Source: Thermoplasmatales archaeon
GTDB lineage: Archaea > Thermoplasmatota > Thermoplasmata > Thermoplasmatales > GCA-001856825
Length of the DNA: 64,000 nucleotides
Assembly (NCBI GenBank): GCA_026127935.1
Contig: JAJSLL010000004.1
Span: 3,590 to 67,589, forward strand
Direction of reading: 5' to 3'
Shown here: positions 1 through 64,000 of the stretch, piece after piece
How positions within the stretch are numbered: position 1 is the stretch's first letter
Layout: the number at the start of each line of letters is the position of its first letter
Program-made: the position numbers and the translations under genes
Notes under the pieces: generated by a model
What the model was told of the DNA's origin: nothing
Seen by the model: only the letters and a program-made list of their open reading frames with translations
Databases searched by the model: none

Positions 1-150
1 AATAATGCAGTCAGAAAGGCTTCTAAACTCTTCAGAAGAAGCATCTTCTTTCTGATGATCGTCCCCATGATTGGGGACTTGGCGTATAGCTTCTCTCAAT
101 TTATCTGGGGTTACTCTCACTTCGTAATACACGTTGCATATATCTATCAC
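1..150 (-). CDS. hypothetical protein, 5' part only (continues past the left window edge)
   Basis: The minus-strand frame is open from GTG at 150..148 to the edge (VIDICNVYYEVRVTPDKLREAIRQVPNHGDD...). It is divergent from the next gene. No recognisable motif. Confidence 0.25.
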   Translation of the reverse strand, partial: MIDICNVYYEVRVTPDKLREAIRQVPNHGDDHQKEDASSEEFRSLSDCII

Positions 151-215
151 AAAAAGATTCAAAAGGAATACCGGAAAGCACCAAAATTAAAATCGTTCAA
201 AGAAATCCAAAGAAG

Positions 216-1385
216 ATGAGAGTCCTAATACTTGGGGTCGATGGATACATCGGGTGGGCACTGGCGCAACGACTTGTCTCCAAAGGCCACGATGTCTTCG
301 GCGCAGACAATCTCTACACCAGGAAGAGAGTGAGGGAAGTAGGCTCAGATTCTGTGCTGCCGATTCCTTCGATAGGGAGAAGGTTGCAGAGTTTCAAGGA
401 ATTCTATGGAAGAGATCTAAAATTCTTCAGGGGAAATGTTGCAGACCCAAAGTTCCTTTATCAAGTATTTGAAAGAGTCAATCCAGATGTGGTTTATCAT
501 CTCGCAGAGCAGCGATCGGCCCCGTATTCAATGATAGGCCTCAAGCAGGCAAACGAAACAATGGTCACCAATCTAGTGAGTACGATCAATTTGGTATACG
601 CTGCGAAGGATACGAATCCAGACGTTGAAATAATCAAGCTCGGGACCATGGGAGAGTATGGCACTCCCAACATCGACATAACGGAAGGGTTTCTGGAGGT
701 GGAATTTAGGGGGAGGAAGGACGTCTTGCCCTTCCCCAGGAATGCTGGTTCTTGGTACCACTGGACTAAGGTCCACGACTCCAACAATCTGATGTTCGCA
801 AACAGGCTTTGGAAACTGAAGATCACAGACGTCATGCAAGGAGTAGTTTATGGAACTGCAACCAAGGAGATAGAGAAGTCCCACCTCTACACGAGATTCG
901 ATATAGATGAGGTCTGGGGCACTGCACTGAATAGATTTGCCGCCCAGGCTGTTGCGGGGCTCCCCATAACCCCGTATGGTAAGGGAAACCAAAAGAGGGG
1001 TTTTCTTTCTCTGGAAGACAGCGTAAGCTGTCTCACCATAGCACTTGAAAAGCCACCGAAAGAGGGCGAATACAGGGTGCTAAACCAGTTTGACCAATAC
1101 TACTCAGTCAATTACCTTGCTGAAACGGTAAGCAAAGTATATCATGAATTGACTGGCAATACTCCGGAAATTATGAACGTCGAAAACCCGAGGGTAGAAG
1201 CGGAAGACCACTACTACAACCCTGACCACAAGAAACTCTATGACTTGGGTTACAGGCCCTCTGGGGAGCTGAAAAAGGATATCAAGAAGATAATTGAAGA
1301 TCTTCTACAGCATAAAGAAAAGTGCCGAGACCTCAAGAAAGTGATAATGCCAAAAACGGTCTGGAAGAAGAGTTCAGGGATCTGA
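216..1385 (+). CDS. UDP-sulfoquinovose synthase (SQD1/Agl3-type NAD-dependent sugar epimerase/dehydratase)
   Basis: 389-aa ORF with an N-terminal Rossmann motif (GVDGYIGW). A colinear series of motifs remembered from SQD1 is present: AEQRSAPYSMI, KLGTMGEYGTPNIDI, KVHDSNN, TDVMQGVVYG, WGTALNRF, YGKGNQKRGF, NPRVEAEDHYYNPDH, IMPKTVWKK. Confidence 0.9.
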   Translation: MRVLILGVDGYIGWALAQRLVSKGHDVFGADNLYTRKRVREVGSDSVLPIPSIGRRLQSFKEFYGRDLKFFRGNVADPKFLYQVFERVNPDVVYHLAEQRSAPYSMIGLKQANETMVTNLVSTINLVYAAKDTNPDVEIIKLGTMGEYGTPNIDITEGFLEVEFRGRKDVLPFPRNAGSWYHWTKVHDSNNLMFANRLWKLKITDVMQGVVYGTATKEIEKSHLYTRFDIDEVWGTALNRFAAQAVAGLPITPYGKGNQKRGFLSLEDSVSCLTIALEKPPKEGEYRVLNQFDQYYSVNYLAETVSKVYHELTGNTPEIMNVENPRVEAEDHYYNPDHKKLYDLGYRPSGELKKDIKKIIEDLLQHKEKCRDLKKVIMPKTVWKKSSGI

Positions 1386-2141
1386 ACCTTTACTCAATTC
1401 TAGACTTTTCTTGCTGTGCTGGTAAGTGGCTTCAAGAACGGTACGGTAATCTTCAGCGCGTCCTACACTCACCCATGAAGCACTGGGGACATCAATAGTT
1501 CCAAACTTCAACCCACTCCTAATTGCATCATCAATCGCATCCGTCAATTCTGCTTTCCCGTTTTTATATGTGATGAAATTGAATATCTGTGGAGGAAGGT
1601 AATACAGTGCACACAGTGCATAGCTAGAGGGAGGGGCATTTGGTTTTTCGACGACTCCGACAACTGCATTTAAACTGTCACCGTTCTCGAAGGAAACGAC
1701 TCCGTACCTGCTAGGATCTTTGACTTTCATGACAAAGAGTTTCCACTCTCTCCTCCTTTCAGCTTCCTTGAGATGTGCCCCAAAGTGTTCCATATCTAGG
1801 ATCATCCCATCACCGGCTGCGAGAAGGAATCCTTCGTTTTCCACGAATTTCCTTGCTGAAAGAACAGCATCTCCAAAACCATTCTTCTCCCTCTGGAAGA
1901 AAACCTTTACAGACGGGTAAACGCTCTTCAGGTAATCTTGCGAGAGTGAGTCGAACGGATCGAGTACAACTGCAATTCTGTCTATCCCGATCTTGTTGAA
2001 TTTGTTAATGAGAACATCCATTATCGGCCTAAGCACCAGACTCTTCTCTCTATAATCATAGACGTTTAGGAGCTCTTTTCTAACCAGTCCGTTCAATCCA
2101 GATCTCTTGCCAAGTCCTGCAGCCGTTATGATAGCCTTCAT
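1374..2141 (-). CDS. sugar-1-phosphate nucleotidyltransferase (glucose-1-phosphate uridylyl/thymidylyltransferase-like)
   Basis: 255-aa ORF with the N-terminal NTP-transferase signature IITAAGLGKR and a downstream GDGMI motif. It is convergent with the sulfoquinovose synthase gene, and their 3' ends overlap by 12 nt. Confidence 0.8.
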   Translation of the reverse strand: MKAIITAAGLGKRSGLNGLVRKELLNVYDYREKSLVLRPIMDVLINKFNKIGIDRIAVVLDPFDSLSQDYLKSVYPSVKVFFQREKNGFGDAVLSARKFVENEGFLLAAGDGMILDMEHFGAHLKEAERRREWKLFVMKVKDPSRYGVVSFENGDSLNAVVGVVEKPNAPPSSYALCALYYLPPQIFNFITYKNGKAELTDAIDDAIRSGLKFGTIDVPSASWVSVGRAEDYRTVLEATYQHSKKSLELSKGSDP

Positions 2142-2273
2142 TCTATTGACTAGAGATATTCAGATTCTATAAAATTTAGTCGAATGCATTCTTGCTCGGA
2201 GGGATGAGAGAAAAGCAATTAACCAATTCACAGGTATAGTTGGTATTTTTAAACGTGAAATAATAGAGGCAAG

Positions 2274-3233
2274 GTGTCATCATCTCTAATTTCCGTGTCG
2301 GAGGTTGCTGCGGGAATAGTGATGCTGATCGCAAGCTCTCTAATCCTTACAATCGCCATTGAGGAGATTGGAAAGAGAGGGAAATTTAGCGAGAGTTTTA
2401 CCGGAGCGATTATAAGTCCAATCTTCACAGCAATGCCGGAGCTTGTGGTGATAGTCCTCGCACTGGTGCTTGTTGGGAAGGAATCCGGTTCCGAGATAGC
2501 AGCCGGTACGATAATTGGCGAACCGTTCATGGTATCCGCAATAGGCTTTCCTGTGGTAGCCGTCACACTTCTTTTGACATCAAGGAAGCACAAAATCGAC
2601 GAAATAAATCCGTTGTTATCAAAGACACTTATCTACATGGGACTTGTATTTCCAATAATGTTGATTCCATTCTTCTTCAATCTTGTCGTTGTAAGAGTAG
2701 CCGTAGCAGTGATTCTGGTTCTGCTCTACATAGTCTTCTTCAGGTTGGTTGGAAGAAAGGAGAGGTTTGAAGAAGAGGCGACAGACATAAGAATTCGCAA
2801 CGGGGCTCTGCTAGTCTTAATGATCATAGCGGGGGTTGCATTCCTGCTTGCAGGATCGGCTATTCTTGTCAGGGGGATAAATAGCCTCTACCTGCTGACT
2901 GGAATAAACCAAGAACTAATCACAATTCTCTTGGTGCCGATAGGAACAATTGTCCCAGAAACAGTGAATGCCGTGATATGGGCTGCTAGAGGCAAGACCA
3001 GTCTTGCAATTGGGGCAGTTGCTGGGGAGGAAATGTACTTTGCAACCTTCTTTCCTGCACTGGGCATTCTTGCGAGTCGTTGGTACATAACGACAAACGG
3101 AATGGTGGCAGTCCTATTGACTTCCGTATTTTCTATCGTCATAGGCTTGACGGTCTATAAATTCAAGACAGCAGCCTACATCTTCATTTTCTTCATCGTT
3201 TCTCTAATCATATTCTTGTTATTTGTCTACTAA
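2274..3233 (+). CDS. multi-pass membrane protein, Ca2+/cation antiporter (CaCA/YrbG)-like
   Basis: 319-aa strongly hydrophobic ORF. Two internal alpha-repeat-like motifs (FTAMPELVV and GTIVPETVNAV) are separated by a charged loop (RKERFEEEATD). Confidence 0.55.
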   Translation: MSSSLISVSEVAAGIVMLIASSLILTIAIEEIGKRGKFSESFTGAIISPIFTAMPELVVIVLALVLVGKESGSEIAAGTIIGEPFMVSAIGFPVVAVTLLLTSRKHKIDEINPLLSKTLIYMGLVFPIMLIPFFFNLVVVRVAVAVILVLLYIVFFRLVGRKERFEEEATDIRIRNGALLVLMIIAGVAFLLAGSAILVRGINSLYLLTGINQELITILLVPIGTIVPETVNAVIWAARGKTSLAIGAVAGEEMYFATFFPALGILASRWYITTNGMVAVLLTSVFSIVIGLTVYKFKTAAYIFIFFIVSLIIFLLFVY

Positions 3234-3292
3234 TTTTTGAGTAAATCCAATAAAATAGGAAATGTTAAAATATCGTCCTTAACTCCCAGATT

Positions 3293-3952
3293 ATGACTGA
3301 CCTATCTAGGACATCACTTTCGGATATAAAAAAGCGGCTTTTGCGCGGTACCCCTCTGATAGTTTATGATTTCGACGGTAGAGAGGAGGAAGCAGATATG
3401 GTATTTTATGCAGGCTCCATGACATGGAAATCTGTTAACAGACTGAGAAAGGATGCCGGGGGCCTCATCTGCTATGTTACTGGAAGAGAAGAAGCGTCCA
3501 AGATAGGCCTGAACTTCCTGACCGACGAATGGAAAACGCATCCAACGTATGGAAATCTTATAAAACGGCCGTCCTATGGTGACTACCCTTCATTCACGAT
3601 GTGGATCAACCACATTTCGGTTTCGACTGGAATATCCGATTCGGACAGGGCCAATACTATTCTCGAAATGCACAATTTACTGACCGACCACATAGAGAAC
3701 AAAGTGGAATACTTCCAGAAGAATTTCTATGCACCTGGACACGTGCCAGTCCTTGCGTCAAGGGGACTGAATGAGAGAAAAGGGCACACCGAACTTGTAT
3801 CGCACCTGGCTGAACTGGTAGGTCTTCCGCGGAGCATGGTGATAGCCGAGATGCTGGGGGACGGGAAGAGTCTTAAGAGAGCCAGTGCAGAAGAATACGC
3901 AACAAAGAACAAATTAATATTCTTGGAAGGCAAAGATATAGTCAGAGCGTGA
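3293..3952 (+). CDS. ribB: 3,4-dihydroxy-2-butanone-4-phosphate synthase
   Basis: 219 aa with motifs DFDGREEEADMVF and ERKGHTELV. It directly precedes the riboflavin synthase and lumazine synthase genes, overlapping the former by 4 nt. Confidence 0.85.
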   Translation: MTDLSRTSLSDIKKRLLRGTPLIVYDFDGREEEADMVFYAGSMTWKSVNRLRKDAGGLICYVTGREEASKIGLNFLTDEWKTHPTYGNLIKRPSYGDYPSFTMWINHISVSTGISDSDRANTILEMHNLLTDHIENKVEYFQKNFYAPGHVPVLASRGLNERKGHTELVSHLAELVGLPRSMVIAEMLGDGKSLKRASAEEYATKNKLIFLEGKDIVRA

Positions 3953-4428
3953 ATGACGTGACAAAATACGGAATAGTGGATACCACCTTTTCACGGGTGG
4001 ATATGGGTAGATTTGCTTACGATACGATAAGAAAAGAGGATCCAGATGGAGAAATTGTCAGGTACACAGTTCCAGGAATTAAGGATATGCCGATGGGGGC
4101 TACCAAGCTCTTCGAAGAGGGATGCGAAGGTGTGATCACTCTTGGCTGGGTAGGGAAGACGAAGCTGGACAAGTACAGCTATCTGGCGACGAGCATAGGG
4201 CTAATCCAGGCACAACTGAATGCAAAGCGACACATTATGGACGTCACGGTCCACGAAGATGAAGTGGAGGAGGCACAGCTTTTTTCGCTTGCCAAAGACA
4301 GGGCGACGAAACACGCTGTGAACTTGGTAAAACTCGTCAGGGATGGCGGTCATTCACTGGCTTCAATGGCAGGGAAGGGTCTCAGGCAAGGATATAATAG
4401 TGCAGGACAAATTCTGAGTGAGGATTAA
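3949..4428 (+). CDS. ribC: riboflavin synthase, archaeal type
   Basis: 159 aa. The N-terminus [14 protein letters not shown] is typical of archaeal-type riboflavin synthase, and the gene sits in a rib cluster. Confidence 0.85.
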
Positions 4429-4429
4429 A

Positions 4430-4840
4430 ATGTCAAGAATAGGTTTAGTGGTTTCGGACTTCAATTATGACATCACTTCGCTTATGCAAAAGAAGGCGGA
4501 GGAACAATCGGAGCTCCTAGGCTTTGAGCACGAAGCGATAAGGGTCCCAGGGGTCTTTGACATGCCACTCGCCGTGAAGTTGCTCCTTAAGAAGAAAAAC
4601 ATCGATGGAGTTGCGCTGCTTGGTGCGGTGATAAAGGGGGAAACAAAGCATGATGACCTCGTGATAAATCAATCCGTCAGAAAGATAGTCGATCTTTCAA
4701 ATGAATATGAGAAACCTGTCACGATAGGTATAATCGGTCCCGGTGCTGAGCACGATCAGGCAGTTGCAAGGATTGAAGAATATTCTACAAGGGCTGTCGA
4801 ATCTCTGGCAAAACTGTTTAAGGCATTCAAACGGAACTGA
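4430..4840 (+). CDS. ribH: 6,7-dimethyl-8-ribityllumazine synthase
   Basis: The N-terminus [14 protein letters not shown] and the G(A)VIKGETKH motif fit lumazine synthase. The ATG at 4430 lies just after the ribC stop and is preferred over the GTG at 4418 given in the ORF track. Confidence 0.85.
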
Positions 4841-5094
4841 AAGTTAAGCAACGATATAACCGAATTCTTCTCTCATATGACTCTAAGATAGGTAAAGTTC
4901 TTTCAAATAGTCAATAAAAATTAAAAAAGAATCAGGACGGGACCGCTTCAAGGTCATATGCCGCTATGTTGAACTGTCCATTTCCTCCGTTAATTGACAT
5001 GGGAACGTTGTTCGCGAGAGCACTCAGAACAAGACTATTCGAAGAACCGACAGGATTCTCAAGACTCACACTGCCTGCAAACAAGTACACGCTA

Positions 5095-6570
5095 TCACTC
5101 ACCCCCGGTCACCTGAGTGTTCAGCAGTCCATACACGGAAGATGCGACACCAGCATAAGTTGCAACGTCTGAAGCTAGGTCTGCCCATCCAGAACCGGGG
5201 GCCCAACCATCTGCGGCAGCGATTACACCAACGACAGAAAGCGCAAGACCAAAGAGTGAGTTGATCTCAGGCCACAGATTGCTGGAAGCGGACGTCATAC
5301 TATCTTCTATAGTGGACCAATCTGCTGTTCCTCCATTTGACAGGGTGTAATTCTCTGCGGTTATGTAGGATGATGAAAAGAGATACTTAGCCAGGTTGTG
5401 GGGTTCCATCAATGACCATGTGGTTCCGCTGGTTATGTTCATATGACCCATGTCATAATAACCGTTCCCATTAACATTCAGAGAGGCGATCTCTGTTGTG
5501 TAATGGTAGTTGTTTGACGGCTGGTATCCACCAGAGGTGTAAATGTATTCCCTGAACTGATCCAACGTTATTGTCCCGACAACGTAAAGCATAACAGCGT
5601 GAGGGGAATTTTCGTTCAATGGAAGGGCGTTGTAAGCGGTTATTCCATCTACCCAGGTGCCGTTACTGTTTTCAGGAGAAGTGTAGGAGCTGTTGGAAAG
5701 TACCGAGTAAGAGATAGACCCACTGATACTGCTTATTTGACCCACATGAAAAAGTGCTTCTTGGCTCGCAGAGCCCAGAAATACTGATATGTCGATTTCC
5801 TCGTTGTTGCTAGATAGTATGGAATTGTTTGCCCAAGCCAGAGGAATAGTCTCATTACTAAATGACGTTGATTTGATCAAAGACCAGAAGTTGCTGTCGT
5901 TTCCTCCTCCTATTCCAAGAGGCAGGTCATTTGTTCCCACTATCGATGGATACTGAGTGGAAGAGGTGTCGACATATCCTTTCATAGATGCAAGGGAGGG
6001 GTGATCTTGGAATGTTATGTTGCTTAGATGATGGTATCCGTATATCTCGGTCACATTAAGGAAATTGCCTGTGAGCAGAACGTAAAACGCGGGGTTGAAA
6101 GGTACCACTACAGACTGATAATAGACCATAGTAGTGTTGTTTTCAATATAGTAGTAAGAGACCTCCGCTATATAGGACGTCATTGCACCCAAGTTTCCAG
6201 TGTGCATGAAGTAGGACGTCCAGTTATCTGCGAGGGAGTAGAAGCCGTATGATAGGTTGGTGACTAAATATCCAGTGGAATTTGTGGTTCCGTTAAAGAG
6301 AGGTGCCACGTTTACATAAGAATGCAACCAGGTGGCTACGGATGGTGGGGGATTTACGAAGATCTGAACGGATGCATAGAGGAACTCTGCAGGAGCTGCA
6401 TTAAGGCCTGTGGATGCGGGAGCGATAGACAGTACAAGTCCAGGTCCCAACTCCTTTGCGGGTTGCGGTGATGAGCGCTCATATAGATCAATTCCTAAAG
6501 AGAGAGATGCGACAACTATAACTGCAACTATAACTGCAACTATAACCACAATGGTTCTTTTCATTGTCAT
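5095..6570 (-). CDS. membrane-anchored extracellular protein, very rich in N-glycosylation sequons
   Basis: Long ORF with an N-terminal TM segment (TIVVIVAVIVAVIVVASL). The body is rich in Asn/Ser/Thr/Tyr with many N-x-S/T sites (NGT, NST, NLS, NWT, NNT, NVT, NIT, NET, NSS, NYT ...). The C-terminus is hydrophobic and Gly/Ala-rich. ATG at 6570 is preferred; the ORF track starts at TTG 6582. Confidence 0.65.
   Translation of the reverse strand: MTMKRTIVVIVAVIVAVIVVASLSLGIDLYERSSPQPAKELGPGLVLSIAPASTGLNAAPAEFLYASVQIFVNPPPSVATWLHSYVNVAPLFNGTTNSTGYLVTNLSYGFYSLADNWTSYFMHTGNLGAMTSYIAEVSYYYIENNTTMVYYQSVVVPFNPAFYVLLTGNFLNVTEIYGYHHLSNITFQDHPSLASMKGYVDTSSTQYPSIVGTNDLPLGIGGGNDSNFWSLIKSTSFSNETIPLAWANNSILSSNNEEIDISVFLGSASQEALFHVGQISSISGSISYSVLSNSSYTSPENSNGTWVDGITAYNALPLNENSPHAVMLYVVGTITLDQFREYIYTSGGYQPSNNYHYTTEIASLNVNGNGYYDMGHMNITSGTTWSLMEPHNLAKYLFSSSYITAENYTLSNGGTADWSTIEDSMTSASSNLWPEINSLFGLALSVVGVIAAADGWAPGSGWADLASDVATYAGVASSVYGLLNTQVTGGE
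6513..6546. repeat. 12-nt tandem repeat, about 2.8 copies (CAACTATAACTG)
   Basis: Read directly from the sequence. It encodes the (VAVI)n stretch of the N-terminal TM helix of the surface protein. Confidence 0.8.
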
Positions 6571-6938
6571 CAGACCAGACAATATATGATGACTGCTTTA
6601 ATACTACGTCCAAGTTAGAAAATGTATTTTGAACTGTTCTATTCACAAATCAACCCTTGAATTTCGTTGAGAAGTGTTGTGTAGCAAAAAAACAAAAATG
6701 GGAGAACTTCTTCACCATACTCGTATCAAGGTCGTCATTCCATATTTTCCACACGATTCCAGCGTAGATTATCAAAACGACTGGAACGAAAATCTATAAG
6801 ACCAGACTCATCTAGCTCATCAAATCAATCGAAGAAAAAGGTATAACGTCTTCTGAATGCACTGAAGAAATTTTCAAAAGAACCCAAGTACCGGAAGGGA
6901 ATAAGAACATTTTTTTAATCCAAAGTTATGCGCACTAA

Positions 6939-9491
6939 ATGCCTTACGACTTCAAAGAGAGCGAAAGAAAGTGGACTAGTTTCTGGAATGAAGAGAAAGT
7001 ATTCCAGTATGATTTCAGTTCATCCAAGCCCACTTACAGCATAGACACACCTCCCAGATATGCTTCAGGCAAGATGCACATAGGGCACGCTTTCCACTAT
7101 TCGCACATAGATATGGTAGCAAAATATCACAGGATCAAGGGAGAAGAGGTGTTCTTCCCGCTCTGTTTTGATGTTAACGGAATGCCGATTGAGGTCAACG
7201 TCGAAAAGAAGTATGGCATAAAGATGAGGGAGTATGACAGGCAGGAATTCGTAAAACTCTGCGAAGAGTTTGCCGAGGGGAACATACAAGCGATGATTGG
7301 CCAGTTCCAATCTCTAGGCATAACAGCCGATCCCTCGTTGTACTACAAGACCAACTCTGAGATGTACAGGAAGTACACCCAAATCACATTCATAAGGATG
7401 TTCGAGAAGAGGATGGCTTACAAGGGTAAGCATCCAGTCAACTGGTGCCCCCGCTGCGAAACAGCTATCGCAGAATCAGAGATTGTGTATGAGGAACGTG
7501 ATGTATCCCTCAACGATATAGAATTCAAGGGAGACGGATTTGAACTAACCATCTCTACCACAAGACCAGAACTGATTGCTGCGTGCGTTGCAGTCGCAGT
7601 GAACCCGAAAGATGAACGCTATGCACACTTGGTGGGCAAGCAGATCAAGCTCCCCATTTTTGGCAAGTCAGTTTCGATAATCACCGATGAAGATGTCCTG
7701 ATGGATTTCGGAACCGGAGCAGAAATGATATGTTCCGTCGGTGACAAAGCAGACTTGAAAATGATCTACAAACATTCGCTACCCTTCCTAAGGAGTATAG
7801 ATGAGCAGGGAAGGTTGACGGAGATAGCAGGAAAATATTCGGGCCTTCCAACTAAGGATGTAAAGAAAAGAATTATCGAAGACCTGAAGCTATCTGGGGA
7901 TTTCGTTTCAAGCATAACAATCAAGCAGAATGTAGGCACCTGCTGGCGATGCGGAACACCTCTGGAATACCTGCAGAAGGAACAATGGTTTGTCAAGTCA
8001 ATGGATTTCAAGGATGATCTTAAGAAATGGTCGGAAAAACTGGGATGGCACCCACTGTTCATGAAGAAGAGACTGGACGATTGGATAGATTCGCTATCTT
8101 GGGACTGGGTCGTCTCAAGACAAAGATATTTTGCAACGCCCATTCCTGTCTGGGAATGCAACAACGGTCATCAGGTAGTTGCTAAAGAAGAGCAGTGCTA
8201 TGTCGATCCGCTCATAGACCTCCCGCCGGTGAAGGACTGCCCCACCTGTCACCTTCCCCTAAAGGGGTCCGAAGAGGTATTTGATACATGGATGGACTCT
8301 TCAATCTCATCATTGTTCAACACATACTACGCACGTGACGAAAAAATATTTTCGAAGCTCTATCCCATGTCTCTGAGGCCTCAGGGACAGGACATCATTA
8401 GGACCTGGGCTTACTACAGTGTGCTGAGGGGAAATCTTCTGACCGGTCAGAATCCATGGAAGGAGATAATGGTCGACGGAAACATAATGGCTCCGGATGG
8501 GCGTCCAATGCATGCATCGTGGGGGAACGTGGTGGACCCGAATATTCTATTGGAGAAATATGGAGCGGACGCGTTCAGGTATTTCACAGCCTCTTGTTCA
8601 CTCGGTGAGGACACTGCATTCAGGGAAAGGGATCTGATCAGAGGTCAAAGACTGATGAACAAGATTTACAACCTAGTGAGTTTCCTCGAATTTTACGGAG
8701 GGAAACAAACCGAGGAAGACGGGATGAGACCGGCAGACCACTGGATAATCAGACAGATGAATAACGCAATACGAGAAGTTAGTAGCGCAATGAATGGCTT
8801 CGAATTTGACAAGGCCATACGAGTAGCGGAATCGTTCATCTGGCACGACCTTGCAGACAATTACGTGGAGATAATCAAGCACAGGATAAACGGCTTCAAG
8901 ACTTACGAAACGGTATATCGCATTCTACTGTCTTCAATAATAATGATATCGCCCATCTTCCCCTTCGTGGCTGAAGATTCCTATCAGAGATTATTCAGGG
9001 AGAAGGAAGGTAAGAGGAGTGTTTTCGATCTGCAATTCCCCGATTCAATTTCGTTTGATGAGATAGAGGCCCAGGTCGGTGGAACCACTTCAGAAGCGAT
9101 TTCGATGATGAGGGACCTGAAGGTGAAGGATAAGATTTCACTTTCTGACAAGATCGAGATGGCCACTATTTTAAGCGCTTCCGAAGTCAAAGTTGACGAA
9201 GAGGATGTGAGGGGAACGATAAGGGCAGAGAAACTCACTTACGAAAAGGGGAAGGTTGAAGAAAAGATAATTTCCGTGAAACTTGCTCCCTCCCTGTATT
9301 CAGTCTTAAGGGAGAAGTCGGAGTCATTCCTCGTTAAAGTGAAGGAAAACCCTTCTCTCCTCGACGAAAGTTATATATTATTCGAGGACAAGAAAATCGA
9401 CACTACAGAAGTTCTGGTCACAAAAAAGTACTCTATTCAGGGAAGAAACGTCAATTGCGGGAAAGAATTCTGCGTATCGGTATCAAGATGA
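6939..9491 (+). CDS. valS: valyl-tRNA synthetase (class I), with a non-canonical KMSKS loop
   Basis: 850 aa. It has IDTPPRYASGKMHIGH (HIGH region), a CP1 zinc-like motif WCPRCETAI, WRCGTPLEY, and a conserved DIIRTWAYYS...GNVVDP...YGADAFRYF context. The position expected for KMSKS reads PMHAS. Confidence 0.75.
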   Translation: MPYDFKESERKWTSFWNEEKVFQYDFSSSKPTYSIDTPPRYASGKMHIGHAFHYSHIDMVAKYHRIKGEEVFFPLCFDVNGMPIEVNVEKKYGIKMREYDRQEFVKLCEEFAEGNIQAMIGQFQSLGITADPSLYYKTNSEMYRKYTQITFIRMFEKRMAYKGKHPVNWCPRCETAIAESEIVYEERDVSLNDIEFKGDGFELTISTTRPELIAACVAVAVNPKDERYAHLVGKQIKLPIFGKSVSIITDEDVLMDFGTGAEMICSVGDKADLKMIYKHSLPFLRSIDEQGRLTEIAGKYSGLPTKDVKKRIIEDLKLSGDFVSSITIKQNVGTCWRCGTPLEYLQKEQWFVKSMDFKDDLKKWSEKLGWHPLFMKKRLDDWIDSLSWDWVVSRQRYFATPIPVWECNNGHQVVAKEEQCYVDPLIDLPPVKDCPTCHLPLKGSEEVFDTWMDSSISSLFNTYYARDEKIFSKLYPMSLRPQGQDIIRTWAYYSVLRGNLLTGQNPWKEIMVDGNIMAPDGRPMHASWGNVVDPNILLEKYGADAFRYFTASCSLGEDTAFRERDLIRGQRLMNKIYNLVSFLEFYGGKQTEEDGMRPADHWIIRQMNNAIREVSSAMNGFEFDKAIRVAESFIWHDLADNYVEIIKHRINGFKTYETVYRILLSSIIMISPIFPFVAEDSYQRLFREKEGKRSVFDLQFPDSISFDEIEAQVGGTTSEAISMMRDLKVKDKISLSDKIEMATILSASEVKVDEEDVRGTIRAEKLTYEKGKVEEKIISVKLAPSLYSVLREKSESFLVKVKENPSLLDESYILFEDKKIDTTEVLVTKKYSIQGRNVNCGKEFCVSVSR

Positions 9492-9525
9492 CAAATGATT
9501 TATTTGTAGAAATAGTGTCTATTCA

Positions 9526-9900
9526 GTGGCAAAAAGACCCAGCGATGCTGAGCTCATCTTCAACGTTCTGACCATCCTGAGGAAGAATGGAGAGATCGTG
9601 GGTGAAATAAAATTCCTCGATTTTCTCAAGAACAGGAAGATTAGCGCATCCCCAAAAAGGTTCAGGAAGCTGATATATGAGATTCCTGAAATAGAAGTTT
9701 CAGTGAAATATTCGAGCAAGAAGTTCGCGTCCCTTGACGACTGCCCCGTGTGCAGTTCAAAGCTCACCACGATGAGGGGAATAAACCTCGAGGGAAAGAA
9801 GAAAATTATAGGCTACAAATGTGGAAGGTGCGGGTACAACTCCACCAGCAACGGGAAACCATATATATATACGTTCAGATTAAAGAATCATGATCTCTGA
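9526..9900 (+). CDS. hypothetical protein with C-terminal zinc ribbon
   Basis: 124 aa with a GTG start. It has CPVC...(x24)...CGRC. Its end overlaps the next gene by 11 nt. Confidence 0.45.
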   Translation: MAKRPSDAELIFNVLTILRKNGEIVGEIKFLDFLKNRKISASPKRFRKLIYEIPEIEVSVKYSSKKFASLDDCPVCSSKLTTMRGINLEGKKKIIGYKCGRCGYNSTSNGKPYIYTFRLKNHDL

Positions 9901-10306
9901 CATTGAAAAAAATTACATCATAGTCAAGATTGAAAAGGGGGAGGATGTTGGAGAATCAATCACCAAGGTTCTCGATGATTATGGTATCTTTTCCGGTCTG
10001 GTTGAGTTCGGAATAGGCATGATAAGAGACTTGGAGATTGGATACTGGAATGGAAAGGAGTATGATAAAGCACAGCTCCAGTCACCAGGAGAGGTTGTCT
10101 CTTTCCACGGGAGTATATCTAGCAACGAACCAAGGCTCCACATCCACGTATCAGTGGCGTTAAGCGATCACTCAGTAAATGGAGGGCACTTCTTTTCCGG
10201 AACTGCTGACCCGCTCATGGAAGTTCACATTCTGAAGTTGGAAGAAATTGTTCTGAAGAGAGCCCTGAACAAGAAGACTGGTTTAAAGGAACTGATAATA
10301 GAATAG
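9890..10306 (+). CDS. PPC/DUF296-domain protein (putative DNA-binding)
   Basis: 138 aa. The pattern ...FHGSISSNEPRLHIHVSVALSDHSVNGGHF..G.ADPLMEVHI resembles PPC (DUF296) domains. Confidence 0.55.
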   Translation: MISDIEKNYIIVKIEKGEDVGESITKVLDDYGIFSGLVEFGIGMIRDLEIGYWNGKEYDKAQLQSPGEVVSFHGSISSNEPRLHIHVSVALSDHSVNGGHFFSGTADPLMEVHILKLEEIVLKRALNKKTGLKELIIE

Positions 10307-10498
10307 GAGATCGTGGGCCCAGGGAACCGCTACAAGTTGAAAGGCTCATATCATCTTTTAAAACAGTCCTATCTTCGGTTGAAGTAAAACCGAAACCGCA
10401 TAATTCCGCTTTGCGACCGCAGTTCGACTGTTGCCATCCGCAGAATGCATCAAAATTCTTATAAATGATAAATAGAACAACTTGATGTGTAAGCGCCC

Positions 10499-11008
10499 AT
10501 GAAATTTTCCATCAGAATTCCTCTCTGGGTTTCCGTAATTGGATACCTTCTCTTCTTTGTAATGATAGTGGGGTTCACCGTTTTTCTTCCTTGGATAGTT
10601 CCGGTATCACTAATCATTGGGGCTTTCCTGATCGGATTGATTGCCTGGGGAATTCACAAGAGAGTGATGAACTGGCTCATGTTCATTGTGATGGTCCTGG
10701 TCGCATTCATATTCTTTTTCCTTGCGTCAAAGGGATTCGTATTATTTGTGGAAACGAACGTCCTTGGAAAAATCTTCCTGATAGCAGGGATTTCAGGCCT
10801 AGCGATCATATTTCTTGGGAGGGAAAATAGAGAAATAAGGGAATTCGAAAGATTCATAGGGTTTGAAAGTCCCCTGAAGGGACTCCGGAAGAATAGCAAG
10901 TATGTGGCTGGGACTTTCTTTGACTTTAGAAGCGTCTGGTCTAAGATCTATCATCCAAGTCCCAAGAGCAAACTCAGGGTCAAGAAGAAGAAATTCTTCC
11001 AGAGATAG
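10499..11008 (+). CDS. hypothetical membrane protein
   Basis: 169 aa with four predicted TM stretches followed by a basic tail (KLRVKKKKFFQR). Confidence 0.5.
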   Translation: MKFSIRIPLWVSVIGYLLFFVMIVGFTVFLPWIVPVSLIIGAFLIGLIAWGIHKRVMNWLMFIVMVLVAFIFFFLASKGFVLFVETNVLGKIFLIAGISGLAIIFLGRENREIREFERFIGFESPLKGLRKNSKYVAGTFFDFRSVWSKIYHPSPKSKLRVKKKKFFQR

Positions 11009-11276
11009 TTTGGAGCCCGGCTCACTGATTGCTTCTTTTCATTTAGATGGCGTTCCTATATAACCTCGAATTAGAAATAACATACAAATTGGGCCACTTT
11101 AATTTCAGTTAAGATTGTATTCTAGTGAAAGAGAACTCGTCTCCACGACTAGATCTTTCAGTTTCCCTTATTTGATCTCTGAGAATCCCGTCTATTTCTC
11201 TTAATTATCAGTAAAGAAATATACATTGGAACACTAAGACAAATTTGCTATTGAACTTCGCCGGAGCAGTATAACT

Positions 11277-11852
11277 TTAGTTTGAGAATAGTTTCTTAAC
11301 CCTTTCAGTGAGCAGCAATGTTCCTATAGACAGAACTTTCTCATTCTCCACATCTATTGCAGTCATGGATGCAAGCTTGATGTCTATACCGTAACTTTCC
11401 CTTTCGTTCAATCCCAGAAAACTAGCCGTGAGGACCCTTATGGGAAGAGCATGGCTTACAAACAGGTACTGTCCCTCGTAATCAGCAAGCGCACTCTTCA
11501 ACCTATTTAACTGAGAACTCCAAGTCTCCATTCCCAGATCTTCCCTGTTTAACTTAGGGACTTCGTCTACTTTGTATCCGTTATAGGGCCCAAGACCCGA
11601 CTCCCTTATCTTGGAATTTTCCGTTACCTTCAGGCCGATGACTTCTCCGACGGTCCTAGCGGTCTGCTTGGTCCTGAGAAGAGGACTGCAGACGATTCCA
11701 TCAAACTTCAGTCCCTTAAGTTGCTCAGCCGAGAAGAGAATCTGTTCTACCCCTCTTTCTGTCAAAGGGTATTGATTCACGTCTTCTGAAATGATGTTGT
11801 TGACATTTGCAAAACTCTCACCATGCCTCATTAAGATCAGTTTCTTTATCAA
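11277..11852 (-). CDS. histidine phosphatase family protein (phosphoglycerate-mutase-like)
   Basis: 191 aa with the N-terminal LILMRHGESxAN catalytic motif and a downstream SHA motif. Confidence 0.75.
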   Translation of the reverse strand: MIKKLILMRHGESFANVNNIISEDVNQYPLTERGVEQILFSAEQLKGLKFDGIVCSPLLRTKQTARTVGEVIGLKVTENSKIRESGLGPYNGYKVDEVPKLNREDLGMETWSSQLNRLKSALADYEGQYLFVSHALPIRVLTASFLGLNERESYGIDIKLASMTAIDVENEKVLSIGTLLLTERVKKLFSN

Positions 11853-11972
11853 TTAACTCAACCAATCTTTAATGCATCAATTTAATAAAATTTTGCGTAA
11901 AGAATGAGCGTCGGTTGTCAATGCTCCGAAGAGTTTCCTGTGTAGAATAATTATATTTCAAAGTTACTTGCT

Positions 11973-12857
11973 TTATAGCGTTCTGAAATGATCAAAACCA
12001 GTGAGAGACTTAGTATTGCCCTCTAGATCTACCACGCCCCTGCCTTCCAAAACTCTTCCTAACAGAGGGTAACCTTTCAGTCTTTCAGGAGAAGTAAATA
12101 GAAGTTCGTAGTCTCCCCCTGTGGAGTATAACAAGACTCTTTCATCTTCACTCTTCGAATTTTCAGAGATGTTGTGTTCGATCCTTATCTTGACTCCGCT
12201 CAGAGTGGCGAGAAGTCTCAGCGATTTGTAAATTCCATCCGAGTTGTCGATGCAGGAAGTGATCCTGGAATTGCGGAGAGATTTCAGTACATCAAATCTG
12301 GGTCTTATGTCCAGGATTTCTTCAGTTTTTCGTTTATTCCCTTTATGATATTCCAATATCGCTCGTTCATTTTTCCCAATGGTGGAGGACGCATAAACAA
12401 AATCCCCTGATCTGGCGCCATTTCTTCTAAATTCTCTTCCCTTCTTGACTTCGCCAATGATCATTCCTGTCAAAGAAATCTTTTTTGACTCCTTGAGGTC
12501 TCCTCCAGAAAATTTGACCTTGTATTTACCCAGTTCACTCTTGACCCCTGAGGTGAGGGAGGATACCCAACCCGCATCAAGAGTTCTTGGAAATGAGAAG
12601 GATACCATCATCTCGAGAGGTCTACCATTCTTTGAAGCTATGTCGCTCAGATTGATGTCGACGAGAAATTTTCCGATCAATACCGGGTCCCACCACTTCT
12701 CGAAATGATAACCCTCATTGATGGTGTCCATTGCAATCAAGAGGAACTTCCTTCCCTGATCCAGGAAGTGGACATCCTCGTCTTCGTTCTTTTCCCCTAT
12801 GATCTTCCAAATTTTATCAATGAGTTTTCTCTCCCCTAGTTCTCTTATCTCCATCAC
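11973..12857 (-). CDS. thiL: thiamine-monophosphate kinase
   Basis: 294 aa with an N-terminal ELGERKLIDKI and an AIR-synthase-related fold pattern (AMDTINEGYHF, GGDL). Confidence 0.75.
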   Translation of the reverse strand: MMEIRELGERKLIDKIWKIIGEKNEDEDVHFLDQGRKFLLIAMDTINEGYHFEKWWDPVLIGKFLVDINLSDIASKNGRPLEMMVSFSFPRTLDAGWVSSLTSGVKSELGKYKVKFSGGDLKESKKISLTGMIIGEVKKGREFRRNGARSGDFVYASSTIGKNERAILEYHKGNKRKTEEILDIRPRFDVLKSLRNSRITSCIDNSDGIYKSLRLLATLSGVKIRIEHNISENSKSEDERVLLYSTGGDYELLFTSPERLKGYPLLGRVLEGRGVVDLEGNTKSLTGFDHFRTL

Positions 12858-12894
12858 AAAGATAATTAGATGTAGTTAAATAAATTATCAACTG

Positions 12895-13605
12895 ATGGAC
12901 GAGATAGAGGTCGAGAACAGCATATTCTTCACCAGATATGGAGCGGCATTTCTGGAGGATATTTCCGCTGTTGTAGTATCCGACGTCCACCTTGGTTATG
13001 AAGACGTTCTCGCCATGAATGGCATATTTATACCAAGGGTCCAGTCCCAAATGATTTATGACACCGTTGACCTGATTATCAACAAGTACAAACCGGAAAA
13101 GTTCATAATTAACGGTGATCTGAAACACGAGTTTTCCCACAACACACCCCAGGAATGGAGCGACGTGTATGAGCTTCTGAGGAGGGTAGGTGAGAAATCA
13201 GAACCCATTGTGATAAAGGGCAATCACGACAACTACGTTGCAAACATAGCGTCCAAACTGAACCTAAGAACGTACGACACGTACAAGGAAGGAAGGTATA
13301 CTTTTCATCACGGTCACAAGAATTTCAAGTGGGATGACATAGGAATAATAGGGAATGAGCATCCTGCTGTGGGTCTCAGGGATTCCGTGGATTCTGTTTT
13401 GAAATTGCACTGCTTCCTCTACTTCAAAAAAGAGAGATTGATCGTCCTTCCTGCGATGTCTATCTACGCAGGCGGTTCAGACATCTTGAAGAATGAAATC
13501 AACTCACCAGTTCTGAAGAAGGTAGATCTCGATGAAGGGAGGGTCTACGGTCTCTGGGATGCATACGGAACTATCGATCTCGGGAATGTGAAGGGGCTCC
13601 TATGA
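12895..13605 (+). CDS. metallophosphoesterase (calcineurin-like)
   Basis: 236 aa with motifs VVSDVHLG, NGDLKHEF, GNHD, HHGH and GNEHP, in canonical order. Confidence 0.75.
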   Translation: MDEIEVENSIFFTRYGAAFLEDISAVVVSDVHLGYEDVLAMNGIFIPRVQSQMIYDTVDLIINKYKPEKFIINGDLKHEFSHNTPQEWSDVYELLRRVGEKSEPIVIKGNHDNYVANIASKLNLRTYDTYKEGRYTFHHGHKNFKWDDIGIIGNEHPAVGLRDSVDSVLKLHCFLYFKKERLIVLPAMSIYAGGSDILKNEINSPVLKKVDLDEGRVYGLWDAYGTIDLGNVKGLL

Positions 13606-14327
13606 TTGGTTTCATCTCTGCTGGATTCAACCCACCCTCCAGTTTCACGAGGGAGGAACTTGATTTTCTTGACAAGTCCAAACTAATACTTGTCGACACT
13701 TACACTTCTCCGAATTACATAAGAGAATTTGGCAATAGAGAGCTGACATTTGTTGGTAGAGACAAGCTTGAAAATTTCGAATGGATCTTAAAGGAAGAGG
13801 AAGACGTTTCAATCGTCATCCCCGGTGACGCATTTTCAGCCACTACTCATTTCACAATTTATAAGGAAGCGAAGCTCAGAGGGATCGAAGTCAAGACGTT
13901 TCACAACACATCAATCTTCCCAACGGCTGCAACCAGACTGGGCATGCACCTTTACAAGATCGGCCCTGCTGTGTCCTTGCCAAGATTCAAGGAGAATTTC
14001 AGGCCACTCTCCCCCTACGAGAAAATATTCCAGAATTTCACGAATGGCTTCCACACAATTCTGCTCCTAGATACGGAACCACCACTGGGGCTGAGGGATG
14101 CACTGGATGAACTTCTATGGATGGAATCGCAAGGGAAGAGAGGTCTTTTCAGCAAGGACAGGGAGGTGGGTATTGTTAGCAATCTTGGCACTCCAGACGA
14201 AAGAATTGTTTACGGAAAGATCGACAGTCTGAAGAAACAAGATGAGATCAAAGTTCCACTCACAATAGTCATACCCTCAGACCTTCATTTTCAGGAAAAG
14301 GAAGCCCTCGATTTGTTCCGTACATAG
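13602..14327 (+). CDS. dph5: diphthine synthase
   Basis: 241 aa with GDAFSATTHFTIYKEAKLRGIEVKTFHNTSIF, typical of tetrapyrrole-methylase-fold Dph5. It overlaps the upstream gene by 4 nt. Confidence 0.85.
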   Translation: MIGFISAGFNPPSSFTREELDFLDKSKLILVDTYTSPNYIREFGNRELTFVGRDKLENFEWILKEEEDVSIVIPGDAFSATTHFTIYKEAKLRGIEVKTFHNTSIFPTAATRLGMHLYKIGPAVSLPRFKENFRPLSPYEKIFQNFTNGFHTILLLDTEPPLGLRDALDELLWMESQGKRGLFSKDREVGIVSNLGTPDERIVYGKIDSLKKQDEIKVPLTIVIPSDLHFQEKEALDLFRT

Positions 14328-14403
14328 TTAAGTTTTACTTATTTCAGTAGTCTCATAAAGGTTTATTACTGCGTTGCCATATACGGAGAAAGTAGGTGAA
14401 AAG

Positions 14404-15114
14404 ATGCAATCAGCACAAATGGCTTACGATAGGGCTATCACCGTGTTCTCACCGGACGGAAGGTTGTTCCAGGTAGAGTATGCAAGGGAAGCCGTCAAGA
14501 GAGGTACGACTGCCATTGGTATTGTGTTCGAGGACGGAGCCATCCTTATGGCAGACAAGAGGATAAAGAGCGGACTCATAGAGGATAAGAGCATAGAGAA
14601 GATATTCACTGTAGACGGTCACATAGGGGCAGCTTCATCCGGTCTGATAGGCGACGCTAGGGTATTGATAGACCATGCAAGACTCCAGGCCCAGTCTGAA
14701 AAGGTCACTTACGGGCAGGACATAATAGTCGAGTCATTGGTCAAGAAGATCTGCGATCTGCTTCAGCAGTACACCCAGTATGGGGGAGTGAGACCCTTCG
14801 GTGCGTCCCTCCTGATAATTGGCATAGATGAAACGGGCATCAGCCTGTTTGAAACAGACCCTTCTGGGCTCTCCACTGGTTATAAGGCAGATGCGATAGG
14901 ATATGGACGGGATGCGGCAATAGAGATTCTTGAGAAAGAATACAAGCAAGGCATGCAACTCCAGGACGCTGTAGATCTCGGCATCAAGGCACTCAAGGCC
15001 GGGCTCGAGCAGGGACAGGGACTCGGGATGGTCAGTGTTGGAGTCATAAGGAAAGGGGAGAAATTCAAGATCCTATCTCTGGAGGAGACTAACAAACTAA
15101 TAGGCAACAAGTGA
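14404..15114 (+). CDS. psmA: proteasome subunit alpha
   Basis: YDRAITVFSPDGRLFQVEYA signature. The ATG at 14404 is preceded by GGTGA and is preferred over the TTG at 14374. Confidence 0.95.
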   Translation: MQSAQMAYDRAITVFSPDGRLFQVEYAREAVKRGTTAIGIVFEDGAILMADKRIKSGLIEDKSIEKIFTVDGHIGAASSGLIGDARVLIDHARLQAQSEKVTYGQDIIVESLVKKICDLLQQYTQYGGVRPFGASLLIIGIDETGISLFETDPSGLSTGYKADAIGYGRDAAIEILEKEYKQGMQLQDAVDLGIKALKAGLEQGQGLGMVSVGVIRKGEKFKILSLEETNKLIGNK

Positions 15115-15122
15115 GAAAGTGA

Positions 15123-15818
15123 ATGGTCAAAGTCGAGGACGCTCTTATTGCTAGGTACGAATCAAAGGGTCACAGGTTCGAAGTGCTAATAGACCAGAAG
15201 CTAGTAGATTTAGTAAAATCAGGGAAGAGCGTCAACGTTTCGGAATATCTGGCAACCGACATGGTTTTTAAAGACAGCAGCAAAGGTGACAGGGCATCAG
15301 AAGAAGTGATCAAGGAAGTCTTCGGGACAGAGGACTTCCAGACAGTGGTCATGGAGATAATTAAGAAGGGGCAGGTGCAACTGACCACTGAGCAGAGAAG
15401 GAAGATGCTCGAGGAAAAGAGGAGACAGGTCGTAGAAATTATTGCCAGAGAGTCAATGAACCCACAGTCGGGAACGCCTCACCCCCCTCAGAGGATCGAG
15501 AAAGCGATGGAAGAGGCCAGGGTTAGGGTGGATCCTTTTAAGAGCGCGGAGGAGCAGGTCAACGATGTCTTGAAGGCGATAAGAGTCCTCCTACCTATAA
15601 GATTCGAGCACGTTAAGATGGAGATAGAAGTACCAGGGACAGAATACGGAAAGATATATGCAGAAATGGCAAAATTAGGTCAGATACAGAAAGAGGATTG
15701 GAAGAACAACGGGAATTATAATGCAATAATTGAGATTCCCGCAGGTGTTCAGGATCAGCTATATGATTTCCTGAACAAGAGAACAAAAGGAAATGTGAAT
15801 ATAAAACTAATAAAGTAG
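15123..15818 (+). CDS. ribosome maturation protein SBDS/Sdo1
   Basis: 231 aa. The N-terminus ARYESKGHRFEVLID and the position between psmA and rrp4 fit the archaeal exosome superoperon. Confidence 0.9.
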   Translation: MVKVEDALIARYESKGHRFEVLIDQKLVDLVKSGKSVNVSEYLATDMVFKDSSKGDRASEEVIKEVFGTEDFQTVVMEIIKKGQVQLTTEQRRKMLEEKRRQVVEIIARESMNPQSGTPHPPQRIEKAMEEARVRVDPFKSAEEQVNDVLKAIRVLLPIRFEHVKMEIEVPGTEYGKIYAEMAKLGQIQKEDWKNNGNYNAIIEIPAGVQDQLYDFLNKRTKGNVNIKLIK

Positions 15819-15824
15819 AGGTGA

Positions 15825-16493
15825 ATGTATTTGGATATAGAGAGAAAGATTGTTTTACCAGGAGAAGAGATAAGTCTAGAAGGGATGAAACAGGGGAACG
15901 GAATTTATCACGATAACGGGAAGTATTATTCCTACACCATGGGGGTCATACAGACGTACAACAGTTATGCGAACATCATCCCGCTGGCTGGAAAGTACTA
16001 CCCGGTAAGGAACGACAGGGTAATAGGGAAGGTAATCGACATAGCACCATCGTTCTGGATCATGGACATAAGAGGTCCGTATCCCGGGTTCCTGCACATC
16101 AACGACACACCGTGGAAGAACCTTGACCAGGATCTGAACAAGATTCTGCAAGTCGGAGACACAGTATTTCTCAAGGTCAATGAGATCACGGAATCGAGAC
16201 AGACCTGGCTCTCCCTGAAGGACGCAGGACTCAGGAAACTCGAGGGAGGACACATAATCATGGTCCAACCAACGAAGGTTTCAAGGATCATAGGGAAGGG
16301 CGGATCGATGGTCAACACGATAAAGGAGGCCACGGGCGTTAAAGTTCAGCTCGGGCAGAACGGAGTAGTGTGGCTTGATGGACCTGCTGAAAAGGTGATG
16401 GAAGTAAGAAAGATACTAAGGTTCATTGAGAAGGAAGCACACACATCCGGTCTTACGGACAGGGTAAAAAAGATTCTAGAAGAGAGTAGGTGA
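15825..16493 (+). CDS. rrp4: exosome complex RNA-binding protein Rrp4 (S1 + KH)
   Basis: 222 aa with the KH motif [17 protein letters not shown]. It overlaps rrp41 by 4 nt. Confidence 0.9.
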
Positions 16494-17251
16494 TTGAGTT
16501 GGGAGCGCAAAGCGATATAAAACTGATAAATGAAGAGGGTTTGAGAAACGATGGAAGGAAGTTCAACGAACTGAGACCGATAAGGATAGAGGTCGGGGTC
16601 TTGAACAGGGCAGACGGTTCTGCCTATATAGAGTGGGGAGGAAACAAGGTTCTGGTAGCAGTTTATGGGCCAAGGGAGGCATTCCCGAAGCACACCCAGA
16701 ATCCCTCGAGAGCAATAATAAATGCAAGATACAACATGGCTGCTTTCTCGGTGGACGAGAGGAAGAGACCGGGACCGGACAGAAGGGCAATCGAGATTTC
16801 CAAGGTAATAAGTGAGGCACTCGAGGTCGCTGTCTTCACCGAGCAGTTCCCGAGAACGAGTATAGATGTTTACATCGAAGTCCTCCAGGCGGACGCCGGT
16901 ACGAGGATTGCGGGACTGACAGCAGCCTCTGTTGCACTGGTAGATGCAGGTATACCGATGAAGGACATGGTCGTTGGTTGCGCTGCAGGAAAGATAGATG
17001 GCAAGGTGGTCCTTGACCTGAACAAGGAAGAGGACAATTTCGGTCAGGCAGATCTTCCAATGGCGATAATCCCGAGAACAGATGAGATCGTGTTGCTCCA
17101 GATGGATGGCAACTTTTCGAGGGAGGAACTGGAACAGGCGGTAGAGCTTTCAAAGAAGGCTGCTACATACATCTCCAACCTCCAGAGGGAGGCACTGATG
17201 GCCAAATACAAGAGTCAGGAATCTGAAAAGGAAGGTGAGCGCAGTGAGTAA
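16490..17251 (+). CDS. rrp41: exosome complex exonuclease Rrp41 (RNase PH domain)
   Basis: 253 aa with motifs [21 protein letters not shown] and DAGTRIAG. Confidence 0.9.
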
Positions 17252-18029
17252 GAGCGCAGACGAGATTGTTTATGGATTGAGGAGAGAATACTTAGAAAAG
17301 ATAAGTGCGGAAGGAAACAGGATAGACGGCAGGAAGTTTGATGAGACGAGGCAGGCGGTAGTGAACATAAACTTCGTTCCGAGAGCGGAAGGTTCTGCAG
17401 AGGTGAGACTAGGGGATACAAGAGTTCTGGTGGGAGTAAAGGTAGAACAGGGTGAACCATTCCAGGACACACCCAACAGCGGTATCCTAACTACGAACGC
17501 TGAAATGCTGCCGATGGCTTCTCCAACTTTTGAATCGGGGCCTCCCAGCGAAGATGCAATTGAACTTGCAAGGGTGGTTGACAGGGGAATCAGAGAATCG
17601 AAGATGATCGCACTCGACAAGCTAGTGATAAAGGAAGCGGAGAAGGTGTGGGTGGTCTTCATCGATATGCACATACTTGATTACGATGGAAACCTGATAG
17701 ATGCCTGCTCTCTGGGTGCAGTTGCAGCACTTCTCAACGCAAAGGTTCCAGCTTCAAAGATCGGTGCAGAGGACTACCCGCTACCGATAAACCACGTTCC
17801 GATCACTATAACCTTTGCCAAGATCGGTTCTATCATGGTTGCAGATCCAAATCTGGAAGAGGAAGAAGTTGCTTCAGCTAGATTGTCTGTCGCGACGAAC
17901 GAGAACGGTGATGTAGTGGCGATGCAAAAGGGGCTTAGTGGAAGCATCACGCAGCAAGAACTCTTCAGTGCGGTGGACACATCCATAAAATTGGGAAAGG
18001 ATATTAGGAAGAGAGTATTGGGGAGGTAA
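17235..18029 (+). CDS. rrp42: exosome complex component Rrp42 (RNase PH-like, inactive subunit)
   Basis: 264 aa with [11 protein letters not shown] and [12 protein letters not shown]. It overlaps rrp41 by 17 nt. Confidence 0.9.
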
Positions 18030-18032
18030 CCT

Positions 18033-18290
18033 ATGACGAAGAAGACAAGAAAGGTAGGCAGTTCTGGCAGGTTCGGCGCCAGATACGGCTCTACGGTTAA
18101 GAAGAGGTGGCTCGAGATGGAGAATCTCCGGAAGAGCACCTATGTTTGCCCTAGGTGTCACCACGTATCTGTCAAGAGGATACACTCCGGTATATGGGGT
18201 TGCAGGAAGTGCGGCCTTGAGTTTGTCGGAGACGCATACTCTCCAGAAGTGACCACAGAATTTAAGAAGGTCGACTTGGAAAATGTTTAA
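18033..18290 (+). CDS. rpl37ae: 50S ribosomal protein L37Ae (eL43)
   Basis: 85 aa with GRFGARYG, CPRC...CRKC zinc ribbon. Confidence 0.95.
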   Translation: MTKKTRKVGSSGRFGARYGSTVKKRWLEMENLRKSTYVCPRCHHVSVKRIHSGIWGCRKCGLEFVGDAYSPEVTTEFKKVDLENV

Positions 18291-18414
18291 ATGCATAAGG
18301 TGCGGAAGGGAACTTAAGGACGAAGGAGACACGGCTCAATTCGAGTGTGAATGCGGGTCTAAGGTCTTCGTCAGGATCCCAGGGAACGTCGTAAAAACAG
18401 TCGAAGTTAAGTAG
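18283..18414 (+). CDS. rpoP: DNA-directed RNA polymerase subunit P (Rpo12)
   Basis: This ORF is absent from the ORF track because it is only 43 aa. I translated it by hand as MFKCIRCGRELKDEGDTAQFECECGSKVFVRIPGNVVKTVEVK. It is a zinc-ribbon mini-protein. Its start overlaps the L37Ae end by 8 nt, and its stop abuts the pus10 ATG. L37Ae-RpoP adjacency is the usual archaeal arrangement. Confidence 0.7.
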   Translation: MFKCIRCGRELKDEGDTAQFECECGSKVFVRIPGNVVKTVEVK

Positions 18415-19485
18415 ATGTTCCTTTGCAGCCAATGCGAGGAGAGACTTTCTTACACCGATTCCTCGAAAGGAGAAACCAAGGAAGTTTGCGATCTTTGCAG
18501 TAACCTCCTGGAGCACATTGATGACTATTTCGAAATGTTTAGGGATGAGGTCAAGTCGTATCAATTCTCGACATTCCTTATAGGATTGAGATCTCAAAAG
18601 GACAATTTACAGAGAGAAAGGGAATTAATGGAGAGGCTGGGAAGCACCGCAAGAACCTACAAAGCGGAATTCCAGCTCAGACTGGGAACGAAAATCGAGA
18701 CAGAACTTGGTTACAGGGTGGATTTTGAAAGGCCAGGGTTAATGTTCACAATCAATCAGGAAAACATGGACTTTTCTCTATGGGTAAGGCCGGTATACCT
18801 CAAGGGAAGGTATCTCAAGAGAAGGAGAGGGATTCCGCAGTCGCCATGGATAAAACCAGGAAGAGGAAAGGAATCCGAGAGATCGATTTCAGAGTACATA
18901 GGTCAGCCAGTCTGCAATTTTTTTGAAGGAAAGAATTACAACTTCTTTGCTTCAGGAAGAGAGGATGTAGATGCCCTGATGCTAGGAAATGGAAGGCCAT
19001 TCTATGTTGAGGTGGAATTTCCCAGGAATAGAAGCTCGGATTTTGTTCGGCTCTCAAAAGTGGTATCGGCAGAATCTATGGAAGGGGTGGAGATACTCGA
19101 TTTATCCATTGCAAACCCTGCCGAGATAGAAGAACTGAAGAACTTGAGATCCGACAAGACGTATGAGGTTGGAATCACCATTGAAGGTGATAATGCCCTT
19201 AATATGGAAGAAAAATTGAAGAAATATAGCAATGTGAAGATAAATCAGAAGACCCCCAGCAGGGTCATTTACCTACGAACCGACAAGCTGAGGGAGAGGA
19301 TCATAAGGTCGATAGAAGTGAAGCGGACCACTGGAAAGCAGCTAGTCTTGATTATAAAGGCGGAGGCAGGCACTTACATCAAAGAATTCATAACAGGGGA
19401 CAATGGCCGAACCACTCCGAACCTCAAGGACGACCTGGACATAAACGTTAAAATAGATTATCTTAATGTGCTCGAAGTCAAATAG
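18415..19485 (+). CDS. pus10: tRNA pseudouridine(54/55) synthase Pus10
   Basis: 356 aa with N-terminal CSQC...CDLC zinc motifs and the catalytic motif GREDVDALMLGNGRPFYVEV. Confidence 0.85.
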   Translation: MFLCSQCEERLSYTDSSKGETKEVCDLCSNLLEHIDDYFEMFRDEVKSYQFSTFLIGLRSQKDNLQRERELMERLGSTARTYKAEFQLRLGTKIETELGYRVDFERPGLMFTINQENMDFSLWVRPVYLKGRYLKRRRGIPQSPWIKPGRGKESERSISEYIGQPVCNFFEGKNYNFFASGREDVDALMLGNGRPFYVEVEFPRNRSSDFVRLSKVVSAESMEGVEILDLSIANPAEIEELKNLRSDKTYEVGITIEGDNALNMEEKLKKYSNVKINQKTPSRVIYLRTDKLRERIIRSIEVKRTTGKQLVLIIKAEAGTYIKEFITGDNGRTTPNLKDDLDINVKIDYLNVLEVK

Positions 19486-19496
19486 GAGATGGCAAA

Positions 19497-19787
19497 ATGA
19501 GTAAAATGTCTCACGGTCCCAGGTCCAAGACAAGATACAAGCTCAGAAAGAAGTTCAAGGAACAGGGGCCCATTACCGTAAACAGGATAGTTAAGTCATT
19601 CGAGGTAGGAGACAGTGTGGCCATTGATATTGAACCTTCTTTTCACAATGGTATGCCTTTCAAGAGATTTCAGGGTATGACAGGTGTAGTCGAGGGACAG
19701 AGGGGAGATGCATATCTGGTCAAGATAAGCGACCAGGGGAAACCCAAAACGGTCGTAGCTTTTCCGATTCACCTTAAAAGGGCGTGA
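19497..19787 (+). CDS. rpl21e: 50S ribosomal protein L21e
   Basis: 96 aa with SHGPRSKTRYKL and FQGMTGVVEGQRGDAY. Confidence 0.95.
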   Translation: MSKMSHGPRSKTRYKLRKKFKEQGPITVNRIVKSFEVGDSVAIDIEPSFHNGMPFKRFQGMTGVVEGQRGDAYLVKISDQGKPKTVVAFPIHLKRA

Positions 19788-19796
19788 ACTAGGGGA

Positions 19797-20108
19797 ATGA
19801 AGATCAACTACATCCCTCTGGCCAAAGCAAAGGAACTTCTCAATGATGCATCAAAGGAAAGAGAACTAAATGATGTCCAATCCTCTGCACTCAAGCACGC
19901 GAGCAAGTTTTCAAAGGTGTCTGCAGAGAAAGCTGCAAAGCTAGAAAAGGAATTGGTTTCCTTCGGACTCGAAGAAGTGCTTGCCGTAAAGGTCATAGAT
20001 GTCCTGCCTGCAAACATAGATGAACTCAGATCTGTGGTTTATCCTCACATCCAGACACTGGACCAGGAATTGGGGAACAAGATAATCGAAGCTCTTCACA
20101 AAAGGTGA
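19797..20108 (+). CDS. rpoF: DNA-directed RNA polymerase subunit F (Rpo4)
   Basis: 103-aa helical protein placed between L21e and DUF655, as in other archaea. Confidence 0.75.
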   Translation: MKINYIPLAKAKELLNDASKERELNDVQSSALKHASKFSKVSAEKAAKLEKELVSFGLEEVLAVKVIDVLPANIDELRSVVYPHIQTLDQELGNKIIEALHKR

Positions 20109-20662
20109 TTTATCTGGAAGAGTTCGCGTACATCCTTGACATTCTACCACAAGGAAGAATGGAAGAAAAAGCATTCAAGAGGGTACCATTGTCTCTCGCA
20201 ATAGGAGAGGAAGAGCTGAAGCTCTTTGAACTCATACCGAAACAAGGGGTCGTCATGACAATCGGCGACAGAGTTTACATAGGTAAAGACATAGAGAAGA
20301 GGGATAAGATAGGAAGCGTCAGGAGAAGAGTTTCATTCGACGAACTCACCCCAGGAGCACAGAACGAAATTGAGTTCGTGCTGAGACAGATCATAGAGAG
20401 CAACGAGCCAAGGTTTGTAAATTTCTTCAATACGGCTCAGCCCGTGACCGCAAGACTTCACCAGTTGGATCTACTCTACGGAGTGGGGAGGAACCTGATG
20501 TGGGAAATCCTAGATGAGAGAAAGAAGGGACCGTTCAAGAGCTTCCAGGATCTAAAGTCTAGGGTAAAGGGCTTGAGGGACCCGGAGAAAATGATTACAG
20601 AGAGAGTAATCAGAGAATTGAAGAACAAGGAAGAAAGACACAGATTGTTCGTATCCGGATAA
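20105..20662 (+). CDS. DUF655-family putative RNA-binding protein
   Basis: 185 aa with an N-terminal AYILDILPQGR motif and a C-terminal helix-hairpin-helix-like region. It overlaps rpoF by 4 nt. Confidence 0.7.
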   Translation: MIYLEEFAYILDILPQGRMEEKAFKRVPLSLAIGEEELKLFELIPKQGVVMTIGDRVYIGKDIEKRDKIGSVRRRVSFDELTPGAQNEIEFVLRQIIESNEPRFVNFFNTAQPVTARLHQLDLLYGVGRNLMWEILDERKKGPFKSFQDLKSRVKGLRDPEKMITERVIRELKNKEERHRLFVSG

Positions 20663-20665
20663 GAG

Positions 20666-21367
20666 ATGCGAAGAAGTAAGCAGGCAGGTATCAATTTTCT
20701 TAATGACCCAAAGGTTGCAGAGAGGATAGTAGCTTGTGTAGATTTCTCAGGAAAAGATGTGCTGGAAATAGGAGCTGGTCTGGGTCAACTAACGAAGTTC
20801 ATCAAGGGTTACAAGAATTTCACAATAATAGAAAGGGAAGCAGATTTCGTCGATAGACTGAAGGCGGATTATCCCGAGATCAACATCATCAATGACGATG
20901 CTCTGAAAGTTGATTGGCCAAAGTTCGAAGTGTTCGTTTCAAACATGCCTTACTCTATTTCTTCCCCATTGCTTGAAAAACTCTGGAACTCAGAGTTTAA
21001 AGAAGGGGTTGTTACTATACAGAAGGAAGTCGCTGACAGGATAATTGCTGTTCCGAGAACCAAGGACTACTCTAGGCTTTCTGTGATGATGCAACTGAGG
21101 TTCAAGGTAGAAAAAAAATTCGACATACCTCCCTCTAAATTCACTCCAGCTCCTAAGGTGCACAGCACAGTGCTGAGGTTAGAAAAGAGAGACACTGAGA
21201 TTCAGAAGGGATTTGATGACTTTCTAAAGACGGTATTTTCTCAGAGGAGGAAGAAGCTGAAGAACGTTATAGATGCAGAGATACAAGGAGACAAGAGACC
21301 AGAAGAATTATCAAGATACGAACTTCTAGAAGTATTCCAACACACTAATGCGCTGAGACAATCTTGA
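20666..21367 (+). CDS. rsmA: 16S rRNA (adenine-N6,N6)-dimethyltransferase KsgA/Dim1
   Basis: 233 aa with the SAM motif VLEIGAGLGQLT and the NMPYSISSP motif. Confidence 0.9.
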   Translation: MRRSKQAGINFLNDPKVAERIVACVDFSGKDVLEIGAGLGQLTKFIKGYKNFTIIEREADFVDRLKADYPEINIINDDALKVDWPKFEVFVSNMPYSISSPLLEKLWNSEFKEGVVTIQKEVADRIIAVPRTKDYSRLSVMMQLRFKVEKKFDIPPSKFTPAPKVHSTVLRLEKRDTEIQKGFDDFLKTVFSQRRKKLKNVIDAEIQGDKRPEELSRYELLEVFQHTNALRQS

Positions 21368-22532
21368 TCACGTCTCCGTCTTCCAGCACATATTCCTTTC
21401 CCAGCACCCTCTTCGTCCTGCCATTCAATGCCCTTATGAACCTTTCACCAAGGTCGGAGTGAACTTTGAACGCCAGGTCTAGTGCCGTTGAACCCTGTTT
21501 CAAGAGAATTGCATCCGGCAGAATATTCCCATTCTTGTCCGTCCAGTGATTCTCATCTTCCACAGGATAGACAACTATCATCTTGAGAACGTTTCGGACG
21601 AGATCTTCAATGGCTTCCTGTGTTTTGGTTCCACCATTGTGGTTCATGAAATCAGAAACTTTCCTGAGCGCCTCTTTTTGAGCCGAATTCAGCTTCCCCT
21701 CATCTAGTATCTTGAACGAAGTTTCTCCGGGTATATACTCGACCAGATTGGCCTTTGCGGCCTTTCTAAGGACGAGTTCGTAATCTCCGGAGACTACGTG
21801 GGCGCCTCTTCCGTTGAGCTTTACTGCCTCGGCCGATTCTATCTTGTCACCCTTTGAAGCGACTATTATTCCAGGTTTGGAAATCCTGAGAATTTCCTCT
21901 GCAAGCCTAATGGTGACTTGATCATCCCAGTTTTTCAGATTGCTGGGTATTGCTGCATTCTTGACTGCTAGGGTCACATCTTTTGGGTCAATACCAAGCC
22001 CCGATATCTTATCGTAAATTATCGAGTCGAGCTTCCCACCTTCACTCTCCAGTTTCCTAAGATTTCTGATGAGTCCGTCTGAAATTATGTTGGCAAGCCA
22101 CATTACGATTTCAGTGTGAACGAATTTAGCATCGTCCATCGGATCGAATTTTCCCTTCCCAACTGAATTTCCATTCTGATCCAAGGATCCAGTTGAATCA
22201 ACAACCTGGATGAATCCATCAGCCCTCCTCAGATCATCCAGAAACTTGTTTCCAAGACCCTTCCCCTCGTGTGCACCTGGTACCAATCCTGCGACATCTA
22301 TTAACTCAACGGGTACAAATCTGGTCCCGTCAATGCACTTACCAAATTTTGGACTGCACTTCTTTCCGAGATTTACATCCGGGCACCTTGATCGTATGTA
22401 CGTGACGCCCTTGTTTGATTCGATCGTCGTGAAGGGATAGTCAGCTATTTCGACTGAATTTTCTGTGAGTGCAGAGAAAAAGGTGCTCTTCCCAACATTT
22501 GGTTTTCCTATAATCCCAACAAGGAGGCTCAT
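21345..22532 (-). CDS. OBG-class GTPase/ATPase (YchF/OLA1-like) with C-terminal TGS domain
   Basis: 395 aa with G1 GKPNVGKSTFF, G3 DVAGLV and a C-terminal TGS-like GDVIKIV. It is convergent with rsmA and overlaps it by 23 nt. Confidence 0.8.
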   Translation of the reverse strand: MSLLVGIIGKPNVGKSTFFSALTENSVEIADYPFTTIESNKGVTYIRSRCPDVNLGKKCSPKFGKCIDGTRFVPVELIDVAGLVPGAHEGKGLGNKFLDDLRRADGFIQVVDSTGSLDQNGNSVGKGKFDPMDDAKFVHTEIVMWLANIISDGLIRNLRKLESEGGKLDSIIYDKISGLGIDPKDVTLAVKNAAIPSNLKNWDDQVTIRLAEEILRISKPGIIVASKGDKIESAEAVKLNGRGAHVVSGDYELVLRKAAKANLVEYIPGETSFKILDEGKLNSAQKEALRKVSDFMNHNGGTKTQEAIEDLVRNVLKMIVVYPVEDENHWTDKNGNILPDAILLKQGSTALDLAFKVHSDLGERFIRALNGRTKRVLGKEYVLEDGDVIKIVSAH

Positions 22533-22951
22533 TCTATCTTGGCTTCTACTAGGTCATAGCCCCTAGGGCATTTGTTCACTAACAGCGTGTTAACCGTGAA
22601 CTTCGACTTGTCCTTGGTGTAGCTCAGAATGCATATTCCCGCGAATTGGCATTCAAAGTCGTCACAGTCTGGTTTCTTGTACGTAACTTTAGCTCCTTCC
22701 TTTGCGATTTTCTTGGGGAGCATTATTCTCCTCTCCTCCTCTTCAACTTCAACTGTATAGACCTTGTCTCCCTCGTGTATGAAACACTTGTGTTCCTTGT
22801 TCCTGAAGTTGACTATCTTGTAGTAAGATCCAGGCTTGAGATTGTGACACACGTTTTTCAGATTGCAAACATTGCATTCCTGAGCCGGTGAAAAATACTG
22901 AAATACGGATCCCTCCTTGGTCAGATTTTTTGGCACAAGAGTGATTACCAT
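22529..22951 (-). CDS. UPF0179-family protein (Cys-rich, archaea-specific)
   Basis: 140 aa. The pattern ITLV...AKEG...C..C.....C...L..G..Y is typical of UPF0179. It overlaps both neighbours by 1-4 nt. Confidence 0.6.
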   Translation of the reverse strand: MVITLVPKNLTKEGSVFQYFSPAQECNVCNLKNVCHNLKPGSYYKIVNFRNKEHKCFIHEGDKVYTVEVEEEERRIMLPKKIAKEGAKVTYKKPDCDDFECQFAGICILSYTKDKSKFTVNTLLVNKCPRGYDLVEAKIE

Positions 22952-24009
22952 TATGAAACTCCCGTTATGTTCAGTGCCTCTCTTGCAGCAGTTTCACTGA
23001 TTCCACTTTCCCCAAGAATTGTATATCTGTCAGGTCTGGTCTTGTGTGCCATCATTAGAGCCTCGATGGCATCATCTTCGGTTAATGAAACCTGTGCAAG
23101 CGTGGTCGGAGCTCCAATTGTTTGGAGAGTATTTCTAATCTGCACCCAGTCAGCTCCGTGCAGATACATTGCTATGATGGAACCAATTCCACAAAGTTCA
23201 CCGTGCAATCCATTTCCCTTCTTCATCGAATCAACCGCGTGAGCAAACATATGCTCGGATCCAGAGGCGGGTCTCGAATTACCAGCGATGCTCATTGCAA
23301 TTCCGGAAAACACGATCTGCTTAATTACCAGCCACACACTCTCTTCGACTTGAGGTTTTATTTGGGAAGCGTTGCTGATTATCTCCCTTGCTGCGAACTC
23401 CGAGATAGCATAGGCAGAACTACTTACCCGTTCTCCCTTCAACTTGTGTCCCAGGTTCCAGTCTTTGAGTGCTGGCAGATTGGAAAGGACATCCGCAGCT
23501 CCTGCTGCAAGAAATCTGAAGGGTGCAGTAACGATGATTTCGGTGTCCGCAATCAATGCAGCGGGCATCATCGCTTCGACCGAAGAAGAAAGCCCGTTCT
23601 TGCTGATCGTCGCCCTCGGACTTGCCACTCCATCGTGGCTAGCAGAAGTTGGAATCGAAATGAAATCAAGTCCTAAGTCGAAAGCGCTCTTCTTTGCTAT
23701 GTCGATCTTTGTTCCACCACCGATTCCAATGAGAACTTTTGCTCCGAAATTTTTTGTATGTTCCTTCACCCGTTCCACATTCTCCTCTGTGGCATAGTCT
23801 ACCTGGACAATGCTTGTCTCTATTCCAGCTGTTTCAAGAATGCCTTTTACTCTCTCCCCTGCAAGTGTCCTGGTTGTGTTTCCAGTTACAATGACTCCTC
23901 TCTTTGAACTTGTGAGTTTCTTAAACACATCCCCAACTTTCTCAACAGCACCATGGCCTCCAATCACTTCTCTAGGAAGTATCATCACGGCCAATTTCTC
24001 GAATGGCAC
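22951..24009 (-). CDS. egsA: sn-glycerol-1-phosphate dehydrogenase
   Basis: 352-aa iron-type alcohol dehydrogenase fold (GIGGGTKIDIAK, SHDG). Its size and context are typical of archaeal EgsA. Confidence 0.85.
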   Translation of the reverse strand: MPFEKLAVMILPREVIGGHGAVEKVGDVFKKLTSSKRGVIVTGNTTRTLAGERVKGILETAGIETSIVQVDYATEENVERVKEHTKNFGAKVLIGIGGGTKIDIAKKSAFDLGLDFISIPTSASHDGVASPRATISKNGLSSSVEAMMPAALIADTEIIVTAPFRFLAAGAADVLSNLPALKDWNLGHKLKGERVSSSAYAISEFAAREIISNASQIKPQVEESVWLVIKQIVFSGIAMSIAGNSRPASGSEHMFAHAVDSMKKGNGLHGELCGIGSIIAMYLHGADWVQIRNTLQTIGAPTTLAQVSLTEDDAIEALMMAHKTRPDRYTILGESGISETAAREALNITGVS

Positions 24010-24068
24010 ACCGCCATATCCACTATTGATTATTTATGATTTTGCTGGGATGCCTCTTCAATCAGCAG

Positions 24069-25283
24069 TTAGGTGCCTTCTTGCCAGGAGTTGATGTATC
24101 GCTGTTGTTCTCCTGTAAGTTTGTCAAGTTTTATTCCATACGACTTGAGATAGATTGTAGCTACTTCAAGATCTATTTCACTCGGTACTGGATATACCTT
24201 TACCTGCTTAGGAGGGTTTTCGGCTATATACCTAGCAGTCAGTGCCTGAATGGAGAATGAAAGATCCATTATCTCAACCGGATGTCCTTGACCAGAAGCA
24301 AGGTTTACAAGTCTTCCATCAGACAAAACATACGCCTTCTTCCTTCCGATGGTATATGCCTTCACATTCCTTCTCACTACCTTCCCCTTTCCAAACTCTT
24401 TCTCAATATCTTCAACTGCAACTTCATTGTTGAAATGACCAGAATTTGCTAGCACAACGCCATCTTTTGCATCTTTCAGCAATTCAGGGGTGACTATGTC
24501 CTTGACACCTGTTGCAGTGATAACGAAGTCAGCATAGCCTATCGCCTCTTTCATTGGTTTCACAATAAAGCCATCCATATGAGCCTCGATAGATTTGAAC
24601 GGGTCTATTTCGGTCACGGTAACATTGGCCCCAAGCCCCCTCATCTTGTTTGCAATTCCCCTGCCGCACCATCCATAGCCCCCAACAACTACGTTCTTTC
24701 CTGCAACAACCAAATTGGTGGCCGTCAAAATCCCATCGATTGTGCTTTGGCCCGTACCATATCTATTGTCGAAAAGATGCTTCATCAAAGCGTCGTTAAC
24801 ATCGAACATAGGGAACTTGAGCGCACCTGCCTTTTCCATATTCTTTAACCTGACAACTCCAGTAGTCGTCTCTTCGTTTCCACCTTTTATGTTCTTGTAG
24901 GTGCGCTTGTCTTTTAACGCCAAAGCGGTCAGGTCTCCTCCATCGTCTATGATGATGTCAGGCTCTATCTCTATCGTTCTTTCTAGGTGTTCGTAGTACT
25001 CTTCCCTCGTAAGTCCCTTCTTTGCGAACACGCTCACTCCAAAATCATCCTTTAGAGACGCTGCCACTTCGTCGTCCGTACTGAGAGGGTTGCATCCAGA
25101 TATCCTTACCTTTGCCCCTCCCTGTTTTAGGGTATAAGCAAGAGCTGCGGTTTTTGCCTCGAGGTGGAGTGCCATCGAAATTTTTAGGTCTTTAAATGGT
25201 TTGTTTGAAATGAAGTCCTTTCTAATCTTGTCAAGGACAGGCATCCAATTCATTGCCCACTGAATCTTATTTTTACCATCCAT
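24069..25283 (-). CDS. ahcY: adenosylhomocysteinase (S-adenosyl/inosyl-L-homocysteine hydrolase)
   Basis: 404 aa with WAMNWMPVL, DDGGD, EETTTGV and GYGWCGRGIA. Confidence 0.9.
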   Translation of the reverse strand: MDGKNKIQWAMNWMPVLDKIRKDFISNKPFKDLKISMALHLEAKTAALAYTLKQGGAKVRISGCNPLSTDDEVAASLKDDFGVSVFAKKGLTREEYYEHLERTIEIEPDIIIDDGGDLTALALKDKRTYKNIKGGNEETTTGVVRLKNMEKAGALKFPMFDVNDALMKHLFDNRYGTGQSTIDGILTATNLVVAGKNVVVGGYGWCGRGIANKMRGLGANVTVTEIDPFKSIEAHMDGFIVKPMKEAIGYADFVITATGVKDIVTPELLKDAKDGVVLANSGHFNNEVAVEDIEKEFGKGKVVRRNVKAYTIGRKKAYVLSDGRLVNLASGQGHPVEIMDLSFSIQALTARYIAENPPKQVKVYPVPSEIDLEVATIYLKSYGIKLDKLTGEQQRYINSWQEGT

Positions 25284-25303
25284 GACCTATGAACCCTATT
25301 ACC

Positions 25304-25942
25304 TTAAAATTCTTTTTTGATCTTTATCAGAAAGCCATCTCCAAGTATCGAAGATTCAGCGCGTTCAAATTTCAAGGGCTCTTTTAAGTCACCAAACATA
25401 GTGATTCCCTCCTCGCCAACAATGACGGGTGAATAGAAAATTGAAATTTCGTCCCAGTTCCCTTGAGAAATGAAGGAAGTTATTACCGACTTTCCACCCT
25501 CAATCATCACCCTCCTGTACCCCATTTTACCCAGTTCCTTTACCACAAAGTCAGTGTGAAGTATCGGATCGGGGCTATTTCTAATCAACACCTTGGAAGC
25601 AACGTTACTGCCAAAATCAGTTGCAACCGCTCCTTCTCTGCAGAAAATTACAACACTTCTTTGGTATGAAAACACTCTTGCGTTTCCGTTAACTGTCAGA
25701 TTTGAATCAAGTATCGCTACATCCGGAATCCGCGTAGATTTGTAGTATTTTTCGTTCACCACTAATTTAGGGTCGTCTAGATTAATCGTGTTCTTCCCTA
25801 CTAGTATTATGTCAGATTCATCTCTCAACTTGTGGACCCTTACCAAATCTTCAAAATTCGAGAATCTGTAAGCTTTGCCTCCTCTTAAAGCGATTTTACC
25901 GTCGAGTGAGCAAGCGAAATTAATGATGATGTGTGGTTTCAC
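25304..25942 (-). CDS. 2,5-diamino-6-ribosylamino-4(3H)-pyrimidinone 5'-phosphate reductase (RibD C-terminal-domain family)
   Basis: 212 aa with N-terminal INFACSLDGKIA and C-terminal MIEGG motifs. Confidence 0.75.
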   Translation of the reverse strand: MKPHIIINFACSLDGKIALRGGKAYRFSNFEDLVRVHKLRDESDIILVGKNTINLDDPKLVVNEKYYKSTRIPDVAILDSNLTVNGNARVFSYQRSVVIFCREGAVATDFGSNVASKVLIRNSPDPILHTDFVVKELGKMGYRRVMIEGGKSVITSFISQGNWDEISIFYSPVIVGEEGITMFGDLKEPLKFERAESSILGDGFLIKIKKEF

Positions 25943-26062
25943 TGAACAAATAACGAATTTGAAATATTATAATTTATGTAGAACCCACCATAAGATAACT
26001 CCTGTTTCAATATTGTTGTATTTTTCAATTTAAAGAGACCCCCCAACGTTTAAGTAATATTT

Positions 26063-26080
26063 AATTAGGGTGACCTAATT
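26063..26080. promoter_or_regulatory. DtxR/IdeR-type operator candidate (AATTAGG-GTGA-CCTAATT)
   Basis: A perfect 7-nt inverted repeat with a 4-nt spacer. It lies 8 nt upstream of the regulator's GTG start and directly downstream of an AT-rich TATA-like stretch (26049-26064). Confidence 0.6.
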
Positions 26081-26087
26081 CCTTGGC

Positions 26088-26813
26088 GTGAAGCACAATA
26101 GTCAGGACTACCTCCTGGCGATTTGGGAGTTAAGTGAAAGTTATGGTTCTGCGAATGAAAAGGGAGTCGCCGAAAGGCTAGATATTTCCCTCCCTTCTGC
26201 CTGGGAGGGAATCCATCGATTAGAGAGAGAAAATCAACTTACGGTAAGCAAACAGGGTATAAAGTTCACAAGCGAAGGCTATCTCAGTGCAATGAAGATT
26301 GTGAGGACCCACAGAATAACGGAATATTTTGTCTACTCATATCTGGAAATTCCCTGGGATGAAGTGCACAACTCGGTTATGGATCTTGAGCACGATTTCA
26401 CGGAAAAACTCCTCGATAATCTTTACAGGAAGATGAAGTCTCCCAGCTACTGTCCGCATGGTAATCCAGTCAAGCCAGATCAGAAGATGATCGAGATCAG
26501 TGCATCAGAAGCTCCAGAAGGAAAGTACTATTTTGTTCGACCCGTACTTGAAGAATACTCATTTTTGAAGCAGCTTCTTAACGCAGGCTCTACGCCCGGT
26601 AAGGTCGTAGACATTGAAAAGGAAGGAGAAAGCTTGTATCTCATAGGCGAAAATGGGGAATTCAAAACTCCCGAGAAAATGGAGAAGGCGATCAGGCTGA
26701 GGTCCGGTCCCAAATCTGCGGAGCTGAGGAAGCCCTTGAAATCCGTCAAAGCTTCTGGCAAGTTGCCGCTAGAAAGAATCAAGGTAAAGAAGCCAAATGA
26801 ACCCTACGCTTAA
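26088..26813 (+). CDS. DtxR/MntR/IdeR-family metal-dependent transcriptional regulator with C-terminal FeoA-like domain
   Basis: 241 aa with an N-terminal DYLLAIWEL winged-helix signature, metal-site residues (H..E..H region) and a C-terminal SH3-like domain. Its 3' end overlaps the NRAMP gene by 17 nt. Confidence 0.8.
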   Translation: MKHNSQDYLLAIWELSESYGSANEKGVAERLDISLPSAWEGIHRLERENQLTVSKQGIKFTSEGYLSAMKIVRTHRITEYFVYSYLEIPWDEVHNSVMDLEHDFTEKLLDNLYRKMKSPSYCPHGNPVKPDQKMIEISASEAPEGKYYFVRPVLEEYSFLKQLLNAGSTPGKVVDIEKEGESLYLIGENGEFKTPEKMEKAIRLRSGPKSAELRKPLKSVKASGKLPLERIKVKKPNEPYA

Positions 26814-27999
26814 GAAGCTTCTACCAGTCTTAGGTCCAGGTTGGGTTGTGATGTTGGCAGACCTAGATGCACCAAGTGTCATAACTGCGATCCAATCCGG
26901 AATAGAGTTCAAGGCTCATCTGATAGTATTGCTTATAGCCCTCATAATTCCTCTATTCCTTGTTCAAGACACATCTTCTAGAATCGGCGCTGTAACTGGT
27001 AAGACGTTAGGACACGTCATTTCAGAATACTTTGGGCACGGATGGACTGTGGCTGCGGTAGGAGGTACGGCTATTATAGATTTTGCAGCTTATGTAGGTG
27101 AATTTGCAGGAATTGCCGTCGCCGGAACAATAGTAGGTATTCCAGTAATAGTGACTGTAATTTTAGTGATCATTGTACACACAATAGTTGTGTCAACTGG
27201 CAAATACAAGAGAATAGAGATCTTCCTGGTGTCCATTGGGTTCATTCTTTTCCTGTTTGTTGCGCTGGATTTTTTCGTCTTCCCCCACAACATTCATCTC
27301 ACTGACTTTTCGCCATTCATCCCTAAGAATTCATTCTATTTCCTGATAGCAGCAAACATAGGGGCTGTGATAATGCCCTGGATGCTGTTCTATCATCAGG
27401 CTGCCGACGTGGACAGCGGACTTAAGATTTCAGGGATGAAGAAGGAGAGTTTGGGAACACTACAGGGAGCTGTGGCATCTGAGGCTTTAATGGTGGCGAT
27501 CGTGATTTTTTCTTGGAAACTAGCCCAGGACGGACTCACGAATGGAAACTCCGTGACTAACGTTGCTACTGCCTTGGGCCACGAAATTGGACCCATCGGC
27601 CCTGTCATCTTTGCTCTTGCCCTTGCCGTTTCAGGATTGTTGGCAATGTTCGTAATATCAATGAGCATGGCCTATTCAGTATCTGACGTGTTCCGGTGGA
27701 GAGGATCTTTCAACAGAAGAGTGAGTGGTCACAAGAGGTTCTACGGTGTCTATATGATGGAAATTATTCCCGCTGCAATCCTGACTATTATCTTCACTAA
27801 TCTCATAAATCTCGCACTCGATGTGATGGTCTTCAGTGCGATCGCCCTGGCCATCCCACTTTTGATTGTGATTAGAATTGGCTCGAATAAAGAGATTATG
27901 GGTGAGCACAAGATAGGCGCTGCTCGGGCTATATCCCTCTACATTTTCATGATTTTGGCAGTAGGGCTAGGTGTTTTCTCAATTTTGCAAGTAATTTAG
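26797..27999 (+). CDS. mntH: NRAMP-family divalent metal (Mn2+/Fe2+) transporter
   Basis: 400 aa with about 11 TM segments and N-terminal LGPGWVVMLADLD. It is co-oriented and overlapping with the DtxR-family regulator. Confidence 0.7.
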   Translation: MNPTLKKLLPVLGPGWVVMLADLDAPSVITAIQSGIEFKAHLIVLLIALIIPLFLVQDTSSRIGAVTGKTLGHVISEYFGHGWTVAAVGGTAIIDFAAYVGEFAGIAVAGTIVGIPVIVTVILVIIVHTIVVSTGKYKRIEIFLVSIGFILFLFVALDFFVFPHNIHLTDFSPFIPKNSFYFLIAANIGAVIMPWMLFYHQAADVDSGLKISGMKKESLGTLQGAVASEALMVAIVIFSWKLAQDGLTNGNSVTNVATALGHEIGPIGPVIFALALAVSGLLAMFVISMSMAYSVSDVFRWRGSFNRRVSGHKRFYGVYMMEIIPAAILTIIFTNLINLALDVMVFSAIALAIPLLIVIRIGSNKEIMGEHKIGAARAISLYIFMILAVGLGVFSILQVI

Positions 28000-28143
28000 T
28001 AAACAGAGTTCTAAATAGAACGAAATAGCATCTACGAGACAATGGTAGTACTCTCAAAACTAAAGCGAGTGAGTGTTATTCGAAGTCACTTCTTATCAGT
28101 CTACTAAAGGAAATGTAGTTATTCTAATTCCCAATATTTCTCC

Positions 28144-29478
28144 ATGATTGTTTCTCCCCTCGATTACCGATATGGCAGGGAAGAGGTCAAGGCTATATTC
28201 TCTGAAGAATCAAACCTGAGAAACATGCTCGAAGTGGAGGCAGCACTTGCACAGGCAGAAGCAGAAGTAGGGATAGTGCCAAAGAAGGATGCAGACGAGA
28301 TCAAAAAGCATGCAAATCTGGAGTCTGTCAGAATCGACGAAGTGAAGAAAGTTGAGGGAGAAATAGGTCACAACGTTATGGCGATTGTGAAAGTTCTATC
28401 CGCTGCATCTGGAGAAAGTGGCAAATTCGTCCATCTAGGAGCTACATCCAACGACATCACAGATACAGCCAATGCACTACAATTCAAGAGATTTTACTCC
28501 GTCCTGACTGATGATTTATTCAAGCTCTCAGATGTGCTCTACGAAATATCAAAGAAGAACGAACACACTGTCATGATAGGAAGAACCCATGGGCAGCACG
28601 CATTACCAATCACCCTTGGTCTCAAGACGTCCGTCTATCTTTCTGAAGTTATGCGACACATCTCCAGAGTGGAAGAATCTCAAAAGAGGGTACTAGTTGG
28701 GAAGTTTATGGGAGCAGTCGGGACAGGCGCAGCCTTAGGCAAACAGACCATGAAAGTCCAGACAATTCTGATGGAAAAACTCGGTTTGAAGGAAGAGGAT
28801 GGTCCGACTCAGATAGTAGATAGAGATAGATATGTTGAGTATGTTTCGATAATCGCGAACATCGCAACTTCCCTCGAAAAATTTGGAACTGAGATCAGAA
28901 ATTTGCAGAGACCCGAAATAGGCGAACTTCAAGAACCGTTCGATGAGGCTAAGCAAGTAGGATCAAGCACAATGGCTCAGAAAATCAATCCCGTTAAATC
29001 GGAAAACATAGTATCATTGGCCAGAATAATACGGGGCTTCCTCAATCCAATGCACGAGTCGGCAATACTCTGGCACGAAAGAGACCTTACTAACAGCGCC
29101 TCTGAAAGATTCATCATCCCTTACGTTTCTATTCTAATAGACGACATTTTGAACAAAATGATATCCGTATTCAAGGGGTTGAAGGTCAATTCGGAGAACA
29201 TGTTGCGGAATGTCTTAAGCGATGATCTTGTACTCGGTGAAGCTTATCTGATGGCACTAGTGAACAATGGATATGGAAGGCAGGAGGCCCACGAGATAGT
29301 CAGGCGGGCATCTATGGAAGTGAGAGAAAAGGGTGGGGAGCTGAGGAACAGGGTAGAAGACTTGACTGGAAAGCAGATCAAGAAGTTATCTCCGCTTGAT
29401 TATACTGGCAACGCAGTTGAGATCACAGAGAAGATTCTTAGGAATTACGAGGCGTTTAAGAGAAATCGTGCATCTTGA
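28144..29478 (+). CDS. purB: adenylosuccinate lyase
   Basis: 444 aa with SPLDYRYG, GATSNDITDTA and the fumarate-lyase signature GSSTMAQKINP. Confidence 0.9.
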   Translation: MIVSPLDYRYGREEVKAIFSEESNLRNMLEVEAALAQAEAEVGIVPKKDADEIKKHANLESVRIDEVKKVEGEIGHNVMAIVKVLSAASGESGKFVHLGATSNDITDTANALQFKRFYSVLTDDLFKLSDVLYEISKKNEHTVMIGRTHGQHALPITLGLKTSVYLSEVMRHISRVEESQKRVLVGKFMGAVGTGAALGKQTMKVQTILMEKLGLKEEDGPTQIVDRDRYVEYVSIIANIATSLEKFGTEIRNLQRPEIGELQEPFDEAKQVGSSTMAQKINPVKSENIVSLARIIRGFLNPMHESAILWHERDLTNSASERFIIPYVSILIDDILNKMISVFKGLKVNSENMLRNVLSDDLVLGEAYLMALVNNGYGRQEAHEIVRRASMEVREKGGELRNRVEDLTGKQIKKLSPLDYTGNAVEITEKILRNYEAFKRNRAS

Positions 29479-29555
29479 GCCTGATATGCTGAAGGAGTTA
29501 CCGACGATAAGGTTCAAACGACTTAATCTTCAGAGTTCAATTTGGAAGAGGGAGA

Positions 29556-30314
29556 ATGAATAACTGGGAACGTTTCAATGAAAGATCGGAGAACTATGAT
29601 CTTTACAGACCGAGGTATCCTGGCGAACTGCTTGACTTTCTTGAAAAGGAGACGGGCCTCGGTATGGATTCTGTTGTCGCAGACGTTGGATCGGGAACAG
29701 GACTCCTCGCTGAATTAATCATCCAGTCAGGGTGCAATCTGTTCTGTATTGAACCGAATGAAGGAATGAGATTTATAGCACTCAAGAAGTTTACTGGGAA
29801 CAAACTATGCACGATCCTAGGAGGAACCGCGGAGAACACCTCGCTGCATAGCAATTCCATTGATCTGATAACGGTCGGTCAGGCTTTTCATTGGTTCGAA
29901 CCAAAGGCCACGAGAGTAGAATTCAAGCGTATCCTCAAACAGAACGGGCAGGTGTTACTGGTCTGGAATACTCGTTCAAAATCGGAAGAAGGAATGAACG
30001 GTGCGTATGAGCGGCTGGTGAAAGAGTACAGCAAGGAATATCACGCAAGTGGAATGAGAGCCACAAATCCCAACTCCATAAACGAATTCTTCGGAGGGAT
30101 TTACAGGTCTTTCAGCATCAAGAATTTACAGAAGCTTGATCTGACCGGTCTAATCGGGAGATACCTCTCTGCATCATACGCAGTGAAAGAAAACGATCCA
30201 CTTTTTATCAAAATCAAGAAGGACTTCACCGATGCATTCGAGAGATACGAGGTTAAAGGTAAAGTCTCAATCGAATACGAGACGGAAGTGGTGTTGGGGA
30301 AAATAGAAATGTGA
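29556..30314 (+). CDS. class I SAM-dependent methyltransferase
   Basis: 252 aa with motif I VADVGSGTG and the post-I/II pattern (FCIEPNEGM, DLITVGQAFHWF). Confidence 0.85.
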   Translation: MNNWERFNERSENYDLYRPRYPGELLDFLEKETGLGMDSVVADVGSGTGLLAELIIQSGCNLFCIEPNEGMRFIALKKFTGNKLCTILGGTAENTSLHSNSIDLITVGQAFHWFEPKATRVEFKRILKQNGQVLLVWNTRSKSEEGMNGAYERLVKEYSKEYHASGMRATNPNSINEFFGGIYRSFSIKNLQKLDLTGLIGRYLSASYAVKENDPLFIKIKKDFTDAFERYEVKGKVSIEYETEVVLGKIEM

Positions 30315-30570
30315 CATACTGTCCGAACTAAACTTTTTATTGCATCACTGGTTGCTCACTGGTGGAGTCGGTAGGAAGGTTCTGCTTTTACAATTCTGAT
30401 GGAACTTGCAACTTCCTGAGGAATGCGCCAACAAAGTGCAATCTGTGTCCTAACTTCATATCATTTCGAAAAGAAGCACTGAATTTTTCAGAAGACTCGA
30501 AGTTGCCGGTCGATTATTTTGATCTTCCGATGAGTAAGGCAACTGGCGACCAGTTCCAGATGAGCTTGAT

Positions 30571-32046
30571 CTAGATTATTCTAGGTATGATCAGTTCCCA
30601 CAGTATCAGGAATAGTACAAACAGACTCACAGCGGTCACTATGGCATCCCTAGCCTTCTTGTTCTTTTGGAGTAGCGGAGTGTTAAGGAAAACATAACCT
30701 CCATCCAGTGGGACAATTGGAAGAAGATTCATCAATCCAAGCGCGAAATTGAGCCAAAATAACCAGTAGAATAGGTATTCCAGATTTAGTGCAACAGGGT
30801 TAGAATATATTGAAGAGAGAAGCGGAGAAGGTAGGGGAAGCTCGAAATGGAATGGCAGACCTATATACTCGAAAAATCCTATCACACCACCTGAAGTCGG
30901 ATTCTTCAATAGGTTCAGGTAGGAATATTGATCGAAAAGTTCGAGTCCAAAAAGTGAAACGTCAATCCCCATGAATGGATCGGACTTTGGAATACCTGGG
31001 TTAGAAACACCGGATGCCAGCAGGTACGAATATCTTGAGGCAAAGGTCAAGCTGAAATTGCTGTAGCCGGTCCCATTGAATGTTTCCACAGAAACTGTCT
31101 GCCCCGCCTTATACGTTGCTTCAATGTTTTCAAAATTTGTGACGTTCGTGATAGTATGGTTTCCGAGGGCTATGACAACGCTACCTGGAGCAATTCCCGC
31201 ATTGTATGCAGGATAATTCTTTAATACAGATGAGATGTAAACACCGTAAATCACGGATTCAGTCAGGTGTTGTCCATTTCGCAGAAGAGACACATTAACG
31301 TGACTACCAGGTGTCAAAGAGAGATCGGTGAGTGCAGTTACGTTGGATACGGATATCCCGTTGACCGACTGTATTATGTCTCCCGGATGGAAAGCCGAAC
31401 CCACTGAAGTTATTGAGGTTTGAACAGGTGCACCGGAAACGGGGGTAAATGTGAAAGCGACGAGGATTGCAAGCACAAGGAAAACGACAGTGAGGACTAT
31501 ATTAGTTCCAGGGCCGGCGGCAAAAATCTTGGCTCTTATCTTCGGTTCCACCTTTCTTGTTTCTTCTTCATCTGGTTCAACGAATGCCCCAACCGGTATA
31601 ATGAACCACAATATCCCCGTGCTTCTTACTGGAATTCCGAATCTTCTGGCAGCAATTCCGTGAGAAGTCTCGTGAAGTGCTACTGCAACTATCAAGCCTA
31701 TTATCCCCCATACAATAGGTATTGCGGGGTTGATTCCGGGTAGTGCGAGAGCATATGAAAGTGAAGGTACAGCACTCTTGGGGATTGACAGCACCAGGAA
31801 TGCCTCGTAAATTAATAATGCAACACCAGCCGTAGCAAGAAAAGGCATTGCATAATAGAAGAAAGAAATGAAATAGTCCCAGAATTTGTACTTCGAAATT
31901 CTTTCGATAGTCCTGACTCCCACCTGGGTCTTGATCAGCAGCGCAGGACCGTATGGAGCAACATGGTTCTTGAACTTGGTGACTGCCACGTAGAATACCA
32001 GTATCCAAGCTGCTACAAGTAAAGTTATGATTAGGAGCCAGTTCAC
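30571..32046 (-). CDS. site-2 protease family (M50) zinc metalloprotease with PDZ-like insert
   Basis: 491 aa and multi-TM, with HETSHGIAARRFG (HExxH) and NLLPIVPLDGG motifs. Confidence 0.8.
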   Translation of the reverse strand: MNWLLIITLLVAAWILVFYVAVTKFKNHVAPYGPALLIKTQVGVRTIERISKYKFWDYFISFFYYAMPFLATAGVALLIYEAFLVLSIPKSAVPSLSYALALPGINPAIPIVWGIIGLIVAVALHETSHGIAARRFGIPVRSTGILWFIIPVGAFVEPDEEETRKVEPKIRAKIFAAGPGTNIVLTVVFLVLAILVAFTFTPVSGAPVQTSITSVGSAFHPGDIIQSVNGISVSNVTALTDLSLTPGSHVNVSLLRNGQHLTESVIYGVYISSVLKNYPAYNAGIAPGSVVIALGNHTITNVTNFENIEATYKAGQTVSVETFNGTGYSNFSLTFASRYSYLLASGVSNPGIPKSDPFMGIDVSLFGLELFDQYSYLNLLKNPTSGGVIGFFEYIGLPFHFELPLPSPLLSSIYSNPVALNLEYLFYWLFWLNFALGLMNLLPIVPLDGGYVFLNTPLLQKNKKARDAIVTAVSLFVLFLILWELIIPRII

Positions 32047-32357
32047 GGGTCGCCATCAGAATTAGTTTATTAATCATTTCTTAAGAAGAAATTTGTACAT
32101 TGAATGTCCAAAAAACTCCCTTTTTAGTCTCCCTTCTTTCTATCAAGGATTTTCTCCCGAGTCTCAAAGCGTTACACACATTCTCACGAAACTTCCTGTT
32201 TAATCTTCGAATACAAGTATCGTAGCCTGATTAATATTATAGAACTAATACTGAGTCCTCCTCCTTACGCTCACTACCCCAGCTCTTCTCAACCCCCCTG
32301 AGGTAAGATATTGCAGTACAGCCAATTCTTTGAATTTCTCGATGTGAGGCCAAAATT

Positions 32358-32375
32358 ATTTAAGGTGACCTAATT
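32358..32375. promoter_or_regulatory. second copy of the DtxR-box-like motif (ATTTAAGGTGACCTAATT)
   Basis: It is identical to the 26063..26080 site at 16 of 18 positions. It lies 9 nt upstream of the ATG at 32385, the same geometry as at the regulator gene. Confidence 0.5.
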
Positions 32376-32384
32376 CTACACTTA

Positions 32385-33221
32385 ATGAATTCGCAAACTG
32401 TGGCAGTAGAAAATGGAAGCATTTATGTTGAGAGCAATGGAAGTGGAACGCCAATTGTGCTAATCCACGCCGGATACCTCGACTGTAGAATGTGGGACAA
32501 TCAGTTCGAGATGCTGTCAAAGGATAATATGGTGATAAGGTACGATGTGAGGGGGTATGGCAGGTCGAGTGAACTCAATGGTATATACTCCGATGCAAAG
32601 GATCTCAAGAATGTCTTCGATAATTTGGAACTCAAGAAGGCAATATTAATCGGAGTATCAAACGGTGGAAGGATCGCCTTGGATTTCGCATTGGAATACC
32701 CTGAGTTCGTCCACGCGCTTGTGCTGATGGATTCAGGTGTAAGCGGCTACAGGCCAGAGAATACTGAAGAGGAACACATATGGGATCAGTACCAGTCTTT
32801 CGAAACAAAGTACAACCAACTCATCAAAGAGGGGAATTTTAGGGGGGCAGCAGTTATAGATGTTGACCTTTGGACTAATCAAGTACCAAACAAAGTCAGG
32901 GAAAAACTGCTGGATATTGCGACCGAAAATGCCAGGAAGTCTGCAAGTTATGAATCAGGATTACAGACATACCCAGTTCCTCCCGCATTTGATCGATTAG
33001 GCAATCTGAAGATGCCAGTACTAATCCTCATAGGAAGCAAGGATTTGCCCGGCAGTGTTTTGCAAGGAAAGAGAATTCATACTATGATAGGAGGTTCTGA
33101 CCTCAAAGTAATCGAAGGAGCTGACCATATTCCGAGCCTTTCTCGTCCTGATGAATTCATCAACGAAGTCCAGAACTTCTTGGTCAGATTAACATTCTCC
33201 GATACCAAGTCCGTTAAGTGA
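32385..33221 (+). CDS. alpha/beta hydrolase
   Basis: 278 aa with HAGYLD, the nucleophile elbow GVSNGG and a C-terminal GADHIP. Confidence 0.8.
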   Translation: MNSQTVAVENGSIYVESNGSGTPIVLIHAGYLDCRMWDNQFEMLSKDNMVIRYDVRGYGRSSELNGIYSDAKDLKNVFDNLELKKAILIGVSNGGRIALDFALEYPEFVHALVLMDSGVSGYRPENTEEEHIWDQYQSFETKYNQLIKEGNFRGAAVIDVDLWTNQVPNKVREKLLDIATENARKSASYESGLQTYPVPPAFDRLGNLKMPVLILIGSKDLPGSVLQGKRIHTMIGGSDLKVIEGADHIPSLSRPDEFINEVQNFLVRLTFSDTKSVK

Positions 33222-33283
33222 GCTGCACCTTGGTGAAATGGAGTTTCCGCAGATTTCTATAAGGATATATACCAATCTCCATT

Positions 33284-33733
33284 GTGGATGAGATGCGGGG
33301 AAAAGTAGAATGGACGAACGATTCCACTTTCATAGCTTCTGGCGATTCTGGACACTACACGGTTCTTGATTATTCAGATGACAAGGCAAAACAGAAGGGA
33401 AGCTCCCCAACCGAAATGCTGCTTCAAGCGATGTGTGGGTGCACTGCAATGGACGTCATATCCATTCTGAAGAAAAAGAAAGAACCAGTAGTGGGACTGG
33501 ATGTGATAGCTGATGGAACTAGAGCCTCAGAACATCCCAAAGTTTTCACCGACATCAGTATGGAATACATCGCATATGGAAATGTGAAGAAAGAGAGTCT
33601 AGACCGGGCAATCTCTCTCAGTCAGGAAAAATATTGTAATATTTCCATTACTCTGAAGAGAGCAGGGGTCAGGGTAAACGTTTCGAGTAGAGTTGTTGCA
33701 GAAAGGGAAACTGCTGGTAACAAAACAACCTGA
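33284..33733 (+). CDS. OsmC-family redox protein/peroxiredoxin
   Basis: 149 aa with SPTEMLLQAMCGCTAMDV and the second Cys context EKYCNIS. Confidence 0.8.
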   Translation: MDEMRGKVEWTNDSTFIASGDSGHYTVLDYSDDKAKQKGSSPTEMLLQAMCGCTAMDVISILKKKKEPVVGLDVIADGTRASEHPKVFTDISMEYIAYGNVKKESLDRAISLSQEKYCNISITLKRAGVRVNVSSRVVAERETAGNKTT

Positions 33734-33766
33734 CTGGGCGGATTAGAAAGATATTACTGTTTACCC

Positions 33767-34009
33767 TTAGGAAAGGAAGTAATCAATTCTGTCTCTGTAG
33801 TCTTCGAGACTTATTCCTTTTTCTTGAATTTCTACTGCTATAGTCCTACTCTTCGCTCTAACAACGCACGCAGAGTCTATGACGCCTTCATCAATTAGTC
33901 TCTTCAAATTCTTATCACGGTTTCCGGTAGCACTGGCAAGAAGCCTCTCACTCTCTCCAAAGAACAATATTTTTAGAGTTTCAAACCTCTTCTCTTCGTT
34001 TAATTTCAT
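33767..34009 (-). CDS. hypothetical protein
   Basis: 80-aa ORF with normal-looking composition and no recognisable motif. Confidence 0.4.
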   Translation of the reverse strand: MKLNEEKRFETLKILFFGESERLLASATGNRDKNLKRLIDEGVIDSACVVRAKSRTIAVEIQEKGISLEDYRDRIDYFLS

Positions 34010-34257
34010 TGCAGAATAGATGGCAGCATCAAACCTAGTGGGGCCCTCCTTACCACTATATAATGCACCTTTGTCATGAAAGGCTATTCGTCATGGAAAT
34101 ATAACCGTGTCTTTGCTCTAATTGCCAAGATGATCTCTCAAGATTTCCAAACACAAAGTAGAATTAATCAAAGTGCTGGCAGTAGAATGTTACTCAGACG
34201 AAAATGAGAAACTCCCTAAGATATATATAAAGCACTACCTTTAACCTGAGATAATAG

Positions 34258-34644
34258 ATGACTTGGCAAGATTCTGAGGTCAGAGAGTTAAAGGAAAACA
34301 AATACATATTGTTAGATGACGAGCCCTGTAAGATCGTAGAAATCACCACATCCAAGCCGGGAAAGCATGGTGAAGCCAAGGCGAGGATAGTTGCTATCGG
34401 AGTCTTTGACAACACGAAGAGGAGTGTCGTTTATCCAACAAAACACAAGATCAAGGTACCGATCATCGAGAAGAAGACTGCTCAGATTCTCAGCATCACT
34501 CAAACTGAAGGATTGTTTATGGATATGGAAACGTTTGAGCAATTCAACATCCCGATTCCAGAAGAGTTCAAGGAGAAGGCAGTGAGCGGAGTCGAGGTGG
34601 AGTACTGGGAGTCAATGGGCAAGAGAAAACTGATGAGAGTCTAA
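34258..34644 (+). CDS. eif5a: translation initiation factor 5A (aIF5A)
   Basis: 128 aa with the hypusine-site motif [15 protein letters not shown]. Confidence 0.95.
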
Positions 34645-35487
34645 ATGCCCTCACCCCTAAAATTCTGCGACTCCTCAGATAGCTATGAAGATGCCAAGTA
34701 CATAATTTTCGGGGTTCCGTTTGATGCGACCGCATCCTATAGATCCGGGACAAAATTTGCTCCAAATGAAATAAGAAAAGCATCATACAACATGGAGAGT
34801 TATTCGATATTCAGGGGGGTAGACCTCAAGAATTCTGGCATATTTGATATGGGTGACATCGAAGAATACCACGACCCGGAAGATATGCTTCAAGAAGTCT
34901 ATACTGTAGTCGACGGGATAGTATCCGACCACAAATTTCCGATTATGCTCGGTGGTGAGCACAGCGTTTCAACTGGTGCAATCAGGAGGATCAAGAGCAG
35001 AGTTGTCTTCATAGATGCCCACACTGACTTTAGGGACTCTTACATGGGGACAAAGAACTCACATGCTTGCGTTGCCAGAAGGGCAACTGAAATAGTTGGA
35101 AAGGAAAATGTGGTGTCAGTAGGTATTCGTTCGGTGTCGATGGAAGAAATTAGAGATGGTCCACAGAAATATTTCACTAGTTTTGAAGTTAATTCCGACA
35201 GCAGTAGGTTGAAGACATTCCTCAATGAATTCGGTAAATCACCAATTTACTTTTCAATAGATTTTGATGGTTTCGATCCTGCTTATGCACCAGGAGTTGG
35301 AACGCCTGAGCCGTTCGGTCTGAATCCAATGATAGTAATGGACATTCTGGATTCTGTTGGAGATAAATTGGTAGGTCTGGATCTAAATGAGATTACGCCA
35401 ACTTTCGATAATGGCAATACCTCTATGCTTGCTGCACGAATTATTCAAGAAGTTGTATCTTATCTAGAATTGCCTAGAAATGAGTGA
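34645..35487 (+). CDS. speB: agmatinase (ureohydrolase family)
   Basis: 280 aa with GGEHS, DAHTD, SIDFDGFDP and the Mn-ligand pattern. It starts directly after the aIF5A stop. Confidence 0.85.
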   Translation: MPSPLKFCDSSDSYEDAKYIIFGVPFDATASYRSGTKFAPNEIRKASYNMESYSIFRGVDLKNSGIFDMGDIEEYHDPEDMLQEVYTVVDGIVSDHKFPIMLGGEHSVSTGAIRRIKSRVVFIDAHTDFRDSYMGTKNSHACVARRATEIVGKENVVSVGIRSVSMEEIRDGPQKYFTSFEVNSDSSRLKTFLNEFGKSPIYFSIDFDGFDPAYAPGVGTPEPFGLNPMIVMDILDSVGDKLVGLDLNEITPTFDNGNTSMLAARIIQEVVSYLELPRNE

Positions 35488-36079
35488 CAATAAGGTATAC
35501 AAAGAAGGTTACAAGGACGGAATCAAATTCGCTATTCTAGCAGCCAAAGCTCACGGAGTGAACGAAGAATTCATAAAGCGTCTGGAAAGGGAGTACTCGG
35601 GCGAAGATGGAGAGACGGCAGTGAAACTGGTTTACGGTGAAACCTACCTCATTTATGAAAAGAGGAACCTGAAGGGGATGGAGATTATATCCGGCGTGGT
35701 GACGCAGGGCTTTCCAACTATAGTGATGAGCAGGGATGCAAAGAGCGGACTCACATCGTTTGGTAATGTAAAATTCGCGCTCATTACTTACGATGAGTCG
35801 CTGGGAGGGTTCAACCCAACCCAGTTGAGCCAGATGCAGGAATATGTCATAAGCAACCTGAAGGATCGTGGGGTCCTTTACCTGGATTGCTTAGATTATA
35901 TCTTTTCCACTTCAACTTCGATTCAGAACGTGATCAGATTCCTGACTGTCTTAAAAGACAAGGTCCTTGACAAGAACGGGATATTCATCCTGTCTTTGAA
36001 CAAAGACGCAATCGGAAAAGCAGAATTATCAATGATAGAAAAAGAGTTCAAGAATACGATCAAAATCAAGACGGACTAG
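35480..36079 (+). CDS. DUF835-domain protein
   Basis: 199 aa. The pattern GETYLIYE...MSRD...NPTQL...LYLDCLDYI...FLTVLKDKV...FILSLNKDAI...IEKEF matches my recollection of DUF835. It overlaps speB by 8 nt. Confidence 0.55.
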   Translation: MSDNKVYKEGYKDGIKFAILAAKAHGVNEEFIKRLEREYSGEDGETAVKLVYGETYLIYEKRNLKGMEIISGVVTQGFPTIVMSRDAKSGLTSFGNVKFALITYDESLGGFNPTQLSQMQEYVISNLKDRGVLYLDCLDYIFSTSTSIQNVIRFLTVLKDKVLDKNGIFILSLNKDAIGKAELSMIEKEFKNTIKIKTD

Positions 36080-36581
36080 CGAGGTTTATCACGTCCACCC
36101 TTGAGGGGGTAGGTATCTTGTGGGAGGCCATTCTGAGTGCTTCCTTCGCCTTATCCTCTCCAGACTTGGGTATCCTAACTATCAAGATTATCGAACCTGC
36201 CTTGACTCTTGCTGCAGTTCCAACTGGTCTTCCAAAAGCCAAGCTCATACCACTCGATATTCTATCTGCTCCTGCACCGGTAGCCATTTTGTGTTCCCTG
36301 ATAACGTGGTGTGGGAATGGTCTGACTCTCATGAAATACCCCTTTTCTCCAAAGTCCTTGATAAGCAATCGATTAGACTTAACTCTGGCTGCCTCAAGCG
36401 CAGTGTGCCTAATCTGACACGACTCCTCTGCGACTAGTCTTAGCTCAAGATCATAATTTCCATTGACGTCTCCACCCACATATTGCTGTATCCTTGATGC
36501 TGGGACTCCTCCCATGTACTCTCGCTTCGTATACGCGGGTCCGGTTATTTTCCTATACATCCTTCCCGGCTTTCTTACCAT
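36066..36581 (-). CDS. rpl10e: 50S ribosomal protein L10e (uL16)
   Basis: 171 aa with RKPGRMYR and a MATGAGADRISSGM loop. Confidence 0.95.
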   Translation of the reverse strand: MVRKPGRMYRKITGPAYTKREYMGGVPASRIQQYVGGDVNGNYDLELRLVAEESCQIRHTALEAARVKSNRLLIKDFGEKGYFMRVRPFPHHVIREHKMATGAGADRISSGMSLAFGRPVGTAARVKAGSIILIVRIPKSGEDKAKEALRMASHKIPTPSRVDVINLASPS

Positions 36582-36678
36582 TTATACTACCTTTCAGGAA
36601 AATGATTCAGAATATATAATCATTCTGAGGCCATTCAACGAAAGGTTATTTAGCTGTAAACAATGATTACCAGAGGAA

Positions 36679-37632
36679 ATGGACGAAATCTGGATCGAGA
36701 AGTACAGACCGAAGAAACTCGATGAAGTTGTAGGTCAGTCAGTCGTTGTGGAGAGACTCAAGAGCTATATAAAACAGAAGAACATACCACACCTCTTGTT
36801 TGCCGGCCCTCCAGGCACTGGGAAGACGACTGCTGCTACTGTTCTCGCTAGGGAATTCTACGGGGAAGAGTGGAAAGAGAATTTCCTGGAACTGAATGCT
36901 TCTGACGACAGAGGTATTAAGATGGTCAGGGAGACGGTGAAAGATTATTCAAGGATCCTCCCTAATAATCCACTTGGATTCAAGATTCTATTTCTGGATG
37001 AAGCAGATTATATGACTGATGAAGCGCAAGCGGCCCTGAGAAGGACAATGGAGAACTTCACGAGAACGACACGTTTCATTATTTCCTGCAATTATTCATC
37101 AAAGATAATTGAGCCAATCCAGTCGAGGGCAGCCATCTTCAGATTCAAGGCACTGCCCACAGAATCCGTAGTATCGGCACTCGGAGAAATACTGAAAGTG
37201 GAAGGAATAGATTACGAGAAAAAATCATTGGATGTTATAGCAGAGTTATCGTACGGCGACATGAGAAAAGCAATAAATACTCTCCAAGTTGCGGCCACTT
37301 ATTCGCCGAAAATTACTGTAAATTCCATTTACGAGGCCGCTGGTCTGGTTCACAAGGATTGGGCGGTACAGGTGCTGACGCTGGCCCTGAAGGGGGATAT
37401 ATCAAAAGCTAGATCAATGCTTGAAGAGGCAGTTATCAAGCAGGGAATTTCCGGGCAGGATGTAGTAGAGCAATTTCACCGCGTTGTTTATGATCTTCCG
37501 GTGGAGGATGAACTGAAGGCGGGCATCCTTTATTCGTTAGGTGACATAGATTTCAGGATTTCTGAAGGTGCGAGAGAAATAATACAACTCGAAAGCTTTC
37601 TCGGGTATCTTTACAAGAAAGGTGCAAAATGA
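36679..37632 (+). CDS. rfcS: replication factor C small subunit
   Basis: 317 aa with WIEKYRP, Walker A GPPGTGKTT, Walker B LDEAD, and SCNYSSKIIEPIQSR (SRC motif). Confidence 0.95.
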   Translation: MDEIWIEKYRPKKLDEVVGQSVVVERLKSYIKQKNIPHLLFAGPPGTGKTTAATVLAREFYGEEWKENFLELNASDDRGIKMVRETVKDYSRILPNNPLGFKILFLDEADYMTDEAQAALRRTMENFTRTTRFIISCNYSSKIIEPIQSRAAIFRFKALPTESVVSALGEILKVEGIDYEKKSLDVIAELSYGDMRKAINTLQVAATYSPKITVNSIYEAAGLVHKDWAVQVLTLALKGDISKARSMLEEAVIKQGISGQDVVEQFHRVVYDLPVEDELKAGILYSLGDIDFRISEGAREIIQLESFLGYLYKKGAK

Positions 37633-37635
37633 GGG

Positions 37636-38142
37636 GTGGATGCTGCGGTAAACGGAACTGTTTATGAACGAGAGCTGAAGCTGATACTGGCAGGAAACGA
37701 AGACAAGCTTGGGAAGGTTGGTTGGATAAGAGAGGATGTCAAGGAAAGAATAAAGTCCAGGCCTTTTCTTGTTGTGAGGGCAGCAGGCAGTCACGGATTC
37801 GATATTATCATCATTAGACACGATCTGAGCATTCCCATTGAGATCAAGAGTTCCAAGGAAAAGATACTAAACTTCTCCTCTTCTTCGGCACGTTCTCAGG
37901 AACAGGCAGAAGAATATGTGAAAATGATATCAAAGACTGGTGTAATGCCGCTGTACGCATTTAGGTTAAAGAGCGTCAATGGCGACCCTTGGAGAATTTT
38001 TACCTTTGACTCGCAGTATGAAGGAAGATACAGAATATTTGCAAAGAATATACCGAAATTAGAAGTCACTAAAGGAGGTTCTTATTCCATGAAGTGGGAG
38101 AAAGGCCTCCAGTTAACTTCTCTTTTAGAATATCTGTTTTGA
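37636..38142 (+). CDS. hjc: Holliday junction resolvase Hjc-like nuclease
   Basis: 168 aa with a GTG start. It has the E...D...E.K pattern: YERELKLIL, VVRAAGSHGFDIIIIR, IPIEIKSSKE. Confidence 0.6.
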   Translation: MDAAVNGTVYERELKLILAGNEDKLGKVGWIREDVKERIKSRPFLVVRAAGSHGFDIIIIRHDLSIPIEIKSSKEKILNFSSSSARSQEQAEEYVKMISKTGVMPLYAFRLKSVNGDPWRIFTFDSQYEGRYRIFAKNIPKLEVTKGGSYSMKWEKGLQLTSLLEYLF

Positions 38143-38154
38143 TGCTTGTAGAAT

Positions 38155-38544
38155 CTACGCCGTTGCTTCGACCAATTTCTCTTTCTGTACGCCCCTTGGG
38201 AAGTCTACACCCCTCTCAACACGCTTGTACTCAATGCTAGATGGGGTCAGTTTACCAAGGATATATTCAAGAGCATTCTCCGCATTTTCCGTTGGACCAC
38301 AAGTAAAGATGTCAAGTGCAACCAGTCCATACTCTGGCCATGTATGAAAGCTAAGATGTGATTCAGCAAGTAGTACGATGCCGCTCACACCATTCGGTGT
38401 GAATTGATGATAATACGATCTGATTTTTGTAAGTTTACCGTACCGTACTGCAGATTCCATTATTGGCTGCATAGAATCTACCTTTGAAATTTTTTGAGGG
38501 TCAACGCCTTTAAGATCGCCTACAAGATGAATTCCTATGGACAC
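38155..38544 (-). CDS. speH: S-adenosylmethionine decarboxylase proenzyme (pyruvoyl type)
   Basis: 129 aa with the self-cleavage and active-site motif LLAESHLSFHTWPE. Confidence 0.9.
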   Translation of the reverse strand: MSIGIHLVGDLKGVDPQKISKVDSMQPIMESAVRYGKLTKIRSYYHQFTPNGVSGIVLLAESHLSFHTWPEYGLVALDIFTCGPTENAENALEYILGKLTPSSIEYKRVERGVDFPRGVQKEKLVEATA

Positions 38545-38919
38545 CTACTTGTCACCGATTCTTGTGAGGAGAGACTCATATATAAAGTTTGATTTTTTAA
38601 CTCTAAAGAAAATACTGAATTATTCACAATAAAGCGAACACCAATCGTAATTCATACTTCAAACAATATTACATCCTTATATTCACCACTATTACGATTT
38701 ACAGATAGTATTGAATTTAACGAATGTCATCCATGCACGATATTGAAGATTTAATCAAATTCGTAACCTAGTAAAAATATTGATTAGAATTCTTGAATAT
38801 GTCGAGAATTAGAATGAACATGAAGACTATCCCTTATATAGTCTGAGAGAAAAGGTTAATAAGGTAGTCAGTCTGCAGATGCTGAGCGAAAAGCTCTAGA
38901 CAAAGGATTGGTAGTATAT

Positions 38920-39342
38920 ATGGACGAATTTACAAAAGTGAAGGATCTCAACCAGGGATCCAAGAGAGTGACTGTTTTGGCAAAGATTTTGAATGTTGGC
39001 GAGGCAAAAGACATACAGACGAGATACGGCGAACAGAAAAAAGTAACCGAAGCAGTCCTAGGCGACGAGACGGCAAAAGTGACAATGTCACTCTGGAATG
39101 AACAGGCGAGCCAAGTAGAAAATGGCGACAGCGTTGTAGTTGAGAATGGCTACGTAAGCTTTGTTAGGGGACACATGAGACTCAATGTCGGAAAGTACGG
39201 AGCAATAAAGAAATCCGATTCCGCAGTTGAATCAGTAAATGAGTCTCTTGACATGAGTGAGAAGGAATATCAGCCTGATGAGGTTGATAGAAGACCCAGA
39301 AGAAGCTTCAACAACAACAGGAATTTCAGAAGCAGGTTCTAA
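38920..39342 (+). CDS. ssb: single-stranded DNA-binding protein (single OB fold, crenarchaeal-type SSB)
   Basis: The OB domain (VLAKILNVGEAKDIQTRYGEQKKVTEAVLGDETAKVTMSLWNEQ...) is colinear with Sulfolobus-type SSB as I remember it. It has a basic/acidic flexible tail. ATG at 38920 is preferred over TTG at 38908. Confidence 0.75.
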   Translation: MDEFTKVKDLNQGSKRVTVLAKILNVGEAKDIQTRYGEQKKVTEAVLGDETAKVTMSLWNEQASQVENGDSVVVENGYVSFVRGHMRLNVGKYGAIKKSDSAVESVNESLDMSEKEYQPDEVDRRPRRSFNNNRNFRSRF

Positions 39343-39349
39343 ATGGAAT

Positions 39350-39973
39350 TTATTTTTCAATAATTCCGACGCAAAATTTTCCTTTTTTATCTTTTATTAC
39401 AATTTCTTCAATGTCAAGATCGTATTGGAATATGATATCATAAACCCTTTTTAGACTCGGAAAATCGCAGATCTTACAGTTGAGTGGTTCTTTTAGCGAT
39501 ACTTCCCTGTTTCGGTAATAGAATGAGATCAATGGAAGATTCTGACAATTGCTGCCGTACCTGAGTAGTGCAGTGATATTAGTTAGTACCTCTACCCTTT
39601 CGTCTAGTCTTCTCGCAATAAACGGAACTCCAGTGTAGTTATTCTTGAATGTCTTAATATGACATTCCTTGCAGAGCGTGATGAGATTCTTAGTAGAATC
39701 GGAACCTCCGGCAATTCTAGGTACAATATGATGAACTTCGACCTCCACTCTCAATCGGCTCACTCCTTCCTTGTCCTCTGAAATCATCGGTGCTTTTCCA
39801 CAAATTCTGCACTTATATTCGTCCCTTTCCAATGCAATTATCTTTGCAGTGTCCCAGGAGATATTGGTCTCTTCTATGCTTCCAGAACTGACATAGTCGT
39901 ATACCTCCCCATATTGGGAGTATTTTCTGTTAAGTCTTTCCAGCCTTTCCTCAATGTTGCCTTTCATTCTCAA
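39350..39973 (-). CDS. HNH endonuclease with uncharacterised C-terminal domain
   Basis: 207 aa with CRICGK...VEVHHIVPRIAGGSDSTKNLITLCKECH. About 90 C-terminal residues have no recognisable motif. Confidence 0.8.
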   Translation of the reverse strand: MRMKGNIEERLERLNRKYSQYGEVYDYVSSGSIEETNISWDTAKIIALERDEYKCRICGKAPMISEDKEGVSRLRVEVEVHHIVPRIAGGSDSTKNLITLCKECHIKTFKNNYTGVPFIARRLDERVEVLTNITALLRYGSNCQNLPLISFYYRNREVSLKEPLNCKICDFPSLKRVYDIIFQYDLDIEEIVIKDKKGKFCVGIIEK

Positions 39974-40187
39974 TTCAATTTGAGAGTTAGATACGCATCA
40001 AGATAATATGGTTGTGTTTCCAATCAAAATGACATGAAATTGAAAACACGAGATGGAAAATTTCTGAACCACTGCTCGAGTCAAAGTGAATTTGTAACCT
40101 ATAATTAGTAGCGTATTAATCAACAAAGAACTCTTCGTTTTCCTACTTATATTTATTAGCTAGTTTTCATAAGAGGGTTGAATCAAA

Positions 40188-40868
40188 GTGAGTTTCACAT
40201 TATCAAGCATTATTCAGTACTTTGTTCAAGAATCACTTGCATTGATGAGTAGTTTGGGACCTGCGGGAGTATTCCTCCTGATGGTCCTTGAGGGACTAGG
40301 GCTTCCTTTCCCATCAGAAGTTATAATGGTATTTGCCGGTTTTCTCTCGGTTGGTAATGTTGGACTGTTCGTGGTTTATGCCTTGGCAGGCTCTGTTGGA
40401 GGGTTCGTCGGAAATCTGTTATTGTACTATATTTCAGTGTACGGTGGTAGACCGTTGATTCTCTTTATAGGGAGGTACGTCGGTCTAAAGGAGGAACATC
40501 TCCAGAGAACTGAGAAGTGGTTCGATACACGAGGAGAGTGGACGGTATTTTTCGGAAGATTCGTCCCCGGATTCAGATCTTACATGAGTGTCCCTGCGGG
40601 AGTGTCAAAGATGAACGTAGTAAGGTTCTCAATTTTGACCTTCTCCGGATCACTGATATGGTCTACTGCCCTCGAGGCCGGTGGATATGCCCTTGGTAGG
40701 TCGTGGAACAAGCTGGTTCCGATAATAAGCACCGTTGGAACAATACTGCTTGTGATATTCGTATTAGCATTCTTAGGATATTTCATCTACAGATTCTATG
40801 TGAAGAGAAAGAAGGAAGAAAAAGTTGGATCATCTGAAAATTCGCAACAGGCAAAGGGGATGAAGTAG
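40188..40868 (+). CDS. DedA-family membrane protein
   Basis: 226 aa with LEGLGLPFPSE and FFGRFVPGFRSY signatures. Confidence 0.85.
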   Translation: MSFTLSSIIQYFVQESLALMSSLGPAGVFLLMVLEGLGLPFPSEVIMVFAGFLSVGNVGLFVVYALAGSVGGFVGNLLLYYISVYGGRPLILFIGRYVGLKEEHLQRTEKWFDTRGEWTVFFGRFVPGFRSYMSVPAGVSKMNVVRFSILTFSGSLIWSTALEAGGYALGRSWNKLVPIISTVGTILLVIFVLAFLGYFIYRFYVKRKKEEKVGSSENSQQAKGMK

Positions 40869-40888
40869 TTTCTCAGGTAAGCTATATC

Positions 40889-41533
40889 TCAGAGGACTCC
40901 AAACGATATAAAGAAATATGCCACCAAAACGGCAGCGACTGCAAAAATAGCTCCCCAGTAAGTCTTGTTCCATGCGAAAACCTTACTTCCGTCGAGCGGT
41001 GGGAAAGGAATGAGATTGAATAGTCCGAGCCAGAGATTTATGTATACAAGGAAGTAGACGGCTGCATAAAATTCAAAATGCAGTGGGACAAATAGAAGGA
41101 CTGGCAACAGAGCAATTCCCATAACAAGGTTTGCTATTGGTCCTGCCATAGCTATCTTGCCTTCCCTTATCGGATTTCTGTAGCTGGCAAAGTATACGGC
41201 ACCGGGTAGTGCAAAAAGAAAGCCAATTAGTCCAGTTACGATTGTTAGCACGAGTCCTAGGGGCCACATTCTAAACTCAGACCAGGCCCCAAAGTGAATC
41301 GCAGTGAATTTGTGGCTCATTTCATGTATAAGAAAAGCGGTAATGGTCATCAAAAAACCTATTCCCAGCGCAGACAAGATCGGCAGTTTGAGAGGAACTC
41401 CGTTCACTTTGAATGTTGTACGGTATATGATGAGGAAAAGCGCTACGGAGAGAGTAACCACTGAAATGACAATGTCTTGAACCTCTTTCTTAGAGAAGTT
41501 GCTTTTCTTGTACGTAACGGTGTAGGTGGCCAT
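40889..41533 (-). CDS. M50-family (site-2 protease-like) membrane metalloprotease
   Basis: 214 aa and multi-TM, with HEMSHKFTA and FNLIPFPPLDGSKV. Confidence 0.8.
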   Translation of the reverse strand: MATYTVTYKKSNFSKKEVQDIVISVVTLSVALFLIIYRTTFKVNGVPLKLPILSALGIGFLMTITAFLIHEMSHKFTAIHFGAWSEFRMWPLGLVLTIVTGLIGFLFALPGAVYFASYRNPIREGKIAMAGPIANLVMGIALLPVLLFVPLHFEFYAAVYFLVYINLWLGLFNLIPFPPLDGSKVFAWNKTYWGAIFAVAAVLVAYFFISFGVL

Positions 41534-41650
41534 CTGGCCATGAAGTCAATTTGAATATATAATCTGAGCAGTCTATTTCGAAAATACATAGGCGTCCTCA
41601 CAAAATATTTATCAATCAATTTTGTCAATGGTTCAAGGAGAGGAAAAAGA

Positions 41651-42310
41651 ATGGTAAAACTAACCTGGTATGGTCATGCCGCGTGGCAGATTGATTTTAA
41701 CGATGCCGCTGTGGTGGTCGATCCCTTCCTGAACAATAATCCAAAATCACCCATAAAGGCAGAAAATCTGAAAAAGGTGGATTTTGTGATAGTGACCCAC
41801 AACCACGACGACCACCTTGGAGACGCGTTCGAAATTACCAAGAACAAGGGTGCCAAACTGATATCGATGTTTGAAAACGTTCTCCCTGGTTCAGAGAAAG
41901 GCATACCAGACGAAAACCTGGTAGGAATGAATATTGGCAACCAGGTAAACTTTGGTAAGATTAAGGTTGGTCTGGTTCCTGCGGTACACAGTGGGAACTG
42001 TGCAGGAATTGTAATAACGGGGGACGGAGTAACAATTTATCACGCAGGGGATACTGGACTATTCGGAGACATGAAACTTATAGGTCAGATGTACAAACCA
42101 AAGGTCTCGCTGCTGCCAACAGGGGGATTCTTCACGATGGGACCGAAAGAGGCAGCGATGGCAGCAAGGATGATTGGGTCAGAAATCGTCATGCCTATGC
42201 ACTATGGCACCTTCCCACCAATTGACTCGAATCCAAACGAGCTTCGAGATGCACTGGGGGACGAGTTCAAGGTTCCAATTATGAAACCGGGAGAGTCATT
42301 CATAGTATAA
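41651..42310 (+). CDS. UPF0173 metal-dependent hydrolase (metallo-beta-lactamase fold)
   Basis: 219 aa with KLTWYGHAAWQI and VTHNHDDHLGD (HxHxDH). Confidence 0.8.
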   Translation: MVKLTWYGHAAWQIDFNDAAVVVDPFLNNNPKSPIKAENLKKVDFVIVTHNHDDHLGDAFEITKNKGAKLISMFENVLPGSEKGIPDENLVGMNIGNQVNFGKIKVGLVPAVHSGNCAGIVITGDGVTIYHAGDTGLFGDMKLIGQMYKPKVSLLPTGGFFTMGPKEAAMAARMIGSEIVMPMHYGTFPPIDSNPNELRDALGDEFKVPIMKPGESFIV

Positions 42311-42336
42311 CAAATAAAAGACAAAGGCTAAATTTC

Positions 42337-43296
42337 TTGATTTCCTATTCAGATGTGCCCACGGAAAACTATCTCGGTTTCGACATTGGAGGAACAAAGA
42401 TCACTGCAGTACTCGCATCGAGCGAAGGTCGAGTGAAGAAAAGGTTAGAAGTTAAGACGAGGAAATTCAGAGGGGTAGCAGAACTAATCGACCAGATTCA
42501 GGTGACAGGAAAGCAGTTTGACCATTTTGATGAAGTAGGCGTTATATTCCCCGCACCTATTTCTAACAGTGGTATCTCATTAACTGCACCCAACCTCATC
42601 GGATGGGATGAAGTCAACATTCGCAAAAGGTTGAAGCAGATCTTTCACAGAGAAGTGTTCATAGAGAATGATGCTACTGCCCAAGCTATATCCGTCAAAC
42701 TGTTTGACAAGGGAAAGAAGTACAGGAACTATGTCTATCTCGTTGTGGGGACAGGAATTGGAGGAGGGATATTTTTCAACAATGAAGTCTACAGGGGTGG
42801 AAATGGATACGCAGGGGAGCTCGGACACACGGTAGTACTTGCAAATGGTCCACTATGTGGTTGTGGTCGGAGGGGTTGCATAGAATCTCTTGCCTCCGGG
42901 CGGTCGCTCGCCAGGAGAGCAATTGAAAACTCTAAAGAAGTAAGGAACTCCCCATTCTTATCTTCTATACCGCTAGAAAGGATTTCGGCCGAGGATATTT
43001 TTAGCGGGCGAAAACTCGGAGACCATTTCTGCACTTTTCTGGTGGATGAGACAGTGTATTACCTTTCCGTAGCTATAGCAAACTACGTAAATGAGTTTGA
43101 CCCAGAGGCCATATTTCTGGGGGGAGGTATGATGAAAAATGACCCTGCATTTGTGTCCGAACTAAAGGATGCAGTGGACAATGAGCTCGGGAAGTATTAC
43201 AGAGACGTTCCTATTATGAGGGTTGCGGACAGAACAGTAGAATTGGCCCCGATAGCACTTCCAATCTACGAAACAATGAAACGAAAAAAGAACTGA
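42337..43296 (+). CDS. ROK-family sugar kinase (glucokinase-like)
   Basis: 319 aa with GFDIGGTK, GTGIGGGI, GELGH and the zinc motif CGCGRRGCIE. Confidence 0.85.
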   Translation: MISYSDVPTENYLGFDIGGTKITAVLASSEGRVKKRLEVKTRKFRGVAELIDQIQVTGKQFDHFDEVGVIFPAPISNSGISLTAPNLIGWDEVNIRKRLKQIFHREVFIENDATAQAISVKLFDKGKKYRNYVYLVVGTGIGGGIFFNNEVYRGGNGYAGELGHTVVLANGPLCGCGRRGCIESLASGRSLARRAIENSKEVRNSPFLSSIPLERISAEDIFSGRKLGDHFCTFLVDETVYYLSVAIANYVNEFDPEAIFLGGGMMKNDPAFVSELKDAVDNELGKYYRDVPIMRVADRTVELAPIALPIYETMKRKKN

Positions 43297-43381
43297 CTTT
43301 AGGATCTCCCTATACCGGTACAGTGACATTGAGTGCCATGGGGTGAGAAATGTTTTTAGCCATATTTCTATGAATAGCTAT

Positions 43382-44560
43382 ATGTCTAAAATAAAAGATA
43401 TAGAGATATTGGAGTTGGGAGAGGAAGGAGAGAAGTCCAGTCCTTGGAGTTCTACAATTCTTGTCCTTAGGCTCATAACAAGCGATGGGGAGATGGGTTA
43501 TGGTGAGGCTCCAACTACATTGATGACTCGACCCGTTTATGAAGAAATGAGGGAAGTTGGAAGAATATTCCTTAACAAAGAAGTTGATGATATTAGGAAA
43601 AACTACCTTGAATTTTACAAACACTCCTTCTATCTGCCTGTATCTATGGAATCAACCGCCGCCCTAAGTGCATTTGAGATAGCATCCTGGGACATAGTGG
43701 GCAAACAATATGGGGCTCCTATCTACAATCTACTGGGAGGAAGGGTCAGGGAAGATGTAAGAGCTTATGCAAACGGCTGGTACGACGAATGCGTAACACC
43801 CCAGGACTTCCTTACCAAGGCAAAAGAAGTAGAAAGGATGGGGTTCACCGCAGCAAAGTTTGACCCATTTGGACCGAATTATGACAAGATAGACGAAAAG
43901 GGGGTCGAAATGGCGAGAAAGATAATTGAGACTCTAAAGGAGAAAACGAAATTAGATCTTCTCATAGAGTGTCACGGGAGATTTTCTGCGAATTCCGCTA
44001 TCAGAATGGCAGAGGGAATAGAGGACCTTGACCCATTTTTTGTGGAGGAACCAGTTCATCCAGATCAGATTACTGGTTTGAAGAGACTCAGGGAGAGGAC
44101 GGATGTGAGGATAGCACTGGGCGAGAGAGTTCTGAACAAGAATCTATTCCTGCCATACTTTATATCAGACTTGGTAGACGTTATTCAGCCGGACGTGACA
44201 AATATCGGGGGAATAATACAGGGCAAAGAATCAGCCATTCTGGCCGATTCGTTTGGAGTGGAAGTAGCTTACCACAATGCATTCGGACCAATTCAAACCG
44301 CAGCCACACTCCACCTAGATTACAACATACCGAACTTTCTGATCCAGGAGAGCTTCGAGAAATTCTGGCCTAAGTGGAAGAAGGGGCTGGTCAAGTCAGG
44401 ATACAATCTAGATGATGGACATTTCTCCCTGAGCGGGAAACCAGGCCTAGGGATTGAGGTTGATGAGAAGATTATCGACAGCTACAAGACCCAAAGAATG
44501 GAACCATTCAACCCGAATGAACCTCCTTGGGTAGTCAAAGGAACATTCAAAGCAAGGTGA
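43382..44560 (+). CDS. D-gluconate dehydratase (enolase superfamily, MR/MLE family)
   Basis: It is colinear with Sulfolobus-type gluconate dehydratase as remembered: GYGEAPTT, YANGWYDECVTPQDF, KFDPFGPNYD, IECHGRFSANSAIRMAE, EEPVHP, ALGERV, VAYHNAFGPIQ, PPWVVKGTFK. ATG at 43382 (MSKIKDIEIL) is preferred over GTG at 43343. Confidence 0.85.
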   Translation: MSKIKDIEILELGEEGEKSSPWSSTILVLRLITSDGEMGYGEAPTTLMTRPVYEEMREVGRIFLNKEVDDIRKNYLEFYKHSFYLPVSMESTAALSAFEIASWDIVGKQYGAPIYNLLGGRVREDVRAYANGWYDECVTPQDFLTKAKEVERMGFTAAKFDPFGPNYDKIDEKGVEMARKIIETLKEKTKLDLLIECHGRFSANSAIRMAEGIEDLDPFFVEEPVHPDQITGLKRLRERTDVRIALGERVLNKNLFLPYFISDLVDVIQPDVTNIGGIIQGKESAILADSFGVEVAYHNAFGPIQTAATLHLDYNIPNFLIQESFEKFWPKWKKGLVKSGYNLDDGHFSLSGKPGLGIEVDEKIIDSYKTQRMEPFNPNEPPWVVKGTFKAR

Positions 44561-44565
44561 TTTAA

Positions 44566-45180
44566 TTGCACATCTATGACCTGTCAGTCCCTCTTGAGAA
44601 GCACACACCATATTTTAAGGGTGATCCGGTGCCCCTAATTGAACAGTACAAGACAATAGAGAGGGACGGATACAACATAAAGTCACTAACCATTGGAACT
44701 CATACAGGGACTCACCTGGATGCACCGGCACACTTCATAAAGGGAGGGAAGACCATAGATCAACTGGATCTGTCGGATCTCAGGGGATCCGGAACCTGCA
44801 TTTCTTACGATCCATCGGTAAAGATAGTGTTGCCTGAGAAACACCACGAGATAATCCTCCTGTACACTGGATATAATACGAAATGGAGTACTTACGGCAC
44901 TTTTGAGAATTTTACTTACATAAACAAGGAAGATGCAGAGACTCTCAGAGAATACGGCGTGAAGCTCGTAGGAATAGATTCTCCATCTGCTGAAATTCAG
45001 GACTCAAAGGGGTTTGAGGCTCATCACATTCTGCTCGGCAGCTCGATACCGATAGTTGAGAATCTTAACTCTTTGACATTGGCAAAATTAGTAAATCATA
45101 CTTTCTCAGTGGAGGTAATGCCAATCTTGGTAAATGATGGAGATGGAGCTCCCGCAAGAGTAATCGCGATAGAGGAATGA
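44566..45180 (+). CDS. cyclase-family protein (kynurenine formamidase/isatin hydrolase fold)
   Basis: 204 aa with the diagnostic motif GTHTGTHLDAPAHF. Its stop overlaps the glucose dehydrogenase start (ATGA). Confidence 0.8.
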   Translation: MHIYDLSVPLEKHTPYFKGDPVPLIEQYKTIERDGYNIKSLTIGTHTGTHLDAPAHFIKGGKTIDQLDLSDLRGSGTCISYDPSVKIVLPEKHHEIILLYTGYNTKWSTYGTFENFTYINKEDAETLREYGVKLVGIDSPSAEIQDSKGFEAHHILLGSSIPIVENLNSLTLAKLVNHTFSVEVMPILVNDGDGAPARVIAIEE

Positions 45181-46250
45181 GCATGAGAGCAATAACAACA
45201 GTTCCGCCAGGTGGAGGAGTCAAGCTGTCAGAGGTAAATGAAGAAAAGGGCGATGGTATCAGAGTAAGAACATTTAGAACCGGAATATGTGGTACGGACA
45301 AAGAGATTGCCGCGGGTAAGCTTTCTTTTGCAAGACCCGAAATTGGAAATTCATTGATAATCGGGCACGAGGCAGTGGGTGTCGTAACAGAGTCAAACGG
45401 AAATTTTGAATTCAAGGAAGGAGATATTGTGGTCCCTATGGTGAGAAGACCCGGGAGCTGCAGAATGTGCAGATTGGGAAGACAGGACTATTGTGAAGAT
45501 GGAAAATTTGTGGAAGCTGGAATTAGGGGGAAGAACGGGTTCATGAGGGATGAATTCACAGAGGATCCGCGTTTTCTGGTCAGAGTGGAGAACAAGTCAA
45601 TACAGGATCTCGCAGTCCTCACGGAGCCACTCAAGAATGTGATGAAGATGAAGGAAATATTCCAATTTCTCAGAATGAGGATCCCATGGTATTGCGAGGA
45701 TTCTACTCTCTCCTGTAAGAACATGTATGTGTTTGGAACCGGAACTGAGGGACTCCTTATCTCGATTGTTTTCAAAACCTTGGGCATGAACGTGATTGAA
45801 GTCAACAGGCACCCCCTTGACGAGAATGTGATGAATTACTTGGAAAGGAACAAGATCGATTATCTAGATACTTCTTCAGAAGGTATTGACAAAATGGTCA
45901 AGGATAAACCGATGGATGCTGCAATTGACGCAGTTGGTTCGATGGACGTACTGAGAGAGGTAACCGATAATATCAGGAACAACGGAATAGCAATCATGTT
46001 CGGTACGAGCGGTCAACTTCCATCCTCAAACTTCGATGTTCTAGAAAACTTGGTGGACAGAAATCTTACGATAGCTGGGAGTGTCGACGGAGCGAAAACT
46101 CACTATGCCGATGCCGTGAAGTTCATTGAAACCCATGGCAAAGTAATGGAGATGGATAAATTGATAACGGGAACGTATGAACCGGATAACTTGAAGATAT
46201 TTATGGAGAAAGAAAAACAGGAGATAAAAAAGGTAATAGCTTGGTCGTGA
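45177..46250 (+). CDS. gdh: glucose 1-dehydrogenase (zinc-containing MDR family)
   Basis: 357 aa with GICGTDKEIAAGKLSF and GHEAVGVV zinc-ligand motifs. The N-terminal region resembles Thermoplasma/Sulfolobus glucose dehydrogenase. Confidence 0.8.
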   Translation: MSMRAITTVPPGGGVKLSEVNEEKGDGIRVRTFRTGICGTDKEIAAGKLSFARPEIGNSLIIGHEAVGVVTESNGNFEFKEGDIVVPMVRRPGSCRMCRLGRQDYCEDGKFVEAGIRGKNGFMRDEFTEDPRFLVRVENKSIQDLAVLTEPLKNVMKMKEIFQFLRMRIPWYCEDSTLSCKNMYVFGTGTEGLLISIVFKTLGMNVIEVNRHPLDENVMNYLERNKIDYLDTSSEGIDKMVKDKPMDAAIDAVGSMDVLREVTDNIRNNGIAIMFGTSGQLPSSNFDVLENLVDRNLTIAGSVDGAKTHYADAVKFIETHGKVMEMDKLITGTYEPDNLKIFMEKEKQEIKKVIAWS

Positions 46251-46272
46251 TTTCCCCTCAAGGAGCTAAATC

Positions 46273-47460
46273 TTGAGGAGTGGACTTCGCAATATCTACA
46301 TCTACTCATTTTTCTACACATTTCTCCTTCTAAATCCAATATGGGTCCTGTATTTACTGAATATCGGGTATAGTATATTTTATGTTACAGTTCTGGACGT
46401 AGTCTTCTATCTCACAATAGTTCTAACAAGCATTCCAATGGGACGTATCACAGATTCCATTGGGAGAAAGAAGGCATTGTTCATTTCATCGATTCTTACG
46501 GGAGTGGGGATCATATTTTTTGGTCTGTTCCAGTCATTCTTGGGCATCGCAATCAGCTATGTCGTATGGGGAATAGGTGTTGCAATAAATTCTGGTGCAC
46601 TTGAGAGTGTGACGTATGAATATACGATGTCTCACGAAATGAAGTATCTGCAGATCATCGGTGTTGTAAACTTTCTGTCAGCAGTATCAGTTGCTATCGC
46701 CTCCCTTCTGGGAGGTTATATCGGAGAGTACATAGGACTGAAAGTTGTTGTTATTCTAACCGCACTCGTAGTTCTGTCATCTTCACTTTTCACTCTAAGG
46801 CTAAAAGAGAGGAAGAGAGAACTCACCCATAACAAGTTCTCGCTGAAGTTAAGGAATTACATAAAGGATAGAAGAATCCTGAGCATAATTCTGCTCAGAG
46901 TCGCACTATTGCTCAACATCAACATGATGCTAATTTTCAAGCAGCCGTACTACAAGGAAATGGGAATAGATACTGGGTTGATAGGAGTGATATTTTTTGT
47001 AGACGTACTCCTAAGGGGTATCGCTTCCCTGAACACACACCGGTTGGCTTTCATAGCTAGGAATAGATTCTTTGCTATGCTGCTCTTCACTTCACTCACC
47101 TTCTTCACCATCTACATCCCGGGCCTGATTGAAAATTGGATATCCCTAGTTTTCTTGATACTCAATTCTGTAATATTCGGCTTCTATTCAAACATCCTGA
47201 GTGAGGAAGTCAATGCACTGGTGCCATCGGAGATCAGGGCAACTGTTCTATCAGTGATATTTCTCGTGAGTTCACTTCTTACTGCGTTCGCTGAACCATT
47301 CTTGGGTTATTCTGCAACGGTAATCGGACTTGAGAAGACACTGCTGATATTCAGCGTGATTTTCTTGATCTTGTCAACTCTAGCGATATTCATCCATATT
47401 ATGGGGAAGGACAGCACTAGTTTCAAACTGGTACTAGACAAGAAGGGAAGTCAATCCTGA
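46273..47460 (+). CDS. MFS transporter
   Basis: 395 aa with about 12 TM segments and the loop motif GRITDSIGRKKA. Confidence 0.75.
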   Translation: MRSGLRNIYIYSFFYTFLLLNPIWVLYLLNIGYSIFYVTVLDVVFYLTIVLTSIPMGRITDSIGRKKALFISSILTGVGIIFFGLFQSFLGIAISYVVWGIGVAINSGALESVTYEYTMSHEMKYLQIIGVVNFLSAVSVAIASLLGGYIGEYIGLKVVVILTALVVLSSSLFTLRLKERKRELTHNKFSLKLRNYIKDRRILSIILLRVALLLNINMMLIFKQPYYKEMGIDTGLIGVIFFVDVLLRGIASLNTHRLAFIARNRFFAMLLFTSLTFFTIYIPGLIENWISLVFLILNSVIFGFYSNILSEEVNALVPSEIRATVLSVIFLVSSLLTAFAEPFLGYSATVIGLEKTLLIFSVIFLILSTLAIFIHIMGKDSTSFKLVLDKKGSQS

Positions 47461-47996
47461 ATCATTCTGATAGAGCGATCTCTGATCTTCTCAAAAATGT
47501 TATTTTCCAAGGGATAGGAAAATTGGCAAATTTCAATTCCTTCCACGAATTGGGCTAGCTCTTTCTTTGCCTCCCCAAAAAGACGCATTGCATTTGACTT
47601 ATGATCCATCTGAAAGTGTACCATCGAGACGCAGAGAAGCACTACCCCATGAAAGAACTTACTTCTATGGTTTTGGAAGTGCTTCCAGTAATCTTCGAAC
47701 AACTCGTGTGCAAGCCAGTATTTTTCTTCGCCCACCAAATTGAAGCCTTCAACTATACCATCCTTCAATTCACTTGTCGTACTAAGCTGTAGAGATTCAC
47801 CACGTACAAAGACGCAAATCTCATAAAAATCATTCAGCGTTGAAATGTATTCCAATCCGTCTTCAACTGTTTGGAACCTCAAGTCGACTTCTAGTGAGTT
47901 TTTTCCATGCCTTAAGATTTGAAATTTGTCAGTCCCAAATCTCAGTGTGTCCGTATTCCAAGTAAACAATAGGATCCGAAATTTCCAATCTAGCAT
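47451..47996 (-). CDS. DUF309-like protein
   Basis: 181 aa. The C-terminal half has the WLAHELFEDYWK...GVVLLCVSMVHF pattern reminiscent of DUF309. Confidence 0.4.
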   Translation of the reverse strand: MLDWKFRILLFTWNTDTLRFGTDKFQILRHGKNSLEVDLRFQTVEDGLEYISTLNDFYEICVFVRGESLQLSTTSELKDGIVEGFNLVGEEKYWLAHELFEDYWKHFQNHRSKFFHGVVLLCVSMVHFQMDHKSNAMRLFGEAKKELAQFVEGIEICQFSYPLENNIFEKIRDRSIRMIQD

Positions 47997-48390
47997 TGAT
48001 TGCTTATATGAGTTCCGGACTTAAAATTAGGCCCATTATTCGCGCTCACAATTTATTACTAAGATTTTCAATATATAATAGGCAAAATTGCATATCTGTA
48101 GCTGCAATCGGGTTGGCAAGAATGAAGAAAACAAACTCTCGTTGCTAGAGCTCCCCATTTTATTGACTAAGAGTTTTCCAAATAAGTGGTAGTCCACTCA
48201 GTAAAAAATATTTGTCACACCGTCTCGTATTGCTAACAATCCGTGCAAGGAATTGCATTATCTGGTCCAGCCGTCGCAATTGCACCTTCATTTGCCTGGT
48301 CTGCTACAGCGAAAACAATGATCTAAGCACATTCTACGGAATTGAACTAATCTTTATTGTATAATAAAAAAAGAAAATGTTTAAGAATTT

Positions 48391-49845
48391 TTACCTGCCA
48401 ACTTGCGCCGCTACCTCCCTATCCTCAAGATATGCGGAATCTCTGGAGGATTCTTCGAGCGATTTACCCCTGGGTTCCGGCAGGAGGATTATAGTCAATA
48501 TCAATCCTATAGCTGCAAGGACTGAAAGCACAAGGAACAGACCTCTCAGGTGGAACTGAGCAGTGATGAATATGTTGAGGAATGTTCCTATGAACGCTCC
48601 CATTTTGCCTCCTGCTGCAGCAAATCCGGAACCCGTTCCCCTTGCGGATATCGGAAATACCTCAGGAGGGATGACGAATGTTGTCACGTTTGGTCCGAAC
48701 TCTATGAAGAAGTAGCTGATTCCGTACAAGACCAGGAACTGAAGCACAAAGGCGGATGTTGTCAGGAAGGTGAATATCCCCAATATGCCGAAGGAGATGG
48801 CCATCATGGCAAACCCAACTATCTGTATTGGCTTCCTACCGATCCTATCCATAGTGAAAGTAGCTATCCAGTATCCTGGGAATGCCGCTATGCCGAAGAT
48901 GAGTGCACTGAATTCCGTGCTCCTAATGACGTGAGCAATCCCGGTGATACTTGAAGGGACCAGGAATCCCAGCATTTCGCTTGACATTATGCTGTTACCA
49001 TACAATGCCCAGTCCATGAGGAACCAGCTTCCTGCAGTCACGATTACAAGACCGATAAGCTTTGGATCTGTTAACATTCTCTTCAACGTCATATGACTCT
49101 TTGCCATGACATTTTTCTTTGTTACTGAAACGTTCATGTTTGTGTATTTGTCGAGGTCACTGGAAGCTTTGTCCAGTTTCCCCCTCACTATCGCGGTATA
49201 TTTAGGAGGCTCAGGCATCTTTCTTCTATAGTAGATTACCACTGCTGCAGGTATTGCGCCTATTGCAAGCAGAAGTTTCCATGTTATTCCTGGATATACT
49301 CCAGTTGTCAGGAATGCTAGAGCAACCAGTGGGCCTGATACCAGTCCCAGGCTCTGCATCGAAAATACCATACCAATGAATCTGCCCCTGTTCTTTGTGT
49401 TGGAGTATTCGCTCATGATCACTGAACTCGTTGCATAATCTCCTCCAATACCAATTCCCAGTAAAAATCTCCACGCTATGAGGAAGTAAATTCCGTTCAC
49501 CGGAACCAGAAATGCACTTCCTACAGCTCCTATTATGAGTAATATGAGTTCCAGCCCGTATACTGCCTTCCTTCCAAGCAAGTCGAGGAGCCTCCCGAAT
49601 ATCGTTGCGCCTATCACCGCAGCTATGAGTGCGGTTGATGCCACCAGGGATGTTTCAAATGTCGTGAATTTGTTCCACCCGGCCAAGGGAAGTATTGAGA
49701 GTACGACGCCTATTATGAAGAGGTCGTATGCATCCGTGAAAAAACCCATTCCAGCTGTCAACCATGTCTTGTAGTGGAAGCCGGAGGGCTTGGATTCATT
49801 CAAGGAATCCACTATCCTCTCGACATCACCGTCAATGTTATTCAT
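48391..49845 (-). CDS. MFS transporter, phosphate:H+ symporter/sugar-porter-like
   Basis: 484 aa with GRLLDLLGRKAVYG and GDYATSSVIMSEYSNTKNRGRF (Pho84-like). Confidence 0.65.
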   Translation of the reverse strand: MNNIDGDVERIVDSLNESKPSGFHYKTWLTAGMGFFTDAYDLFIIGVVLSILPLAGWNKFTTFETSLVASTALIAAVIGATIFGRLLDLLGRKAVYGLELILLIIGAVGSAFLVPVNGIYFLIAWRFLLGIGIGGDYATSSVIMSEYSNTKNRGRFIGMVFSMQSLGLVSGPLVALAFLTTGVYPGITWKLLLAIGAIPAAVVIYYRRKMPEPPKYTAIVRGKLDKASSDLDKYTNMNVSVTKKNVMAKSHMTLKRMLTDPKLIGLVIVTAGSWFLMDWALYGNSIMSSEMLGFLVPSSITGIAHVIRSTEFSALIFGIAAFPGYWIATFTMDRIGRKPIQIVGFAMMAISFGILGIFTFLTTSAFVLQFLVLYGISYFFIEFGPNVTTFVIPPEVFPISARGTGSGFAAAGGKMGAFIGTFLNIFITAQFHLRGLFLVLSVLAAIGLILTIILLPEPRGKSLEESSRDSAYLEDREVAAQVGR

Positions 49846-50184
49846 TTGACATCACAATGAGGAGGCGATGGGAGTGTTAATTGTCATGCAATTTCTTTAG
49901 GTGATCTATGTTGTGCAACGTAAAATATATAGTAACCCTTTATTAACCGCTTAAATGAAATCATTTCCCCCAATCTTCTATTCATGAGACAGGGGAGAAA
50001 CAATCAAGGTTCTCGCACGACAATTTCACTGCTCCAGGGTAATCATATTTTCTAGTGCTTTCGTGCAAATTCATTTTAGAAGGTACTAAATGTAAAGTTT
50101 AAAATAAGATGGGAAGGGTTTAGTGATGGGTACTTCGGCCAATTGCTTTTACCGATGTCTCCTTTTCATCACACCTTCCATAAT

Positions 50185-51108
50185 CTATTGAAGTGAGAGC
50201 ATCTGCATTTCATTCAAAATATAAGATGGCAATCCATCATACGGGTCCGGCGAACCCAGGTTGGTGATATAAATGAATAAAAAATACTTCTTTGCCGATT
50301 CCAACCAAGACGGTGCAAGATATGGGACGTTGAAACTTATTATAGATGAGTTTGCCCTTGAAGTTCCATTGACAATGGAATTGAAACTTCCTGCCTCAGG
50401 TAATCCTGGATCCTCATATAGGACAGTTAGATTGAAGCAGGAGGTGATGGAATTAGGTGAATATGTGCCAGGGTTGCCAACTATGTACTCCAATCCTAGC
50501 GCCCTGATGGATGATACCACAGTATGATAGAATTGAGATGCAGAAGAATTATCTGAGACCTCGTCCAGAAATATTCCATTCACTTTGTACCATATTGAAT
50601 AATTCATGGCCTGTTGCTCTATTACATCAGGAGATTGCATTCCATATGACGTAAAGATATATCCCAGCACAACGATTCCGGATGACTCCATCATTTGTGT
50701 CCAGTATAGGTATGATTTGGAAACGTTATTTCCTGACCCGTTTTCTGGATTGATAATTGCCACTATTGGTACATTTGGGTACTGTTTATGGATACTGATC
50801 AGTTCACCCCATGATCCGTTCGGGTCAAAATAAAGAGGTACTATCAGACCTGTTCTGACTTGCTGATTCCCAGGAACTAGATTGTTATGAGATTTTTCAT
50901 AATTTGTAGTGAATGCAATCGAGACCAGTAATATTGCCGAGATTAAGATGACATAAAGGATAATCCTTTGTCTATGACTTGTAATCTTTGGTCTCGTCTT
51001 CGAAACATAGTGAACCCTGATTTCTGGTCTTCGCACCGATATGTTGCTAAATTTTGCAGAGTTCATGCATACCCTTTGTTGAGCAGATGTATTAGCTCTT
51101 TTTGCCAT
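50185..51108 (-). CDS. membrane-anchored spherulation-specific family 4-like protein
   Basis: 307 aa with one N-terminal TM. The motif GLIVPLYFDPNGSWGELI...YPNVPIVAIINPENGSG resembles PF12138-type proteins as I remember them. Confidence 0.45.
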   Translation of the reverse strand: MAKRANTSAQQRVCMNSAKFSNISVRRPEIRVHYVSKTRPKITSHRQRIILYVILISAILLVSIAFTTNYEKSHNNLVPGNQQVRTGLIVPLYFDPNGSWGELISIHKQYPNVPIVAIINPENGSGNNVSKSYLYWTQMMESSGIVVLGYIFTSYGMQSPDVIEQQAMNYSIWYKVNGIFLDEVSDNSSASQFYHTVVSSIRALGLEYIVGNPGTYSPNSITSCFNLTVLYEDPGLPEAGSFNSIVNGTSRANSSIISFNVPYLAPSWLESAKKYFLFIYITNLGSPDPYDGLPSYILNEMQMLSLQ

Positions 51109-51436
51109 TTAAAATAGACGTTTATGATTCTATCCTCCATCACTCCTTTCATTCTTGCTTCTCATATATAAATGCATGAGACTAGGTGCTTCGACCCTAG
51201 GAATATTTGTTGCAATTGCGGACTTCAATGTTTTCTTCCGTACCTCTTTCCAACTGTATTTTCTTGGGTGATTGCGGAAACATGGTATTAATTTTGGTCA
51301 TGGGCCTAATTCCCTAAAGTACATGATTTGCAAAACTATGTAAACAGAGCCTGTCTGAGCTATCTGGCCCATAGAGAAAAAAAACAACAACACAGTTTGA
51401 GAAACTTTATTATATCTTCGTTAGCATACTAACCGG

Positions 51437-53041
51437 ATGTCAGATAAATATGAATTCAATCTCAACTTCAGGAACCTTTTTTCAAACACACCTAGAAATT
51501 TTTCAGATACGGAGATTGTGTACAGAAACAAGAGAAAGATAACTTATTCAAAATTCTTCCAGAGGGTCAACGGACTTGCCTCTGGCCTGAGCGGAATTGG
51601 CGTGAAACAGGGGGATACTGTTGCGGTGATCGACTGGGACACAGACAGGTATCTGGAAGCGTATTATGCCGTGCCCATGATGGGCGCCGTACTCCACACT
51701 GTCAATATAAGATATCCTCCGGAGCTCATCTATTACACAATGAACCACGCAGAGGACAAATACGTCATAGTCAGGGACGAATTCGTTCCTATACTAGAAA
51801 AGAACAGGCAGTTGTTTGATTTTATAAAAGGTTGGATAGTGTATAGTGACGACAGGGAGACAGTAACAACGACCCTTGCGCCCACCTACCACTATGACGA
51901 TATCGTGAAGAATGAGAAATATGACTTCCCAGATCTCGATGAAAACACGGTTGCAACCATATTTTATACCTCTGGAACCACAGGACTTCCTAAGGGTGTA
52001 ACTTTCACACACAGAAACCTCTTTTTGCACACACTTGCACTTGCGAACGGCGTGAATTTCGCTCCCATAAACGTTGGGAGATCTGACAATTTCTTGATAC
52101 TTGTTCCAATGTTCCACGTTCATTCCTGGGGAATCCCGTACATGGCTCTTATGAACGGGAATAGGTACGTTCTTCCAGGGAAGTATGAGGTAGGCACAAT
52201 ACTTGAGCTGGTCAAGAACGAGAAAATAAAATTTTCCGCAATGGTACCATCTATCTTGTACATGGTACTATCCTCCCCCAATATCGAGGAATACAGGGAT
52301 TATCTAAAGGGATGGAGGGTGGTAATAGGCGGAGCGGCGTTACCAAGGGGTCTGGCATTGAGGGCAAAATCATTTGGCATCACTACAATTGGCGCTTACG
52401 GTATGTCGGAGACTGCCCCCCTTCTAACTATAGCCATTTATAATGACGCTATGAAGAACGCAGACGAGGAAACGAAGTTCAATTTCTCTATAACAACGGG
52501 TATACCCGTTCCAATGGTCAATCTCAGGGTTGTTGATAAGGATATGACGGACGTGTCTCCCGACGGTAAGAGCATAGGGGAAATAGTCCTCCGATCTCCG
52601 TGGGTAACATCAGGATACTTCAAGGATCCGCAAAAGACGGAAGAGCTCTGGAGAGGAGGGTGGTTACACACAGGTGACCTGGCTGTAATCCATCAGAACG
52701 GGTACTTATCAATAGTGGACAGGGAAAAAGACGCTGTCAAGAGCGGAGGGGAGTTCATACCGTCCCTTGTGCTAGAAAACGCAATCAGCGAGATGAAGGG
52801 GGTAGGGGAGGTTGCTGTCATTGGCAAACCACATGAAAAGTGGGGAGAGAGACCAGTTGCGTTTATAGTGAGAAACGAGCCGATAAGGGAGGGCGATGTT
52901 TACGATCACCTCAACAAATTCACGGATGTTGGAAGGATACAGAAATGGTGGATCCCTGACGAGATAGTTTTCATAGATTCTATGCCAAAGACGAGCACCG
53001 GGAAAGCAGACAAGAAGGAACTGAGGAAACTCTTGAAATAA
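51437..53041 (+). CDS. AMP-dependent acyl-CoA synthetase (fatty-acid-CoA ligase)
   Basis: 534 aa with the AMP-binding motif FYTSGTTGLPKGV, YGMSET, GWLHTGD and a C-terminal PKTSTGKADK. Confidence 0.9.
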   Translation: MSDKYEFNLNFRNLFSNTPRNFSDTEIVYRNKRKITYSKFFQRVNGLASGLSGIGVKQGDTVAVIDWDTDRYLEAYYAVPMMGAVLHTVNIRYPPELIYYTMNHAEDKYVIVRDEFVPILEKNRQLFDFIKGWIVYSDDRETVTTTLAPTYHYDDIVKNEKYDFPDLDENTVATIFYTSGTTGLPKGVTFTHRNLFLHTLALANGVNFAPINVGRSDNFLILVPMFHVHSWGIPYMALMNGNRYVLPGKYEVGTILELVKNEKIKFSAMVPSILYMVLSSPNIEEYRDYLKGWRVVIGGAALPRGLALRAKSFGITTIGAYGMSETAPLLTIAIYNDAMKNADEETKFNFSITTGIPVPMVNLRVVDKDMTDVSPDGKSIGEIVLRSPWVTSGYFKDPQKTEELWRGGWLHTGDLAVIHQNGYLSIVDREKDAVKSGGEFIPSLVLENAISEMKGVGEVAVIGKPHEKWGERPVAFIVRNEPIREGDVYDHLNKFTDVGRIQKWWIPDEIVFIDSMPKTSTGKADKKELRKLLK

Positions 53042-53226
53042 AGAGATAAAAACCGATTCAACAGGAGCTCTCTCCCTGCTCAAAATTATTTTATCAACCC
53101 ACGATTTATTGGAATTTTATGTGTGATTTAAGTGTGGCTCACCGATCAACTGTTTCATCCACAGAATGAAATTTTTCTTTTTGGCTTCTTGAAAACGCGT
53201 AATAGAGTTAAACATTACTTGGAAGC

Positions 53227-53837
53227 TTGGTGTTTATTGACGATCTAGCATTTGAATTGTTCACGCTGACTCTCGTAGGAGTGGTATCGATATACCTTAA
53301 AGGATACGCATACATATGGTACAGAAAGGGAATGAAGGAGGTAGAAACGATCATGAGAACTGGAGCCTTCATTTTGACCATTATTGTGCGCAATCCTTGT
53401 GATAATGGGCATAAACGGCGAGATGCCGTGGCGCTTGCCTGGGAGCTATAACATTATTTTCTACGACCCATAGCTGCTGTTCGGTATCATTTTTGTCGCA
53501 GTTTTCTCCTCCATAATCCTGAAGCAGAAACTTCAATTCTCCAGAATTCTTGCGTTTTTTCTCGGTTGATCGCGATATACTACGAAGTGAATGCTCACCC
53601 TGACAAAATGACATTTAGCCCAATTTCAATGCTGGGGTTGTACCTCTCCCTAGGCTCACTGGAATGTTTGCTTTCCCTGCCACCATGATATAGGAACTGC
53701 TGTCCTCAAAGGATAAGGTATCCAGATTTTGGACAGTGATACTTATATTATTCTGGGTCGGGCAGATACTGTCTTCCGTCCTATCTGCGGTGACTGCAAT
53801 TATGGCTGTACCGCAGCATCTTCTGAAGCCTCGTTAA
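53227..53837 (+). pseudogene. decayed multi-pass membrane protein gene (frameshifts plus an in-frame TAG)
   Basis: Hydrophobic TM-like segments continue across frames. Frame 1 gives LAFELFTLTLVGVVSIYL...GAFILTII. Frame 2 from 53384 gives LCAILVIMGINGEMPWRLPGSYNIIFYDP, then TAG at 53471, then LLFGIIFVAVFSSIIL.... Further pieces are MTFSPISMLGLYLSLGSL (53608-) and ILILFWVGQILSSVLSAVTAIMAV (53739-53837). No intact ORF covers the region. Confidence 0.35.
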
Positions 53838-53974
53838 ATCTTTTCACTTTTTCCTTGCTAGATAATTTGACTTTTTTTAATGATCGTACATTTTCTCAAC
53901 TTTGCTCCTCTATTTTGAAGGGATTCACGATGATGGAGAGAATTTATCCTACCCCCTTTCAATCATTGAACTTT

Positions 53975-54874
53975 TCAGAATATGTATCCTAGGAAAAATC
54001 CGAGGAAGGTTGAGATTATCCACGTTGCTACAATCAACAGGAATGGTCTCACGTTGATTGCCTTGAACCTGTAGGAGAGCCCGCTGCCGACAACGCTGGC
54101 AGATAGGGTCTGGCTGTTGGATAACGGAACGCCGAGCAATGTAGCAACTTCAACCAGTATTGCGCTGCTTAAAAGAGAAATTGTTGCACTCGAGTATCGC
54201 ATGCTGTACATTTCTTCACCAACCCTCCTGATCACCCCCTTGCTCAGAAATATGGAACCTATGATTATGCCTATCACCATCACAATTACAACAGTTGAAC
54301 TGCCGCCAAGCAGATTCAGTATGAATCCAAGGGTGTTTGCACCAAGGGTGAACGATGTGAAAAAAGATGCAACTACAAGCAGTCCCTTCATGAAGATTGC
54401 CGTCTTCCAGATGTCTTTCGGAGGCTTCCTGATCAAGACCTTGTTGGAAAAGTAGGAAATTGCTATGGATAGAATAGGGGAGACTATCCACATTGCTACT
54501 ATGAGCACCAACAGGCCCTGGTCAGGTATCCTGCCTGCATGGATTGAAATGCCTATAACAGATCCAACGAGGACCATTGTCAGTGATAGCGGGGCCCTAA
54601 GTAGTGTTGCAATTACAAATGCAGTGATGGAGATAAGGAGGGCTATTGAAATAAAGTAATAGGAATGAGGCAACAGGGCAGTTGCGGCATACTTCAGACT
54701 TTCTCCCTCAAGCAAAAGTCCGGAAACATAACCAACGACGCCTATCAAAACACCAGTCCATCTCCTGATGATCCTTGCCCCCACTATTGTTCCAACTGAA
54801 ACAGACAGATTGTTTCCTGAGACTAGGATAGTCAGTATACCGCCCAGCAAAACCGTTATCAGGAATAGCTGCAT
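53975..54874 (-). CDS. inorganic phosphate transporter, PiT family
   Basis: 299 aa and multi-TM, with an N-terminal GNNLSVSVGTIVGA and a symmetric C-terminal SNSQTLSASVVG motif. It is paired with a DUF47 gene. Confidence 0.75.
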   Translation of the reverse strand: MQLFLITVLLGGILTILVSGNNLSVSVGTIVGARIIRRWTGVLIGVVGYVSGLLLEGESLKYAATALLPHSYYFISIALLISITAFVIATLLRAPLSLTMVLVGSVIGISIHAGRIPDQGLLVLIVAMWIVSPILSIAISYFSNKVLIRKPPKDIWKTAIFMKGLLVVASFFTSFTLGANTLGFILNLLGGSSTVVIVMVIGIIIGSIFLSKGVIRRVGEEMYSMRYSSATISLLSSAILVEVATLLGVPLSNSQTLSASVVGSGLSYRFKAINVRPFLLIVATWIISTFLGFFLGYIF

Positions 54875-54875
54875 T

Positions 54876-55565
54876 CTATCCTGTCAGTGATTTATAGATT
54901 GAAAGAATGAGATCTGCGGCGTCCTCGCAATCGTCGACCATGTCGTCAATCTTGTGGACCATGCTAGTCACGTGGTTGAAGACTATGTAATTCATCTTGT
55001 CTGCGTTCTTGTACGTGTCATCCAAAACAGAATCTTTCATGTCGTCCACGGCTTCTTCTATGATCTCAATCTTCTTCTTGTATTCGTTGACTTTGCCCAT
55101 ATCAGATTCCGTAAGCATTCCCTTTAGGGAAGTAAAAGCATCCTTGCCAGCCGTCAACATGTGAACGAACATTTTGTACGGAGAATCTAGGATCTTACCG
55201 AGGTTGCCATTGTTCTGCAAATAACCCAGGTTCATTCTCTTTATTTCCCTGCTAAGGTAATATGACCTGTCTATAATGTCGTCCATTCTGTTTACGAGGA
55301 AGAGCAGATTGTCGATCAAGCTCGGATTTATTGCCCCTCTTGTGATCAGGACGCTGAAATTTTCTGACAGATCGTCCCCTTCTCTTTCCTTCATCTTCAC
55401 CTTCTCGTTCAGTACATCCATCTCTTTGAGATCGCTCTGCATCATCTTGACAAGGAAATCGGTCACTTCCGTTGCCAGATCTGGGAATACCGTGAATCTG
55501 CTAAGTATGTTCCTTTCACCGACACTAGTAAACTTCTTGAAAAAGGATGGTTTTTCCATCGCCAA
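54876..55565 (-). CDS. DUF47/TIGR00153-family protein (PhoU-like accessory of PiT transporters)
   Basis: 229-aa helical protein immediately upstream of, and co-oriented with, the PiT gene (1-nt gap). This is the standard pairing. Confidence 0.7.
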   Translation of the reverse strand: MAMEKPSFFKKFTSVGERNILSRFTVFPDLATEVTDFLVKMMQSDLKEMDVLNEKVKMKEREGDDLSENFSVLITRGAINPSLIDNLLFLVNRMDDIIDRSYYLSREIKRMNLGYLQNNGNLGKILDSPYKMFVHMLTAGKDAFTSLKGMLTESDMGKVNEYKKKIEIIEEAVDDMKDSVLDDTYKNADKMNYIVFNHVTSMVHKIDDMVDDCEDAADLILSIYKSLTG

Positions 55566-55994
55566 ATATAGATGGAAAGTATATTATGATTGCTTGAAAA
55601 TTGACAATTTGATGCCGGCGAAAGTTGAAACTGGTAGACTTTATGATGACTCAGGCAACTCATCCGGACGGTATTTGTGTCAAGGGATATCACATTAAAA
55701 TACAATTCCAACATAATCCAATTGCCAGAATGATGTATTGGTTTTTTACTGGGACGCTAATTATGGGCGATATCCTGCTGCCGTGGCAATAGGAACAACA
55801 CTTTTTGCGTTTTCTTTACTGCGACTTCAGGAGGGTATGGCCACATCTTTCATAAGAATGCGGATCTTCATTCAGCAATCTGGCTTGCTGGACTCGGTAT
55901 TGGTGGGGTCGTCCTTGATTCCTGGCTTTTCACTAAAATCACAGCGGGACACGAACACTGTTGGGATTGATACTAGGTCTAGCTTTCATTCTAC

Positions 55995-56174
55995 CTACCG
56001 TGAGAATGCTCTGGGAAGGATTGGTACCCGTAGCCTTTGAACACAGCTCATTCTCCCGACTTCAGACAGATCCTCCCTGATTTTCAATTCGTTGACAAAT
56101 TTCTTTATCAGCTTCTTGATTTCGTTGTTGTGCGGCCCTTTCTCAAGCATTCTATCACGCTTGTTCAGTAGCAT
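55995..56174 (-). CDS. hypothetical small protein (59 aa) at the border of the AT-rich element
   Basis: Hand-translated as MLLNKRDRMLEKGPHNNEIKKLIKKFVNELKIREDLSEVGRMSCVQRLRVPILPRAFSR. It is just under the ORF-track cutoff. The N-terminal 40 aa look like a real helical protein and the tail looks degenerate. Confidence 0.3.
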   Translation of the reverse strand: MLLNKRDRMLEKGPHNNEIKKLIKKFVNELKIREDLSEVGRMSCVQRLRVPILPRAFSR

Positions 56175-56253
56175 TTGAACATTTTGAGATTTAGGCTGTT
56201 CATATAACGCCGTGGGGGAGAGTATTAATGAAAGTTAGAATCCCTATCATTAT

Positions 56254-56278
56254 TATAGCTAATATTATTATAATTATA
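56254..56278. repeat. left copy of imperfect direct repeat (TATAGCTAATATTATTATAATTATA)
   Basis: It aligns with 58548..58574 with 24 matches, 1 mismatch and 2 single-nt indels, in the same orientation. Confidence 0.45.
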
Positions 56279-56442
56279 CTGAAAAATATAACTTTTCTTT
56301 AAATAGCACAAGTCTTAGGTAAATAATATATTTATTATTTCATAAATATGTTGTGATTTTAGACCTCACAGGTCATTTTGCGATAGTCAAACTACCTTTT
56401 GTAAAGCAACTTTTCTCTCTAATAAACAATAAACTGATTAAA

Positions 56443-57204
56443 TTATGCTTCTATGGGAGGAAAGAAAATTTCCACCTTACTCTCATTTTGAATCCGTTTA
56501 TAGCCGTCTTCCAGGAGACTCTTGAGAAGGTTTGCTTTTAATTCAAAACTTGCCCTAATCTCACCTTTTTTTCTGGTAAGTGACACTTTCAAAAATATTA
56601 AAGAGGCCGCTACAACCACTATTCCAATTAAAACGTTCCGTATTATACCTTCAAGCCCTCCTGGTGAAATGATAAGCCCATAAATAATGTCAAATAGGCC
56701 GCCAGGAAGAAGTATTACAAACATCATATCTACAAGTTCCATAACAGTTTTCTTTGCCCCCTTCTTATAATCAATTTGGTAGAGTGGAAGAGTAAGAACC
56801 TGATACGTAGAGTTATCAGAAGACGCTTTTTTTACAATTTTATCGTTTACATGAGGATGTCGAGTCTGGAACTCTGGTTTCAGGATGCTATTGATACAGT
56901 CTTCCGAATCACCAACGCATTTAATCAATTTCAACCCATATAATACACGTGAATGATCTACCAAGATGACCGAAATCGAAACAACAGCAAAGAGGAAAAT
57001 TATAGCTATTAGAGCCCCTAAAAATATCGCTGTCGCATACGAGACCTCTTGTCCTAGGACAGAAAATATTGACAGCAGTAACGTGACTAAACTTGAAAGT
57101 ATCAACGGAAAAAACTTCTTGTAGGTTTCAATGCGCATCACATTTTTCGAGTTTTTTGCGTATAGGTCAGCAGTTTCCTTAATGAAATCATGTAAAGTGA
57201 ACAT
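56443..57204 (-). CDS. hypothetical 4-TM membrane protein
   Basis: 253 aa with two TM hairpins (about residues 33-83 and 155-207) separated by a soluble loop of about 70 aa. It lies 3 nt downstream of the RHH gene. Confidence 0.6.
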   Translation of the reverse strand: MFTLHDFIKETADLYAKNSKNVMRIETYKKFFPLILSSLVTLLLSIFSVLGQEVSYATAIFLGALIAIIFLFAVVSISVILVDHSRVLYGLKLIKCVGDSEDCINSILKPEFQTRHPHVNDKIVKKASSDNSTYQVLTLPLYQIDYKKGAKKTVMELVDMMFVILLPGGLFDIIYGLIISPGGLEGIIRNVLIGIVVVAASLIFLKVSLTRKKGEIRASFELKANLLKSLLEDGYKRIQNESKVEIFFPPIEA

Positions 57205-57207
57205 AAG

Positions 57208-57369
57208 TCAACTTTTTTTCTGTTTTTCTATCCTTCTCTCAGTAAGTTCTCTTCTTATAAGGTTCTCAACAAGGTCTTTCGCTGAAAGACCATTTTCTAG
57301 AGCGTAAACTCTAGCTTTCTTCCATAGGTCCGAATCTATTCTAAAACTCGTCACCTGGTCCTTTGACAT
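57208..57369 (-). CDS. ribbon-helix-helix (CopG/Arc/MetJ-type) DNA-binding protein
   Basis: 53 aa from ATG 57369 (the ORF track starts at GTG 57390). It has a beta-strand TSFRIDSDLW, helix A KKARVYALENG and helix B SAKDLVENLIRRELT. Confidence 0.7.
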   Translation of the reverse strand: MSKDQVTSFRIDSDLWKKARVYALENGLSAKDLVENLIRRELTERRIEKQKKS

Positions 57370-57447
57370 ATTATTTTGTAATAATGTCACTTTACTAATA
57401 CTTGTCGATTCGTAGCATTGTAGTAAAGTATTAATATAAAACTACTA

Positions 57448-57461
57448 TACTACTTGTAGTA
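57448..57461. promoter_or_regulatory. palindromic operator candidate TACTAC-TT-GTAGTA in a divergent promoter region
   Basis: Perfect 6-nt arms. It lies between a TATA-like TTAATATAAA (57431-57440) and the ATG at 57471. Extra GTAGTA/ACTAC hexamers lie at 57420-57425 and 57441-57453. Confidence 0.5.
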
Positions 57462-57470
57462 GGTGACAAA

Positions 57471-57668
57471 ATGGATAGAGAAAGCATTGAATTTTGGAAC
57501 GGTGCCTTGAAGTGTGCCATAAAGATGGAAAGGAAAGCGAGGGAATGCAGCAACATAGACCAACTGAGGGAAGAGATCTCTTACATGAGGCAGAGGATCG
57601 AGGATGTGCATATTCAGGACCCTGTCGAAGTTCTGAATATGATAGAAGAAGAGAAGGTGATAGATTGA
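57471..57668 (+). CDS. hypothetical small helical protein A (65 aa)
   Basis: The first gene of a three-gene plus-strand unit. It has the N-terminal motif EFWNGALKCAI. Its stop overlaps a TTG start of the next ORF (TTGA). Confidence 0.5.
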   Translation: MDRESIEFWNGALKCAIKMERKARECSNIDQLREEISYMRQRIEDVHIQDPVEVLNMIEEEKVID

Positions 57669-57901
57669 ACGCCGAGGACCAGAGGTTTTGGGATGGATTC
57701 CTGAAGGGAATACTTGCATGTGAAATCCTCGTAGAAGACATGCAAGAAGGCCTAAAGAACGAGAAAGGTAGCTTATATCCGGCACAGCTTACCATAGCGC
57801 AACTAAAAGACAACGTGGAAAGGATGCTTTCACGAGATACCTTAAAGACGCTAGGGGAAAGGAACCGAGAGCTGAGGGGAATATTGGAGGAGATAAGATG
57901 A
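57665..57901 (+). CDS. hypothetical small helical protein B (78 aa), paralog of A
   Basis: It is in frame with track ORF 57494..57901, but I propose a start at TTG 57665. The upstream part of the track ORF overlaps gene A and has poor composition. The N-terminal motif RFWDGFLKGIL parallels that of A. Confidence 0.45.
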   Translation: MNAEDQRFWDGFLKGILACEILVEDMQEGLKNEKGSLYPAQLTIAQLKDNVERMLSRDTLKTLGERNRELRGILEEIR

Positions 57902-58107
57902 TAGAGGATGACATGGATGATAGGGAACCCGAATCCTTCCATAGGGAGCAATACATGGAAGGCCTGATAGACGGATTGACATTGGCAATAACGCATCCTG
58001 ACAAACTAGAAGAATTGAGGAATTTCAGGGATACCGTGCTATTTTCGAAAGTCAAGGCTGCATGGCTGCCTACCCTAGTGGGACTAGGGATATTGAAGGA
58101 CTTTTAG
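57898..58107 (+). CDS. hypothetical small protein C (69 aa) with hydrophobic C-terminus
   Basis: It has an ATGA overlap with B. It shows loose similarity to the A/B motif (YMEGLIDGLTLAI). The C-terminal AAWLPTLVGLGIL looks like a membrane anchor. Confidence 0.45.
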   Translation: MIEDDMDDREPESFHREQYMEGLIDGLTLAITHPDKLEELRNFRDTVLFSKVKAAWLPTLVGLGILKDF

Positions 58108-58126
58108 CCATTCAAACTAACAACTT

Positions 58127-58162
58127 CCTTTTTCTTTTTTTGATTTCCTGTTTTCGAGTTTT
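58127..58162 (+). terminator. oligo-T termination region after the A-B-C unit
   Basis: CCTTTTTCTTTTTTTGATTTCCTGTTTTCGAGTTTTGC starts about 20 nt after the stop. Archaeal RNAP terminates at T-runs. Confidence 0.4.
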
Positions 58163-58494
58163 GCAACGTCAGGATCTCTGCTTTTACAATTAACGAATGA
58201 GGGAATACGATTATTCCGTATTCGACAGACATAAGCAGCTTCCAGGATATCTCTCCGGATCCTTCATTCCAGGAATGCAGCTGCTCTCAGGTCTCGCAGG
58301 CCTGTGAATCTTGTCCATCTTAGTTTGGACAACTAAATAGGCGATATATCTGAGTCCTCACAAATAACTACTCTTGCTGTGTGAATGTAGTCTTTATCTC
58401 CAGGATTAAATTTCGATACAATGATATTCGTTGGGCATCATCCACGGTTACAAGAAATACCTGAGCAACTTTTAGGGGAAACAACCAAAGGTAG

Positions 58495-58533
58495 AAAAAT
58501 GAGTCCCCCCTCTGGGGCAGTCACCGAAAAAAG
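58495..58533 (-). terminator. T-runs flanking a short GC hairpin downstream of the minus-strand operon
   Basis: The minus strand reads CTTTTTTCGG...CCCCAGAGGGGGG ACTCATTTTT, about 80-115 nt after the stop at 58611. Confidence 0.35.
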
Positions 58534-58547
58534 TAGACTTCAATTAC

Positions 58548-58574
58548 TATAACTAATATCTATTATAATATATA
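58548..58574. repeat. right copy of imperfect direct repeat (TATAACTAATATCTATTATAATATATA)
   Basis: See 56254..56278. It lies between the stop of the 248-aa gene and its putative terminator. Confidence 0.45.
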
Positions 58575-58610
58575 GGGGCCCGTATGAAGACTGTTTGGTA
58601 ATTGGTAATC

Positions 58611-59357
58611 TTATTCAATTTCATCGTCGTATTCGTCCTCCTCGTCATTACCGTCATCGTTACTGTCGGTAATATCATCATCGTCTATTAACTGGTTCTT
58701 CTTGTCTTTTAGGATTCGGTTTACATCACGCAAGGACATGTGCATAATTCTTGCAATATTAGCCTGGCTCTCGCCATCCTCGTAAAGGTCAAACACTTTA
58801 TCTTCTCTTTCTGTTTTTTCTTCTCCAGGGTTCTTGAGGGCATTATCTATAATCGTCAGCATCATCTTTTCTATGAATTCTGACAGCTCAACGAATTTTC
58901 CTCCAATCTTCTGGCAATCTAATTGTACCTGGACTTTATTTCTCTGTCTTTCATACGTGCCCATTGCTGGTTGGTCCTCATCTATCCCTGTAATGGTCTT
59001 ATCACTTACACAGCCGTAAAGGCCCTTGTAGCAGGAGAGGAGTCTTGGTAAGTCTGCCCTCCATGCGTCTTGGGGTCCGGAATATCTGACCTTTATCGGG
59101 CGTTCTTGCGTGCTGTAGGTGGAGATATAATTAACAAGTGCCCATAAATGATACGGGTCTCTGATTATCTCTTCGTATGTTTTGTGTATTCCATGGTTTT
59201 CAAGATATTCCCTATACTGGTCTGAAAGAATTAACCATTCAAAATACGGAGGTGCGTAGCCGTCTTCTTTTTGGCTTGGGTATTCCTCCGGTATCCAGAA
59301 GTTGTTCGTTACGTCTCGCCACATATTTGGTCTTCTTTCTTTCTCACGGTATCTCAT
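58611..59357 (-). CDS. hypothetical protein with C-terminal HTH and polyacidic tail
   Basis: 248 aa. The HTH-like segment is GESQANIARIMHMSLRDVNRILK (sigma-region-4/terminase-small-subunit-like). The tail is DDDDITDSNDDGNDEEDEYDDEIE. The N-terminal 170 aa are unrecognisable. Confidence 0.55.
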   Translation of the reverse strand: MRYREKERRPNMWRDVTNNFWIPEEYPSQKEDGYAPPYFEWLILSDQYREYLENHGIHKTYEEIIRDPYHLWALVNYISTYSTQERPIKVRYSGPQDAWRADLPRLLSCYKGLYGCVSDKTITGIDEDQPAMGTYERQRNKVQVQLDCQKIGGKFVELSEFIEKMMLTIIDNALKNPGEEKTEREDKVFDLYEDGESQANIARIMHMSLRDVNRILKDKKNQLIDDDDITDSNDDGNDEEDEYDDEIE

Positions 59358-59361
59358 TATC

Positions 59362-59769
59362 TCACCTTTTTGCCGTCAGGTCTCCCATAACGGAGACGAT
59401 TGCGTGCTTGAATACAAGGACATTCTGTCCTGTTCTTGAATCTATCAGGATTATGTCATACTGGCCGAAACTGGCTAGCTTTCCTGTTATCGTCTTACCG
59501 TTCACTAGTTCTAACGTCAGCATCTTTCCTATAAGCTGTTTGCCAAAGTTGTCTATCTGTCCTGGATAGATTGTCTGGTACCTGAAATTCGGTGCTGATT
59601 TTTCCGGATCGTTGCCATGCGAATTTGTCAATTCCTTGTTTGTTGCGTCTATGCTTTCACTCATTCTATTCACTTCCCCAGGAACTAAAGCATCCTGGTC
59701 TCTGTCCTCAGAAATGGTGGACATTGAACCGGATCTCGTGTTGTCAATTTTATGATGCAGATATCTCAT
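59362..59769 (-). CDS. Hfq/Sm-like domain protein with N-terminal extension
   Basis: The C-terminal 55 aa, LIGKMLTLELVNGKTITGKLASFGQYDIILIDSRTGQNVLVFKHAIVSV, are colinear with E. coli Hfq [39 protein letters not shown]. The start is uncertain: ATG 59769 (ATGA-coupled to the upstream micro-ORF), ATG 59784 or TTG 59802. Confidence 0.6.
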   Translation of the reverse strand: MRYLHHKIDNTRSGSMSTISEDRDQDALVPGEVNRMSESIDATNKELTNSHGNDPEKSAPNFRYQTIYPGQIDNFGKQLIGKMLTLELVNGKTITGKLASFGQYDIILIDSRTGQNVLVFKHAIVSVMGDLTAKR

Positions 59770-59894
59770 TTTTCCATCCTCCATCTTTTGATTGCTTTCC
59801 AAAACCGATCAAGATATTCCATTGAGTCCAGGATCATGACAAGCATCACAAACAGGGAGAGAAATACGAGAGCAAGCAATCTGACGTATATCAT
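59766..59894 (-). CDS. micro-ORF, 42-aa single-TM protein
   Basis: Absent from the ORF track. Hand-translated as MIYVRLLALVFLSLFVMLVMILDSMEYLDRFWKAIKRWRMEK. It has ATGA overlaps at both ends (59891-59894 and 59766-59769). Confidence 0.45.
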   Translation of the reverse strand: MIYVRLLALVFLSLFVMLVMILDSMEYLDRFWKAIKRWRMEK

Positions 59895-60418
59895 TCTTCA
59901 TTACCCCCGTTATCAATTGATTTAAGAGGAGATTGAGGACTAAGACGAGCAATTACACCTTTGGAATCTATCATCTCAGAAATGGCATTGTCTGAATACC
60001 CTTTTTGAACTTTCTTTCTGGATTCAGCTAGACTCTTTCCCCTCTGTCTGAGATTGTCGGATCTTTCCTCTGAGATCTCATGGTGCTTTCCTAACCATGC
60101 TTTCTCCCTTCTCCGATATTCTCGAATGGGATCCTTGATTGTATCAGGTAGGTCAGGGTCAATTCCCTCAGTTCCCTTTCTAACTATAAAATCCCTGTTA
60201 AGCATCTCCAGGGTGAAGTATCCCTGAGCTGCTTTCCTCTTGAGTTTCTTCATGGAATTAGTTATGGTCCTGAAGTGTGGGTTTTTGCAGATACTATCTT
60301 GACTATACCATGCTTGGAGGGGATTGCTTGAAAGAGGGCACAAAGGGCATTCACATTTCCCATACAAAGGACAGCTTTCAGGTCCTTTCAATCTGTTTTC
60401 GATACTCATTTCAATCAC
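59891..60418 (-). CDS. hypothetical protein with N-terminal Cys cluster
   Basis: 175 aa with CPLYGKCECPLCPL...C near the N-terminus and a basic C-terminal half. It starts at GTG 60418 (8-nt overlap with the upstream gene) or ATG 60409. Confidence 0.5.
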   Translation of the reverse strand: MIEMSIENRLKGPESCPLYGKCECPLCPLSSNPLQAWYSQDSICKNPHFRTITNSMKKLKRKAAQGYFTLEMLNRDFIVRKGTEGIDPDLPDTIKDPIREYRRREKAWLGKHHEISEERSDNLRQRGKSLAESRKKVQKGYSDNAISEMIDSKGVIARLSPQSPLKSIDNGGNEE

Positions 60419-60656
60419 TCTCCGTCAAAAAACGAGGGTCCACGAAGGGAAGGATACTATCATGGACCCTCAAATATCTCGAAGGGCCAAAGGCAGCACG
60501 GCCAGACGGAGGTTTTGATTCTTGATCCAGCCTGCTGTCTAAGGCCCTTCCATTCAGATTAACACGCTGTAAAGAACCTGAAGGTTCGAAGTGGTAGAAT
60601 TGAATGCAATTCAAGCTGTCCTCGTAATCTATGAATTTGACAAATTCATAGGTCAT
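60411..60656 (-). CDS. hypothetical protein (81 aa)
   Basis: The track ORF 60411..60731 is trimmed to ATG 60656. This start forms an ATGA overlap with the stop of the 748-aa gene (MTYEFVKFIDYEDS...). Confidence 0.45.
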   Translation of the reverse strand: MTYEFVKFIDYEDSLNCIQFYHFEPSGSLQRVNLNGRALDSRLDQESKPPSGRAAFGPSRYLRVHDSILPFVDPRFLTESD

Positions 60657-62899
60657 TGGGATTCCCCCACGTCTATCGGTCTCTCGTAAAGAAATCCGTC
60701 TTTTGACTGATTGACAAAGCGAAATCCACAATCCTTCATTTTATCGTCAGGCCTAAAAGGTGCCAAAACGTAGATCAGGAATCGATTATTTTCTCTGTCG
60801 ATCTTGGATGCTTCCTGATTTATCGTTATGTCCTTAGACCTCACTTCTTGAATCACATCATTAAAGTGATTAACTTCCATTTCTCGGTTCAACTCGATTA
60901 GTTTAATTAACTCGTTTAACCTTTTCAGTGAATTTTCGGCTTCTATCCGTATTCTCGAAACATCCCTAGTTTTGAGAAAATCAATTAACCTCCGATTAAC
61001 TCCGTTTAACTCGTTTAACCTCAAACCCTCAATTTTTGTGTTAATTGAGTTAAACGAACTAATTGAGTTAATCAGACTAATCAAGTTAATTAAAGTCTCA
61101 TCGTTATCACTTTCACCTTCATTATTCAGGTTAAATCTACTCCTTGCCAGGTTTATGAGTTCAAGATTGGACTCAAAGACGGTATAGTTGTGAGGTCCAG
61201 TACGAAAATCTCTCCCTATGTCCAGATAGATGAGTTTCTTCTTGATCTTCGAACTGTAAGTCCGGGGATTGAATTTCTTGGTCTGATTGACACCTTCCTT
61301 ATCTGCAATTAGCCCTGCTATCTCCTTTAGGCCAATCTCGCCCTTGAAGTCTATGCTCTTGCTCTTCTCCTGTATCAGCTGTTCTAAGCCGTCTATTACT
61401 ACCTGGTCGAAAGAATCAAGCGATATCTCTATTGCCTTGTCTTTCTGGTCATATAGAAATTCCCATACCTTGTTGGTGATATCGCTGTTGCCGTTTTGTT
61501 TGTCAAAAAATCGAGCTAGGACCAATAAGGGAAATGCCTTCTCCCATTCACGGCCCCTGACTTCTATTTCCTTGCCGTTTACGTTAGCCTTGTTTGAAAT
61601 GCCCTCGGATATCACGGTTTTGATTTCCTTCCAGTAGGTCAGCGTGAAAATCATAAGGCCGTCTCTCAGCTTTCCCCATTCCGGATTGAACGCCGAAACG
61701 TTGTTATTTGCTTTCTTGCTATCTTGCGTTCGGATCATAATGAAAACATATGATCGGTCCCTTATCGTTTCTGTCACATTGTTGATCGAGCAAAGGATCT
61801 TAGGCGAATAGGTAGGATACAGGACCCTCTTATTCCTGTGGCCTACTAGTTCAAGTCTCTGGACCTTCCCACTGGCCTGGTAACCTGAGTTCACGATGGC
61901 TTCTATATCCAGTTGATTTTCTGATTTCTCCTTGACGGTCATCTTCTCGTTTTCATCCTGGATAACAGTGCCCTGGGTGTCCTTGATTGTCCGGTATAGG
62001 TTCGGGCCAGTTACCGCAACTGTCTTGAAAGCATTGAAATCAAGCTGCTCATGGATATCCCCTACCTTGCTCTTTGCCGATCCCATTTCACCCTGCATTA
62101 GAAGATAAGGAACTGCTGTAAACAGTCTATAACAATATGTCAGGACCGTATATAACGAGTGAATCGTGCTTGCATTGACATTTCTTGCAAAATCAATATA
62201 TTCCTCATAACTGCTGACAAGTGAGTTGAAAAGCGACGTAGGTTCTATCTTTTCTTCTCCTTTCAGGAATCTTTGAATCGAATCAGTGGACCATCGGTCA
62301 TCGGGTATATCGTCAGGTTCTTCCAGGATGTATTTCTCTTTCAGTAGGTCATGGGAATTGAGTAACTGGACCTCTCTCTCGGAGGTTACCAGGAATAAAC
62401 CGAGCGCCGTGGTCTCTCCTATCTTTTTTCCTTCCTTATTGAAAAGTGGTTTTAGGTAAGGCAGCTTGGTCAGGAAATATGCCTTGTCATCAAAATACTG
62501 GGATGGATTGAACTTCTTCATTTGTTGGAATATTATCTTTGACCCGTCCTTCGCATTGAAAAGTTCGCCTATATTTTCCTGGTCATTTTTAGTCTTCAGT
62601 TCCGTAATTGTTCTTTCCCTGAAATCTGCTATTTGCTGTTCTTCTCTCTCTATACTCTCGATTGTTATCTTGTCTATCTTTCCTCTCAGGTCCTTAGGTA
62701 GTTCTTTTCTATATTTACTGCATATTTTCAATGCTCTCTGGACCTGCTTGGCATTCCACTTATCTTTCTGCTCGATTAGGTATTGTGCATCCTCGCCATC
62801 CATTTTATCTATGATTTGACCGTTCTTCTCGTTTGTCTTGCCTGTATCTGTGTTCACCAGGTAGATGAGACCTTTCCTAACATCATCTAGTTGCGTCAT
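60653..62899 (-). CDS. SF3-helicase-like P-loop NTPase (replicative helicase candidate of the element)
   Basis: 748 aa. It has a Walker-A-like QGEMGSAKSKV (GxxxxAKS), a Walker-B-like GTVIQDENE and a motif-C-like ILCSINNVT in that order. It lies immediately downstream of, and overlaps by 17 nt, the PrimPol gene. The C-terminal part contains hexapeptide repeats LINLIS/LINSIS/SFNSIN. Confidence 0.6.
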   Translation of the reverse strand: MTQLDDVRKGLIYLVNTDTGKTNEKNGQIIDKMDGEDAQYLIEQKDKWNAKQVQRALKICSKYRKELPKDLRGKIDKITIESIEREEQQIADFRERTITELKTKNDQENIGELFNAKDGSKIIFQQMKKFNPSQYFDDKAYFLTKLPYLKPLFNKEGKKIGETTALGLFLVTSEREVQLLNSHDLLKEKYILEEPDDIPDDRWSTDSIQRFLKGEEKIEPTSLFNSLVSSYEEYIDFARNVNASTIHSLYTVLTYCYRLFTAVPYLLMQGEMGSAKSKVGDIHEQLDFNAFKTVAVTGPNLYRTIKDTQGTVIQDENEKMTVKEKSENQLDIEAIVNSGYQASGKVQRLELVGHRNKRVLYPTYSPKILCSINNVTETIRDRSYVFIMIRTQDSKKANNNVSAFNPEWGKLRDGLMIFTLTYWKEIKTVISEGISNKANVNGKEIEVRGREWEKAFPLLVLARFFDKQNGNSDITNKVWEFLYDQKDKAIEISLDSFDQVVIDGLEQLIQEKSKSIDFKGEIGLKEIAGLIADKEGVNQTKKFNPRTYSSKIKKKLIYLDIGRDFRTGPHNYTVFESNLELINLARSRFNLNNEGESDNDETLINLISLINSISSFNSINTKIEGLRLNELNGVNRRLIDFLKTRDVSRIRIEAENSLKRLNELIKLIELNREMEVNHFNDVIQEVRSKDITINQEASKIDRENNRFLIYVLAPFRPDDKMKDCGFRFVNQSKDGFLYERPIDVGESQ
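60886..61095. repeat. iteron-like repeat cluster and imperfect palindrome inside the NTPase gene
   Basis: Copies of TCG(T/A)TTAAC-type units lie at 60891-60901, 60909-60920, 60992-61000, 61001-61010 and 61011-61019. An exact inverted copy GTTAAACGA lies at 61049-61057. The pair CTCAATT/AATTGAG flanks a T-rich centre at about 61036. Three 18-nt direct repeats of the form TAATTGAGTTAA-N6 lie at 61060-61077 and 61078-61095, with 61042-61059 as the leading copy. Confidence 0.7.
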
Positions 62900-63767
62900 G
62901 CTTTGATTCTCCTTTCAGCATTTTTGCTACCGTCTCAGTTGCTAGGCCGTACTTTCTATTTGCAACTTCCAGGACTTCCCAGAACTTATCTCCCCTCAAA
63001 GTTCCTGGCACAGCATCGGCACAATCAATTATTCCTTCGCTGACTGCGATCCATTCAAGAACGGACCCTCCGGAATCATGCCTGAAGCAGTGCCAGACGT
63101 TTTTTTCAATATCCACTGATAGATTTATTCCTGTTTCGGATCCATGAATGGGATGCGGGCCCTGGTACTGATTTCCGAAATGCCTGAAGCCAGCGAGGTC
63201 TATTAAGTCAGCTAAGGATAACCATGCTGTATTCTTCCTATTGACTTGGGGCCTTTCCTTCTTTTCGTTTGACCTTACCATGAACGGTCTCAAGGCTTCG
63301 ATAAGCTCCTCTTTCGTTATAATCTTGATAGGGTATTCTGATTTTCTGAGGCCATAAATCGCACCATTGGGATGTATTGAACCAGGACCAACAGCGTAAC
63401 CGTTCTGCCCTTTGATATATGCTCCGTCTTTGAGTGGAATATTCCTTATCGGAGGGTTTGATATTGCATAGACATACTGGCGATGGCCTTCTCTCCCTGT
63501 AGAATACCAGTAGGTTGGCAATCTGTCATCTAAGGCCGTTTGAATTTCCTTGGTATCCGCATCAACAAAACAGCAATCACCATTAGGACAGAATAGACCA
63601 TAATTTCCTCCTTTCCTAACCCACTCTTCAATCTCTTGACTGCTGAATGCATAATTTCTCTCAGTGGTCCATCCTCTTTCAAGTGGCTCTTTACGGGCGG
63701 GTAGAAGCTTGATACATCGGAACTTCGTATCGTTAAAATCTAACGTATGCCCTGTTTCCTGTTTCAC
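62883..63767 (-). CDS. bifunctional DNA primase/polymerase (PrimPol, archaeo-eukaryotic primase superfamily) with C-terminal zinc-binding motif
   Basis: 294 aa with a GTG start. It has KLLPARKEPLERGWT, the acidic motif CCFVDADT, and STGREGHRQYVY (sGxGxH-type motif). The C-terminal HPIHGSETG...WHCFRHDSGGSVLEWI resembles a CHC2-type primase zinc finger. Confidence 0.75.
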   Translation of the reverse strand: MKQETGHTLDFNDTKFRCIKLLPARKEPLERGWTTERNYAFSSQEIEEWVRKGGNYGLFCPNGDCCFVDADTKEIQTALDDRLPTYWYSTGREGHRQYVYAISNPPIRNIPLKDGAYIKGQNGYAVGPGSIHPNGAIYGLRKSEYPIKIITKEELIEALRPFMVRSNEKKERPQVNRKNTAWLSLADLIDLAGFRHFGNQYQGPHPIHGSETGINLSVDIEKNVWHCFRHDSGGSVLEWIAVSEGIIDCADAVPGTLRGDKFWEVLEVANRKYGLATETVAKMLKGESKHDATR

Positions 63768-63883
63768 TTAAATTCCCCCACAATGAAAAATAATCCTAAA
63801 AGAAGCCCTGAAACTAAAAATATAATAGCCAGATTGATATAGTGAATTGCGGAAATTCCATTTTTCCCTTTTATTTTACACAT
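63764..63883 (-). CDS. micro-ORF, 39-aa single-TM protein
   Basis: Absent from the ORF track. Hand-translated as MCKIKGKNGISAIHYINLAIIFLVSGLLLGLFFIVGEFK. It has a GTGA overlap with the PrimPol start and a TAATG overlap with the upstream ORF. Confidence 0.4.
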   Translation of the reverse strand: MCKIKGKNGISAIHYINLAIIFLVSGLLLGLFFIVGEFK

Positions 63884-64000
63884 TAATGACCGTACCTCTC
63901 TTCTCGTTTTCCGGACAATATCTTGTCGTTCTGGTCCACGATGGACCGGTCCAGTTCCTTAAGCTCCTTCCTCAAATTTCTCAGTTGTTCCTGAACAAAT
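63883..64000 (-). CDS. hypothetical coiled-coil protein, 3' part only (gene starts beyond the right edge)
   Basis: The minus-strand frame is open to the window edge: ...FVQEQLRNLRKELKELDRSIVDQNDKILSGKREERYGH, then stop. Confidence 0.4.
   Translation of the reverse strand, partial: FVQEQLRNLRKELKELDRSIVDQNDKILSGKREERYGH

Follow-up and report, generated by a model that had tools for sequence, protein, structure and literature searches.

The question raised by this locus is what occupies the right-hand part of the window, the 64,000-nucleotide stretch of a Thermoplasmatales contig that was analysed here. An earlier note, made from the DNA alone, had placed an AT-rich, distinct block there, starting at 56216, and had interpreted it as an integrated plasmid- or virus-like element. 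The data presented below show that window 56222-64000 is the left (integrase-distal) 7.8 kb of a foreign element in the archaeal genome, an element of recent mobility located at the end of a serine tRNA gene in this acid-loving archaeon. The reading that we favour, with a probability of about 0.65, is that the whole element is an integrative plasmid of ∼10.7 kb with a XerA/C/D-like tyrosine integrase and the 3' end of tRNA-Ser(TGA) as its target.

Left border and target site

The features at and around the left border are as follows.

55971-56174, minus strand: integrase gene remnant, approximately residues 20-82 of the 415-aa family integrase, located by tblastn with family integrases
56208-56221, minus strand: att core, TCTCCCCCACGGCG, the displaced last 14 nt of tRNA-Ser(TGA), identical to the tRNA-Ser 3' end in contigs L105, L106, L107 and L110
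56222-56442, no strand assigned: AT-rich distal arm (23% GC), presumed att arm, with conserved blocks at 56231-56244 and 56284-56306

The site is empty in four contigs of other assemblies (L105, L106, L107 and L110), which contain an intact tRNA-Ser(TGA) without the element. These contigs match the window at 99.0-99.6% identity leftwards of 56221 to about 46.5 kb, the identity beginning exactly at the att core. In two of them (L105 and L106) the tRNA-Ser(TGA) has host genes on the other side of the site, the flanking genes being those for diphthamide synthase, a formyltransferase and a radical-SAM protein. Comparison with these element-free strains identified the left junction as 56221|56222, refining the border first proposed by six bases, and the presence of an empty site in such close relatives upholds the view that the block is integrated. 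The occupied junction is spanned at 100% identity, from 56094 to 57542, by an independent Logan assembly (L111, run SRR15116022), demonstrating that it is not an assembly artefact. A k-mer and GC profile agreed with the description of a compositionally distinct block. The GC content of 56222-64000 is 0.410, compared with 0.440 ± 0.012 (minimum 0.421) in host windows of the same size, and the element part lies at a tetranucleotide distance of 0.195 from the host profile, versus 0.116 ± 0.020 (maximum 0.163) for the host. The first 220 bp of the element have a GC content of 23%.

The att core, which was first detected as a 19-nt exact match between the window and a related locus (L018), occurs as a single copy in the window. 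Within the window ARAGORN identified no tRNA, with or without the intron search, and Rfam no RNA family at gathering or E-value thresholds. The two conserved blocks of the distal arm, GGGATTCTAACTTT and TATTTAAAGAAAAGTTATATTTT, are found again in two related loci (L066 and L073), where a tRNA-Asp 3' fragment and an integrase follow directly downstream of them. The family integrases matched the window by tblastn only at 56153-55971 (48-54% identity, E 5e-10 to 1e-8), and the 59-aa ORF of this remnant matches the integrase N-termini of 20 loci. The remnant, which the element-free contigs L105-L108 also contain, is what is left of an older element; it forms part of the host backbone and lies outside the present element. 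The statement that no integrase, capsid, packaging gene or tRNA target is visible in the window thus holds for capsid and packaging genes, but not for the tRNA target, represented by the 14-nt fragment at 56208-56221, or for the integrase, represented by the remnant at 55971-56174.

Integrase and right side of the element

As the earlier note had supposed, the right end lies beyond 64000, and the rightward extension that it proposed led to a recombinase. A search with the exact PrimPol protein retrieved a single Logan contig, of 5.3 kb. Contig L001 coincides with window 60804-64000 at 100% identity and reaches 2067 bp further right, where it continues with element genes: a 63-aa RHH protein, a 394-aa plus-strand ORF and, at a distance of 1.6-2.1 kb from the end of the window, a partial gene for the last 154 aa of a tyrosine recombinase (stop at ∼65601 in window-equivalent coordinates), with which the contig ends. 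The 154-aa segment retains the conserved catalytic-region motifs. Full-length relatives of the protein match PF00589 (E 1.3e-25) and the archaeal XerA model (E 1e-33), and contain an N-terminal SAM-like domain and a zinc ribbon. The integrase of the element is, as judged from these relatives, a predicted XerA/C/D-like tyrosine recombinase with a zinc ribbon. Its own gene is read here as the last 154 aa, on L001, while the N-terminal two thirds and the regenerated tRNA are predicted from related loci.

The empty-site contigs, the displaced tRNA fragment and the integrase gene past the window end together point to classical tyrosine-recombinase integration into the 3' end of tRNA-Ser(TGA), and the integration mechanism, which had been considered open, is no longer so. 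Recombination would take place between a short attP core of the element and the last 14 or more nt of tRNA-Ser(TGA). The tRNA would receive a new 3' end from the right, integrase-proximal border of the element, and the original 14 nt would be displaced to 56208-56221. The right junction should lie near 66.9 kb, giving the predicted length of ∼10.7 kb.

The related loci display the same arrangement. In 13 of 13 tRNA-linked loci that were inspected closely, the tRNA is intact (for Ser, Arg or Asp) and ends shortly upstream of the integrase ORF, and across 80 related metagenome loci any tRNA found beside the integrase is immediately upstream. Two loci, L018 and L027, use the same tRNA-Ser and have the same host flank. 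No distal att repeat of at least 12 nt was found within the 10-kb flanks fetched of family loci, and no tRNAs or long direct repeats were detected in L099, L100, L102 and L104. Integrases of the same family are frameshifted in L066 and L104.

Gene content and replication module

The genes of the element within the window are listed below.

56443-57204, minus strand: predicted membrane protein, 253 aa; an ORF that Pfam membrane families match only weakly
57208-57390, minus strand: ribbon-helix-helix (Arc/CopG-like) regulator, 60 aa; PHROG Arc-like repressor, E 2.4e-5, Pfam RHH, E 0.004-0.06
57494-58107, plus strand: divergent two-gene cassette of a 135-aa ORF (57494-57901) and a 69-aa ORF (57898-58107), stop and start overlapping
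58611-59357, minus strand: helix-turn-helix protein, 248 aa, the HTH being C-terminal (residues ∼182-218), with an acidic tail; matched by Sigma70_r4_2 (Pfam, E 0.0035) and similar HTH models
59362-59802, minus strand: Hfq homologue (Pfam Hfq); likely gene 59362-59664
59891-60418, minus strand: Cys-rich protein, 175 aa, conserved in family loci
60411-60731, minus strand: small ORF, 106 aa as listed by the ORF program
60653-62899, minus strand: putative P-loop replication protein, helicase- or initiator-like, 748 aa (Walker motifs, pXZ1 Rep homology)
62883-63767, minus strand: predicted PrimPol (archaeo-eukaryotic primase), 294 aa, with a C-terminal DnaG-type CHC2 zinc finger (PF09250, PF01807)
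63883-64000, minus strand: coiled-coil ORF of 69 aa, of which the window contains the 3' part and the L001 extension the remainder

All ORFs of the element in the window are intact and tightly packed. The minus-strand genes have overlapping or abutting stops and starts and are accompanied by a short divergent plus-strand pair, in agreement with the operon and small-gene cassette described earlier. The folds that had been recognised by eye were recovered with differing strength: PF09250 for PrimPol and PF17209 for Hfq were above cut-off and Walker A and B motifs were found in the P-loop protein, while the RHH signal was weak in Pfam (PHROG, 2.4e-5) and that of the HTH was weak (E 0.0035).

The proposal of a PrimPol-centred replication module surrounded by many unannotated genes agrees with the two adjacent genes at 60653-63767. 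The 294-aa protein matched PF09250 with 42.3 bits (cut-off 22.8, E 1.4e-10) and a PHROG DNA primase family (E 4e-12), and its translation contains VDAD (motif I), GREGHRQY (motif II) and GPGSIHP (motif III). With a score above the cut-off and both the acidic and His motifs it is predicted to be a PrimPol of the AEP type. Its C-terminus matched PF01807 (E 3.4e-4) and the DnaG zinc-binding domain of PDB 1d0q (E 3.5e-4). In the 748-aa protein the conserved columns include Walker A (G..G.AKSK, with GKS or GKT in distant members), Walker B (hhhDENE), NSGY and an Arg. Its own Pfam and PDB sequence searches, and a PDB profile search with the helicase alignment, gave no match, while a distant homologue, P0015, contains PF12307 and PF12965. 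Profile comparison with hhalign aligned the protein to the 1077-aa Rep of the Sulfolobus plasmid pXZ1 over 248 columns (probability 98.1%, E 1.3e-13), and on this alignment it is homologous to that Rep. An AlphaFold model of the protein (mean pLDDT 63, below 50 across the ATPase core) gave only ORC/Cdc6-like matches in Foldseek, which were non-significant (best E 0.02, TM about 0.2), and was discarded as evidence, being unreliable in the ATPase core. The small ORF that overlaps the gene at its 3' end is probably 81 aa in length, starting from an ATG at 60656 in overlap with the stop codon of the helicase gene; neither Pfam nor the fetched loci contained a homologue.

The element also encodes a true Hfq homologue. 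The protein matched PF17209 with 30.1 bits (cut-off 27, E 3.7e-7) and the NCBIfam Hfq model (E 4.7e-7), has 53 homologues, and is itself named ‘RNA chaperone Hfq' by NCBI. The conserved 100-aa core begins at Met47, and the likely Hfq gene is therefore 59362-59664. The Hfq-type Sm2 motif, [YF]KHA[IV], is kept as FKHAI. The structural model, the core of which has a pLDDT above 90, is consistent with the Sm fold (an N-terminal helix and five strands); the best 27 Foldseek matches in the PDB are all Hfq, with an rmsd of 0.9 Å over 51 residues for Methanocaldococcus jannaschii Hfq. Few archaea have Hfq. A copy that is conserved on a plasmid would provide a handle on the role of Hfq-type RNA chaperones in these organisms.

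The remaining genes differ in their distribution. The 175-aa Cys-rich protein, present in 19-21 loci, is the most widely conserved of the family after the integrase and is represented by 397 clusters at E ≤ 1e-3, ten distant members of which showed no Pfam family. The 69-aa cassette protein is 44% identical to an ORF of L003 (E 1e-7), and the frame of the 135-aa ORF also has a match in L003. No homologues of the 248-aa HTH protein were detected in the loci, and the 253-aa protein had no PHROG match and no tblastn match among 98 loci. The excised circle would replicate through its own PrimPol primase and the pXZ1-Rep-like P-loop protein, the RHH and HTH proteins may control transcription of the operon, and the Hfq homologue may act on RNA.

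Related elements and nature of the element

The description of the block as consisting almost entirely of orphan genes did not survive: homologues of the integrase, PrimPol, helicase, 175-aa protein and Hfq occur in at least 80 syntenic metagenome loci, from acidic hot springs and mine drainage. Their common gene order is integrase, opposite-strand ORF, RHH, replication genes, 175-aa protein and Hfq. Replication modules are swapped freely within the family, while the integrase, the 175-aa Cys-rich protein and the Hfq homologue are kept. One relative is episomal: the 14.4-kb contig L003 closes into a circle through a terminal overlap of 77 bp; its helicase and PrimPol are 83% and 77% identical, respectively, to those of the element. 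Phage collections gave no match, and plasmid collections yielded a weak tblastn match to pXZ1, the sole informative one, the other being a weak match to a hypothetical protein of a Pseudomonas megaplasmid. A full-text search of the literature, the coverage of which is incomplete, retrieved no description of this element family.

Whether the element is a plasmid or a virus is a matter on which the evidence leans towards plasmid. An unlikely alternative is that an unknown family of archaeal viruses gave rise to it, either as a provirus or as a virus-dependent satellite comparable to pSSVx, with capsid or envelope proteins among the unannotated ORFs (such as the 253-aa membrane protein or the 394-aa ORF beside the integrase). 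Such a view is consistent with the many ORFs that have no recognisable fold, with a Pyrobaculum spherical virus Sm-like protein of solved structure among the Hfq fold matches, and with genes of relatives: L003 encodes two secreted proteins, one of 721 aa with Ig/PKD repeats and a membrane anchor at its C-terminus and the other of 286 aa, and L056 and L072 encode P-loop ATPases of 436-451 aa, one faintly Zot-like (E 0.005). These candidate virion-type genes are, however, absent from the element in the window, where searches of Pfam and PHROGs revealed no capsid, portal, terminase or packaging ATPase, although archaeal virus structural proteins are often unrecognisable. In addition, no relative was found among 2.9 million IMG/VR contigs with the integrase profile, the helicase, or the 394-aa or 175-aa protein. 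A broader proposal, which we consider speculative and unlikely, is that the family constitutes a previously unrecognised lineage of viruses, or of hybrids between virus and plasmid, in acidophilic Thermoplasmatales and the DPANN archaea associated with them. Its structural genes would be unrecognisable, and the conserved Hfq would operate a switch based on RNA, with replication or lysogeny under antisense or sRNA control; if true, this would be the first such role of Hfq on an archaeal mobile element.

It is similarly doubtful that the locus is a decayed, immobile genomic island no longer able to excise or replicate. The neighbouring integrase stub does reflect the decay of elements at the same site, the frameshifted integrases of L066 and L104 belong to the same family, and the element's own integrase was read in its C-terminal part alone. 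Against this, presence and absence among strains with 99.0-99.6% identical flanks implies recent movement, the window ORFs are uniformly undamaged and closely spaced, and the integrase C-terminus retains its catalytic-region motifs. Integration of the SSV type, in which an integrase gene containing attP is split into the stub at 55971-56174 and a distal C-terminal part, was seriously considered after the stub was found, as stub and distal fragment are co-directional at opposite ends of the element in the layout described in PMC2926602, but it is extremely improbable and was rejected on the evidence of the family loci and empty-site contigs: the stub adjoins intact tRNA-Ser in strains without the element, the att core lies upstream of the stub start codon rather than within the stub, and the full-length family integrases examined are XerA/C/D-like, unsplit and beside intact tRNAs.

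The favoured reading, a tRNA-targeting cryptic integrative plasmid, describes a kind of element already known, and the accepted view of how such elements work is unchanged. It would turn an element of uncertain nature into an integrative plasmid with a precise left border and a defined target; small self-replicating plasmids that integrate site-specifically, few of which are available in Thermoplasmatales, are what genetic tools are built from. The likeness to pRN-type plasmids that had been proposed earlier is real for the helicase-like protein. Like the pRN family of Sulfolobales (pXZ1, pRN1, pSSVx/pSSVi), the element is small and cryptic, inserts at a tRNA gene, may form circles, and combines an RHH (CopG-like) regulator with primase-type replication. 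With respect to the pRN hallmarks (fused Rep, CopG and PlrA), an RHH protein is present and the 748-aa protein is homologous to the central, helicase-like region of the pXZ1 Rep. By contrast, PrimPol and P-loop protein are encoded by separate genes rather than as a fused PrimPol-helicase Rep, and the PrimPol, with its DnaG-type zinc finger, has no detectable similarity to the N-terminus of the pXZ1 Rep. The integrase is also predicted to be XerA/C/D-like and unsplit, in contrast with the SSV type (PMC2926602), the host belongs to Thermoplasmatales, an Hfq gene is present, and no other shared genes were detected.

Other known systems share the site preference or the general layout. The pT26-2/TKV elements of Thermococcales are likewise archaeal integrated plasmid-like elements at tRNA genes with mostly unannotated genes, but their integrase is split, of the SSV type, and their gene set is distinct and larger (PMC2926602, PMC6972569), with no homology to the element found. 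In Islander-type islands a tyrosine integrase targets a tRNA gene, the island restores the gene and a displaced tRNA fragment is left at the far end (PMC4383910), the counterpart here being 56208-56221; the element differs in having its own replication module and no obvious cargo, and is therefore plasmid-like and not a cargo island. The cryptic integrated elements (CIE) of Thaumarchaeota are integrase-bounded, smaller than 20 kb and mostly located in tRNA genes, encode an AEP primase/helicase and RHH/HTH regulators without virus or conjugation hallmark genes, and reuse the same site to form arrays (PMC6563490). The element falls within this class, as it comprises several genes bounded by an integrase and shows no signature of a virus, a casposon or conjugation; it differs in host phylum and gene families, CIE being a descriptive class and not a homologous family.

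The tRNA-Ser junction and its empty sites

The left junction of the element, at 56221|56222, was defined by comparison with four contigs from other assemblies (L105, L106, L107 and L110), reached via the exact PHO4 protein of the window. These contigs are 99.0-99.6% identical to the window leftwards from 56221, over 2.3-9.7 kb, and at this position they carry a complete tRNA-Ser(TGA), the final 14 nt of which, TCTCCCCCACGGCG, correspond to window 56221-56208. Diphthamide synthase, formyltransferase and radical-SAM genes lie ahead of the tRNA-Ser in L105 and L106, a flank shared with L018 and L027, related loci at tRNA-Ser; in L018, tRNA-Ser(TGA) ends in a 19-nt exact match to window 56203-56221. 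The four contigs are empty sites, representing sister strains without the element. The comparison with relatives that the earlier note proposed yielded the missing-element state, and a 3' fragment of the tRNA target it could not see lies at 56208-56221, as shown by L018 and the empty-site contigs. An independent Logan contig (L111) covers 56094-57542 at 100% identity, so neither binning nor assembly error accounts for the occupied junction. Across window 1-64000 no tRNA genes, and no Rfam families at the gathering threshold, were detected; the nearest tRNA (Ser-TGA) should lie ∼2.9 kb past the right end of the window.

The host is a Thermoplasmatales archaeon: housekeeping genes in the window (Pus10, ValRS, UDP-sulfoquinovose synthase) are archaeal, and the element's 748-aa protein has a 100% identical NCBI counterpart in a Thermoplasmatales MAG. 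The AT-rich shift noticed earlier is genuine, though modest: GC is 0.410 in 56222-64000 vs 0.440 ± 0.012 in same-size host windows (lowest 0.421), and the tetranucleotide distance is 0.195 vs 0.116 ± 0.020 (maximum 0.163). The first 220 bp of the element are 23% GC. This AT-rich arm beside the att core includes two blocks found again in loci L066 and L073, where a tRNA-Asp 3' fragment and a frameshifted integrase follow them directly, and is read as a conserved att arm with an exchangeable, tRNA-specific core. L066 (2445-4726) and L073 repeat the layout of the window, with a distal arm, a 3' tRNA fragment and a decayed integrase, on a tRNA-Asp core; a MazF/PemK-like toxin pair, called by eye, precedes it.

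A tyrosine integrase beyond the window

Extending the sequence to the right, as the earlier note had suggested, was achieved with L001, a 5.3-kb Logan contig of run SRR15116022 that encodes the exact window PrimPol, is 100% identical to 60804-64000 and runs 2067 bp further. The extension contains:

69-aa coiled-coil ORF
63-aa RHH protein
394-aa ORF, opposite strand
Tyrosine recombinase, last 154 residues, with zinc ribbon

The integrase that the earlier note did not see in the window is therefore represented by a C-terminus shortly past its end. Protein homologues of the fragment number 37, most of them with PF00589, and a profile scan of metagenome contigs with the integrase family returned 80 loci. 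Full-length family integrases (∼415 aa) comprise a SAM-like N-domain, a catalytic domain (PF00589, E 1.3e-25) and the zinc ribbon; they are nearest to archaeal XerA (E 1e-33, under the equivalog cut-off), indicating that they are XerA/C/D-like rather than SSV-type. In all 13 tRNA-linked loci examined in detail an intact tRNA (Ser-TGA, Ser-CGA, Arg-GCG or Asp-GTC) ends a short distance upstream of the integrase ORF; more distant members neighbour tRNA-Thr. The integration mechanism, previously left open, is resolved as tRNA-targeted by this tRNA-linked integrase family together with the tRNA-Ser empty sites. In locus L055 the tRNA 3' end precedes the stretch that aligns with the 154-aa fragment by 842 nt; the same spacing on L001 would put the 3' end of a regenerated tRNA-Ser near window-equivalent 66.9 kb, giving an element of ∼10.7 kb. 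In L018 (9692-10657) the otherwise intact family integrase has Lys (FKVTPYK) in place of the start Met of its relatives (FMVTPYK), and the gene caller began 100 codons downstream; this may be an inactivated copy.

Immediately left of the tRNA-Ser match, a 59-aa ORF (55995-56174) is homologous to the family integrase N-terminus, limited to about residues 20-82, at 56153-55971. This stub first suggested an SSV-type split integrase, a reading contradicted by the presence of the stub in the empty-site contigs: it follows the tRNA-Ser 3' end in occupied and empty-site strains alike. Because empty sites carry it too, the stub looks like a fossil left by a previous element at this tRNA, consistent with repeated use of one site by tyrosine-recombinase elements, a known tendency (PMC6563490). 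Nothing matched 55566-55970, the 400 bp between the stub and the PhoU_div gene.

Replication proteins, Hfq and the nature of the element

The ORF layout agrees with the earlier description of densely packed minus-strand genes and a divergent plus-strand pair, and profile matches or alignment columns uphold the fold calls made then (PrimPol, Hfq, RHH and a P-loop protein; HTH weakly). The PrimPol (62883-63767; PF09250, E 1.4e-10) carries, after its AEP domain, a C-terminal DnaG-type CHC2 zinc finger (PDB 1d0q, E 3.5e-4), joining an archaeo-eukaryotic primase domain to the zinc-binding domain of bacterial primase. The 748-aa helicase-like protein displays a P-loop ATPase signature, with Walker A/B, sensor and arginine columns conserved in the alignment. 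Pfam and PDB sequence searches with it found no match, and its AlphaFold model was set aside as the ATPase core was too poor; hhalign matched it to the central part of the pXZ1 Rep (1077 aa; probability 98.1%, E 1.3e-13), and a distant homologue contains DUF3631 and DUF3854. Direct and inverted repeats occupy 60848-61094, within the 3' part of the helicase gene, among them an exact 16-mer, TTAACTCGTTTAACCT, that starts at both 60907 and 61006, and inverted arms of 17-25 nt. They encode a repeated peptide RLNEL and low-complexity LINLISLINSI stretches, conserved in homologues, and may represent iterons or an origin lying within the rep gene, or simply a coiled-coil repeat.

The Hfq assignment is solid from sequence and model: PF17209 matches above cut-off, there are 53 homologues, the Sm2 motif FKHAI is conserved, NCBI names the window's own protein Hfq, and the model (core pLDDT above 90) has Hfq proteins, that of M. 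jannaschii among them, as its best 27 PDB fold matches. The most unusual feature of this system is that an archaeal mobile element carries a conserved Hfq. The RHH protein matches a PHROG Arc-like repressor (E 2.4e-5).

The earlier note left the block as plasmid, virus or something else; its integrated nature stands, and the favoured reading is an integrative plasmid that replicates itself, a cryptic integrated element as defined in PMC6563490. Capsid, portal and packaging genes were not detected in the window element, IMG/VR scans returned no relative, and the close relative L003 (1-14395) is a 14.4-kb contig, circular by a 77-bp terminal overlap, with the same PrimPol-helicase-175aa-Hfq core (helicase 83%, PrimPol 77% and Hfq 71% identical). 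L003 differs in its own 435-aa integrase-like protein, which lacks a Pfam match, and in extra secreted glycoprotein-like genes, one for a C-terminally anchored 721-aa protein of Ig/PKD repeats and one for a 286-aa protein; other relatives carry restriction-modification and GmrSD cargo. A provirus or satellite is retained as an unlikely alternative to the integrative plasmid.

The integration mechanism is the textbook one of tRNA-targeted islands (PMC4383910). The element works similarly to pRN-type integrative plasmids of Sulfolobales, its Rep core being homologous to that of the Sulfolobus integrative plasmid pXZ1, but primase and helicase are separate genes and the element lacks the SSV-type integrase that defines the pRN-type integration mode (PMC2926602). 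A literature search, incomplete in coverage, found no published description of this element family.

Family synteny and exchangeable modules

Family loci share an order of integrase, opposite-strand ORF (314-429 aa), small RHH, replication module, 175-aa Cys-rich protein, small beta-rich proteins and Hfq. The supposed orphan status of the genes is lost for the integrase, PrimPol, helicase, Hfq and 175-aa protein, and persists for four ORFs without relatives among 98 loci (a 253-aa membrane protein, a 248-aa HTH protein, a 60-aa RHH and an 81/106-aa ORF). The 175-aa protein (59891-60418), which contains CPLYGKCECPLCPL, is the most conserved uncharacterised protein of these elements; it belongs to a large unannotated family (397 representative clusters at 50% identity), and no Pfam model matched any of ten distant members.

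Loci differ in their replication module, which is interchangeable: the window has PrimPol with helicase, other loci a helicase followed by a protein whose motifs look AEP-like by eye, or a single fused protein of ∼1000 aa. Where the PrimPol gene is missing, in L028 (5346-6455), L056 (5095-6120) and L072 (5115-6152), a ∼345-aa protein downstream of the helicase has motifs FEIDDDNW, SGNHSIHIHVF and IRLEGSINEKSGKY, read by eye as AEP-like; Pfam gave no match to these proteins, which may constitute an unrecognised primase family. Hfq-bearing relatives L102/L103 (5893-20207) and L099 (3536-18522) have a different, 633-aa replication protein (D5_N and DUF5906). In L102/L103 the defence cargo is GmrSD with a complete type I R-M system; in L099 it is a HEPN protein and a methyltransferase-Mrr fusion, and a second 435-aa integrase-like gene there suggests arrays of elements.

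Follow-up and report, generated by a model that had tools for sequence, protein, structure and literature searches.

An Hfq-type Sm protein encoded in the replication module of a plasmid-like element from a Thermoplasmatales archaeon

Hfq-like genes have been reported directly downstream of helicase genes on plasmids of the Thermococcales and Methanococcales (Krupovic et al., 2013; PMC3543421), the carriers, Thermococcus and Pyrococcus plasmids among them, being pP12-1, pCIR10, pIRI48 (gene 2), pMETVU01 (Metvu_1762), the M. jannaschii elements ECE1 and ECE2, and pFS01. The same paper mentions a Sm/Hfq variant from PSV, and the plasmid genes were also reviewed by Mura et al. (2013; PMC3710371). 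In the current annotation of pMETVU01, the helicase is followed by a product named ‘RNA chaperone Hfq’. A 2023 survey of archaeal Lsm proteins places Hfq in a single archaeal species, M. jannaschii. Set against the 2013 report, a survey that was still naming a single species in 2023 indicates that Hfq-like proteins on archaeal elements have been under-appreciated, although they are not new.

Here we analyse an Hfq-like gene carried on the minus strand of a 64-kb stretch of DNA from a Thermoplasmatales archaeon, referred to throughout as the window. The initial annotation of this DNA, made from its letters without database searches, proposed an Hfq-like Sm-fold protein with a fused N-terminal extension of about 80 residues, encoded in the replication operon of a mobile element, and was aware of no described role for such proteins on archaeal plasmids or viruses. 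The implied novelty does not hold, as Hfq-like proteins on archaeal plasmids had been described in 2013 (PMC3543421) and the protein itself had already been deposited. Its exact GenBank entry, MCW6158344.1, bears the name ‘RNA chaperone Hfq’, and IMG names relatives ‘sRNA-binding regulator protein Hfq’.

Fold, family and start of the Hfq-like protein

The minus-strand open reading frame at 59362-59802 encodes 146 residues from a TTG start. Residues 95-139 of this frame matched the Pfam Hfq profile (PF17209) with an E-value of 3.7e-7 and 30.1 bits against a gathering cut-off of 27, and the 100-residue form described below scored 31.1 bits with the same profile, which was also matched by 15 of the 27 family members and relatives. 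The LSM profile (PF01423) stayed below its gathering score (15.6-16.6 versus 23.4 bits) and covered residues 88-115 alone, and the Hfq_1 profile was likewise under its cut-off with the 146-residue frame (15.3 bits). The NCBIfam equivalogs for bacterial Hfq were missed (TIGR02383, 29.6 versus 61.7 bits; NF001602, 27.8 versus 95 bits) and, because these scores fall so far under the cut-offs, the protein is not an orthologue of bacterial Hfq.

When phmmer was run against all PDB sequences, the best matches were to Hfq and Hfq-like proteins only (Aquifex 5szd, Caulobacter 6gwk and M. jannaschii 2qtx/5dy9). In these alignments the LVNG, SF.Q(Y/F) and (Y/F)KHAI motifs are in register, in agreement with the residue-by-residue correspondence to the Sm1 and Sm2 motifs of bacterial Hfq that had been drawn initially. 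The sequence VFKHAI at residues 130-135 aligns with the YKHAI of Aquifex and Caulobacter Hfq and, with the LSM profile under its cut-off, this bears out the earlier view that the Sm2 signature is Hfq-specific rather than of the SmAP type. The similarity is not confined to the short KHAI string: the match spans the Sm core and is far beyond chance.

An AlphaFold2 monomer model, built from an alignment of 39 family members, predicts that residues 83-141 fold into a short helix and five strands, with a pLDDT of about 90 (helix 88-90; strands 94-99, 104-112, 116-121, 127-131 and 135-140); this is the arrangement of the Sm fold, with its N-terminal helix and strongly bent antiparallel sheet, and not a different fold. 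In a Foldseek comparison of this model with the PDB, Hfq chains accounted for all 50 of the top 50 matches, those of Listeria, Caulobacter, E. coli and M. jannaschii included, with TM-scores normalised to the target of up to 0.81 and rmsd values of 1.1-2.5 Å. The core has a pN/pS of 0.09 in comparison with the related locus L014, and purifying selection on it is strong. Overall, with a Pfam score above the cut-off and Hfq as the best match in both PDB searches, the gene product is a genuine Hfq-type Sm protein and not one of the SmAP type.

With regard to its extent, the gene had been recognised correctly but its start had not. Approximately 50 of the 53 homologue clusters comprise proteins of 99-104 residues that begin at the equivalent of M47 (Table 1), and the only ones longer than this family norm are the window protein (140 residues in the PGAP call) and P0002 (135 residues). 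Codons 1-11 are overlapped by the conserved 42-residue gene in another frame and are missing from the homologues, except for the PGAP call, which starts at M7. Because these codons are taken up by another gene and the rest of the extension is confined to a sub-lineage, there is no N-terminal domain of 80 residues, and the fused extension proposed initially reflects an over-extended reading frame. A Shine–Dalgarno-like sequence, GGGGAAGTGA, precedes the M47 ATG, with a potential hairpin just upstream.

The in-frame segment between M12 and R46 is a chimera, in which the start of a neighbouring small gene has been joined to a leader segment that a related element carries at another site. It opens with 11 residues, MRYLHHKIDNT, that are similar to the start of the small soluble protein which L005, L009 and L017 encode in this place (VRYIHHLIDNTKFKF). 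The leader-like segment at 59664-59728 is 89% identical to positions 277-341 of L001, and in L001 and L018 it lies upstream of an unrelated gene. Within it sits the inverted repeat CCAGGA-N9-TCCTGG, which occurs once in the window, where 0 chance matches are expected, and which is also present in L001, L018 and L014-L016; the motif did not recur in the rest of the window, and JGI metagenomes gave no further copy. From its sequence, the M12-R46 extension looks like a recombination scar.

It could be argued instead that the gene specifies a two-domain product, in which a disordered extension of about 80 residues is functional, for example as a protein-interaction tail. The frame is indeed open from 59802, the PGAP call has 140 residues, the ATG of M12 shares bases with the stop codon of the 42-residue gene (ATGA) and is replaced by GTG in L014, so that a start codon is retained, and codons 12-46 have a pN/pS of 0.28, a figure that rests on 14 substitutions in one pair (L014). 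These properties of M12 and of the codons that follow mean that a 135-residue form may also be made. As an account of the family, however, a two-domain protein is quite improbable, given that a conserved gene occupies codons 1-11 in another frame, that the extension is missing from about 50 of 53 homologues, that the two upstream segments joined in it are unrelated, and that the Shine–Dalgarno-like sequence lies ahead of M47.

The functional unit is a protein of about 100 residues, consisting of a family-specific N-terminal segment of 36 residues followed by the helix and five strands. The initial annotation had regarded the N-terminal region as polar and probably disordered, yet the stretch of 36 residues that leads from M47 to the Sm helix is more than filler: it carries the motif NSHGxDxE..NFRYQTIYPGQIDNFGK, which is strongly conserved throughout the family and echoes PNFEYARRLNGK of M. 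jannaschii Hfq. This segment was modelled poorly by AlphaFold2.

Table 1. Features of the element in the window, with the evidence for each
Feature	Position	Strand	Basis
N-terminal fragment of tyrosine integrase, probable left edge of element	56025..56153	-	tblastn
60-aa Arc/RHH-like repressor within element	57208..57390	-	PHROG Arc-like repressor, E 2.4e-5
248-aa protein with C-terminal HTH and acidic tail	58611..59357	-	starts 4 nt past Hfq stop
Hfq-like gene, family-typical 100-aa form, start at M47 of 146-aa ORF	59362..59664	-	homologue starts, Pfam, AlphaFold2
Sm/Hfq core (helix and five strands, ORF residues 83-141)	59380-59556	-	AlphaFold2, Foldseek
In-frame 35-codon extension M12-R46, sub-lineage-specific	59665..59769	-	only in P0001 and P0002
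Inverted repeat CCAGGA-tgctttagt-TCCTGG, potentially hairpin-forming	59678..59698	-	sequence reading
42-aa hydrophobic peptide, single transmembrane-like	59766..59894	-	ATGA overlaps on both sides
First 11 codons of 146-aa ORF, probably outside protein	59770..59802	-	overlap with 42-aa gene
175-aa Cys-rich protein	59891..60418	-	homologue clusters, constant neighbour
81-aa protein, ATG overlapping stop of 748-aa gene (ATGA)	60411..60656	-	homologous to 81-aa genes of L001 and L014
748-aa protein at replicative-helicase position	60653..62899	-	position in operon
Primase-polymerase with CHC2 zinc ribbon, first recognisable operon gene in window	62883..63767	-	Pfam, PHROG

The replication module and its mobile element

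The Hfq-like gene lies in a compact minus-strand array in the order PrimPol, 748-residue protein, 81-residue protein, 175-residue Cys-rich protein, 42-residue peptide, Hfq-like protein and 248-residue HTH protein. ATGA start/stop overlaps are found at three junctions, the remaining junctions show overlaps or gaps of a few nucleotides, and the Shine–Dalgarno sequence of the HTH gene (GGTGA) is embedded in the 3′ end of the Hfq-like gene. The overlaps and the embedded Shine–Dalgarno sequence support translational coupling of the operon. Together with the PrimPol gene upstream and the integrase-bearing relatives described below, they are in keeping with the mobile-element origin and the coupled replication operon proposed at the outset.

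PrimPol matched the Pfam Prim-Pol profile (E 1.4e-10, 42.3 bits, cut-off 22.8) and the PHROG DNA primase group. The 748-residue protein gave no match in Pfam, PHROG, NCBIfam, PDB or PADLOC. It has homologues in L014 and L017 (749 residues in L017), but BLAST did not match it to the proteins at the helicase position in other elements. At the same position L009 encodes a protein with D5_N and DUF5906 domains, and we infer from position only that the 748-residue protein may be the element's replicative helicase.

The 175-residue protein has conserved cysteines (C16, C22, C27 and C44) followed by a GYFTLEMLNRDFIVR.G.EG block. None of its 107 homologue clusters contains a Pfam domain, and its predicted structure was unusable (pLDDT 47). 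It adjoins the Hfq-like gene in 8 of the 10 loci compared and also in the distant locus L023. The 42-residue gene is conserved in L001, L014 and L019 with a pN/pS of 0.12-0.26 and is under purifying selection. Downstream of the Hfq-like gene, the 248-residue protein gave only weak HTH matches (Sigma70_r4_2, E 0.0035) and, having no BLAST match to them, is not homologous to the HTH and transmembrane proteins of about 150 residues encoded at the same position in relatives; DNA homology to L014 ends at 59355. Scans of the module with PHROGs, PADLOC and NCBIfam yielded nothing useful past PrimPol and the Arc-like repressor. A 100-residue protein of related elements (‘cluster 14’) was considered as a second Sm paralogue and rejected, having neither hhalign nor PDB support.

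An integrase fragment marks the probable left edge of the element; in a tblastn comparison with the L005 integrase it matched residues 14-56 at 49% identity, with an E-value of 1.6e-5. To the left of the element lie host-type genes (PhoU_div, PHO4 and transporters), and the GC content falls to 0.38 at 56-58 kb. The element extends past base 64000 of the window, and the integrase in the window is the N-terminal fragment. A complete example is provided by L017, where the 3′ end of a tRNA-Arg gene forms a perfect 22-nt direct repeat with copies 12.6 kb apart. Besides the Hfq-like gene, the element bounded by these att sites encodes an integrase of 419 residues (Pfam Phage_integrase, E 3.9e-25), PrimPol, the 749-residue protein and the Cys-rich protein. 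The 64-kb window lacks the att sequence of L017, and searches of L005 and L019 for att repeats were negative. In L019 the integrase adjoins a tRNA-Gly gene. No terminal overlap, as a sign of a free circular form, was seen among the contigs checked.

At every locus examined the Hfq-like family sits in the same replication module. In L005-L008 the module lies between a tyrosine integrase of 434 residues and the host purA gene on a 559-kb contig. In L009-L012 a D5_N/DUF5906 primase-helicase comes before the module and cargo of the type I RM, GmrSD and SIR2 kinds after it, the order in L009 being D5_N/DUF5906 helicase, 76-residue protein, 41-residue protein and Hfq-like protein; this cargo varies between elements. 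The Hfq-like gene is 59-89% identical across elements whose helicase-position proteins do not align with one another. In L023 the identities fall to 40% for the Hfq core, 42% for PrimPol and 38% for the Cys-rich protein, and all three still occur together.

The family is small and almost entirely restricted to Thermoplasmata. A search of one genome per species (185,579 species) returned 4 loci, all in Thermoplasmata MAGs; one MAG has two copies of the Hfq-like gene on the same 524-kb contig. Among 1.84 billion representative proteins, a search with the family profile picked out 33 clusters at E <= 1e-3, the weaker matches including a ZF-Hfq protein (P0085, E 1e-3) and tandem-Hfq proteins. No relatives were found in IMG/VR or in JGI metagenome contigs, and tblastn searches with the Hfq core gave weak bacterial hfq matches only, and no archaeal plasmid, in the plasmid collection and no match in the phage collection. 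Overall, the elements that harbour the Hfq-like gene are a small family of plasmid-like elements in Thermoplasmata, equipped with a tyrosine integrase and probably inserting at tRNA genes, and the Hfq-like gene is one of their core genes.

Proposed function and alternative explanations

Residues F112, Q114, Y115, K132 and H133 align with F39, Q41, F42, K56 and H57 of E. coli Hfq, the residues that form the uridine pocket in Hfq–RNA crystal structures such as 1KQ2. Across the family, Q114 and K132 never vary, while F112 and Y115 are present in at least 90% of members and H133 in most. H133 is replaced by S or T in the divergent members P0046, P0047, P0050 and P0051, and the KH pair is thus not strictly required. 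On the distal face, the equivalent of Y25 is Glu, so that A-rich binding in the manner of Hfq is not evident.

From this residue correspondence, we propose that copies of the protein would form a ring whose conserved proximal pocket takes up U-rich single-stranded RNA. In view of the place of the gene in the operon, the most likely targets of the ring would be transcripts of the element itself or its replication RNAs. The expression of replication and maintenance genes would be tuned in this way, probably together with the Cys-rich neighbour, the Hfq-like gene presumably being co-transcribed with PrimPol, the helicase-position protein, the Cys-rich partner, the small peptide and the HTH protein. 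An Hfq-type ring that works on U-rich RNA to tune the replication and maintenance of the element is a model in which we place about as much belief as doubt. Control of copy number by RNA, or a chaperone role in replication, as put forward in the initial annotation, is plausible. In a search for a partner RNA, Rfam at E <= 1 gave nothing except one implausible match, and a conserved non-coding block at 58200-58340 showed neither a period-3 substitution pattern nor covariation.

The same features would also fit a role on DNA, since Hfq and SmAPs also bind DNA, as has been reported (PMC3543421, PMC3710371). The ring might act directly in DNA replication by binding single-stranded DNA, the origin or primer-template junctions and assisting PrimPol and the helicase; it could serve, for instance, as a loader, as an SSB-like factor or as a protein of the nucleoid type. 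Such a role would account for the fixed place of the gene behind the PrimPol and helicase-position genes at every locus examined, for the same placement on unrelated plasmids of Thermococcales and Methanococcales, and for the constant Cys-rich neighbour; moreover, some of the plasmid copies are fused to a zinc finger, suggesting DNA targeting. Set against this, the residues that have been retained are those of the uridine-binding proximal pocket, no DNA-binding motif has been added to the Hfq-like protein, and the helicase-position proteins found beside the same Hfq-like gene cannot be aligned with one another, which argues against a specific complex between helicase and Hfq. We regard direct action in DNA replication as possible, but as clearly the less probable of the two roles. 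A yet more tentative suggestion is that the Hfq-like protein, the Cys-rich protein, the small peptide and the HTH protein form a dedicated module for replication control or primer handling that archaeal mobile elements have recruited repeatedly beside their helicases; this we consider rather doubtful.

An imported Hfq-type chaperone aimed at the host, rewiring host RNA stability or translation or countering defence rather than controlling the element's own replication, seems unlikely. Archaeal hosts generally have SmAP/Lsm proteins without Hfq, as the 2023 Lsm survey knows Hfq from M. jannaschii only; the elements also carry variable cargo of the defence type, and archaeal viruses (ATV ORF86, PSV) as well as many phages encode folds of the Sm/Hfq-like kind. 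The gene, however, is placed in the replication operon and outside the cargo region, PADLOC gave no match, and even in divergent elements the gene remains very closely linked to PrimPol and the Cys-rich protein. Another view would make the gene a housekeeping Hfq of the host, acquired once from bacteria and lying beside a mobile element by chance, as the plain Hfq label in GenBank and IMG might suggest. With 4 loci in 185,579 species-representative genomes, two of them on one MAG contig, with the gene always in the same element-type module and, in L017, inside the att-bounded element, and with a score far under the bacterial Hfq equivalog cut-off, this explanation is so improbable that we give it hardly any weight. 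The RNA-directed ring is the reading that we retain.

Relation to known Hfq-like systems

To the Hfq-like genes described in 2013 from plasmid replication modules of archaea, the present locus adds a second phylum, Thermoplasmatota, a type of element that probably integrates at tRNA genes, and an apparently independent sequence family. This lends further weight to the view that rings of the Sm/Hfq type recur as a functionally important accessory of replication or regulation in archaeal mobile elements. It also offers a candidate partner, and the pairing of the Hfq-like gene with the uncharacterised Cys-rich protein that travels with it is the most interesting lead. If the dedicated module considered above were real, it would be the first case in archaea of element-borne, Hfq-dependent riboregulation or of a Sm-ring accessory to the replisome.

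The plasmid proteins and the window protein have in common a C-terminal Hfq-like Sm domain, carriage by a mobile element and a location downstream in the transcription unit of the helicase. Most of the plasmid proteins have an N-terminal C2H2 zinc finger (CPICG...H....H in pMETVU01), which is absent from pIRI48 gp2, whereas the window protein has no Cys/His motif upstream of the Sm core and instead its own conserved segment, RY.T..G..DNFGK. Over the Sm core, the match between the window protein and the pMETVU01 Hfq is marginal (BLASTP E 0.099, hhalign E 0.007). The host of the window gene is a member of the Thermoplasmatota and its element is probably integrative, in contrast to the free plasmids of Krupovic et al. 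(2013), and three small genes separate the Hfq-like gene from the helicase-position gene, whereas the plasmid genes directly follow the helicase.

With M. jannaschii Hfq (MJ1435; 2QTX, 4X9C and 5DY9), the window protein shares FKHAI, and in both proteins the first helix is preceded by an NF.Y segment. The two agree well in structure, with a TM-score normalised to the target of 0.80 and an rmsd of 1.4-2.4 Å, and phmmer matched them with an E-value of 0.006-0.01. MJ1435 is a chromosomal gene product of 71 residues, whereas the window protein is element-borne and has a longer conserved N-terminal segment; strand 3 reads SFGQYD in the window protein and VSNYE in MJ1435. Bacterial Hfq and the window protein have in common the fold, the Sm1-like LVNG..G...SF.Q(Y/F), the (Y/F)KHAI of Sm2 and the residues of the proximal pocket. 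Unlike its bacterial counterparts, however, the window protein is archaeal and encoded by an element, lacks the aromatic residue at the Y25 position and the C-terminal tail, and has a loop between strands 3 and 4 that is longer by two residues. Finally, ATV ORF86, the PSV protein Q6ZYJ4 and the ‘Hfq-like domain’ proteins of mycobacteriophages have the same fold and are likewise encoded by viruses or elements; their likeness to the window protein is structural only, at 13-26% identity.

Constant and variable neighbours of the Hfq-like gene

The constant neighbour of the Hfq-like gene encodes a 175-aa Cys-rich protein, which accompanies the Hfq-like family almost everywhere. The Cys-rich family itself comprises 107 clusters, outnumbering the Hfq-like family, and no Pfam domain was found in it. 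Alignment A3 of the family shows conservation of C16, C22, C27 and C44 together with the block GYFTLEMLNRDFIVR.G.EG..PD.PD; AlphaFold2 gave no usable model of the 175-aa protein. Between the Cys-rich and Hfq-like genes, and tied to both by ATGA overlaps, lies a gene for a hydrophobic peptide with a single transmembrane-like segment and a basic tail (MIYVRLLALVFLSLFVMLVMILDSMEYLDRFWKAIKRWRMEK). This gene is conserved, with pN/pS of 0.12–0.26. Other elements have at this position a small soluble protein that is unrelated to the peptide.

The gene that directly follows the Hfq-like gene varies as well. In most relatives its product combines an N-terminal HTH with a C-terminal transmembrane helix; the window instead encodes at this place a soluble protein that has an HTH and an acidic tail and is unrelated to those of the relatives.

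Features in the window and in related loci (L numbers)
Feature	Location	Coordinates	Strand
Arc/RHH-like repressor gene	window	57208-57390	-
Isolated integrase fragment	window	56025-56153	-
Three small genes (65, about 78 and 69 aa)	window	57471-58107	+
Conserved block	window	58200-58340	
248-aa soluble HTH protein	window	58611-59357	
Hairpin segment (~65 nt)	window	59664-59728	-
Hairpin segment	L001	277-341	
Hairpin segment	L018	280-344	
42-aa peptide gene	window	59766-59894	-
175-aa Cys-rich protein	window	59891-60418	-
HTH + transmembrane protein gene	L001	10260-10721	
HTH + transmembrane protein gene	L009	10308-10766	
HTH + transmembrane protein gene	L021	2421-2858	
Defence island	L009	11537-20207	
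Defence island	L011	10768-19534	
Element L018	JAKAXD010000001.1	142645-162947	
Element L019	JAKAXD010000001.1	415317-435619	

Hairpin segment, conserved block and small genes

Two unrelated genes of different elements have, immediately upstream of their start codons, a segment with the hairpin CCAGGA-N9-TCCTGG: in the window this is the Hfq-like gene, and in L001 and L018 a 59-aa gene. In L001 the segment reads as an upstream ORF of 30 codons, which overlaps the ATG that follows.

Left of the module, the gap at 58107-58611 between convergent genes contains a block with 77–83% identity to L014 and L001 and 70% to L020. Substitutions by codon position (13/9/14) show no bias, no ORF in the block is common to all compared loci and no covariation was detected in it. 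Candidate roles for the block, which carries the short palindromes GCAGCTGC and CAGGCCTG, are those of origin, regulatory site and small RNA. The three small plus-strand genes, conserved in L001, L014 and L020, are divergent from the Arc/RHH-like repressor gene, and the listed 183-aa minus-strand ORF running across them is probably spurious.

Element ends, cargo and weak profile matches

The integrase fragment matches residues 14–56 of the tyrosine integrase of these elements and sits at the opposite end of the element from the intact integrase of L017, a related element. It could be left over from a tandem or an earlier insertion, or from a split integrase gene of SSV type. A 524-kb contig from one MAG carries two different elements of this element family, L018 and L019; they have a common family of helicase-position protein (665 versus 754 aa), and a tRNA-Gly adjoins the integrase of L019. 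Cargo downstream of the Hfq module in L009 and L011 is a defence island made up of a type I restriction-modification system (HsdM/S/R), GmrSD and one SIR2-domain protein.

Among the weakest profile-search matches (P0074, P0075, P0083, P0085) are proteins in which two Hfq-like domains stand in tandem, as well as a C2H2 zinc-finger–Hfq fusion, which is of the same type as the zinc-finger–Hfq proteins described from Thermococcales plasmids.
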